From the NCBI GenBank assembly GCA_964016885.1, contig OZ024746.1, positions 66,154,001-66,218,000 on the forward strand: a DNA stretch of 64,000 bases, written 5' to 3'. Each line of letters opens with the position of its first letter. Positions within the stretch are counted from its first letter, which is position 1. The notes beneath the pieces were generated by a model. It ran no database searches and had not been told where the DNA came from. It saw only the letters and a list, made by a program, of their open reading frames with translations. Both the position numbers and the translations under genes were made by a program. Origin of the DNA: Eledone cirrhosa. Taxonomy: Eukaryota. This document shows positions 1 through 64,000 of the stretch, piece by piece.

Positions 1-54
1 TCATTCGGTCCACAATGTTTACCATTGACTGACAAGAGTGAGTTCTGTAATTAT

Positions 55-107
55 GTCTGGCAATATTATTACAACAATATGACCCTCCCTCCCCCAAGTA
101 TAACAAT
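55..107 (+). mobile_element. PLE family A 3' tail fragment
   Basis: TCTGGCAATATT...ATGACCCTCC(CTCC)CCCAAGTATAACAAT running into (TA)n; matches 35884-35928. Confidence 0.65.
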
Positions 108-123
108 ATATATATATATATAT

Positions 124-157
124 ACACACAATAGCAAATCATGTCAATCTTCTTTCT

Positions 158-199
<42 letters not shown>

Positions 200-299
200 A
201 TATATATATTTATATATATATATATATTTAGATATATATTTAGATATATATATATATTGTTATATATATATTTTTATATATATATATTTATATATATAT

Positions 300-381
<82 letters not shown>

Positions 382-408
382 AGAAAGAAGATTGACATGG
401 TTTGTTAT

Positions 409-417
<9 letters not shown>
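124..417. repeat. ~37-bp inverted repeat enclosing a (TA)n tract
   Basis: ACACACAATAGCAAATCATGTCAATCTTCTTTCTTGA (124-160) vs TCAAGAAAGAAGATTGACATGGTTTGTTATTGTGTGT (379-417); third copy at ~1280-1320. Confidence 0.75.
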
Positions 418-498
<81 letters not shown>

Positions 499-510
499 TA
501 ATCAACATAC

Positions 511-1262
511 AAATAGTTTCCCACATCTTACGTTAATTATTTTCCGTTTTGACGTTATATTATGAACACTTATATATTATGAACAACTGTTGGCTTCTAG
601 CTCACATTAATTTCTATATTTTCATTTATATTTATAATCGGAATTTTTCCTAGAGTGCTAAAAATTATTTGTGACTAATCCCGGTCTTTTCTTTTAAAAA
701 AACCGCGATAATATTGCTATTTTGCTGAACTCCTTACATTTTTTAGAGTTTTTTTGGAATGTTTTTGACGGTTGTTTCCTGTAAATAGACATTCCTCTCA
801 TCCTGACGTCACCAGCCATGTCTCTACATGTGTGTTTATTTTCATAATTTCCGCACGAGGTGAACTAGCCTGCTTTTAAATTCCCTTTTTGGTATATCTT
901 GGCAGTGAGATGAGAGTAACCGTGTTTGACCTCTACTGAGGAACGATTCCAACCGTGACCATTCCCACTGAAAAGTTTTGTGAAATAGTCTTTTTAAGAC
1001 TATATAGAGCATTTGTAGTTCTTCCAAATTGAAGGATGAGTATTTAAACTTTATTTTATTCTGTGTTAAGACTCTATTGGTTTTTTTCCCTGGATTTCAC
1101 AAAATCTGTGGATAAAATCTCTGTCTTGATTTTTTTTAATTGAGGTTGAATTATTTTCCCACATCTTACGTTAATTATTTTCCATTCTGACGTTAGAGTC
1201 ACTTATATATTATGAAATACTGTTGGCTTCTAGCTCACATTAATTTCTATATTTTCATTTAT
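511..1262 (+). mobile_element. Non-coding, terminally redundant HHR-containing element (retrozyme-like / non-autonomous PLE) in (TA)n
   Basis: ~110-bp direct repeat TTTCCCACATCTTACGTTAATTATTTTCC...CTATATTTTCATTTAT at 517-629 and 1155-1262 (period ~635 nt); HHR at 931-1009; no recognisable protein; TA tracts on both sides. Confidence 0.7.
931..1009 (+). ncRNA. Type I hammerhead ribozyme with full-length stem III
   Basis: Stem I CUCUA/UAGAG; core CUGAGGA (936-942); stem II ACGA/UUGU; GAAA (982-985); stem III AUAGUCUU-uuu-AAGACUAU; cleavage predicted after AUA at 1004. Confidence 0.8.
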
Positions 1263-1333
1263 GTATATATATATATATATCAAGAAAGAAGAGTGACATG
1301 GTGTTTGTTATTGTGTGTGTTTGTGTGCGTGTG

Positions 1334-1402
<69 letters not shown>

Positions 1403-1406
1403 GAGT

Positions 1407-1438
1407 CCCGGGTACAATCGGGGGTAACCACAGTTAGT
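1407..1438 (+). mobile_element. Possible Helitron-like 3' terminus remnant
   Basis: GC hairpin CCCGG...TCGGG followed by CAGTTAGT (CTAG-like end). Confidence 0.3.
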
Positions 1439-3015
1439 AATTTACTGAATACATTAGTAGAGAGTAAACATCAAGTTGAATGTGGAAATGGTTTCTACGG
1501 GTCTATAGCCATTTCATTCAAATGAAATCATTAGGAAAGCCGGCTTTCGTGGTACTACAATCATATTTATGTTTTCTTGTGGTTTGGGATAGTGGTGGTT
1601 TTGAGGATGGGTCGAGGGCATTCGCCAATATATTTTAAAGAACAAGGACATCATGTATGTATGCACGTATGCATGTGTGCTTCTATTTATGTATCTATCT
1701 ATGCATGTATACATGGATTGATGCATCTTTCATGTTTTCAATTTTCTTCCGAGCAGAGGAACAACTGGTTTGTAATCTACAAACAAATCTTCACTTTTGT
1801 ATTTAAACAACATGCAGACAATAGCATTCGTGTATGTATGTTGTATGCAATGTATCTATTTTAATGTAATCTATTTTTATGGAATTCTTTTATAACTATC
1901 TATATAAATTTGTCTTATATTGACGGTGAATCCATGTCAAAGTTGAGAATAAATTTTCTTAGTTGCCTCTTGTGTGAGAAATATTCCCACCCATTCAATT
2001 TGTGATGTTAGAGTAAACCTCTATAACCTGATTTAGGTAAACATCGAATAAACCAAACAACAATAAATACCTGATAATAACTAGTTTACCAAACCCAGAA
2101 AGGTGAATGACAAAGTCAATCTCATTGGCATTCGAACTCTATGCGAAAAGAGATAGAAAAAGACAGAAATAGATAACAGGTGACATTCAGTTTGTCATCG
2201 AAATATTTCGAAATTCTATAACACTACATAAAAAAATATCAATGATAAATTAGCGAGTTTAGGTTGATCGAATATAAGCATGTCTTATGAATGATATATA
2301 TCCTTACACCTTTTTATAAACCAAATATTAATATCACTCCACATTAAGGCATACATTTATTTGAAGAAACATATTTGAGAAGTATATATCTACTTACACT
2401 TTTTTTTCTAGATTTAATTGACAATATAGCTATATCTGGTGCCTAGGCGATATTATATAATATCACGTATTGATATGGTAACAAAGTTAAATGTAAATTA
2501 AATTATAATCCAGACAAGATCTTGCTGTATTCATTTCGTATATTCTGTTTTCCTTGTGATGTGGTAATAGTTGAAGACAAATGAAAAAGACAACTTTCAA
2601 TGCCGCTTTATATTATGGAATATAATTCGATTTATAATTTGAGGAAATTTTAACTTATCGAGAGATCTATTTACTTATTTACTATTTTATTTTATTTTTT
2701 TCCTTCTGTCAAAGAAGAAATGCTAGCTCATGTGGATTCCTCATCGGATTTTATTTAATTCAAATGGATTTCATAATTTAATGAAAACTACAAGCATAAA
2801 GAATCTATATGTAGACACATTCATATCTATATATGCGTAACACATTTTGATTATCTAATATACACAGACAGGCACACGACATTTTACTGTAATATAGTCA
2901 TCAAATTGCGGGAATGGTAGGACACTTTAAGCTATGTGTGTGTAAGGCTATATGTTACAAATGTGAGCTGCCCCCATAAGGCCTCAAGCTGTCGGCTGCA
3001 ACACGTAAAAGATTA

Positions 3016-3095
<80 letters not shown>

Positions 3096-3170
3096 TTGCG
3101 CGCGCGCGTGTGTGCGTGCGCGTGTGTGCGTGTGTGTGTGTGTGTGCGTGTGTGTGTGTGTGTGTGTGTG

Positions 3171-5000
3171 ACTTGGGCTTACCTAAAGCCAAAGAAGCCC
3201 AAAAACTGATAGGTCCAGGGACATTTTCAGGATAAATTGGGAACCAAGTATGCAGGTATGCATCCAAATTCAGGAAGCTCTCTGCGAAAAATGAGGATGC
3301 TGAGATAAATTGGATATTCTTCAGCTCAACAGTTTCTGTTTTAGCTGTTAATTATGCGGGTAAAAGAGGCTTGGTGTGGCGCTGGATAGCAGGTGGACCC
3401 TTTGGTTCAATCATGATGTATTTAATTGTTAAGAATCAAAGAAAAGTAAATGATCGATAGAAGAAAAAACAGGTATAATGAAAAGGAAATTAAGAGAAAT
3501 ATAAAGCAGTTCAAGTTTCTATTAAATAATTTGTCAAGCCTCTACATAGTGGAGAATTTTGTGCATGTCAGTAGATCCTTAAGAACATATAGCACCCTGT
3601 GTGTTGTTATTTAATATATACCAGTTTTTAAATGTCTACTCCCCAAAATAACCTCCCTATCAGCGTGCTAGTATTTTTACTCTGCAACAAATGATCGCTT
3701 CAAGCTTTATTGACGTGTTTATATACGAACATTCGTTAACAAAATATAATTCAAGTGTATATGGTCGGTAAGAAGCTAACAAATTCTTTGTTTACTAAAC
3801 TCATTCAGATCCTGAAACCTTTTAAGCGTTGACAGATCCGGCTGCGATTATAAAGGATTTAAATCTAATTGTTTATCTCTAGATTCGTCCGAAAATTTTC
3901 TACGAGCCTCGACTTTGTTTTTGCTGACAGATGTGACTGTTGTTTCGGTGTAATTTTCTTGTAGTTTGTATTTTATTTCATGTATACATACGCTTTCTTT
4001 TTATTTTGCGTAATTTCTCCATATTTATCAGTGTTTTTGTGTTTCCATAAGTACTTTTGTATTCCGATTGTTATTTCATAGCTAACTTTTTCGGGCCTCA
4101 GACCACGCCCATCTTGAATAAATGTTAATATATTCTGTTTCTTTTTGCTTGAAAAGATGCCTCCAACATTCTGCCAGTGGTTCAGTATTTTCTGTTCTAA
4201 ACATCTCAACCTACTTAACTTCCAGATTGTTACATCGAAGTTGCAATTTATAAGAAAGCTTGGTAAAGCACGTTTACCTATTACATTATTTGAAAGCAAT
4301 GTCAGAATTTGATGACCACATCTTTTCCAAATGCATTTCAATTACCTTTTCCGACATGATGTGCCATACCCCAGGTTATATCATGTATATCTTCTCTTCC
4401 GATGTGACCCATTGTGTAATTTTCATGTTCATATTTACTTTCTCCGTAGTTCCTCCTATTATTCTTGAATTCCCAATGGTGTTGCTATATCTTCTACGGT
4501 AATTTCATGCATCTAAATAAGTTTTTGAAGTTTTTTTACTTTCTTGAAATAATCCTTCAGCATATTTTGGCTTTTATACTTTAAATGATTTGTTATCGAT
4601 TCCAAGATGTCCTTATATTTATTGTTTAATTTTTGATATTCAGATTTCTTTTCTTTTTGTCTTGGTGTTTACCTTATATCCATATTCTTGAAATATGGAT
4701 ATGTCTTTTGTTTTCTAAATATTGTGACTATATGTTCATTTAAATGTGGCGTTACGGTATTTATTTCTATGTAGGATCATTACAGCTTTACCTCAATAAG
4801 ATGACAGCAACTTAATATGATATAACATCACTCGCTTAATATTTAAGGAATTTGTTGTTATATGCAGAAATTCATACAGGGACTAGTTATATTCTTTTAC
4901 TGATTTGTTTGAAAGGTGTTTACGGTGATTCATAGTTATTGATTTTCTTTTTTAATTATTGCTTTCGACTGACTCGCTTCAGTGCCAATTCTTTTAAATC
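3171..5000 (-). mobile_element. Highly degenerate LINE remnant (possibly RTE clade) ending in (CA)n
   Basis: Minus strand is A-rich and coding-like, with broken peptides (GRGLRPEK; ILGSRHLKTG); putative 3' end ...TAGGTAAGCCCAAGT abuts the (CA)n tract; 5' boundary uncertain. Confidence 0.35.
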
Positions 5001-5666
5001 TGATATGATTTAAATATTTGTTGCTAGGTGTGTATAATTCCATTACTGTGTATATCTTTGTATCATGGTATGGTCTCCATTTCTCCGGGTTCATATTTTG
5101 CATCTCGCAGTTTTTTTTTATTGATTTACAGCACTGCATTGTTTATTTGTCGCGTAAACATTCAGTAATATTATCATTGTGGTTTTGTTCCCCATACTGG
5201 GTGGTTGTCTCTGTTACTATAGTTTCTGTTTGGTGTTCTTATGTGATGTAGAAAACGAGAATTATATCGTGGAGTTTTCGTTTGTATTTGCATGCTGTTT
5301 TCTGTAGTTAGATATTTGCGTCTATTTTCCATGTGTATTTTATATAGTTTGCATTTTTCGATTATTTGTACCATAGTATTTTTATTAATATATTTCCGTA
5401 TGTTTTCTGCTATTTACTGAAAGTTAACACAGTATTCTTTTTGCGTCTATGTTAATTTCCCTTCATCTCTTTTATAATATTTCTGTATGTTGGAGAGAAT
5501 GGTGCGATGTATGATAGAATGCCTAAAAAATAAATACTTAAATATAGCGTTTATTTGTCAAAAGTTTCCTTCTAATATTACTTATATGTTCGACGTTGAC
5601 TTGTCGGCATTAACAACAACAACGACGAAGATTATTATGATGATGATGATGATAATAATAATAATT

Positions 5667-6056
5667 GTTTCTACTTTTGGCACAAGGCCATCAAATTACC
5701 CAGTACATTACTGGTACTTTATTTTATCGACCCCGTAAGGATGAAAGGCAAAGTTAACCTCGGCGGGATGATAATAATAATAATAATAATTGTTTCTACA
5801 TCTGGCACAAGGCCAGTAATTATTCCAGTGCATTACTGGTACTTTATTTTATCGACGCTGTAAGGATGAAAAGCAAAGTTAACCTCGGCTGGATTTGAAC
5901 TCAGAATGGCAAGGGCCGTAACTCTATGCGTCAAAGCATGGCGTCCGACCGAATAATAATAATAATAATTGTTTCTACTTTAGGCACAAGGCCAGCAATT
6001 ACCCAGTGCATTACTGGTACTTTATTTTATCGACCCCGTAAGGATGAAAGGCAAAT
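5667..6056 (-). mobile_element. Three tandem 5'-truncated copies of a tRNA-derived SINE separated by (TAA)n
   Basis: Copies at 5667-5769, 5791-5951 and 5970-6056 share GTTTCTAC..GGCACAAGGCCA..CCAGT.CATTACTGGTACTTTATTTTATCGAC...GTAAGGATGAAA.GCAAA. Confidence 0.9.
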
Positions 6057-6080
6057 AATAATAAAAATAATAATAATAAT

Positions 6081-7155
6081 GCTTTCTTTATTAACCACAA
6101 GGGTTTACATAAAGTAGACATTAAGGAAAGTGCAGGACAATACAGGAGGGTACACATGGGCATTTCTGCGGGTAAAAAACCAAAACAGAGTTTGTAAAAA
6201 AAATAACAATGAAAAATTCCCCAATAGCGGGGGGGGGGGGGGGGAACTTCCAAGGAACATTTGTGGAGAAAGCCCATTAAAAGGCCGCAGTGACGCTGAC
6301 CACCAGGGCAAGTGCCCTCTCCCAGTTTTCCACCTTTAATTTACAGACACATACTCAGAGTAGGCCCAATCACTTGCTTCTCTCACCCATCTGGCAACAA
6401 AATGTTGGGAAGAGAGCACTTCCCTCTTTACCCTGATTTGCCTTTTCAAATGAAATTTGAAAAAGTTAAATAGGGCATCACCGAAAGGTAAGTGTTCGTC
6501 TTCAGCCCTTTCAAACGTGTCCACCATACTATCTCTTTCGCCATAGCCACCAGGCAGATAAAAACTGCCTCCCCTTCCCGCCTAAAGGAAGAGGGCGGGG
6601 TAATCCTCACGATGGACTAAGCTGATAGCCGGATCCGTCCTACACGCGACTACAGGTGTTCGACATAAACCCATAAGTCAGCAATGCTAGAACATTGGAC
6701 GAGTGCGTGCAGGACCGTTTCGTCTCCTTGCGCGCATCTCGGACATGCCCGGCTGACGGCACATTCATGCCTGTAGAGTTTATCCCGAACTGGCAAATCT
6801 CCTCGGTAGCACTGCCAGGCCAGGGATTTATGAAAGTTGTCCATAGGCCCCTGGCCCGAAAGTTCTTCCGAAGAGATTGGCTAGTTGATTTTCGTCGACG
6901 CCTAGAGTTTCCCCAAGTACGTCGTCGCTCTTCCCCTCCACTAAACCTCTATAGAACGCCGAGGTGGAGTTTCCACCGATCACATTGCCAAGGACTGCAG
7001 CTCCGTCAATGAGACGAGCTGGAGAAAGACACGTCTAGCAAACGGCGACCACACCTGATCACCGTCGAGGAAGAGGTGGCGATGTCTAAGCCTGAGCACG
7101 TGTTAGCGCATCATCAGCTACGGCAAGCCCAGCCCTCCACGTAGCGGGTGTTAAC
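6081..7155 (-). mobile_element. L1/Tx1-type non-LTR retrotransposon, 3' fragment
   Basis: GGLGLP motif near 7120-7140; zf-RVT-like LAWQCYRGDLPVRDKL...CPRC...ETVLHALVQC (6650-6844); 3' end CCCTTGTGGTTAATAAAGAAAGC(ATT)n. Confidence 0.85.
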
Positions 7156-7395
7156 TATAAAAAAAAAAATTTCAAATGTTTTGAACGTAACACCCCCTAC
7201 CTCCCTCGTTGCTATGACTACGAGCTTAGCGTAGCTAAAATCAAAAACAGCAGCAGCAGCAACAATAACACCAGTAACCGTTATTACTGGCCTTGAAAAA
7301 AAAAAGGAAAAAAAAAAAGTCAGACATTCAAACATTACAATGTAAATTATGTTAATTTTTACATGCTTTTATTTATTTATTTGTTTATTTATTTA

Positions 7396-10300
7396 TGTTC
7401 GTCTACAGCGTGATGGTGCCACGTTAAAACCACCGGGTGTGATGAAACCATACATTCACCAATCCTTGATATGAGTGTTTAAATGTCGAGCCTAAACAGT
7501 TCGAATAACGCTGAAAAGGGAACGGGAACGTCATGTGAAATACTCTCACCCAGCAAGTGCTCCCTGGCCCAGCAGCAGGGACCTGGCTGTCATCCAAACA
7601 CTGCTGGTGTTGGAGAAAGAAGAAGGAAAGGGAGAAGTACCAACTGGACAAAAGAATTGAATAGAACTGTCATGAAATGTTACTTAAAGAGCAACCCCAT
7701 GGGAAAAGGCTATAGGAAACGGATGCATAACATCTGGAACGAGATTAGTCTATTTAAATTAGCTGAACAAAAATTGGCCGGGCAGGCTCGGGTAATAAGA
7801 ACTAATGGATGGATAAGCGATTTGGAACTGGAGGAACTGAGCAGAGAGATTAAGTTGGAAATGGAGAGTGGAGTATGGCAGGCAAACGAGCCAGTGGGAA
7901 ATGAAGGTGAAGAGGTTGAGAGACCCGGGGAAGTATCATCTGAGTGCTGAAATAAATAACATCTGGAACAAAGATACGGCCATTGAGGAAATGAATGCTG
8001 ACGAGCTAGGACAAGATTTAGTTGATATCCTGAACTTAGTGGTAGAAGAAATGACAATGATAGTGGAGAACATATGAAACTAAGATTTGTAGACAGGAAA
8101 AAGTTAAAAGAAATAACAACTAAGGTAAACAAAGTCCTCCCATACCTTGAGGCGAGGAACCTTCTCCAATGCAACAATATCCTCAAAGCAACCGTAAATG
8201 CGGCATAAAAACGAGAGGAAGCTACAAACAAGAAATATCAGAACCTTGGTGGAAGAAACGACTGAATGGTCAAATCAAGGAAATGAGAAAAGACATTGGA
8301 AACTTGAGTCCTTACTGAATGGGACATTACAAAACAGACACTAAAGATAGATTGGAAATAAAGTACAAAACTAGGGTGAAAAAGCTAAATATTATCATAG
8401 AGGATCTGAAGCAACGCATTGTAGCAAAAAGTGCAAAGATTAGGCGGTATGAGAACAGAGTTAGTCAGTATAGACAGAACAGCATGTTTGACAACAACCA
8501 GAAGATGTTGTTTGGACAGCTTGAAGAGAAAGAAAGAGGCATTGATTTGATCCCTAAGGCGGAAGAGACTAAGACATTCTGGAAAGAAATATGGGAGCAG
8601 AATGTTGAACATAATGGTCAGGCACTGTGGATTGAGACAGCTGTTGAAAGGAGATTAGTAAACAAGCAGACCAACAACCTGATTTGAGTATCACAGTTGA
8701 AACTCTTAAAGGGCAGGCCAAAAAACTAACCAACTGGAAATCACCAGGCCCAGATGCTGTGCAAGGGTATTGGATTAAACATATAACATCCCTCCACCCG
8801 AAACTGACAACCATGTTCAATGACTGCTTGATGTCGGGTGAAGTACCAGAGTGGTTGAAAAAAGGTTCCATAGTTCTGGTAATGAAAGACAGAATCAAGG
8901 GTAATGGTGTTACCAAATATAGGCCTATCACATGCCTGTCCGTAATGTGGAAACCGTTAACAAACATTGTGTCTGAGGAAATCTACCATCACCTCCACAT
9001 AAACCACTTGTTACCGGACGAAATGAAAGGATGCCGAAAGAAGTCGCGTGGTACAAAAGACCTGTTACTTATTGATAAGATGGTAATGAGGAATTGGAAG
9101 AGGATACACACTGGTCTTGCCATGGGATGGATAGATTACAATAAAGGCATTTGACATGGTACCTCATTCTTGGATAACCAAAAGCCTAGACATCTTCAAG
9201 GTGGCAGATAACATCAGACAGTTGTTGAGCAAAAGTATGAAGTCCTGGGAAATAGAGTTAACATCGATTGAAGAATCCTTGGGAGGCGTGAAGATCAAGA
9301 GAGGAATCTTCCATGGAGATAATCTGTCCCTTCTGCTGTTTGTCCTTGCCCTGATACCCCTGTCCGTTACATTGCGAAGAGTTAGAGCAGGATACAAGTT
9401 GAGAGCTTTTCATCAACCACCTCCTCTTCACGGACGATCTCTAAGCTCTTTGGGAAAAGGGATAAGTATTTGGATGTACTTGTTGAGACTGTCCCTATTT
9501 TCAGCAATGATATATGTATGGAATTTGGTATTAATAAGTGTGGAGCCCTAGTGATGAAGGGTGGTAAATTGAGCAGAAGTAACGGAATCCAGGTAGCAAC
9601 AGGTGAGATGATAAAGGAAATTGACACTGAAGAGGGATACAAATATCTAGGTGTTCTGGAAACAGATGACATCAAGAACAAAAAAATGAAGGAATTGATA
9701 AGATCTGAATACATAAGGAGAGTAAGGAACATATTAAAGTCACATCTGAACAGTAGGAATGCCATAAGTGCAGTAAATTCCTGAGCTGTGTCTATTATTA
9801 TGGACAGTGCGGGAATTCTGAGATGGAATGTTGTTAAACAAATAAGAAATGGATAGGAAGACATTGTAATGAAGGATAAGACACTAGACCAGGGGATGCC
9901 CAAGAAGGAAATAACAGCAAGGACGAAGAGCAACCTTCATGAAAAATCCCTTCATAGCACTTAAAACGGAATTTAGAGATCCACGGACATGGAACTCCTT
10001 AAAAATAGGAGACCTTTACAAAGCGACAGAAGGAATGCTAATGGCTGCGCAAGAGCAAGCCCTCAGAACGAAGTGGGTGAAACACCATATTGACAAGAAG
10101 GAAGCTAGCTTACTGTGTAGGATCTGTGGAGAGATAGAGGAGACTGTGGCTCACATTGTATCCGAGTGTAAACATCTAGCCCAGACTCACTATATAGTCT
10201 GGAGACATGATGTGATAGGCAGGGTGCTCCAATGCAAAGTAAACAATTTACCACCTTCTGAACAGTGGTATGAGCATAAGCCAGAGTCGGTGAAAGAAAA

Positions 10301-10733
10301 TGATCAGGTGAAGGTGTTATGGGATTTTAGATACAGACGGACAAGAAATTAGAACACAATAGGCTTGATCTTATGGTTTTGGACAAGGAAAGAAGATCGT
10401 GCCTGATTGTAGATGTAGCCTGCCCATTTGACACGAGAGTGGAAGAAAAGGAGAGGGAGAAAATTAACCGATACCAGGATTTAAAGTGGGAGGTAAAAAG
10501 GATTTGGCACTGCCATAGAATCAAGGTCGTAGGCGCACTACGTACTATCTCAAAGAGTTTCCAATGATGGTTAAAGAAGATTAGTCTAGCTCCGCTTTTT
10601 GGAACACTTCAAAAGGCATGCTTGCTGAATCCTCCGATACGTCCTGAATGTCTGAGGCTGCAAGTAGCGGCTTGATATTCATTTCAACAAACTTTCCAGT
10701 TAAATAACGTCAATGACTGAGACCTAAAGAACA
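7396..10733 (+). mobile_element. Near full-length R4/Dong-clade non-LTR retrotransposon (RT + CCHC + RLE endonuclease), ORF disrupted
   Basis: N-terminal WTKELN..VMKCY..GYRKRMHNIW; RT WKSPGPD, YRPITCL, GWIDY, RGIFHGDNLS, YKYLG; CRICG..ETVAHIVSEC; RHD; LIVDVACPFD..EKINRYQDL; ends in (AAT)n; stops, frameshifts and an internal deletion near 9862 relative to the 13.6-kb copy. Confidence 0.92.
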
Positions 10734-10745
10734 ATAATAATAATG

Positions 10746-10930
10746 GTTTCTACTTTAGGCACAAGGCCAGCAACTACCCAGTGCATTACTGGTACTTTAT
10801 TTTATCGACCCCCGTAAGGATGAAAGGCAAAGTCAACCTCGGCGGGATTTGAACTCAGATCGTAAAGGGACGTAACTATGCTGGAAAGCATGGCGTCCGA
10901 CCCTCTACCGATACTGCCAATCCACCGCCT
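10746..10930 (-). mobile_element. Full-length tRNA-derived SINE with 23-bp TSD
   Basis: Minus strand has A-box-like TGGCAGTATCGG and B-box GAGTTCAAATCC; CCTAAAGAACAATAATAATAATG at 10723-10745 and 10928-10950. Confidence 0.92.
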
Positions 10931-10971
10931 AAAGAACAATAATAATAATGATTATTATTACTACTATTATT

Positions 10972-12420
10972 ACAGTTGCATCTTGCTTTATGTTCACACG
11001 AGTAATCACCAAGTCACAACCAGTGACCAAAAGAGACAACTATGTCAGCCATTTTCAAGAAAGAACATACATACACACACATGCATCTTAAGGTGTTTAG
11101 ACTTGTGATGTACTTATATGTATACTTAGTATATGGGCAGTTCCCATTAGTACTATCTTTTGTATTTCTTCTATACGTGGGTTTCCTGGGATTTGCGATA
11201 AGTAATCATTAGACCCCTTAGGTATCATTCCTAGAGCGCCTTCAACCACTGGTTTTGTTTTACATCTCAATTTCCACAATTTTTCAATTTCTATCTTCAG
11301 GTCCTTATGCTTGCTCAATTTTTCAAATGTTTTTATAGATACATTCTTGTCTATTGGAACGGACATATTAATTATCATGCATACACTTTTTTAAAGTCCT
11401 TCAGTATTATATCAGGTCTATATGCATCTATTTTTCGGAATGTTTGGATGCTAAAGTTCCACAAGATTGAGATGTAATCTTTTTCAAGTACGGGAGGTGG
11501 CTGATGCTCTCACCAATTCTTTTGATGGGGCAGGTCAAATTGCTTACCCACTATCCAATGCATGTATCGTGTAGCTCTGTCGTGCCTGTTTAGGTATTTG
11601 GTTGGAGCTATAGGACTGCACATTGAAATTATATGATCAATGGTCTCTGGTTGTTTTTTACATGCACGGCATAATGGGTTGCATCCATTTTTTATTAGGC
11701 TGGCTTGGTCATTTTTAGTTGGCAGACACTGATCTTGTGCTGATATAATCAGTCATTCAGTCTCCGATTTCATTCCAGAGGATGCCAACCACTGTTAGCT
11801 CTTTCTGGGTATTTTCCATACAGAGGCTTTTCTTGCCACTTATTAGCCAGTTTCTGTAGCAGTTCTTTCTTTGCAGTTATTTTTATCTGCTTTGCTTTTT
11901 CTGTGTTTTTCCTTTCAGCAGTAAATGGAACTTTTGAAATGTGTAGTCCATTACTGTATCTTCGTGCATCTTTTGTAATGGAGTATGGTCTTTTGATTCT
12001 TTCGTGTTTCAAAACGAATTTGATCATCCAGCATGTGATTCCCTTAGATATGTAGATAATCCAATTGTTGCAGTTTTCAACGCAATATCTAACTGCATTA
12101 ACCCATGTCCTCCTTCTTTCCTAGGGAGATATATTCTATCTGTATCTGCCTTAGGGTGATGCATTCTGTGCATGGTTAAGAATTTTCTAATTTTTTTATA
12201 GAGCCTACGGATCTCTGTGCTTGACCAGTTGGTGACAGTGTAACTGTAGGTTACTACTTGTATGGCAAGCGTGTTAATGGCATCGATCATGTTCCTTGCA
12301 TTCAATTCCATTCTTAAGATTGCTCTCACTCTGCGGTAACATTCCTTCCTTATCCTTTCCCTCATTGTCGAGTGCTTGATTCCGACTTCTTCATAAACAC
12401 CTAGATATTTGTAAATATTA
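10972..12420 (-). mobile_element. Second, divergent R4/Dong-type family, 5'-truncated
   Basis: YKYLG; KECYRRVRAIL..LNARNMIDAINT; HPKADTDRIYLPRKEGGHGL; RLE C-terminus INMSVPIDKN..EKLSKHKDLKIEIEKLW..GALG; 3' end in (TAA)n, tail-to-tail with the 7.4-10.7-kb copy. Confidence 0.88.
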
Positions 12421-12436
12421 TTATTATTATTATCTT

Positions 12437-12705
12437 GAGGAGAGGGGTGCTCTCCCTGGGTGCCCTAGAAGCGCAGGGTGGTTCAGGATTGGTGGGATAC
12501 TCGAGTCACCCCAGGGTCGTCCACCCCCTATCGGTGAATTTATTTTCTTATATTTATGCATAGTTTATTTTATATATTTATATCTTCATTGTTAAATTAG
12601 TCTTGCCATTGTGCACTTTTACTCGAACTTATTATAAACCCTCACTGTCCCTGTTTTTGTATTGTCAACTACATGTCGGCCCTTGTGGCTAATAAATGAA
12701 ATCAT
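12437..12705 (+). mobile_element. 3' UTR fragment of an L1/Tx1-type element
   Basis: Ends CCCTTGTGGCTAATAAATGAAATC(ATT)n, matching the 3' end of the 6.1-kb element; (TTA)n on both sides. Confidence 0.7.
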
Positions 12706-12721
12706 TATTATTATTATTATC

Positions 12722-14460
12722 ATTCTTTTAGTCTCAGTCATTGATGTTATTTAACTGGAATGTTTGTTGAAATGAATATCAAGCCACTACCTGCAGCCTC
12801 AGATATTCAGGACGCATAGGAGGGTTCTTGCTGTTCCCTGCACGCATGCCTTTTGAAGTGTTCCAAAAAGCGGGGCTGGACTAATTTTCTTTACCCATCC
12901 TTGGAAACTCTTTGAGATTGTACCTAGTGCGCCTATGACAATCGGGACCACTTTGACCTCATGGCAGTTCCAAATCCTTTTTACCTCCCACTTTAAATCC
13001 TGGTATCAGTTAATTTTCTCCCTCTCCTTTTCTTGCACTCTCGTGTCAAATGGGCAGCTACGTCTACAGTCAGGCATGATCTTTTTTGCTTGTCCCAAAC
13101 CACTAGGTCAGGCTTCTTGTGTTCCGGTCTCTTGTCCGTCTGTATCTAAAATCCCATAGCACCTTCACCTGATCGTTTTCTATCAGCGACTCTGGCTTAT
13201 GATCAAACCAATTCTAGAATGTGGTAAATTGCTTACTTTGCATAGGTACCAGTGGATAACCCTGCCCATCACATCATGTCTCACGCCTTTATAGTGAGTC
13301 TGGGCTAGGCGTTTACAGTCGGATACAATGTGAGCCACAGTCCCCTCTCTCACTCCACAGATCCTACACAGTGGGATAGCCTCCTTCTTGTAAATATGGT
13401 GTTCCAGCCACTTCATTTTGATGGCCTGCTCTTGCGCAGCCACAACATTCCTTCTGTAGCCTTTTTAAGGTCTCCTCTTTTCAACCAGTTACATGTCCAT
13501 GGATCTCTGAATTCAGTTTTCTCAAAGAAGCTACTATGAAGGGATTTTTCATGAATGTTGCTCTTTCTCCTTGTTGTTATTTCCTCCTTGGACATCCCCT
13601 GGTCTATTGTCTTATCCTTCAGTACAATTCTGAGCATTGGTTCCCTACTATCAGTCACGTATTTGTGTAGGTTGTTTTTCTCCATCTGAACACAATCCTC
13701 TATGCTGATAAGACCTCTTCCACCTTCAGATCTCCTTAAGTAGAGTCTATCGACATCACTCCTCTTGTGGAACATGCTATAGATAGTCAATAGCTTCCTA
13801 GTCTTCCTATCCATTTCTTTTTGTTCAGCAACATTCCATCTCAGAATTCCCGCACTGCACCTAATAATAGACACAGCTCGGGAATTTACTGCACTTATGG
13901 CATTCCTACTGTTCAGATGTGATTTTAATACGCTCCTTACTCTCTGAATATATTCAGTTCTTATCAATTCCTTCATTATATTGTTCTTAATGTCATCAGC
14001 CTCAAGAACACAGAAATATTTGTATCCTTCTTCAGTGTCAATTTCTTTTATCATCTCACCTGATGGTACCTGCATTCCGTTGCTTCTGCTCAAGGACTCC
14101 ACACTTACTAATATCAAATTGCATATATATATATCATTGCTGAAAATACGGACAGTGTCAACAAGCACATCCATGATCGTCCTTGTAGAGGAGGTGATTG
14201 ATGGTAAGCTCTCCCTTTCCCAACTTGTATCCTGCTCTCACTTTTCGCAGTATAATGGTCAGGGGCATCAGGGCAAAGGCAAAACACAGAGGGGACAGAC
14301 TATCTCCCTGGAAGATACCTCTATTGATCTTCACGCCTACCAAGGATTCTCCAGCCGATGTCAACTCTGTTTTCCAGGACTTCATACTTTTGCTCAACAA
14401 CTGCCTGATGTTATCTCCCACCTTGAAGATCTCTAGGCTTTTGGTGATCCAAGAATGAGT
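12722..14460 (-). mobile_element. R4/Dong copy (same family as 7.4-10.7 kb), 5'-truncated
   Basis: RGIFQGDSLSP, HLLYKDD, SDVDRLYLRRSEGGRGL, CRICG..TVAHIVSDC; 3' end GACTGAGACTAAAAGAATG(ATA)n. Confidence 0.92.
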
Positions 14461-14500
14461 TATTATTATTATCATTATTGTTATTATTATTATTATTATT

Positions 14501-14684
14501 AGGTGGATTAGCAGTATCGGGAGAGGGTCGCAGGCCATGCTTTGATGCATAGAGTCACGGGTCTTGCCATTCTGAGTTCAAATCCCGCCGAGGTTAACTT
14601 TGCCTTTCATCCTTACGGGTTCGATAACATAAAGTACCAGTAATACACTGGTTATTTGCTGGCCTTGTGCCAAAAGTAGAAACA
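14501..14684 (+). mobile_element. tRNA-derived SINE within (TTA)n
   Basis: Reverse complement of the 10.75-kb copy; ends GTAGAAAC then (ATT)n. Confidence 0.9.
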
Positions 14685-14709
14685 ATTATTATTATTATTG
14701 CAGACTATT

Positions 14710-16000
14710 TGGTAAACAGTGACGAAGAGTTGTTGCAAATCTCAATAGTCACTCACAACCGCACATTATAACAATTATAAATAATCTAACGTTATAACTC
14801 AATTCTACCTAATATAAAAATGTCAAAACATATCCGCTAGCAGTAATTGTTAAACAGTCAGATTCATTTGGAAGTGAGTTACTTATATCGAATGGAAATG
14901 AAGGTTTCGACGTATATGTTATTACTCCATTGTATGAAGGCGTTGAAAATCAGATTAAACTTTTTTTAAAAAATTAATTAAATATTCAACTAACGGTGAA
15001 TTATTCCTACCTTGTGCCCAAAATCAAAGTTGATATACGTGAATAAGTAAAAGCAAACAACAAAAAGACAGAAAAAAATGTTGCCTCTGTTCAATGAGGA
15101 CAACTATTTTCTTGTTATTTTCACTATGTCCAATGAACAAGTTTACAACGGATTGCATTGCCCTGATTGGACTGAGCTGTCTGGACGCTTTGTATGAGAC
15201 GAGAGTTTGAAGCTGGCACTATTAAAGAAATAATAATACGGGCTATCTCTTACATCCACTCATTTATCTATTGAAGCCAACCATGGAGCATTTATGCAGT
15301 TACTGTTAGGAATTTCGGTACAATAATCTCGGAATATATACTTACGACGAAAATATAAACAAAAATTCATTTGGAAATGTTGTTCATAGGATTGTCACGA
15401 CTGGAATGTCTCTGATCAAAGGTAATATAAATAAGACATGAAATCATATATAATGTGGTAGTGCAATCTTTTAGAAAGAGTAACCAAATATTCAGCAATA
15501 CTATACCAACCTTATTGTAGTGTCTGTTATACATGAAGATGAGATATTCACGTCAATAATCTTCTCCTTCACAGCAGACGTGGGGCTGATTATTAAATAC
15601 TTCCAACTAGATAACATACACCCTTTAGATTAATAGGCAATCTGGGAATTGCAAGTACGAAGCAGCTGTAACTAAATACGAACTTTTGAATAATGTTTCT
15701 TACAGTTTCTCATGGAATACACTATGCTATTGATTTATTTCTCAAAGTGTACTGGATCAAGTGCCAAAATAACCCACGTGATATTTCAAAGTATGACAGT
15801 TTAAGGATATAGAACAATCATGCAGATTCTACAATTTTTTTCAACTCAGTCACCCAGGTAATACAAACAAAATGATTGCTAATTCAAGCTGAATTCAAAG
15901 CATAAGATGCTGGACCAGATTCTTCAAATTATTTCACTGATGCAATGGCAGCCCTGCCAAACGATCATTCAATAATAGTAACAACATAACCCTACATCGT
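14710..16000 (-). pseudogene. Possible very degenerate hAT-type transposase remnant
   Basis: Complex non-repetitive stretch with only weak, broken similarity to hAT C-terminal motifs (e.g. LRFATT near 14730); no intact frame. Confidence 0.2.
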
Positions 16001-17429
16001 TCTTATCGTTCTTCTCTGAATTCCAAAATATATTACTCGGCATTGCCTTCACGTTATGTCTTTTTACACATGTATTTTTGTACCAGCATACTCCTAACAT
16101 ACAGATTCTCTAGTAGCTACCCTTTATAATATTTCTTCTCAGAACCCTATGTAACTTCAACGTGTGAAAGAAGTATTTTTGCATGCTATGGCTGTGAAAG
16201 CATTATAAGTTGTTGGTATTGATGTAATATGTTTATGATATCGTGGGGACATGGCATTCAGATTAATATGGCTTTGTTTTCCAGAAGCCAGCCAAGGTCT
16301 GATTCTGATTTCATTATGTAATTAAACACTGCCAATACATATATGTGATTAAATGAGCAGCATACAATACATCTTCCAAAACCTCTGAAACAAGTCGGAG
16401 AAAGATAACATCAACATAGGAATAGTTCCGAATGCATTTAATAGAATATCATCAGTTAAATATATATCGGCGTTGGTGTATATATGTAGGTTTGCTTCAT
16501 CGGTGAAAACAAGAAGCTAAGTAAATGACGTTAGTTACTACCTTCATAGCGGAAGGTTTTTAAAATGTTTACATATAGTCAACATATAGTATATTATTAA
16601 ATATACAATACGTACATTCATACATCGCTATTTCACAAATTTCTAAAAAAAAAGAAAAAATCATTTTAGCACTTCCTATAGAAATGTTTATTTTAAATTG
16701 TGTATTGAAACTTTAATTAAACACCAATAGTAGCAAGGCTAACAATGGTAACACTACCGACTATATAACACTAGAAGGAAAGATGTATGGAGAAGACGAA
16801 TCCATCCACGTAGATAAATTTGAGATGTTTTGGCCTTAAACTGCACTCCGATCTTATGATTCTCATAACCTATAAGAAATAAAGTAATGGTTTTGTAACT
16901 CGTATGATTTTGGCTTCACTAGTTCAAAACACACATGTGTTTTTATGTATGCATAAATACATACAAATCTATATATAGAGAGGTGGACATACATTCACGT
17001 ACACACATATACACACACATACACACACATATATACATATGATTATATGTATTACGTCTGAATGTATCTATGTGCGCATATATGTATAGATATACATATG
17101 CATGTATAAATCTATATGGAAAGCAGGTAAGTAAAAGAAATAAAATTCCACACAAAAATCAACAAAAGTATATAACCAAACGTTAAGAAGTGTCTAACAA
17201 GATTATATAACTTAACAAATCAACCCTACAGCACTCTGTTTTGTTTTGTATACTTTATTCAATTGTTTTCCTGCCTTTCATACTGTTTATAATATTTATT
17301 TAGTTGTTTATTCTTGCTTATTTTTCATGGCTACACTAAACAGTCATCGTGGACTGAAATAAGACGCACACACAATATATATATATATATATATATTTTT
17401 CTTCCTAATAATCGTCTCTTTCTCCCTGT

Positions 17430-17508
<79 letters not shown>

Positions 17509-17553
17509 ATATATATGTATATGTATATATATGTATATATATGTATGTATATG

Positions 17554-17632
<79 letters not shown>

Positions 17633-17634
<2 letters not shown>

Positions 17635-17816
17635 CGAAGGAAATGTGGTAAGGAACCAGGTGGACCATAACGCACCAAAGTACTCAATACTTGAGGTAGT
17701 AGAGTGTGTAATAGGAACCAGTAAGACCCCGACAGCTGAGCTCAAGCCGTTTCGACGGCTAATTCTGGGAATTAGCCGTCGAAACGGCTTGAGCTCAGCT
17801 GTCGGGGTCTTACTGG

Positions 17817-17820
<4 letters not shown>
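17633..17820. mobile_element. Fold-back mini-element, family C (putative PLE terminus), in (TA)n
   Basis: Perfect ~51-bp hairpin 17715-17819; homologues at 35388-35583, 23992-24068 and 61825-62005. Confidence 0.75.
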
Positions 17821-17868
<48 letters not shown>

Positions 17869-17904
17869 CACATACATATACATATATATACATATATATA
17901 CACA

Positions 17905-17943
<39 letters not shown>

Positions 17944-18034
17944 CTATATATGTGTGTGTGTGTGTATATATCTATCTCTATATACATATATATACATATA
18001 TATATATATACATACAGTTACATACATATGTATG

Positions 18035-18147
<113 letters not shown>

Positions 18148-18160
18148 ATGTATACATAGG

Positions 18161-18212
<52 letters not shown>

Positions 18213-18612
18213 CACGGAGAAATATTACACGCAGAAAAGGAATAGAAAGTATATAACAAGTTATATCGATCAATATGCATAGCCTTCGATATTATTTGGT
18301 TTTCTGGTGCTCTCTCTGTCTTTTTTGGTTTACTATTCTTTACTCTTCTTTTCTCTCTTGGGAACCGCTTCTCTTATTAGCATTATTCATTATTTCCTGG
18401 CAAATATTTCCTATACAATCGAGACAGTTCGCCACTACCTATCCTATAGTTTTCTGCCCTCCTGACATCTTCTTTGTATCATTTGAAGTAAAGTTCTTTT
18501 GTCTTTCCTCTTTTTCATCTCTCACCAAGTTCTAAATACATTAGATAAGCTCAGACGCACACTGTTCAGCCAGTTTAATTGTTTGTTTGTTTCTTTAGTG
18601 ATATATCATAAC

Positions 18613-18624
18613 TGTTGTTGTTGT

Positions 18625-18673
<49 letters not shown>

Positions 18674-18693
18674 GCTGTTACTCCTACTATTAT

Positions 18694-18766
<73 letters not shown>

Positions 18767-18771
18767 ACCAA

Positions 18772-18805
<34 letters not shown>

Positions 18806-18836
18806 GCTACTACTACTACTAGTACTACTACTACTG
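18613..18836. repeat. (TAC)n/(TAA)n trinucleotide microsatellite
   Basis: Direct reading; gives poly-L/V/Y/S pseudo-ORFs. Similar tracts at 25320-25403, 26445-26580 and 58797-58935. Confidence 0.95.
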
Positions 18837-19537
18837 CCACTTTTATAATTATTATTTTTTTTTTTTTTTAATTTCCCTTTCCGTTTCATGTCACTTCGTT
18901 TTAAACACACATTTTCTGTTTACTTTTTCTCCCTGATATTTTCCTGATACAGAATTCACACACCGACACCCCCTCCACACACACACGCACACACACAGAC
19001 ACACAAACATATATATATATATATATATACATATATAAGTCTGTGTGTGTGGAGGGTGGGATGGGGGTGATCACGTGACACGTTTATGTATGTGCGTGTA
19101 AGTATTCATATATATGTATATAAAAAAAACGTTCATATACGATTTGTCTCAGAATATTTTAATATAAATCTTATCAGTCTGCCCATATTCATATATATAT
19201 AAAATCTGTGTGCCGACTTTCTCCTTCGTACATATATAGAACAAGTGCATTTGTTAGCTATAAATCAACACAGAACTAATATATGGTAAATGAAGTTTAA
19301 TATCATATTTAGCACTGTAACCTTAGTTTATGTTGAAAACTTTACAAAAGTAAGGCAATGTGATAGATGTGACTTTATAAAGAAATATCATAATTCAGTT
19401 CACAATATTATTATTGATTCATACTCTTCTGCACATTTGACCGTTCTGGGACGCTTTCAAATATGTATCCGTTTTAGAACAGAAGTGAACGCTAATCACT
19501 TGCTCTGAGAGAGAGAAAGAGAGATATCGATAAATAA

Positions 19538-19728
19538 TGGTTTCAGATGTAGGCACAAGGTAAGGAATTCGATCCCAGTGCATTGCTGGTACTTTATTTT
19601 ATCGATCTCGTAAGCATGAAATACAAAGCTAACTTAGGCGGGAAATGAACCCAGATCGTAAAGGGGTATAACTCTATGCTGAAAAGTATGGTGTCTGAAG
19701 CTCTCCCGAGACTCTTCTTCTCCGCCTC
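19538..19728 (-). mobile_element. Older, diverged copy of the tRNA-derived SINE
   Basis: GGCACAAGG...CCCAGTGCATTGCTGGTACTTTATTTTATCGATCTCGTAAGCATGAAA. Confidence 0.8.
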
Positions 19729-20651
19729 TTTGCCTACTTATTCCTGGGAAGGACATGGGGTGAATACTTGATGAGTGTATGTTTGTCCGCGCATTTGTGT
19801 GCGAAAGTGCGCGCTTATGTATGAATAAGAGAGTGAGAGATAGAGAGATGAAGATGAAGTAAGAGTGAAATAGATAACTGGAGAAGAATCTTGACTGGCA
19901 TATTATCGATCTCGAAAGCATGAAGAAGTTTACCATGAGCAGGGTTTGAAATCAGAAGACAGAGAGCCGCAATATAATGTGCGACTCTTTAACGACTGTA
20001 AATATATGGTGCTTGAATAAATGAAAATATTCTATTAAATACAGACGTCGGCAAATTTCTGAATTGCAGCTAAGAGAAATTTCACCTGCTACTTAGTTTA
20101 TTTTTACATAAAATTGATAATTTAAATAAAAAATATCGTTGGATTTTAGAATAAATTTAACGTTTCGTTTCGTTTTTTTTTAAAACATATATTCTACTGA
20201 AACACGATATTAAAGAATTTTTACGAATGACGTTGTGTAATGTTAACATCCTTTCTTGGATTTTTACTTATATTATTATTATTAAAATCTCATTGAAATT
20301 AGGAACCTAACTAACATGAGTGAAAGTGCATCACATGATTTTCTCACATTCAAGGGAAATAATCAGTGTATGAAAACATTTCTCAGGAGGCTTTAAATAG
20401 AAAGGAGGGTTGAGTGCAGCGGAACATTGAAAACTACGAGAACACCCAAATCTAATATATAACATGCCTAACACATATAGCCACATGCATGTATCATTAC
20501 GAAAACTGTTTGAAATTAGGCTAATGATACAGAAATATATAGACAAACATTAATTGAAGTATAAACACGTACACAAACACACACACATATATATACATAC
20601 ACACACACACACATATATATACATACACACACACGCACACACACACATACG

Positions 20652-20700
<49 letters not shown>

Positions 20701-21035
20701 GTATGGGTTATATCGAACATTAATAATTATGTTCGATTCGTTTGTAAACAAACGGCCCAATTTGAAGCCGGGCCGAGCCGGTGACCCAGCGTCACCTGTT
20801 TTGAGGAACAATCAACATTTATCTGGGTCATTAAGTTTCATCAGGACTGTATATCTCTGCCAGTCTGTTGAATGGTTGAAAATATATAGTATTTGTTTAA
20901 GTACACATCGGCTGAGTAGCTTCATTTTCATACCGAACGAGTTACGGTTGGCCTTGCCGAAATATGTATATTGATATATAGGTAGATAGATATAATGTTA
21001 GAAATATTGATATATGGATATTTAGTTAGGCAGAC

Positions 21036-21096
<61 letters not shown>

Positions 21097-21102
<6 letters not shown>

Positions 21103-23305
21103 TACTTTGGGAGGGTCATGTTGCCAATAAGAAACACACGCACCAGTTCCTTTCACTTCAATTTATTATAATAAATTTATAAATTTAGGAATTTATAAAT
21201 TTCCGGTTGGTTGGTTGGTTCCACAACCAGATGGTTGTTTATATATTGTTTAAAGTGCTTTCGTCACACATTATGTAACGTCTTCAGTGACTGGGATTCT
21301 TTTCTTTGTTTTTGTGCCTCTCCTTTGTTCTGTCCTACGCCATCTTGTTTCTGTGTGTGTGGTGTGTGCTCAGTCTGCGCATGCGCCACATCCGGGTGTC
21401 TGTGTGTGTTTATATTCGTTTATTTATTTGTTTATTTACATGTTACAGGTTGGTTGTTTGTTCTATGTGCGTGTGTGTTTTCATTTTGTCCTTAATTGTA
21501 AGTTGTAATGTTGCTGTTCCACTCATATTTTCTATTTAATTTTGGTTGTAATTCTTTTATGTTTATTGCCTCTGTGATTTGTCTAAACATTACGTCTTTC
21601 CTGTGTGTAGATTCTATTTTTTTCTATGTTCTCTAATTTACCCTTATGTTCTATTTTAGCATGTTGGTAGAGTACAGATGATTCTTTACTATCTTGAAGG
21701 TCTCGCCAGTGTTCATTTATCCGTTCCCCTACACTACCAGCTGTCTCACCTATGTACACTATATTTTTGTCTCTACATTGTCCTACTGTACATCTTCTGC
21801 CATATACACTACACTTCTAGTTTTACAGTTAATATGGGGGCTTAATTTACAGGTTATACATTTCTTATCTATACAGGTGGGGGGTCTTGAAAAGGGTATG
21901 TCTTGCTAATAAGTGTTTTTACGGAGGTACCTGGTCTTTCTACTATCTTAATATTGAGTTTATGTTTATCTAGGGCCCTTCTAAATTTGTAAGCTAATTC
22001 ACCTCTAGGCTTTGTATCGATGAACATTACACTCTGGTATTTATTGCTATCATACCATGATTTTATTCTATTAGCCTTATTCCTAGTTCTTTCTATTCTA
22101 TTCCAAAATTTGCTCCTATAGAAGGGGCAGGTCCCATTTGTGTCATTATTTACCATTTTTTCCCATTTGGTTCTGGCTCCTATATACAATCTGATTCTAT
22201 CTCTCTGATTGTAACCAGAGAACTGCATACGGTGGATGAAGTGTTGTATGTGTCTCTCTACTTCTTCTGGGTTCCACATGCGGGACACGTTTCTCATCAC
22301 CCGTACCAAATACGCAATCAGTATGTTGATTTTGGTATGGTCCGAAACAGCTGAGTTTCGGTGGATCAGATATTTGGAAGTCATGGGTTTGACATAATGG
22401 GAATGGAGGATTTGTTTTTTGTTATTAATGGTATCTAACCAGAGCTCTGTGTCTAGTACAGGTAATCGATGGTTAGGGTGTTTACTTGGGTAGTCTATAG
22501 TAACTCTAATACTCTGGTGGATGGAGTTAGCTATTTGCTGGATGCTTTCCATTGTGTTTTTCTCTAATTCCTGACTGTTCTCTAGTGGGGGTGTTTTAAC
22601 TAAAATGTTTATATCATCAACGTAGCGGGAGTACATTATCAGGGTTAAGGGGTCTTCTAATTGTTCTTTAAGTTTAAGTTTAAGTTTAAGTCTACTGTCC
22701 TACCATGAATAAGTTAGCTATGTCGCCTGCAATGCTAACACCAATGGCTGCTCCTTCCTCTTGGGCATATGTTTTTCCATTAAATTTGAACATATGTTCC
22801 TTAAGGGTTAATTTTATGCTGGCCCCCACCGCATGTGCAATCATTTTCTTTAGTTCATCGTGGTTTTCGGGTGCCCGTATGACTCTGGTCCACCCGTTCC
22901 ATCTATCTTTGTGGGTTTTCTTGGCCATTGAGGTAATGGTAGGTGGTCTGCCTCTTGCTGGTCTTGTAGGGCACAGGTTGCTATGGTCATATGTGTCTAG
23001 GTAATTATTACTATAGGTAAGTTTAAGTAGGAGTCCCAGCTCACTGGTATCAATCCCACGGAACTCAACATTGCTCTCACTGATCATTTCAACCATCATT
23101 TCAACCATCTGGTTGTGGAACCAACCAACCAACCGGAAATTTATAAATTCCTAAATTTATAAATTTATTATAATAAATTGAAGTGAAAGCAACTGGTGCG
23201 TGTGTTTCTTATTGGCAACATGACCCTCCCAAAGTCTAACAATATCGGTATCCAACACACGTTTTCAGATAAAGAATCTTGCTAAACAAATTCAGAAACG
23301 AAATA
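21097..23305 (-). mobile_element. Penelope-like element family A: RT + GIY-YIG remnant, 3' pLTR and inverted 5' pLTR segment
   Basis: RT FKFNGKTYAQEEGAAIG..IANLFM (22692-23100), YSRYVDD, LPVLD, HYVKP (21869-22636); GIY-YIG NCKTRSVVY..C...VYIGETAGSVGERINEH (~21705-21840); 23104-23243 is the reverse complement of 21097-21237; (TA)n on both sides. Confidence 0.9.
21249..21291 (-). ncRNA. Minimal type I HHR in family A pLTR (degenerate stem I)
   Basis: GUCA-CUGAAGA-CGUUACAUAAUGUGUGAC-GAAA-GCAC-UU. Confidence 0.6.
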
Positions 23306-23337
23306 TATATATATATACATATATATAAAGATATATA

Positions 23338-23735
23338 AGTGGTTACACAACAGTTAGTTCACCATACCGAGAACAATTGTTTCATCTTAACGGCTTCTCA
23401 GCTCGTAATGAACATGGTTATAGGAACAGGAAGGACAACCGTACGAACACGCATGCCCAGAAACGATCACTTCACACAGGCAATACTAAATTGCGTGCGA
23501 GAGGCGAAATTCCAAAAGTTTCTAGTTGATAAGAAAATTAGGATGTTGTAATTCAATCCGGAGCTTTGCAGTTATGCAAGAGGTGTTTCCAGACTTGTGG
23601 ACAACGTGTTAAGAATTCATTATTCGTGTTTATGTAATCACTATTGCGTAATCTCATTAGAATATTTATTCGTTCATCAATACATAGTCCACACGACGGT
23701 GCTCTACCACTACGGATATTACTTTCTAGTGTTCT

Positions 23736-23740
<5 letters not shown>
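23338..23740 (-). mobile_element. 3' end of another PLE: GIY-YIG C-terminus plus pLTR with degenerate HHR
   Basis: CGLCIDERINIL...YINTNNEFLTRCPQ..KHLL..C* fits the PLE C-terminal CxLC..E....N..E...C pattern; HHR-like CGAG-CUGAGAA...GAAACAAUUGUU/CUCG at 23368-23405. Confidence 0.7.
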
Positions 23741-23792
<52 letters not shown>

Positions 23793-23833
23793 CGAAACAT
23801 AAGTCAATTGTATGAACTCATAATCCTTTATTT

Positions 23834-23889
23834 ACTGCTATATATATTTCGATGATAGACATTGAATGGCTATGACCTCATCAGGCAGT
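23834..23889 (-). ncRNA. Minimal type I HHR
   Basis: ACUGC-CUGAUGA-GGUCAUAGCCAUUCAAUGUCUAUCAUC-GAAA-UAUAUA-UA/GCAGU; palindromic stem III; lies in a ~165-bp island between TA tracts. Confidence 0.8.
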
Positions 23890-23948
23890 TAGTCAGTTCT
23901 TAGATATGCCAGCGTTGTGTTTATAGTGTTGATGGTATCAGAGCCTTG

Positions 23949-23991
<43 letters not shown>

Positions 23992-23992
<1 letters not shown>

Positions 23993-24068
23993 CCCACTAT
24001 ACTAGCCTAAGTACTGAATACTCTGGTCCGTTATGGTCCATCTGGTTCCTTACCACACTCCCTTCGTT
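23992..24068 (+). mobile_element. Family C 3' tail fragment
   Basis: ...CCGTTATGGTCCATCTGGTTCCTTACCACACTCCCTTCGTT(AT)n, matching the reverse complement of 17633-17710. Confidence 0.75.
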
Positions 24069-24099
24069 ATATATATATGTATGTATATATGTATGTATG

Positions 24100-24227
<128 letters not shown>

Positions 24228-24362
24228 TATAAATATTAATAAAATATTTTATTAATATTTATATTTTAATATTAATAACTCCGGAAAATTATTTTACCGT
24301 AGAGTGCATCCAATCTACTGTAAAACTCATTCTTTGACATAATCATTGAATATCGTTTAACA

Positions 24363-24464
<102 letters not shown>

Positions 24465-25320
24465 ATATTTGTTTAAATACTTTGTATAAATATATTTCTC
24501 GTAGCAAGAATTTTATATTTGTTTTATATCTCATGATATAGCTATATCGAAAGTTTGTTTTAAAAAATGAATAAATGAAATTCTGTAAATATCTCTAAAA
24601 TAGTAGCTGAAATACTTGCAAAAATTCTAACATTCACAGTTTTGCTAAAACCTTTCAACGTATATATCGTTCTTGTTCACCGATGACAGTCTTAATGCAT
24701 TTTTCAACTGCCAATTCACACTAAATTACACATCCAAATTTATTATACTGGCGCGGATGTAAATGTGCCGTTCCAGTATGATCTTATACTTGCTGTCTAA
24801 AACAAATTAAAAGACTAAATAAAAACATACCAATAACAACAAAAAACAACCCTTTTAGCAAGTGTGCACGTACACAAACACAAGTATATAACACGCCTGC
24901 ACACAAACACACACCATTTACGTCACATTAAGTGACTGCCTCTACTGAAAGCAAGCTTCCATTTGTTTTCTTTTTTCTATATGTGAAACATGTACAAGTT
25001 ATTTTATTATCGAATAATGTGTGTCACCTTTATTCTCAGCTTAGTACGTCCCACTGATATATATGGCAATCCTGACTATGGCCATTTTGACATAAATAAA
25101 TACGCAGATAAATATTTGTTTAACATAAAATCATTGTCGGAATTGCAGGGTAAATATTTCATTGAAGTGAAAAATTGGGTTTGATTCGATTTTGTTTTCC
25201 TTTACATATAAAATAGATGCCATAATTAAATGTAGAGCATCATTAAATATCAACACTGATGGTGTAGGAGATGGTGTCGTATTAATAACGCTATCTCTAC
25301 CAGCATTACAGATTGTAGCA

Positions 25321-25404
<84 letters not shown>

Positions 25405-26444
25405 AAGAGTCATCGGAAAAAACATTTTTATTTGTATCGTCCAGAAATTTTTAATATTTTATAATGTGTGTGATATATTGGTTCATGAGACATCACTATA
25501 TTTGACAAGAGATCCCTTGTTTCAGTCAGCATTAGCTAACTCCAAACTTCGCGTTCACACAAGGGAAATAAGTATACATTACTGATCAATGTTGAATTAC
25601 CATAACAGCAGAAGCAGATTACATGGGTTAATGTCGTTGAAATATAGACGTCATCCTGAATCTAAAATAAGCTAATCTGGCTGCTTGCTTAAGGTTATAA
25701 AAGCGAAGGAGGTTAGGAAAGGAGAGGATGGTAGAGAAGGGGCTTATTCAATAACTCAACTGACAAAGATATCGCTGTCTACGGTGTATCATATTCACCA
25801 TTTATATGGATGACATCATATTCAGAAAGAATGTGGAAAACAAATATACTTAATCCATTGTAATGTGTGCGGGTGGTTAATAATGTATCATTATTGTGCC
25901 ATAGACCAAAAATTAAACATGTTTGTCGGAGGCTCAGGCCCTTGCTATGCATTTCAGTTGCACTTCTCCCTGCTTTCATTAAGTTATGTGGTGCAACTTT
26001 GTCGGCAGCAAGAAATCAAAGATAAATGTAAACACAATTTAACAATATTGATGTGTTTGAATGGTTTAAATGATTCTTACACGGCGTAAACTGCTTTAGT
26101 TTCAAAAGCACGGCCTCATATCAAGTCAAATGACAGGCAAGAACAATATCGGTTGTTTATGTCATGATTATGGTACTTAAATATATATTCAGATCTTTAG
26201 ATATTTTGCTGAAGTCTTAAAATTTATCGTAATATACCACCAAGATACACACAAAAAAATAACACCATTATCAAAAGTAGGTTTAGGTTCCCATTATCGA
26301 CATGTTTACGAAATTGATCCAATTATTTGCCTTGTATTTATGTTATTGAATTCGAAATGATTTTTGGCAATATCTGAATCTCAAAGGAAGTATGTAATCT
26401 GCTTAAACCACCCCACAAAATTTGTTTTCAACCAGCTCTTGCCA

Positions 26445-26504
<60 letters not shown>

Positions 26505-27300
26505 TAACAACACCAACAACAACAACAACATCAACAACAATAATGATTATTTTTATTATTATGATAATAATAACAATGATAATTGTTGTTTTCATGAAAT
26601 ATAGATCATGTTCAATCCAGGATCCAAAACTTGATTAATATGTAATTTTCCGAACAAGGACTTATTAAAGGAAAAGAAAGTAACGTAACTAAATACAGTA
26701 TCGTATTTTGTCCGACGCTTTACGAGATCTGTTATTTGTGACCCATATGATATCAATAAATATATTATTGTTATAATAGTAATTCAATAAGAACAGCAGT
26801 AGCAGCAACAGTATTAGCAACATAAAATTGGAAAGAAATACTATACGGTGGTCATTAATAATAAAGAATTCAAAAATTCAAAAGATACAATAACATTTGA
26901 AAAACAATAAACGTTTAAACATAGACAATGCATGATACATAGAATTTCCTGAAACAAAGATAATGAGTTTACATGAGTTTATTTGGAGGCTTAATAATTG
27001 TACACAATTTAAATTCAGATATAATATTTAACATTTAAAAGTAATCATTATAATATTATAAGATTCATAATTCTAAAATTATAATAGAACTTTTTCATTG
27101 CAAAACTAATTTGAGATTTGTAAATCAGAATGTAGGCATCTGTCCAAAATAAGAACGTTAGTATGTAAATATATTTTCCATAAAAAAAATAGAATACATA
27201 AAAACGTTTATGTATAAGTTTATGTTAGACAAACTATAAACATGTGTAAGCATCTATGCATCATCCGGTGTCTATATAAGCAATACTATATGTGCATACA

Positions 27301-27360
<60 letters not shown>

Positions 27361-29041
27361 TAAGCCTGTCAAATTCTTTAACCAGCACGTTCACAAGTCT
27401 TCACCAAACCCACGCTATCTAAGAATTCACTCACGCAGACTGTCATGATGCAATCAACGCCGCCCACCAGCGACATACCATATAAAACATGAATTACTTT
27501 TAAACAGGTTCTTCAAATTTATCCCAATAGAACAAAGGTCAAGCTACTTCAATTGCTGGTATTTGGGTGACGGACGTCTTGATGCCTCAGACATCATATT
27601 ACGAAATCAGTATAAGCACTAGCTATAATCTCTGACTTTTAACCACAACGAAACTAGTCCGAAATTCCCCAACACACAGAAGAACACCGCACGCTGAAAA
27701 AGTGTACATATACATACTGACACGCACAAAAGTACACACACACACACATACACACATAATCATATTTATGTCTAGAAGTGTATTCCTTCTGCTTAGGGTG
27801 CTACCAAAATATACTTTATGATTAACTACCTAACTCGGTCGAAATAAACAGGCATTTTTTATTGCAATCAAGTCTTAACATCTTTAAGTAAGGAAAGGAC
27901 ACATCTGAGAATATAATGGTAAAAACTCATCAGAAGAATGATTGGCCAAGGCTGGAAATCTTTTCATCAGAATTCTGATTAAGCAGGTTCAGCTTGGTGC
28001 TATATTAGAGAATTAACATCTCAGTACAATTATATTATTATTCCTATGTGGTGTCTACCTAAATTTATACCGTCATGGTTTTCCACCAGGCTGTGTGTAA
28101 CGAGGTGAGTATAACACACACGAAAAAACGAAAAGCAGCTCGATATGAAAGATAATAAAAATTCTTTCTCCGGCTTAAAGCAAATGTATCATTCTACTCC
28201 AGTTAATAAACGTAACGTGGTACTTATTTCCATATAACTTGACCAGAATATACGATAAAATGCATGAATAATTCGACAAAGACGTCATTCAAAATATTAG
28301 CAATACAACTCGTACATTAACCGTTAAAGTCTCTTTTTATTCAACGTGTTCTCAACTCAGGCATTACACAACTGTTATCTAAACCTTACTGTGCATTTAT
28401 GGTATTTTATCACCGTAAATATACTTGTTATTGAATGCCTGTCCATATCTGCTTGCTTTTGCAGAAATACAAAAAGAACAAAACAAATAAATAAATACTG
28501 CACATCAATTACTATTCTGAAAGAAGCATTGATACCAGGAACAAAACAGAGGCAGATAGAGTATCAGAATTCGTTTCAGAGTTTGTAAGAGGATGGATGG
28601 GTTGAGTAAGTAGAAAAGGGGCAAATAATTTATTTAATAATACATCTATTATGAAAGTGTCATTGATATAGAAGGGCAGCTATATTAAAGGCGATCCAAA
28701 GAAAATAAACGATATCTAAATACATTGACACAGAGTTGACGGATTGATTTCAAAATAAATCCATGCGTCCACATATCTAGATATCTGTTTCATGGCAAAT
28801 TAAATGAGAACGCAGATGTGTATAAATGTATGTGTAAATATCTGGTGTATGAACGTGTGTGTATACTTCAATGTATACATGTATGTGTGTAGTGTGTATG
28901 TATATATATATACATATATATATATATATACATATACATACACACACACACACATATATGTATATATATATATATATATACATATATATACATATATACA
29001 TATATACATACATATATATATATATATATATATGTATATAC

Positions 29042-29075
<34 letters not shown>

Positions 29076-29275
29076 ATGCTGATATTCATGTCTACTCTAA
29101 TAAATTCATAGAATGCACTTAAGCCGTATTACCACAATAAAACGCATGTAAACTCGTTAAATAGGCATAAATAACAATTATTATAACAGTTAAACATGCA
29201 CATGCTGGCATGTAAAAATATATATAAACATATATATATATATACTTACATATACATATATATATATACATACAT

Positions 29276-29309
<34 letters not shown>

Positions 29310-29358
29310 CTATGTATATATTCATCCATATATATATATATATTATATATATATATAA

Positions 29359-29422
<64 letters not shown>

Positions 29423-31233
29423 CTATGTACGTGTGTATATTTTTACTAGTAATTAACAGGGAAGAATTTTGAAAATGGTATAATTGACAGGGGCACATTA
29501 CATTTTGTTGATAACCTTTAGATATATATATCTGCCTACATGAATCTGATACAAACCATATAATCCATTGTAATTTTCTTTATATAAGTGATATACACTG
29601 TTGAATCTTCTATTCTTAAGTGACGTTGTTTCAATTCAAAGAAGCCTGAGTAGCACATACTTATTGCATGTTTTCATTTCATAAATAATTTCCATTCCAC
29701 ACAATTATAGTTGCTTGCTGTTGCTGAGAGAGAATAAAGCATAAACAATCCAATATAAACTGTTTATATTGTTAAGAAATGTCCATTAACCTATTGGAAT
29801 TATCACGCCTTTTTTGTGTTAATATTTTCTAAAGAGTTAGAGGTAGCTTTCGTCTACTTATTGCATGGTAAATTATGTAAATCGAAGTTTTTACCGTATA
29901 TTACATATGTAAACCACACCTTAATTATATGAGAAAGAGGATAGGATCCTTTTGAAACATGAACACGTCTATTTCAACAGCCAACGGACAAGCGACAGCT
30001 TTGCTTTTGATCATTTCCTAATGATGTATACAATTTCAGGAATTTAGATTTGCAGTGTAAAATAATACCCATTCATACATTAATGTGATTATTCGTGTCA
30101 GATGAGAGAAACTTTTTTCGGAAGGTAATGGTGTTATATAATTCTATGTTAGGCAAAACTGAGGTGATTTATAGTAATATACGTTAAACTCATTATTATC
30201 CGGTGTTTAATAATTATCATACCTAAGACTATATATTGACATATATGTATTTGTTGTTTTTCTTTAAAGGAAATGTGGCTATAATTCTATGTAGATGATT
30301 TAACTTGAAGAACAGAATAAAAATATAGAGTAACCTAGTTTTGTTAATATTGTTTCATCTCCTTCCCGATTGATTCGAATGTTTTCTAAAACATGTATAT
30401 GCAGTTTGAAAAATGCTCAAATAAATCTGGCTATTACTTTATACGTTCATTTATATCTATATGAAATTAATCATTTCCCATGTCAATCCCAGTCCTTATG
30501 GGACAATTGTGGCTACTGGAGATTATGTTTAAAATAGATTACCTATCGGTTAATACTTGTATATACAATGAGTTGGTAAAGGTGGGAATTTAATAAAATC
30601 CTGATTTTAGGGTTTGCAACTGAGCGGAATTCTGCTAGAGACACCCACTATTGCAATGATGGTTTTAAACAGTATGTCTTGTATCGCCTAGTACATTTCT
30701 CTCATGAAAGTCAAATAACTTTTTTGAGAAACAGGTGGTGAAAAATACAAGAGTGTTTGTTATTTTCTAAATATATGTTGAACAAAGAGTAAATATCCAG
30801 AATTATAACACCCAGCAAAATCATAAGAATATATGTACTGGATTATTCAATCATAAAATCTCATTATATATAACAAATTATATATTTTCTGTTTTCGAAT
30901 ACTCCAAATCTACCTTGCGCAAGAGACAGACATTTCTCAAAATTCCATAACCATTTCATAAACATTATTATATCGTGTGTGAATCAAAATATTGCATTAT
31001 TTGTGAAATGATTCAGACAATATAGAGGAACAGAAAACTGGAAATATTCATTTTGAGAATAGAATCAATTTCGAAATAACGAAAATAACATTAGAACATT
31101 TTGCAGAAACTTTCTGCCACTAGGAATATGATATATTGGAATATATTGTTAACACTTTTAGAATTTGTATCAAATGCAGTAGATAGAAATACAATCTCTA
31201 AAGGACAACATACATACACACACATAAATAAAT

Positions 31234-31285
<52 letters not shown>

Positions 31286-31423
31286 AATACATATATATGA
31301 TATATATGTATATAATATATATATATATGATATATATATATGATATATATATATATATATATCATATATATATATATATATATGATATATATATATATAT
31401 ATATCATATATATATATATATAT

Positions 31424-31548
<125 letters not shown>

Positions 31549-31893
31549 GTATGATATTATATTATATTCCAGAAATGTGAAAATAATTCATAAAAATAAA
31601 TAAAATACACATGTAAAATACAAAATATAAATCCGATTTTACACATTTTTATTAAGAATAACAGTTAATGGTTATGTTGTAATGTCACATTGAACAGTTG
31701 CTTTAACATTCTGGATAAACGTGGTGAAACAAATGATCCAAAGAGTACGTAGTTAATATTGTAAAGTGTGAATTTTTCGCCGAATATTGTCTGAAAGGAC
31801 ATTACGTAAGATTTGAGAGGGACAGAAAGAGAGATGAATTTGCTAAGCAATTTATTACTTTGAAAAATACCCGCGCACAGACACACACACACA

Positions 31894-31976
<83 letters not shown>

Positions 31977-32034
31977 GCATGTGTGTATGTATGTACATAT
32001 ATATAAATATATATATATCATTTATAGACACCAT

Positions 32035-32175
32035 TTCCCGCTATGCGAGGCCATATAAATAGGTCAGAGTGGTTGTCAACTGACCAACACTTTCGCTGAA
32101 CATCTGCGAAACATCCGTCTCAGCAACCTATCCTCGGTGGCTTGCCATTTTCGCAGTTCAGGTCATTGCAGTCGT
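32035..32175 (+). pseudogene. PLE GIY-YIG endonuclease remnant (Neptune-like)
   Basis: Manual translation LCEAI*IGQSGCQLTNTFAEHLRNIRLSNLSSVACHFRSSGH fits YIGQT..L..RF.EH..IR....VA.HF...H. Confidence 0.7.
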
Positions 32176-33337
32176 ATTATTACTGTGTTAGCGTTCCCAC
32201 TGTTTCAAAATACATCAACCCCCATAGCCTTATCACACCATCACTCTCCCTCTTATCTACCCTTATAAACACATCCAGTGCTCTCCTTCATTCACGAGCC
32301 GGGCGCACATGGAAATACTCACACACATGTAGATACCATGCACATACAACAAAATAACTTTAACGCACTTATTGATAAACAAACACATAGACATACATTC
32401 ACATCAGCACATATAATCACGCATTTTACCCTTAGTATTGTATAGCGTAGTTGCTATGAGAGGTCTAACAGCTTGTGTTGTTTAGTTAAAATTCAGCTAG
32501 TCAACCTTGCAGTTGAGTTTGGATTTTGTTAATGAACGGATACATGATGAACAATAAATATTTCTCACCAATAATGTATTTTATATTTGATACATACACT
32601 GAAATACCACCATTCTACACAATACTAATACGACAGGACACACTTAGACACACCACAAACAATATGTAGAGCCTCTCACCAATCATTAAAATCGATTATA
32701 AACACCGTAATCTTGATTTTCTTGAAACAACCGTATGGTAATTTTTAATTTATGTGAGTATATTTATTATTTGTTGTCCTATATCTATGTACATAATTCT
32801 TATTTATCTTTCTCAGCTTGATATATGGAAACTATCTTATTATATATACTTTAACGTTTTAAAAGAACTTGCTTATTGAGGTTTCTGCTTTGAGTGAAAC
32901 ACACACACAGACACACACAGACACACACATACACACACACATACACACACAGACACACACACACACATACACACACACATACACACACACATACTTACAT
33001 ACATATAAATAAATATATACACAAGTACAATAGCAACAAACGCATATGAACACCCACTAGTGAACAAAGATAGAATACAATAACAAAAACACATACACTC
33101 AAACGCGAACACACCCGCAAACGCATGCGCAAAGACAGAGACAAGAAGAAATAAATAGATTAATTAATCTTAAATGGCTTAGGCTTTATAACACAAAGGG
33201 AGGAAACATAATAGTAGCACTGATGATGTTGCAGATGTGTGACGAAAGGACCTTGATAGACTATATATGTATATCTATATCTGTATTTTTAACCGTTGGT
33301 CAATCAATGAAAAACATTGATTGCCAAATAAATTAAT

Positions 33338-33450
33338 TATGGAGATATAAAAGATACAGAAGCAAAAACCAAACCAAACCAAACCAAACAGTGAGTGTGT
33401 TCAGTTATTATTTCTGTCAATATTATATCAATATCACCCTCCCCAAGTAT

Positions 33451-33456
<6 letters not shown>
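33338..33456 (+). mobile_element. Family A-related PLE tail
   Basis: Ends ATCACCCTCCCCAAGTATAACAAT(AT)n; inverted homologue at ~44032-44118. Confidence 0.65.
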
Positions 33457-33493
<37 letters not shown>

Positions 33494-33580
33494 AAAGTTC
33501 TATTTAAATTGTTAGGATACAACAAGCAAATATTTTTATAACTGATGTAAAGCACTCAACAAATATTTGGAGTAAAATTA

Positions 33581-33934
33581 CGATATTAACAAATGGAAAC
33601 TATATTTATAAAACCATATTTATTTCATTATACATATTTCAAGGACACCAAGTTAAATTATGGTGTGCTTTCATCAGAAAAAATATAATATAGATCAGTT
33701 TCATAAATAAATATTGACATACCCTTAAAAAATGGAACCATTACTGTTGGAAGCTTCCGGAGCTTCCAACAGTAATGGTTGCATTTTATAAGGGTATGTC
33801 AATATTTATTTATAAAATTGATCTATATTATATTTTATCTGATGAAAGCACACCATAATTTAACTTGGTGTCCTTGAAATATGTATAATGAAATAAATAT
33901 GGTTTTATAAATATAGTTTCCATTTGTTAATATC

Positions 33935-33935
<1 letters not shown>
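33581..33935. mobile_element. Fold-back element family D, ~175-bp arms, one HHR per strand
   Basis: Near-perfect inverted repeat centred at ~33758; HHR at 33831-33895(+) and 33621-33685(-); single-arm homologue at ~45144-45260. Confidence 0.85.
33831..33895 (+). ncRNA. Minimal type I HHR
   Basis: UAUUUUAU-CUGAUGA-AAGCACACCA..UGGUGUCCUU-GAAA-UAUGUA-UA/AUGAAAUA. Confidence 0.8.
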
Positions 33936-33970
<35 letters not shown>

Positions 33971-34093
33971 GTATATATATATATGTATAAGAACATAATA
34001 TAATATGGTTTAATCCATATATATATATATATATATGGATTAAACCATATTATAGTATGTTCTTAATGGAAACAACGTTTTACTAAAATAACT

Positions 34094-34274
34094 GTTTCTA
34101 CTTTAGGCACAGGGCCAGCAATTATCCCAGTGTATTACTGGTACTTTATTTTATCGACCCCGTAAGGATTAAAGGCACAGTTAACCTCGGCAGGATTTGA
34201 ACTCAGAATGGCAAGGGCCGTAACTCTATGTGTCAAAGCATGGCGTCCGACCCTCTACCGATACTGCCAATCCA
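34094..34274 (-). mobile_element. tRNA-derived SINE with 10-bp TSD
   Basis: TAAAATAACT at 34084-34093 and 34275-34284. Confidence 0.9.
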
Positions 34275-35387
34275 TAAAATAACTTTAGTTATAATAATCA
34301 TTACACTAAACGGTAGTTTATATTAATATCACAACCAGACTGACAACTTTATCCTGTGGAAAGAGAACATTGCTATATATGACGGACTGCGTAAATAGCA
34401 TTGATTTGGGTAAATTGCAACGGCTATTCTCTAGTGTAAGTCTGAAGGTCATAATTCAGCTTCTGATAGGGAATAATTTTCATATCCTTCAGCGTGCATG
34501 TCACTGTTTATATCGCGTTTGCTCATACATTAATAAAATATTCACTGATATATTGATTTCTTTCAGCACGTAGCAGAAAATCTCAAATTGTTTTTTAGAA
34601 GTCCTAATGAAATTAATGATATTATACTAAATTCACTATACGTGAAAATGGATCTCAGACTTGAGTCGCCAGAAGTGACACAAAGGGAGCTAAAATCTTG
34701 AATATGGCTATATACCTTATTAGGCTACCAAATATCCCTTAAAAGGCTTCCAAATGTCCTATGAACAGCACACCACTGTTTAGAAAAAGAAACACCAGCG
34801 AACAGTGTTATCCTAGAGTCACTATTTCAAAATAAATGGCAGCATGCTGTCAACTGTAACGGCTTTTAATTATACGTCTGATCGACTAGGACTGACATAA
34901 CCTGAACAGTATTAATAATAACTAATCAATCAAATTTACTCACAGAGAAGATGAGATTGGTTCATTGATAAAAGATAACAGATCTTAAATCCGATATCTG
35001 CATATTCCGGCAGAAAGAAAACTACGTCACTATATGAGATTACACTACACGTAGATGGTATCTGTCAATAAATAAATGTTATTACTAGTGTTATAACACA
35101 AATGAATTAAAACACCCAATCGTTTATGACGCGACGGTGTTAATTAATATATAGATATAAAGGTCAATAGATATATTAATAGATAGAAATGTAAATCAAT
35201 AGGAACACGAAACCAATGTAGACAAAATAAAAATGAATAATGAGGTTTCATATATTAGGATAGTGGGTGTATATGCATATGTATATATACACACACACAC
35301 GGGCGCGCGTAAGAAAAAGGCAAGCACACACACACGCATGCTCGCACATACACACACACACACATATATATATATATATTTATATAT

Positions 35388-35583
35388 AACGAAGGAAATG
35401 TGGTAAGGAACCAGGTGGACTATAATGCACCAGAGTACTCAATACTTAGGGTAGTAGAGTGGGTAATAGGAACGAGTAGGACCCCGACGGCTGAGCTCAA
35501 GCCGTTTCGACGGCTAATTCTGGACGCAGAATTAGCCGTCGAAACGGCTGGAGCTCAGCCGTCGGGGTCCTACTCGTTCCTAT
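35388..35583. mobile_element. Fold-back mini-element, family C
   Basis: ~57-bp hairpin 35466-35583 with one mismatch; same ends as the 17.6-kb copy. Confidence 0.8.
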
Positions 35584-35606
35584 ATATATATATATATATA
35601 TATATA

Positions 35607-35985
35607 TGGGGAGGGAGGGACATATTTGTGTACTATTGCCAGAATTATGTTGTGTATATTTAGGAGGAAACACAGTGTTTTAAGAAGCGGGTTTGTTCTG
35701 TTGTTATTGTAGTTTTTATAAAACAGAAAACACTGTCTTTCAATAACCTTTCAGCTTGGCACAAGCTAATGCCATGACGGCGATGAATTAGTTTTGCGAG
35801 GTTTTTGATATGAAATCGTGTGTCGAAACAAATATTGTTATACTTGGGGAGGGTCATATTTGTGTAATATTGCCAGAATTAAATCTGGCAATATTACACA
35901 AATATGACCCTCCCCAAGTATAACAATATTTATTTCGACACACGATTTCATATAAAAAACCTCGCAAAACTAATTCATCGCCGTT
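35607..35985. mobile_element. Family A-related fold-back containing the PLE ORF N-terminus
   Basis: Inverted repeat centred at ~35881; minus-strand ORF MTLPKYNNICFDTRFHIKNLAKLIHRR..., homologous to MTLPKYNNIGFNTRF.IKNLAKQIQKR at 23220 and 49598. Confidence 0.75.
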
Positions 35986-36088
35986 ATATATATATATAAG
36001 TATTGAAATTGCCGTTGAAAATTGAAAAAGTCATAGGAGTGAAGAGTGCTCTATGTAAGAGCAAAATTTTATGTATAGTTTATTATAC

Positions 36089-36128
<40 letters not shown>

Positions 36129-36134
36129 TAACAT

Positions 36135-36358
36135 ATTAATGTTTAAGCAAAGAATCGGTGCTTTCACCCTTAACGGGATCTTCTGAAACATTACTTTCAG
36201 AAGATCCCGTTACGGGTGAAAGCACCGATTCTTTTCTTAAACTTTAATCTATTATTTATTATTAAATATTTGCTCTATGGTTTTATATATTTATATATAT
36301 ATATTATCCTTATCGAGCCATCTTCGGATTTTATTCTTTGCATTTATTATTATTACTA
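36135..36358. mobile_element. Fold-back mini-element family G
   Basis: ~50-bp hairpin 36135-36248; body homologous to 61571-61731; ends ATTATTAC(TA)n. Confidence 0.7.
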
Positions 36359-36507
36359 TATATATATATATATATATATATGATTTCTAAAGAATGAAAG
36401 AGTTCTAGTCCTGTAGAATCTCATCTATATTAAAACTTTTATACTCTGCTATGTATTGAGTACCTTACTTACTTTGGTAATAATGTATATATATGACCCG
36501 GAATAAC

Positions 36508-36595
<88 letters not shown>

Positions 36596-38096
36596 GAGAG
36601 AGAGAGAGAGAGATGTGGAAAAAAGCGTGATATCAGATGAAAACAGATATTCAGATAAACGGAAAGAGGAAGAAAATAATTTGTACTAAACTTAAGCTCT
36701 ATTATTTAAGCTAGAACAACGGATTGAAGTCCATTTGACGAAACACACAGAGTATTTATGTTTGCTTTTTATAAGCCTCATAATCACAAATATTGGGCAA
36801 AATATTCGTTCCAATCCTTGCCCATGGTTTTGCTTTATTCTAACTCAGTCGATGATGTCTTACATTATATTTTTCTGATATTTGTTCCAGTTCAATCGGT
36901 AACAAGAGCCCCTTTTATTGTCTCAGGTGAAGGTAATTAATTGTTTCGAAACGGAGTTGCAGCGTACATTAAATAAATAGCTTCAGCAGCCTGTGAAAAC
37001 GACCTTTCTGCCTCCACGTACAAAATAGAAAGAACGATTGAAATATTTCCTGTTTTCTCTTGGTATATATTGTATTTATCTATATAAGAAAATATATTAT
37101 TAGAATGCGCAAATCCCCCCCCCCTCTCTTTATGTGAACTATCAACTGATTCTATCTCCAGGCATTACCAGTCTACTGTAATCCACTGTATAGTTATCAC
37201 TCGCATTATTGATACTAATCCGACCAAATCTGATTATTGAGTCACAATATTGACCATTAAAAATCATACGAAGCAGTCTTTAGTTTCTGTTTCGTGAGGG
37301 ATTCTTATAATTCGACTTTTTTTTATTTTCTGGTATGAAGCAACCTATTGTTGACTGAGCATATTATATTAATGCGATTCCTTCAACATGTTCAGAGGCT
37401 ATTGTTATTTCAACGCAATTTTCAGGCACCTATGAACGTTTCACAAGTTCTAATGCTGAAAAAATGACTTTCAACATTTGTTATCTAAATCTACCAACCA
37501 TTTAAAGGCCTAGGTATATTTTGATATTCATATCACACACGCACACATACACACAGACACACCTACACCCACATAAAAAAATCATACATTCTACAAAGAC
37601 ACTCACGCACACACAAACACGTTCACATGTACATCTACATTTGCATTATCCATTTATTCTGGTGTGAGAATAATCTATCCGAGATCTGTAAATCCTAAAA
37701 TTATCCATTAGTTCCCGGTTATTTCTCTTTTCCTTCTACGCATAACTTGTTTCCACGAGAAAACATATCAATAAAACGTTATGCACAGGGAAAGTCGTGA
37801 TGATTATTATTTCTACTCTAAAAATACAGAAGAATATATAGGCATCAGTGTAAACGGTCAGGCACATTAAACAATAATATTACTGGTACATATTTTATAG
37901 ATGGCAACTTTTTATTAAATTCTGTATTTCTTTTATCTCTATAGCGTGTGTGCAATAAATATTGGATGTTATTATGATCGACAAGCGATTCTAGGGTTTG
38001 TCTGTCTGTATATATGTTGTCAGCACAGGCTCATCTCTCACTATCTCGGTCTAAATATAACCGTATGATATTTTGAGGTTTCAGACATTAGTCTAC

Positions 38097-38215
<119 letters not shown>

Positions 38216-38353
38216 TGTGTGTATGTATGCGTGTGTGTGCGTGTGTTTGTGTGTGTGCGCATGTGTGTAGACGGTAAACATAAATAACAACACAATCGGT
38301 ACAGTATATGGAAGGTATATATTAGGTTAACGCTTGATATAGCAGGAAGAGGG

Positions 38354-38389
38354 TCTTAACGTTTCGGGCGCTACTCCTTCATCAGAAGA
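38354..38389 (-). ncRNA. Minimal type I HHR (family F pLTR)
   Basis: UCUU-CUGAUGA-AGGAGUAGCGCCC-GAAACGUU/AAGA; degenerate homologue at 42715-42746(+) with shared downstream CCTGCTAT. Confidence 0.65.
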
Positions 38390-38601
38390 AACAATGAGAA
38401 ACAAAATAGTTTAAGGGGACGGGCGGGATGGAATTTTTAAAAAAATGTCCTTAGATAAAAATAAGAGGTCCATTCATGTTGACATCTCTTATATATATAT
38501 ATATATATATAAATATTGTGGGGGGTGAGTGTGTATATGCGTACATGTATGTGTGTGTATGAACACTGATACATGTATATACACACACATACATACACAC
38601 A

Positions 38602-38658
<57 letters not shown>

Positions 38659-39879
38659 ACACTGTCCAGGAGCAGTGTCGATTCTATGAACATATATTTT
38701 AAGTATATAGTTGTAAAGTCCTTTATTTCCGGAGCAGACAAGTGACAGTTGCTTGTTACTTTAATTCATCCAGTAACAATTTTATCTTTATTTATGATGT
38801 ATACCAGGAATAACTGATTCATTTTACTTTTCGTTCATATATGAAGCGCAGCTATGTTACAGCAACATCAAACGGTGAATGAATATTATTTTCCTATTGA
38901 AGTTTGCTACAACATTTTAAAATCAATAACTTATTTCTAAAATAAAATCGGTTTGATGTCAAATATACACACCGTGATATTATAACAATGAAGAATTTCC
39001 TTCAAGATTGAAGACAAAATAAAATATTTTCCATGTCAAACTTCGGACATTTGTCCAATATCACAAGTTACATATATTATTTTAGGCGACGTTATTGAAA
39101 CATTCCGTTAATTTTATATTTTACGGATAGATTACGTTTTAATCCTTATTCATACCAAAGGAAAAATTTGTGAATGTGACAATACCTACTTTCGGATTGG
39201 TTAAACAAATCTAATGACTACAATAGGAACTTAGCTTTATATGATATAATGTTGAAATAACTTTATATTCAATGGATATAAATATAATAAATACTAATTA
39301 CTATCATAGCATTAACACATGGAGAAATATTAAATAATAGAAATATCCACCCATATGAAGGGGATCATATCGAGAGATCCCTACAATCTTGAACACAAAT
39401 ATTCAATAGTTTGGCAGTCCGAGGTTATACAACACAAGGAACGAGTCAATCAAACGAATTAACCAACTAAAGAGGAAATGCAATAATAGTAGCATAAAGA
39501 GCACAGTCCTCAATAGCAGTTTCAATAGCAGGAACAAAATGAGCAACAACAGAAGCAGGAAAATAAAATGGCCCGGAAATTTCAACAACAACAGAAGTTA
39601 CGTAAACGAAAAACAAGTATAACATCACACCAAAATAATGTGAGTGGCATTCTCGAGTGCAACAATGAATTAATTTAGCTCATGTAAATATAACTAAGCG
39701 GTCGGAGGCAAATAAAACCCCACGGTCACCGGCACGGCCATCATGGCAAATGATATCAGTGGTCAATATATATGGACTGGTGGTTAGTGCGCGTATATGG
39801 GTACTGGCTGTAAAATAACAAGGCACTAAATCTAGATATAGCTCGCAGCGGAATCAAAAGTTCCTAACCACCCACGGTC

Positions 39880-40380
39880 ACTCTCTTTTTGGCTCTATAC
39901 AAGTTCCACACCTTGACTGAGTGGTGTGACAGATTCCGGAATATATGTAACAACAAATAAATACAAACTTGCTACATGTGGTCGCTGGTTCAAGTAACGA
40001 GTAGTATTGTGGGAGATAGTGCTTACGGACAGATGGCGTTTTATATCCTAAAAGGGGCTGGAACCCAATATGTCTTCAATCTTTGGCAAAATTCCAAATT
40101 TTATGATTGATATATTCGAAAGTTAGAGGTATAGGTCCTTCTCGCTAAAGAGTCATTCATCAAATTCGTCAAGGCCTACTTGAGGAGGAAGGTGAGAGTA
40201 AATCCTCAGTCATTCAACACATGTTCTAATATGTGAGAAATTAAGAGTGTTCAAATCGGAATGTCTAAATATATCTGTATTAACTGTGATGCATAAGGAG
40301 CTTGCTATACCTGTATCAGTGTAATCCGGACTTGTGGGAGTTGTAGCTCAAACTACCATATGGCTGCTTTCAGTATTGGT
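39880..40380 (-). mobile_element. Possible old CR1/L2-type LINE 3' remnant
   Basis: Weak C-terminal motifs only (VWN at ~39905); many stops. Confidence 0.25.
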
Positions 40381-40439
40381 TATTCTTTCGTTGCTTTTAT
40401 TTTCTGTTCTATAGAGCTTGTGTTATTTAATATTATTTA

Positions 40440-40619
40440 GGTGAATTGGCAGTATCGGTAGAGAGTTGGATTATGCTTTCCAGCATAGTTACGTCCCTTT
40501 ACGATCTGAGTTCAATTCCCGTCGAGGTTAACTTTGCCTTTCATCCTTACGGGGTCGATAAAATAAAGTACCAGTAATGTGCTGGGATAAGTGCTGGCCT
40601 TGTGCTAAAAGTAGAAACA
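40440..40619 (+). mobile_element. tRNA-derived SINE with 18-bp TSD
   Basis: GTTATTTAATATTATTTA at 40422-40439 and 40620-40637. Confidence 0.92.
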
Positions 40620-42547
40620 GTTATTTAATATTATTTATTATGTAATTTTCCTTATAGTTAATCACACAATTTTACTGAAGTAAGTACTCCACAGTATTTA
40701 CTTCTGCATGTTTCTATTTATATCTTTGTAAAATCCCAAATATATTGGCCCCTTGTAACCAAGAAACGAAATCATTATAATTATCATAACGTAAGCGGAC
40801 TCATCACTTCAGTAATGTGGTTGAAGCGGACTTGCTCTCAATATGTTCATTCTTGGCTGCAGTGGTACCAAAGACAAAACATAAAGGAGTGAGGAGAGAA
40901 GACATCCAGATAGACCAATCGTTCGACATGGACATTTTCTGGTTTGTCATTTCAAATTGACCACCGAAATGATGCCGCTTTTGAACCTCGTAATCCAGCG
41001 ACAACAGATGATACATCAACTATAAAGAGTTATCATAATGCTACAGAATATTCACATCAATATCGCATTGCCTTATAAAAAGCTGAAAAATAATAAACTC
41101 GCTTGCTGTATGTAATACAAGATTTAGCTAGTTATAAAATTTCACGAAATGTTTGTGATATACCTGCGTCACGAGTAAGCGAAAACAGTGTATATAAAAC
41201 ATACAAAAAGTTCCCATTGATTTTTATTGCTCTCCATAAAAATGTTTATTGATGTCAATATGTAAATACAAATATAAATAGTTAGATAGTATAATTGAGT
41301 AGGCTGTTTCTTGCCTTATACCATCGACATTAGTATACGTATGCGCGTGTTGTTAGTCAATATGCGTGGTGTGTGCGTATTTGTGTCTGTGCTTTACATG
41401 CATGCATTCATTTGGTAAAATACAAGTATTATCAGAAGAAGTCGATTTTAGCCATCAATATCTCATAAAATTTAAGATCCACATAGATTGATTATATGTT
41501 TTTTGAAAATATTAAATTTGTATTCATTTTAAGTTTAGTAGATTTTTCCTGTCAGTATAATACACTATTTGCAACAATTATAATACTATATATATGGAGA
41601 AAGAAATATCTGAGAATAATTTTATTTTAATATTATAATTAATTTTGGTCATAAGACCCGTGATTTTCAAACTTTAGTTGTTTTTTAATCAATCAATTCT
41701 TGCAAATATATATGGCAAGATATATGCCACATAACGTATCGGATAGTTCTGGTGCTCTATAACCAAAATACAGAGCAAACATTTCTGACAAAATATCATA
41801 TATTTCCCATCGATAATGTGAGTAATGTTGAGACATGTCTACCGCACAATTTTAGGAGAATTCATACATACTTACTATCTAAGAGATAATGTTTTAGTCC
41901 TATCGAATATGAAGCGTAAAACAATGGAAATCGTAATGTTATTTATTCGATTTAATTCAATATCTCATATAGAAATACTTGCGGATCATTGTCATCAGAA
42001 AATACACCAGAAATGAATAAGAATCTAAAAGAAAATAATCACAATCGCAAAGTATACAAGATACTATGTTATTTGTATAAAGCATTAACATCAGATATTA
42101 AAGTGAAAGCTTCAACATTCCTATAGAAGAGAGCTAAAGAAAATGCAACGTGAGCAGCAAAGTAATTTTGATATTAGTTCTGACTTAATATTTTTCATTC
42201 GCATTTACTTTCTAAATTCAAATGTATAAGAGAAACTTCCAAATGTATATTACAGATTCACTTACATGTTACGCTGATCTTGAATACACGGAACTATATC
42301 GAATACAGAAAAAACACGTCACCAACGAAAGCTAAATATAAATATATTGATAGAATATTCAATTCTCTGCATTAACGAAACACAGTACAAATAATTGATG
42401 ATACATTTGAACAGGATGCATAGATGCAGTCATGCCTATATGCATACATATATATATATGTGTGTGTGTGTTTGTGTGTATGTGTGTGTATGTGCATGTG
42501 TGTGTGTGTGTGTGTGAATATATTCATGTGTACGTTTATGTGCATGC

Positions 42548-42579
<32 letters not shown>

Positions 42580-42799
42580 AATTCTCTCTCCCAACACACA
42601 CACACATAGGCAGAATACGCATGTGTGCTTTCCCCCTTTTTTATATTTTTTCCTCTGTTCCTTCCTCTTATCACTTTTTATCTTTCTATTTTCTTTTATT
42701 TCTAACACTATAGTATGATGAAGGGCTAGTGTCCGAAACGTTAAGATGGTCCTCCTGCTATTTAAGCATTAAACTGATATATTTCTTCAATGTAAATAT

Positions 42800-42833
<34 letters not shown>

Positions 42834-44149
42834 TCGTTGTATATTCTGTTTTATTAAATCTGTTATTAGATATTGAGTAATGCACGAAGTATATATATGT
42901 ATATATGTATGTATTTGTGTACTACAAGTAATGGTATAACAATGATGTAGAAACCAGTAGGTTTGAATTTACTTAATTGTATTGATTACATTATGAAATC
43001 AATAACGTGAGGTAAAACTGAACCTACTGGCTTCTACTTCAATAATATATGATGTAGTATAGTTAATACGAAGCATCGGAAGATATGTATTAAAATCCGA
43101 TGTTTTAAAAAGCCGATACAATGCGGTAGAAAAATACAATGACAAATTATAACAGACTAAACTAAACTAGTATTTTGCCTAGAATATTTGTAAATTTCAA
43201 CATATTTCAGGGGACCCTTTTTATAAAATGAATTTGCGATATCGTCATCTCTAACTGGCTCATTTGGCTAAAAATGCATGAATTAGACTGGTTTCATAAC
43301 GATTTGACGCATGTGGTTATCATACACGTAGATTAGTTAAGAAAGAAATCATCTTCTCCATTCTGAAAGGAAATGCCTTCTCCATTCTGTCTTCCGAGCC
43401 CGTGGAGTAGCCAGTATGTGGGGCCCCATTTGCTCATAATACAGAGAGATGGGGCGGGTGAGAGAGATGGAAGCGATGACAATGGGAGTTCGGCCCTAAA
43501 ATGTTCGGATTTGGTGTGCAGTGTCAGTTATCCGCAAGGAGGTAAAAGTAGAATGATTTCTCTCGTCCTTTCCTTGTTTGGCTTCTGTAAACATGCACTA
43601 TATCAGATTCCATATTAGATCCAGTCTTCGTCTCAGCAAAAAGATATGAACAAATATATGGATAATATATTTATAAAATCAAATTTTGATCCCATTTTCA
43701 TAATTTCTAACTATAATTTACACATCTACTTTGAAAGTAGGGTTTATACCTTGACATATCATGCTAACATATGCAAATATATTGTTTTGTTTTATTTGTC
43801 ATCAACTGCATTTTGTGTTTTTCTACCAGATTGTACAGGCTTTTTGAAATTTATCATTCCTTTATTATATATAAATATATATATATATATATATTTGTGT
43901 GGATGTATGTATATATATATAAGCATTGAATAATATTTTTTGCAAATAGCTAGAGGTTAATTCAAACATATACGTATACACACACGCACACACACACACA
44001 CACATACACACACATACATACACAGAGATATGGTTATATATGGGGAGGGTCATATCATAACAGAACACACTCACTGTTTGGTTTGGGTTTCGCTTCTGTA
44101 ACTTTTATATCTCCATAGTTATAACAAATATATATATTTATATATATAT

Positions 44150-44671
<522 letters not shown>

Positions 44672-44724
44672 AGAAAGTGAGGCTTTTTTTACAGAATGAA
44701 AAATAACCGTATATATATATATAT

Positions 44725-44779
<55 letters not shown>

Positions 44780-44780
44780 A

Positions 44781-44850
<70 letters not shown>

Positions 44851-44852
<2 letters not shown>

Positions 44853-45066
44853 TATTAGAAAGTGAGGCTTTTTTTACAGAATGAAAAATAACCGTGGTGT
44901 CCTACACGAGTGAAAGTATAAAGAAAAAAAGATGAAATCAAAAATGGAACTGGAGTCTTATTTTTTTTAAAATATATATATTTATTTGGTTCCGTTACCG
45001 GTTGCGCAGTTCTTCTGCTTTTCAAAAGTAGAGTTAAGATGGAGGGTCTGTGATTTTTCTCACATC
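44851..45066 (-). mobile_element. Family B (Neptune-like) PLE terminal fragment
   Basis: Matches 56063-56271 and the reverse complement of 61326-61537; a ~42-bp copy of the extreme end is at 44668-44710. Confidence 0.8.
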
Positions 45067-45279
45067 TATATATATAGTTTCCATTTATTAATATCATTGA
45101 TATTAATATATATATATTGATATACTGATATATATATATCAATGATATTAACAAATGGAAACTATCTTTATAAAACCTTATTTATTTTATTATATATATT
45201 TCAAGGGTACCAACATTTTTTTACGCTCTCATCAGATAAAATAAAAAGTTATTTCATAAATAGTGATACCTTTTTTTAG

Positions 45280-45310
<31 letters not shown>

Positions 45311-45788
45311 AAAATTGTTTTGTTTCAAATTCAGTTTGGATAGTATGAACTTAAAACGATAAGTTTTAAGTTCATAAGTTTTAAGTTAACATATACATGC
45401 GGACGGGAAAATATTGGCGTGGAGAGAGTGACCTGTGACGAATTGAACTACGTATCACCTGCAATCGTACGAATTCATTAAAAACTACCCTAACATGTCC
45501 TGGCCACAGAATATCGTCTAACATGAAACGTTTAAGCATGTAGTAAGAATCTGAACCTCTGGCGGGTTACGAAGTGTCGGGAACAATTTAAATTTCACAT
45601 ACATATGTATCTATATGTCTATGTATCAGTAGTCAGAACTTTTTCTATAAATATAAGAAATACGATGAAGTTTAGTATTTATGTATTCAGGTTTTATATC
45701 GTATTAACATTTTAAGCGTGTCTCGCTGAGGATTTACTCAATGTCCCCCATATTGATACCACAGCCAGTAACTCACTGTATCATTTAC

Positions 45789-45832
<44 letters not shown>

Positions 45833-45843
45833 TTTTCATTTAC

Positions 45844-45886
<43 letters not shown>

Positions 45887-47177
45887 AAAGAGATAGAGAT
45901 ATATAGTGAGAGAGGGGCAGATAGATGCATAATTCATCGATGGCTGGAGTGACCTTTGTGAGAGTCATTGTGCTCCATCACTAATCTCTCTTTTTAAATT
46001 CATATCTATGATCAGATTATTCTATTTACACTTAGATGTTTCTAATTGTGTCCACGACTGGAAAAGAAAACATTAAATACCACACAATACTATTCCACCA
46101 AACCCAACTCCTGCTAATGTAAATATATCAACGTGATCAATCAAACTCCTAAAATCAACGGCATATCCCCATTAAATCACACGATACTGTCATATATTTG
46201 TCAATGTGTGAGACATCGCAGTCAAGTCACACGCAACTCTTGTCGCTTTGTTTTAATTTTCTGAGTAGTAAACATCAACTGTTTACCGATCTTATCCATC
46301 CAATCTTTATAAGAAAATTTGAAATGTGCGGTTCTATCTTTGTACCAAAAATATACAGACCGTCTTATGGAAGAATTTGCAATTATTGCTCGGAGAGCAA
46401 ATGTTAAAGTAAACATCACCTTGACTGTATTTTCCTTTTATTCATTGCACTTTCCGCATATTTAAATTGTTGCGGTTTATGCTTAAATTTATAAGGGATT
46501 TAGACACTTCAAATCAGGAGGAATGATTTCTATAAAAAACAATAATAGCATGCAGCTTTATTTCCTTTCACGATAATCAGTTTTTGATTGAAAAAATAAT
46601 TAAATTTCATTGCAATCGTTCATAAAGCTGTGTTACTTTCTCCACCTATTTAATCAGGAAACCTCTAGTGTAGCAATGCAACAGTGTTGAAATAACATTT
46701 ACATAATGGGAATCAATCAAATGCAAGGAACAACGACAAGGCCACAGCCGTCACTATGGTAAACAGTTATGCATATATCGTGTAGAAAGACCAGAGTTTC
46801 TTTCGTAGTGGAAGACTACAACCGTGTACAACAAACAGACGTGAAAGAGAGATATAACCTTTTCTATGAGAGAAAAAAATCAACAACTGATTCACACACT
46901 TTCCAAATTCAGACAATTAGAGATATGAAGATACAATTTTAACAAATTGCATAGGAAAGTTATATGAAATGTTACTCAATGTGATGCATTTCTTCGATTA
47001 AAGGAAGGCTTCTTCATGATTTTCCTGTAAACCATACTTTGAACGTGTTACTTATTAACAGGTGATACTGCCACATCAAATATACATATCAAAGTAATGT
47101 TAGAACTATAACCTAGGTTTAGGTGGAGAGGTCTTCCATAGATTACCGTTTTATCTACAAATAAGAATGCAGGGCAC

Positions 47178-47221
<44 letters not shown>

Positions 47222-47328
47222 GACATACATAAATACATACATACATACATATATATATATGTGTGTGGGTGTGTATATATGTGTCTGTGTGTGTATGTAT
47301 TTATGTATGTGTGTATGTGTATATATAC

Positions 47329-47359
<31 letters not shown>

Positions 47360-47461
47360 CTTATATAGGTGTAAATAAAATATCAAGGAAAACACCACTG
47401 TATACTGGCCTCTCTTCGGGGGCAGGGCAAAAATGCACATGCAAACGCACATGCCTGTATA

Positions 47462-47526
<65 letters not shown>

Positions 47527-47747
47527 GTATATACATGTTGGTTCTTTGCCCCACTTTTCTTTGTCTTTCTGTTTTCCATTCACACTTGCTGTGTTTCATT
47601 ATTATGTCGAAATTTGTATGGCTTGTTAGAGAAATGTATTCTGTCATGGGCTACTGTCTTTATACCGACGTTGAAATAACCGCACCCCAGCCCCTCTCTC
47701 TCTATCTCTCTCTCTCTCTCTCTCTCTCCCTCTCTCTCTGTATATAT

Positions 47748-48074
47748 ATGGCTCTGAACATTAATCAGTATACACTGAGGATGAAAAACTCAGAGCTGTA
47801 TGGGAGCCTCCCAAAAGTCAGCTCAAAAGTGACACAGAGGATATTGAGGTTAGCTGGACATGCTCACCGACATCCAGAGTTGACATTGCACTCGGTGCTC
47901 CTTTGGGAGTCCCTACATGGACACACTAGAAGAGGAAGACCAAGGTTAACGTATGTTGATGCCCTAAGGACAGACACTGGTCTGTTGGAGACGCAGGACA
48001 TGGCAGCGATAATGAGGGACAGAGTCCGTTGGAGAGAACTCGTCCATGGATCTCGAGAATTTTACCCGCCTTAG
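47748..48074 (+). mobile_element. RTE-clade LINE 3' fragment in (TA)n
   Basis: NSELYGSLP...RILRLAGHAHRH...LLWE..HG..RRGRPRLTYVD.L..D.G.....M.DR..WR; stop codon almost directly followed by (TA)n. Confidence 0.85.
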
Positions 48075-48120
<46 letters not shown>

Positions 48121-48139
48121 GTGTGTGTATATATATCTC

Positions 48140-48170
<31 letters not shown>

Positions 48171-48312
48171 CGAATACATATTCATTTGAAATTCATGTGG
48201 CATAAAAGTAAATATTTCATTACTAATCAGGGCAGGATGTATATGTAGTGTAAAATAACATTTATATACATTATACTTATTGCTTATCCTCATGAGATTA
48301 TATTAAATCATT

Positions 48313-48498
48313 GTTTCTACTTTTGCCACAAGGCCACCAATTATCCCAGTGTATTACTGGTACTTTACTTTATCGATCCTGTAAGGATGAAAGGCAAAGT
48401 TAACCTTGGCGGGATTTGAACTCAGATCATAAAGGGGCGTAACTCTATGCTGCAAAGCATGGCGTCCGACCATCTACCGATACTGCCAATCCACCGCC
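48313..48498 (-). mobile_element. tRNA-derived SINE, full length
   Basis: Same family as the 10.75-kb copy. Confidence 0.9.
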
Positions 48499-49246
48499 GT
48501 TATATTATAGTAAATAATGATCCTTAAAGACAATGCTTCGCAACGACATTTGATATGTTCACTTCCTGTTGCGTACACCTATATAGTAAATACATTTCTA
48601 ATCAATCACACTCTTTTCCTATTGAAAACAAAAATACCCACTTTGCGGCAATGCATTTTATATTCATTCCATTGAAAAGTAATTTTCTTAATTTAGAATT
48701 TGTTTTCGTTTTAAAAATCAATAGTTTTTAGAAGCATATGCCATTATCTTTTTCAATAGCCAATCATTTATTATTTTATTGTGACTCAAATAGAGCTAAC
48801 GACTTACAATTCAGGATGTTCATAATAAGTTATCTATACAAACCGTTTGTAGACAAGTGCGGTTCATTTACAATGCTATTGTTTTCAGTTGGTATACGAC
48901 TGGCACTACCTATAACCTTTGTAGCACATTTCCCGAACTGTCATATATGATTAATGCTTTTGATTCACAATCCTAATTAATTACAGGGCAATGCCTACAA
49001 AATGTAAATCCGGGGTATCGACCTAAAATTTGCAAAATACTGTACTCAGCTAAAGACACTCATTTTACAAATTTTGTTTCTACGAGAAAAGATCTTTGCA
49101 GAAGTTGCCACAAAAAAAAAAAAAATTAAAATACAACATCAGGTTTATACTTGAGCATCTACACCATCACTTACAAATGTATGCCATGAACGACAATTAT
49201 CTAAGAAAAATAAATGTTATGTATATATATATTGTTATGTATATAT

Positions 49247-49680
49247 ATTGTTATACTTTGGGAGGGTCATGTTGCCAATAAGAAACACACGCACCAGTTG
49301 TACACTTCAATTTATATTTATAAATTTATAAATTTAGGAATTTATAAATTTCAGGTTGGCTGGTTGGTTCCACAACCAGATGATTGTTTATATAGTGTCA
49401 AAGTTCTTTCGTCACACATACCGTGACCTCTTCAGTGACTGAGGATTATTTTCTTTGTTTTTGTTTTGACAATATATAAACAATCATCTGGTTGTGGAAC
49501 CAATAACCCAACCGGAAATTTATAAATTCCTAAATTTATAAATTTATTATAATAAATTGAAGTGAAACAACTGGTACGTGTGTTTCTTATTGGCAACATG
49601 ACCCTCCCAAAGTATAACAATATCGGTTTCAACACACGTTTTAGATAAAGAACCTTGCTAAACAAATTCAGAAACGAAAT
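49247..49680. mobile_element. Family A non-coding fold-back (two inverted pLTR segments)
   Basis: 49247-49401 and 49466-49621 are inverted copies; left arm carries the HHR; TA-rich or (TA)n flanks. Confidence 0.88.
49397..49439 (-). ncRNA. Minimal type I HHR (family A)
   Basis: GUCA-CUGAAGA-GGUCACGGUAUGUGUGAC-GAAA-GAAC-UU/UGAC; same fold at 55822-55864. Confidence 0.75.
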
Positions 49681-49732
49681 ATATATATATATATATATAT
49701 ATATGGAAATATTGTCAACCCTATGATGATAA

Positions 49733-49768
<36 letters not shown>

Positions 49769-50047
49769 AAATATAGTCATCCTTATGATGATAAGTATAA
49801 TAATAATAATAGTTGAAAATGGAGGAGATAGCCCACTTCACTTGGAGACAGTTATATCTACTGTGGTATAAGTAGGCTATATGCATTTGGTAACGTTTCT
49901 TGGTGTCACATGTTCTTAACTTTGTGTTCACGCTGGATTAAAATGTTTAAACATTTCACACCATTGTGTCTGCCTCAAGTAATTCAACTAGCATCCGCTA
50001 TATTGCTGCTAGAACATCGATTTATACTATCATTATTATTATTATTA

Positions 50048-51190
50048 TTGTTCGTTGAGTCTCAGTCATTGATGTTATTTAACTTGAAAGTTTGTTGAAA
50101 TGAATATCAAGTCGCTACCTGCAGCCTCAGATATTCAGGACGTATCGGACGGTTCTTGCTGTTCCCAGCAATCATGCCTTTTGAAGTGTTAAAAAAAAAC
50201 GGGGCTGGACTGATCTTCTTTAACCATCCTTGGAAACTTTTTGAGATAGTACCTAGTGCGCCTATGACAATCGGGGACGACCTTGATCTCATGGCACTTC
50301 CAAATCAGTTTTATCTCCCACTTTAAGTCCTGGTATCGGTTAATTTTCTCCCTCTCCTTTTCTTGCACTCTCGTGTCTAATGAGCAGGCTACATCTACAA
50401 TCGGGCACGATCTTTTTCCTTGTCAAAAACCACTTGGCCTGACCTGTTGTGTTCTAATTTCTTGCCCGTCTGTATCCTAAAATCCCATAGTACCTTCATC
50501 TGATCGTTTTCTATCACCGTCTCTAGCTTATGCTCATACCACTTCTCAGAATGTGGTAAGTTGTTTAGTTTTCATAGATGCCAGTGAATCCCCTTTCCTA
50601 TCGGATCATGTCTCCAGCTTTTATAGTTTACACTTAGATACAATGTGAGCCACATTCTCCTCCCTCTGTCTCCACAGATCCTACACAGTGAGCTAGCCTC
50701 TCCTTGTCAATATAGTGTTTCACCCACTTCCTTCTGACGGCTTGCTCTTGCGCAGCCATTAGCATTCTTTCTGTAGCTTTTTAAGGTCTCCTCTTTTTAA
50801 CCAGTTTCATTCTGTGGATCTCTGAATTCCAGTTTCTTAAAGCAGGTGCTATGAAGGGATTTTTCATTAAGGTTGCTCTTCCTCCTTGCTGTTATTTCTT
50901 CCTTGGACATCCCTTGTTCTATTGTCTTCTCCTTCAGTACAATTTTCTGCATTGGCTCCCTACTGTCAGACACATATTTGTGCAGGTTGCTTTTCTCCAG
51001 CGGAACACAGTCCTCTTTGCTGATAAGACCTCTTTCACTTTCGGATGTTTTTAAGTAGAGTCTATCAACATCACTCTTCTTGTTGAACATACTGTAGATA
51101 GTCATTAGCGTCCTAGTCTTTCTATCCATTTCTTTTTGTTCAGTAACATTCCATTTCAGAATTCCAGTACTATACGTAATAATAGACATA
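50048..51190 (-). mobile_element. Third R4/Dong copy, 5'-truncated; SINE 3' fragment adjacent at 51192-51250
   Basis: [27 protein letters not shown]; PIVIGALGTISK; 3' end GACTGAGACTCAACGAAC(AAT)n. Confidence 0.9.
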
Positions 51191-51263
51191 TAATAAAGTA
51201 CCTGTAATACACTGGGATATTGCTGACCTTGTGCCAAAAGTAGATACAATTATTATTATAATC

Positions 51264-51305
<42 letters not shown>

Positions 51306-51326
51306 TATACACATATATATATACAC

Positions 51327-51357
<31 letters not shown>

Positions 51358-51389
51358 TATATATAAATAAATATATATAAATAAATATA

Positions 51390-51464
<75 letters not shown>

Positions 51465-51477
51465 ATTTATATGTATG

Positions 51478-51528
<51 letters not shown>

Positions 51529-51624
51529 GTATATATATGTAGGAGGTGAGTTTTATTGTAGTACAATAAAGCAATGCAGATATCGGATAAGAAGCACTCT
51601 ACAATTTGTAGGACTGGAGTATGC

Positions 51625-51945
51625 ATAATATAAGATCAAAAGATGGTTAAAGGAGTTCCATGTATTTTATTATGCGCATTTCAAAAACAAACATCATCAT
51701 GCAATAATATTTGTGTTTTCATCAGATAAAACAGGAGAACATGATATGAAGGCTAAAAAACACTTGTGGATAGTGATATGTTGATTTAAAACTGCACTGT
51801 CCACAAGTGTTTTTTAGCCTTCATATCATGTTCTCCTGTTTTATCTGATGAAAACACAAATATTATTGCATGATGATGTTTGTTTTTGAAATGCGCATAA
51901 TAAAATACATGGAACTCCTTTAACCATCTTTTGATCTTATATTAT
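51625..51945. mobile_element. Fold-back element family E, ~150-bp arms, one HHR per strand
   Basis: Near-perfect inverted repeat with ~20-nt spacer; HHR at 51839-51905(+) and 51665-51731(-). Confidence 0.88.
51839..51905 (+). ncRNA. Minimal type I HHR
   Basis: UUUUAU-CUGAUGA-long stem II-GAAA-UGCGCA-UA/AUAAAA; palindromic stem III. Confidence 0.82.
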
Positions 51946-51948
51946 ATG

Positions 51949-52002
<54 letters not shown>

Positions 52003-52059
52003 CGTATATATATATATATATATATACGTATACATACATATATATACATATATATATAC

Positions 52060-52138
<79 letters not shown>

Positions 52139-52662
52139 CTTTATTTCACGTTGCTCCTTCTACCTGGAGTTGCGACCGATAGATAGTATTAGCAATTGGA
52201 AAGACCAACAGAAACATTGTTTCCTCGGTCCTATTTGACGAAAGTCGATCGAAAAGGAATATATATAGATATATAGATATAAAATGTTGGCAACGTTATT
52301 TGTCCAAATATATAAGCATTAGAACTAAAATGTACAACCACAGTTCATTTGTCACATTTGACATTTTATTTCGATAGTACGTTTCAAATTCGCGAGAATT
52401 TGATTTTTTTTTGTATTAATATTTAAAGTCGGATTTCTCTACGTTTTGTCATAATCCAATTGTATACCCATTAAGATTTACACATTTGTTAAAAGGGCGT
52501 GTACCAATGATGACCTAAATATATCTCTTTATCCTGCAGCATTTGCATGCTGACATGAATAATTTCAAATAGTGTTGTCAAGTTTTCAGCAACATCCATT
52601 AAATTAAGTGAAGTTTGTGTGAGCATATACATGTTAAATGGTATTAGCTGGAGCTGTGTGCT

Positions 52663-52745
<83 letters not shown>

Positions 52746-53865
52746 ATACTTTAGTAATACGATATTATCCTGTCTATTATTGAGTGTGTATTGATGCAGC
52801 TTTATACAATCATTTGTATTTACATGAATATATACATACTTGCATGCAAGCATAGATACATACATACATATACAAACTTATATACATACATTCATACGTA
52901 ATAAAGTAGTAAAATCCTATCTACCAATATTTCTATCAGTGTATAGGATCCAAACAAGAATGCGGTACCTGGAAATGTATAGGGATATTCCCTCCTGTCG
53001 TACAGTATCTTGATATCAATGAATGACTAACCAGTTAATACTAAAATAACATAAGAAATATACCACAGAACTTGCTTTGCAAATGTATTGTGTTAAACCT
53101 GAATATATGGCATGTCAAAATAATATTATTCTTATATTTCGATAGATGAATAGTTTGATACATATTTGTTTGATAAACATACAGAACGATAGTTGTAGGG
53201 ATGAGGAATAATAGAGAATAATAAATGTATGAGCAATAAATGAGTAACAAATGTATTTGAAGAAGGATAGCTTTCATCGAGAGAGTTAGAGATTAAGAGT
53301 GAAAGAGAGCGTGGGAGGTGTAATATATTAAAAATAGACATTACTTATATATGGAATGGAAATGATGAGAAACAGCGGGATGCAAAATAAATAAATATGA
53401 AAAAACACACACACGCACACACACAAATATATATATATATATATATATATTCTTGGCAGTTATCACAAAACCACCTTTTTGTTCTTCTTGTGTATTTTTT
53501 TGATATCTTTCTCCCCTTTCTTTCTACTTCTTTACCACTTACTTTACGCTTGTGATGTATTCCTTGTTTATTTGATAGTCATTCATATCCAACCTCATTT
53601 TTATATTATTCTAATTCATTCTATATTATCATTCATATATATCAACATTAATTCTCGACTAAAGTCACCCCTTTACCTATACTGCCAATTCATCACTACA
53701 CTACATCTGATTAACAGATAGTGACCTTCTATATCTCTTTTGCTGATACTGAGAGACTATTCATTCATGACATACCGAAGCATATCTAGCAATCGAAAGA
53801 ACAGGAGTGCCTTGTTTTTCTTCATGTGTTTCTGTTTTTTTCGGTTCCAATTCTAGTTGTCTGAT

Positions 53866-53901
53866 GAGGACATAGCAATTGCATAACGAAATATATACAA
53901 C
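53866..53901 (+). ncRNA. Degenerate HHR-like motif
   Basis: GUUG(U)-CUGAUGA-G...C-GAAA-UAUA-UA/CAAC; stem II weak and stem I register off by one. Confidence 0.4.
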
Positions 53902-54060
53902 AGCGATAATGATTAAATGTAGTAAATTCTAACAAGTTGGCATGCACATCATGATTATAATTATAATTATATTCCGGAGTAAACACACCCATTCGTGTAA
54001 ATCGTAGAGAGCTCTATCCTGCATATACTAGTACGTAACTGACACATACTTTAACAAATA

Positions 54061-54158
<98 letters not shown>

Positions 54159-54223
54159 TACACATACAGGACAAAGAACTGGCATAGCATTAGGATCTAG
54201 CAATATTGCGCTTGCGGGAACGG

Positions 54224-54302
<79 letters not shown>

Positions 54303-54782
54303 CAGGCCTGGGTGGTTTTGCATTAGCATTAGTCGAGTCATATGCATTCCGTTTTCACCCATGGTTACCGCAAGCGCAATATTGCTGGATCATAATGCTA
54401 CGTCAGTTCTTTGTCCTCAGATGTTGATGGAGTAGCCCCCAACTTCACAGAATTTAATGGGTTTCCGCTTTCTCCAAGACTGGTCTCTAAATGCCCATGG
54501 TAGTACCACTATCTTAACCTTGGTCTTATAATTAATAATTTGGCCATGGGTCACATTAGCTAAAGCGACATTGTAATATAATGCAGGTCTGAGGGTAGAC
54601 ATTGAAACGCTCCAATGTAGAAACACTGGCCAGTATTACCCTAATATTGAAGGCGGACAGCGTATAGGAACGTCACTACACAACGGGGCAACAGACGTGC
54701 CTGAGGTAAGAGCCCTCTCCCCCATAATCCCTCAATGGCTTGATGCAACCCCGACCCAACCAACTATATATATATATATCTT

Positions 54783-54837
<55 letters not shown>

Positions 54838-54838
54838 T

Positions 54839-54921
<83 letters not shown>

Positions 54922-54927
<6 letters not shown>

Positions 54928-55121
54928 TACATGAATCAAAGTTCAGTTTAAATCATTTATTTGCTTACAATTGTTTCCTCCAAACCATGCTTTGGATTCT
55001 TCGGAGCAACTATTTAGTGATTGTTCATATACTTGACCTCCTTATCAGCACAAGAGACATACAAAAACATATGCATATATTGACCCATGATTTAAACTAA
55101 ACTTTGATTCATGTGATTTCT
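54922..55121. mobile_element. 200-bp element with 35-bp inverted termini and an internal HHR
   Basis: AGAAATTACATGAATCAAAGTTCAGTTTAAATCAT / ATGATTTAAACTAAACTTTGATTCATGTGATTTCT; minus-strand UUGCU-CCGAAGA-AUCCAAA..UUUGGAG-GAAACAAUUGUA/AGCAA at 54961-55009. Confidence 0.65.
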
Positions 55122-55280
55122 ATATAACTGCTCTGTAAAACAACTGATGTTATTACATTGAGCTATTCATCTTACTGGTAATAAGATAGTAATGATTTAC
55201 TGTCTTTCACTATTTAGAGTTTAAATATATATAACCATAAAAGCTTTTATTATATACATAACCATAAATAGTATCCTTAA

Positions 55281-55390
<110 letters not shown>

Positions 55391-55403
55391 ATATATATAT
55401 GTT

Positions 55404-55440
<37 letters not shown>

Positions 55441-55441
55441 G

Positions 55442-55652
55442 ATATGGTGACTAAAAACACTTCTGAACAAGAAAGCGTCCAGTCAACATATGTTGAAAGG
55501 ACACTTTCTTATTCACAAGTGTTTTTAGTCATCATATGATTTTACCATATTTTATCTGATGAGAACGCAATTATCGTCCCAGGATGATATTTGTTTTTGA
55601 AATGCGCATAATAATATATATGGAACCTTTTTAACCATCTTTTAATTTCTTA
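55442..55652 (+). mobile_element. Family E pLTR fragment with short inverted 5' arm and HHR
   Basis: Hairpin 55442-55537; HHR 55548-55618 (CUGAUGA...GAAAUGCGCAUA/AUAA); homologous to the 51.8-kb arm. Confidence 0.8.
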
Positions 55653-55669
55653 TATATATATATATATAT

Positions 55670-58550
<2,881 letters not shown>

Positions 58551-58825
58551 CTTAAAGAGCCGGAAAAGCCTGCGTTTATTTGTATATAAAATGATACGTA
58601 CACATAAAAAATATTTACTTCTACAATTCATTTAGATTCAATTTTCATGTGTTTTTGCGTGCGAAATTCTGTTTTGCAAATCTTTCTTAAATACGACAGC
58701 TTGCGATATATATTTATTTAATTTCTGATGCTGGAGCCTAGTCAACATGATGGTAATCAGCGTTTTCACATGTATCAGAAACAGACAAGAATATTGCTAC
58801 TACTACTACTACAAGAACAACAACA

Positions 58826-58889
<64 letters not shown>

Positions 58890-58890
58890 G

Positions 58891-58923
<33 letters not shown>

Positions 58924-59163
58924 ATCATCATCATCGCCATCTTGATAGAGCGTAATTGTTTCTTTGCAGACGACCGATTATCGTCTGAATCATGATTATA
59001 TCCTGCAGTAAAAATATCATTAATATAACTATCCGTATCTTAATTATGCAACTCCAAAACAATTACGATAATATATTTGAATGTACGGGATATCGATATA
59101 TATCTATTTATATTCTGTGTCTGTGTGCAGGCATACACACATATGCATATATATATACATATA

Positions 59164-59226
<63 letters not shown>

Positions 59227-59351
59227 GCATATATATATATATACACACATGTGCATACACATATGCATATATATATGCATACACACATATGCATACACAT
59301 ATGCATACATGCATATATATATATACATACACACACATACACCCATATATT

Positions 59352-59389
<38 letters not shown>

Positions 59390-59523
59390 GAGACTGATAA
59401 AGTGTGCAACAAATACACATGTATTAATTGAAGGACAAAACAAATTTACATATGCAATGATTACCAATCCAACCAGTCTCCTCCCCTCTTGTATATATAT
59501 AAATATATATATGTATATACATA

Positions 59524-59603
<80 letters not shown>

Positions 59604-59655
59604 GCAGACTCTCTCTCACACGCACACGTACACACACACACACACACACACACAG

Positions 59656-59719
<64 letters not shown>

Positions 59720-61325
59720 TTATATATATAAAATTCTAAATTCAATTTTGAAACAGTAGATAATTGTTTAATTTACTTATATTTTCGAAATGGAAGTAAA
59801 GATTTGACTGGACATCATGCAGCACTGTTATGCGAAAATTGGTATATTTTGTAACGCTTTTGCTGATGTAATCATACGATGCAATCACAATCCTATCTGC
59901 AATTAATTATTGCTACTGACAGATATCAATACATATTATCTCACACATACTTTCCTTTCATTCTTTAAAGTTTAATTTTATTTTTCTACCATATACATCT
60001 CCTAAATACGGAGAATGTATAATATGAAAAATAAAAGTGCAAATAAAAGGGCAATTATTGTTAGATACTGTGATATTTATTATGTATTTTGTGTAATTCA
60101 AACTAATTTTATGTATGTATAGTATATTGATACGCGTAACGATATTTGAGAAATTAACTGTTTATATGAAGTGTTACATCAATATATCATCATTTACTAT
60201 CCCGTAACTCACTCCTAGAGGAGTCGTAGATGCGCTGTGTGGAATACGGCATTTCTAGGGCATATTTATAAACCTTGTGGAATTACTGCAGATTGCCTCC
60301 AGAGAACGATAGAGAGAGAGACATAGAATGGAAATGAGAAAGAGATATAGATGAAAGTAGATTGTTACATTTAAATCGAACTTTAATGAACGACAGGCAA
60401 ATTTGACCCCGGCTAGATTTGAAATCAGAGAGCAGACGGCGTAATCGAACGCCGTTGGAGACGGACGAATGCTTCAAAAACATTATTTTTACCCGTTCCC
60501 ATGCCGCTTTAGTTTTGTTTGATTTGGGAACATCAACGTATTACATAATGATGCTCTCTGATGAGATCACAGGACTGGTTACGTAAAATCTTGCGGTCAA
60601 GATCGTCATAGAAATATGTATCACATTTTATCAATAAAGAACTCTTTACCATCTACAACAAACTTCAATGTTTTCTTATTCTAAATATACCCCGTCATTC
60701 TCACATGGAAGAAGCAGCATGACGCAGTTTGCTTGAATGTAATTGCATAAATGTTTACTGTAATTATATATAAATACATGTTCGTAATTACGCAATACGA
60801 ACTTTATCCGTAAGCATGTGCATCGATGCTTGTAACAACACATTACATATATAACTATATATGAAGGATACTTGGTCGAGTTCAAATTTTGTTTTATTTC
60901 TTAACGATAGTTAAATTGATTTTATTTTAATTCCTGACATAGAAATTTTAAATAATCATTAATTTTCGTTCCCTGATATGTTGACTTAATTTAATCACAA
61001 TAAAGCGAACAAGATACGATTTTCAATAAGGATTGCTGACATCAAAAATATATATCCGACACAAAGCGAGACACGCTAAAAATATATATAACTCACATGC
61101 TCATCAATAATTTGATTGTGTATTTATCAATTTTATACGCATAGAAAAATAATTGAAACCTCTTGTGACTGAAATTCCTTAATCAGCAGTATCCGTCAAT
61201 GTGATGCGGGAATAGTTTACTTGTTGTACATATCCATATGATAAAATATATATGTATTGAATAGAAAACTGCTAGGTCGATAAGTAGATTCTTATTACTT
61301 ATAGTCAGAATTATATATATATATA

Positions 61326-61537
61326 CAGATGTGAGAAAAACCACAGACCCTCCACCTCAACTCTACTTTTGAAAAGCAGAAGAACTGCGAAACTGGTAAA
61401 GGTACCAAATAAATATATATATATATTTGTTTAAATAAGACTCCAGTCGGATTTTCGATTTCATCTTTCTTTATACTTTCACTCGTGTAGGATACCTCGG
61501 TTATTTTTCATTTTGTAAAAAAAACATCACTTTCTAA
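61326..61537 (+). mobile_element. Family B PLE terminal fragment with variant HHR
   Basis: Reverse complement of 56063-56271; (TA)n on both sides. Confidence 0.82.
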
Positions 61538-61727
61538 TATATATATATATATATATTTAAAACAAAACAGATTAAAGTTTAAGCAAAGAATCACTGCTGT
61601 CACCTTTCACGGGATTTTCTGGAAATGTTTATTTTAATAATTATTTGCGCTAGGGTTCTTATATATTTGATATATATTTATCCTTATCGAGTCCTCTTTG
61701 GATTTTAGTCTTCAAATTTATTATTAT

Positions 61728-61806
<79 letters not shown>

Positions 61807-61824
61807 TGTGTGTGTATATATCTT

Positions 61825-62005
61825 CCCAGCTTTAACTAATAAGACCATTATTCAGCCAAGTACTCGAAACGTACTTGACACTTGCGATAGTAAGTGTGAG
61901 ACTATATAAGTAAGTCAGAGCCCGAAGGCTGAGCTTTGCCGTTTTGACAGCTAATACCAGGCTCATTTCAGACTGGAAGTAGCTGTCGAAACGGCTTGAG
62001 CACTC
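61825..62005. mobile_element. Diverged family C-like fold-back
   Basis: GCCGTTTTGACAGCTA...TAGCTGTCGAAACGGC hairpin, homologous to the 17.7- and 35.5-kb copies. Confidence 0.55.
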
Positions 62006-62178
62006 AATGCTGATATTATATTTCTATGTAGTAGACATCCTTAGACATCAGAGAATTAATAGACAAAGCAAATTTGAAAACTAACGATTGTAACTTGAGC
62101 TGATCAATCGTGAAACGTGTGTGACATTTGAAAAATTATATTGATGTTATATTGATAATTTGCTCCTGCTTCGTATTA

Positions 62179-62251
<73 letters not shown>

Positions 62252-62540
62252 CATTCTTTCTGCCCCTCCTGTTTAACATGTGCGACACCACACTAATACA
62301 TTTCACTATCATTTGATAATGCATAACAATGATGAAACCGGTGATAGACAATAATTAAATATATAAATAGATAAATAAATGCCACTGTTAAATAATAAAT
62401 AAATCAACTAATATCTTAACACTTCACAGAAAGTAACACATTTGGTTTTAATCATTTTCTAACACAGAAAAAAAGAGTGAAGGAAATAAAAAAGGAAAAA
62501 TATATATTTTACATCCTAATAATCGTCTCTATCGCCCTCT

Positions 62541-62602
<62 letters not shown>

Positions 62603-62629
62603 TAACTCGTGTGCTTCCTCTCCAGATTT

Positions 62630-62660
<31 letters not shown>

Positions 62661-62998
62661 CTAGACCACGCGTGATCCAAGGGGCCAATAGCAGTCTAGT
62701 AATATACATATAGGGAGAGGCTTATAATATATATAGAAAGTGGGTTATAATATATAGAATGAGAGGAGTTTATACTATATATGGAGAGGGTTATTGGTTA
62801 TCACGGAGCTGTTGGCTATTTAAGATATCCAGAAACACCCCGTATGTCTGGGACACGCTCTCCTATTTATGCGAAACTTTTTTTATTCCATTTGTATTCC
62901 CATTAAAGGGGCAATTTCCTTTCAAGGTATTTCCCCATTATGCATCGTTTTGGCTCTATTGAATTACAGACAAGCACACAATCAGAGAGTCTTAGTAG

Positions 62999-63029
<31 letters not shown>

Positions 63030-63154
63030 ATGTATTTATGTATGTATCTTCGTACGTATGTATGTCTGGATGTATACATCATATGTTTGTGTCTAAATTG
63101 TGTGTATATATGTGTAAACGTGTGTGTGTGTGTGCGTGTGTGTGCGTGTGTATT

Positions 63155-63212
<58 letters not shown>

Positions 63213-63215
63213 CGC

Positions 63216-63262
<47 letters not shown>

Positions 63263-64000
63263 TGCAATAACTAGTAAGGGAATAATAACCAAGATCTGAA
63301 ATTTCAGATATTTTATTGTTCTAAATACGTTTCTATGAGGGTGAGAAGAAAACTGTGAAGGAAATTGACGAGGAAAACTTGCTTAAATGTCTTTTAAATG
63401 CCTGATATAGCATTGGCTCGAGGAATTTGTTATTAAACATTAAGTATGTTCAATCACGTGTCAACCGAGTATTTTAAGGATTATATCAGTGAAAAAAAAT
63501 ATTATATCACAGCAACTACATATCAGTTGTTAAGATACTTTAAAATTACATTAATATTACATAAGCAAATCAACAATCTTGAAATTCGTGGAAGCAATTC
63601 ACAGATATGTATGAAGGGCAATTCTGCTAACCAAAATGTTTTTGCATACAGATTTCTGTTTATTCTGGGTGTTCTGGGGAATGTTTACTTGCCAAATGTG
63701 CTCTAAATAATTTAGATCTTATAACATGATGGAGTTTGTCAGCTAAGGTCAATCATAACTTGTAGCATAGCGGGAAATGTTTGAACGTCAACAGCGGCTG
63801 AGTCATAGTGTAATAAGTAAAGGTCGTGCTCATGATTTAAATATATATCTCTAAGTTAATTTATGATTTTATATACAAACAGAAAAGATGATGTTGTAAT
63901 GATAAATTCATGTTACTTAAATAACAAAAACATGTAATGACAAAGCCTATATGATAAGAAAGAAATATACTATCCTAAAATAAATGAAATAAAATTTAAA

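Follow-up and report, generated by a model that had tools for sequence, protein, structure and literature searches.

A 64,000-nt stretch of the Eledone cirrhosa genome (the window, to which all coordinates below refer) carries three insertions of one repeat family, here called family A, and the question raised by this locus is how a single insertion comes to have two different, fixed ends in inverted orientation. An earlier note made from the letters of the window had described one outward end (site S) and, opposite it, a second, inverted end (site L), both next to (TA)n, and this arrangement is seen at all three insertions: the S ends face left at 21099, 49250 and 55673, and the L ends face right at 23291-23303, 49667-49679 and 55960-55972. 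Both sites lie inside the start of an open reading frame, at about codons 7 and 28, and the distance between them, given in that note as about 60 nt, measures 62 nt. These 62 nt (codons 8-28) are the known "tail" of Penelope-like retrotransposons (PLEs).

S ends read ..GTATAAC(AA) and then (TA)n, where the element itself continues AATAT, giving an overlap with (TA)n of up to 4 nt; the TAT microhomology proposed for this endpoint is thereby confirmed. The AA placed before (TA)n at this end holds in general but is absent at 21099. L ends read TTCAGAAACGAAA and then (TA)n; the element continues CAT at this point and the usual overlap at the junction is about 1 nt. The L motif has three matches in the window, compared with 0.10 expected from shuffles.

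The insertions in the window and the element they derive from

Insertion 1 lies directly to the right of a (TA)n target (21037..21098, no strand). Its S-ended arm (21099..23101, minus strand) contains the 3' part of the ORF and a pseudo-LTR (pLTR), is 5'-truncated at about -2010 from S and is 92% identical to L221, a full-length natural copy. Within this arm are the broken coding remnants of a reverse transcriptase (RT, with YVDD) and of a GIY-YIG domain at the C terminus (21583..23093, minus strand) and, about 210-180 nt upstream of S, a hammerhead-like motif read from the sequence (CUGAAGA, stem II and GAAA; 21245..21295, minus strand). The inverted L-ended arm (23102..23303, plus strand) extends from about -163 to +62 and includes the ORF start (MTLPK.., 23220..23303, plus strand), with S at 23240 and the 62-nt tail running to L at 23303. 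Insertion 2 consists of an S-ended arm (49250..49464, minus strand) and an inverted L-ended arm (49465..49679, plus strand), which differ at 9 of ~154 positions. Insertion 3 has an S-ended arm with a hammerhead-like motif (55673..55955, minus strand) and an L stub of 14 bp (55959..55972, plus strand) followed by (TA)n. The inverted arms measure 202, 215 and about 14 bp, in agreement with the ~200, ~215 and ~15 bp given earlier. Descent of the three loci from one duplicated ancestral insertion was rejected, as their 200-bp flanks do not match and their arm lengths and junctions differ.

A family B insertion with the same layout is found at 35608..35984 (no strand): its left end is S-like, and its right end is a tailed L end that falls at the same codon position. 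Family B is also present at 36-124 and 33393-33473, and a read-through piece of the ORF start is retained in the copy at 35.6 kb. Other dispersed repeat families in the window lie at 5635-6055, 9160-14699, 34086-34298, 40421-40641, 48284-48517 and 50029-51272, and at 44572-45076, 55970-56273 and 61318-61821; one of these families also adjoins (TA)n directly to the right of insertion 3.

Family A is a PLE with an RT, a C-terminal GIY-YIG endonuclease (EN), a hammerhead-like motif and (TA)n targets. In the copy L221, an inverted L arm is followed by a pLTR, an ORF of ~1230 aa and a second pLTR that ends at S; it is a read-through copy, in which the frame of the ORF start continues into the ~1230-aa ORF. 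Its two pLTRs, which are partial tandems, are 97% identical over 666 nt. Three features of EN+ PLEs are found in family A: a single ORF with RT and C-terminal GIY-YIG and pLTRs from partial tandems together with an inverted 5' copy, both seen in L221, and a tail extension (here 62 nt) at one end, inside the ORF start. When pieces of the L221 ORF were compared with Pfam, RVT_1 was matched with an E-value of 6.3e-5 (below the curated cut-off) and GIY-YIG with an E-value of 1.4e-5 (above the curated cut-off); a Pfam search with the whole L221 protein gave no match, and comparison with PDB sequences gave weak matches only (I-TevI catalytic domain, E-value: 0.1). The GIY-YIG remnant of insertion 1 has an E-value of 0.0035. 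In translation, L221 has a CX4CX2C linker before the EN and a CCHH motif (two Cys between the GIY and YIG equivalents and two later His). A CX2-5CxxC linker and a CCHH motif in the EN are assigned to the Neptune/Nematis clade (PMC8557442); both are present in family A, and these motifs would place it with these elements. A C-terminal GIY-YIG with CCHH, the linker and a (TA)n bias are shared with Neptune/Nematis-type EN+ PLEs (PMC8557442).

The closest named homologue of the L221 protein is from Octopus vulgaris (68%), and nearly all of its 119 homologues are unnamed entries. A piece of the O. vulgaris model P0108 ("dynein regulatory complex subunit 6-like") is 77% identical to the ORF over 20% of the query and is either an exonised element or an annotation artefact. 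The RT in the L221 ORF is preceded by a long, in-frame, Asn/Thr/His-rich stretch of low complexity that recalls the N-rich inserts of Adineta Penelopes (PMC3846280). Adjoining this Penelope copy, at L221:1660-2710 on the minus strand, are broken ORFs of an unrelated LINE-like RT element.

In the L221 pLTR, a CUGAUGA core and stem II are visible in the sequence and in the predicted fold about 210-180 nt upstream of S. An Rfam search of positions 21000-23400 of the window identified no hammerhead, giving just chance matches driven by (TA)n, and folding of the pLTR/ORF-start RNA predicted no significant structure around S and L (z -1.58). A recurrent 5' end is observed ~260-290 nt upstream of S in both arms and in single arms at many of the loci L121-L278, and this position is possibly a transcription start in the pLTR. 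Among the listed sequencing runs that contain the ORF-start sequence, two RNA runs contribute only a small share.

Endpoints and pairing across the genome

The earlier note had predicted that the ends of family A would form two sharp peaks genome-wide, paired in inverted orientation with variable internal junctions, and this is the pattern that was observed. Exact patterns identified 11,170 S ends and 10,625 L ends in the 3.0-Gb genome. A letter other than T follows L at 228 loci; of 30 examined, one reads on into the ORF and most of the others still adjoin (TA)n or (CA)n. A pattern located upstream of S identified 27,289 arms, and in a hand count of the first 100 of these, 44 end at S, 1 ends elsewhere and 55 run through the tail as far as it was displayed (about +49). 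Among 62 L partners collected with no preselection for L, 46 have the exact canonical end, 7 end 2 nt earlier and the remaining 9 have point changes or ends within 10 nt. Where L ends are shifted (by -2 to -9 nt or +2 nt), it is to places with a TA overlap.

Pairs were counted among the first 100 S and 97 L places of contig C1. This sample represents the first 45 Mb of one contig, and exact patterns favour young copies. Outward-facing neighbours within 6 kb comprised 43 S/L, 3 L/L and 1 S/S pairs, compared with 0.66 S/L pairs under random placement, and within 10 kb S/L pairs made up 44 of 49 outward pairs (p 4e-9 against 50%). Two apparent S/S neighbour pairs proved on inspection to be separate insertions or TA-flanked single arms. 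Following 100 consecutive S-ended loci, 73 were found to have an inverted L partner (62 by BLAST, 9 as L stubs and 2 by inspection), 2 an S partner and 25 no resolved partner (a single arm, an interruption or a gap). The loci L194/L199 and L191/L192 look duplicated, and without them the count of L and S partners is 71 and 2. The exact S pattern left 57 L loci unpaired; an S partner is present at 25 of these, 27 have no resolved partner and 5 entries represent 3 insertions with an L partner. The exceptions to the S/L rule are three L/L and two S/S insertions. For the partnerless loci (25 of 100 S-anchored and 27 of 57 L-anchored), either one site acts alone or the partner has been lost. At L032, L156 and L299, separate insertions are stacked in one (TA)n tract with their ends facing each other across the repeat, and such stacks include family A beside family B.

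A similar pairing is observed in family B, a related PLE whose ORF start and S site are those of family A and whose tail sequence differs: among the first 100 of 6,553 arms, 14 of 15 outward pairs are S/tail. The family B tail ends at two places, about +49 and +62.

Arm structure and shared RNA edits

The lengths of the two arms were compared in 84 simple pairs, from which complex and duplicate loci had been dropped. The S arm extends more than 30 nt further 5' in 45 pairs (more than 100 nt in 26) and the L arm does so in 17, while 22 pairs agree within 30 nt. Arms of equal length (within 20 nt) occur in 21 pairs, compared with 5.3 by permutation. L stubs of 10-20 nt are common, and 18 of the 84 L arms stay inside the tail; except in these 18, the two arms overlap in sequence. 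The pairs thus do not take the form of twin priming seen in L1, which has non-overlapping arms and an internal deletion. In 45 of 84 pairs the S arm is the longer one while the tail is present only in the L arm, so that neither arm is a copy of the other. Where the S arm is longer, each arm has sequence that the other lacks, and a simple fold-back, whichever site it started from, would need a later deletion.

At 76 junctions, an overlap of at least 1 nt was found in 39 and filler in 26 (raw counts). Most junctions are unique and few recur (L194/L199 and L191/L192); L320 is a perfect palindrome with identical arms. Hammerhead cleavage as the determinant of the junctions was unsupported, as the commonest junction bins lie near -40, -100 and -280, not at -180. 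Most flanks are pure (TA)n, in which target duplications cannot show. A scan of 94 loci flagged 21, most of which were pure TA or the element's own letters, and 4 were kept as informative duplications of 12-14 bp (L158, L250, L255 and L274), to which L321 can be added. Duplications of this size would fit a staggered cut leaving two 3' overhangs.

Partner arms were compared directly in the 21 pairs with enough overlap (5 more were skipped). Divergence is 2.4% within insertions and 7.5% between them (0 of 20,000 permutations), and an arm's own partner is its best match in 14 of the 21 pairs. Three of the sampled insertions are A-to-G hypermutated in the sense direction, and no arm T-to-C hypermutated in that direction was found among 996 matches. 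Of 20 edited candidates that were fetched, 9 entered the count of shared edits alongside L157 and L272; the other 11 were single-armed, had too little overlap or were not clearly edited. The two arms have 97 of 97 edits in common in L320, 35 of 35 in L321 and 105 of 108/110 in L272. In L322, 51 of 52/54 are shared and 92 more lie in 782 nt present only in the S arm; in L325, 12 of 13/12 are shared and 17 more lie in the L-only part. In L224, a tandem unit puts S ~4 kb downstream of L; here the L arm has 39 of 39/41 sites in common with the S arm's internal pLTR, not with its terminal one. When the best 40 candidates were scored, L157 and L272 each had a private edit pattern, with next-best values of 86% and 85%. 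The few edits counted in L314, L315 and L324 may reflect differences between subfamilies.

Edited A's avoid a 5' G (0.18, compared with ~0.4 for A or T) and favour a 3' G (0.46, compared with ~0.3), these values being approximate. Avoidance of a 5' G with preference for a 3' G is the ADAR signature. Private edits that are common to both arms and extend into arm-specific sequence make it likely, from these sequence patterns, that one edited sense RNA was the template of both arms. Alternatively, the shared edits may derive from gene conversion between the arms after insertion.

ADAR-like A-to-G bursts are present in L157, L224, L272, L309, L312, L313, L318, L320-L322 and L325. In these copies, 39-46% of A's upstream of -140 are edited, compared with 10 of 231 in -66..-1 (all in L309, a copy without an S arm) and 1 of 308 in the tail, a contrast that is partly biased because edited copies were chosen by their upstream edits. 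The tail may simply be unpaired, while the clean -66..-1 zone suggests protein protection or selection.

Candidate mechanisms and relation to known systems

It is probable that a staggered cut in (TA)n leaves two 3' ends that both prime on a single sense RNA, the one at S and the other at L, and that the two cDNAs are then joined. The GIY-YIG domain would nick both strands of the (TA)n target. One overhang would pair with AUAU at S over up to 4 bp, and the other would start at L with ~1 bp; because pairing at L is limited to ~1 bp, its position is probably set by protein or RNA structure. S would probably be primed first, leaving the tail free, and RT primed at L would often stall in the tail or displace the first cDNA. 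The two same-sense cDNAs could then anneal at self-complementary or inverted-repeat sites, or be end-joined, to give equal or unequal arms; if they join at palindromic or inverted microhomologies, this step would in itself tend to give equal arms. The 17 of 84 pairs with a longer L arm strain a strict S-first order. Other points that count against this reading are the loci without a resolved partner, the L/L and S/S insertions, the junctions with filler and the absence of strand bias in the start sites of the Poseidon element PAc. The earlier proposal that each side of a GIY-YIG cut primes its own cDNA and that the cDNAs are joined is partly supported: priming of both cut ends is the best-supported model, although inferred from sequence, and the edits add that both cDNAs likely come from one RNA molecule.

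The arm lengths bear on an unlikely alternative, in which a cDNA is primed at L, folds over to copy its own sequence up to S and joins the other target end via ATAT, with a later uneven deletion at the centre of the palindrome that shortens either arm. Such a fold-back explains the S/L asymmetry, the microhomology confined to S and the shared edits, and both it and gene conversion would also produce the excess of equal arms and the perfect palindrome of L320. It predicts, however, that the S arm is never longer at birth, contrary to what is seen in more than half of the 84 pairs, and it does not account for the common L stubs, for the 782 nt of L322 edited in the S arm only, or for L224, in which the sequence ~4 kb downstream cannot be contained in a cDNA primed at L. 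If instead the endonuclease cut DNA or an RNA:DNA intermediate at two staggered sites 62 nt apart, fixed and asymmetric ends would follow from its geometry without dual RT starts. Endonuclease cutting has been suggested as the source of the tail (PMC8557442), and the D. virilis endonuclease needs the tail for recognition (summarised in PMC11167929). This explanation is nevertheless improbable: the in vitro RT starts of a Poseidon element, PAc, coincide with the ends of its genomic tail (PMC11167929), the shifted L ends at TA overlaps and the two L positions of family B fit priming better, and a stagger of 62 nt is, in our judgement, long for a nickase.

The pairing counts and the edits weigh on the two other explanations. 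Two RNAs, or two successive insertions, could supply the arms, with gene conversion homogenising them later. There are single-armed copies of both kinds, S and L, a dimer is predicted for the PAc protein (PMC11167929) and the arms of insertion 2 differ at the 9 positions given above, all of which suit this dual priming. Independent choice of site would, however, give 50% S/L pairs and not the proportion counted within 10 kb; private edits are common to both arms over all of their overlap and extend beyond it into sequence specific to one arm, and the L arm of L224 matches the internal pLTR, so that we regard this origin as very improbable. Self-priming on an antisense RNA, as hypothesised in PMC3846280, or retrotransposition of palindromic transcripts as a unit is compatible with the palindromic junction of L320 and with the few junctions that recur. 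Under either process, at least one arm should carry T-to-C changes when read in the sense direction, but all hypermutation detected was A-to-G, and most junctions are unique; already contradicted for the edited insertions, it is the explanation to which we give hardly any credence. As judged from sequence, the private edits shared by the two arms of an insertion, also where each arm has stretches missing from the other, make twin priming from a single sense RNA the preferred explanation, ahead of fold-back, of two RNAs and of an antisense template.

Much of the structure described here has precedents. That inverted 5' segments are known in PLEs, as the earlier note stated, is correct, an inverted arm having been published (PMC8557442 and PMC3846280). 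The second fixed site, which the note regarded as the notable point, is already known: two RT starts bounding the tail have been found in vitro in Poseidon (PMC11167929). A tail at one end of inverted pLTRs has also been described (PMC3846280 and PMC8557442), so that tail, inverted arm, one-ended tail and two RT start sites are all published and the second site is not new. Family A shares with the PLE insertions of PMC3846280 and PMC8557442 a head-to-head, inverted, 5'-truncated arm and a one-ended tail, as well as a pLTR and tail that include the ORF start, (TA)n targeting, target duplications and palindromic junctions. The tails in these sources are 30-40 nt in length, compared with 62 nt in family A; the one-end rule is here counted (73 to 2) and extended to two families, and the edit polarity contradicts the antisense self-priming model of PMC3846280.

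As shown in vitro by Frangieh et al. 2024 (PMC11167929), the PAc protein of a Poseidon element cuts both strands and extends them, using two internal RT starts that bound the tail. Like family A, PAc has two starts in the ORF start with the tail between them, an AT-rich target, little homology at the start sites and an upstream hammerhead (in family A a hammerhead-like motif); Poseidon lacks the CX4CX2C linker present in family A. In the available portion of that source, the two sites are not linked to the two ends of one insertion or to an inverted arm. No difference in start site between strands was seen in PAc, a result that does not account for the S/L asymmetry. Twin and dual priming of L1 are described in PMC2837659. 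As in L1 twin priming, both target ends would prime on one RNA, and the product would be a pair of inverted fragments flanked by a target duplication. The second site of L1 is internal and found by annealing, with an internal deletion between the arms (PMC2837659), whereas in family A both sites are fixed and 62 nt apart, the arms overlap and pairing is the majority outcome.

Near-obligate S/L pairing, one-RNA evidence or twin priming in PLEs was not found in the literature searched, a search that key older papers lie outside; passages of PMC12910113 and of bioRxiv 10.64898/2026.07.22.740005 contributed nothing to these points. What is new here is the near-obligate, asymmetric S/L pairing together with evidence pointing to one RNA, which would amount to a testable mechanistic variant. 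Both PMC8557442 and PMC3846280 treat the origin of the tandem and inverted structures of PLEs as an open question, and PMC11167929 leaves the steps that follow priming unvalidated. The S/L rule and the edits, which act as bar codes of the RNA, unite the tail, the inverted arm and the two RT starts in one model, and twin priming from two fixed starts would explain the long-known and unexplained shape of PLE insertions. The in vitro system that already exists would allow a direct test of the model, which argues against antisense self-priming. Whether programmed, asymmetric twin priming, with one RNP using two fixed starts (one per cut strand), is the normal route of EN+ PLEs seems to us evenly balanced. 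If it is, the tail would serve to space a dimer's two RT active sites, the inverted pLTR would be the second cDNA, and PLEs would use a distinct mode of target-primed reverse transcription in which both ends are sealed by reverse transcription. For Eledone cirrhosa, the model implies that tens of thousands of palindromes, and hence hairpin RNAs, would be routine products in its genome.
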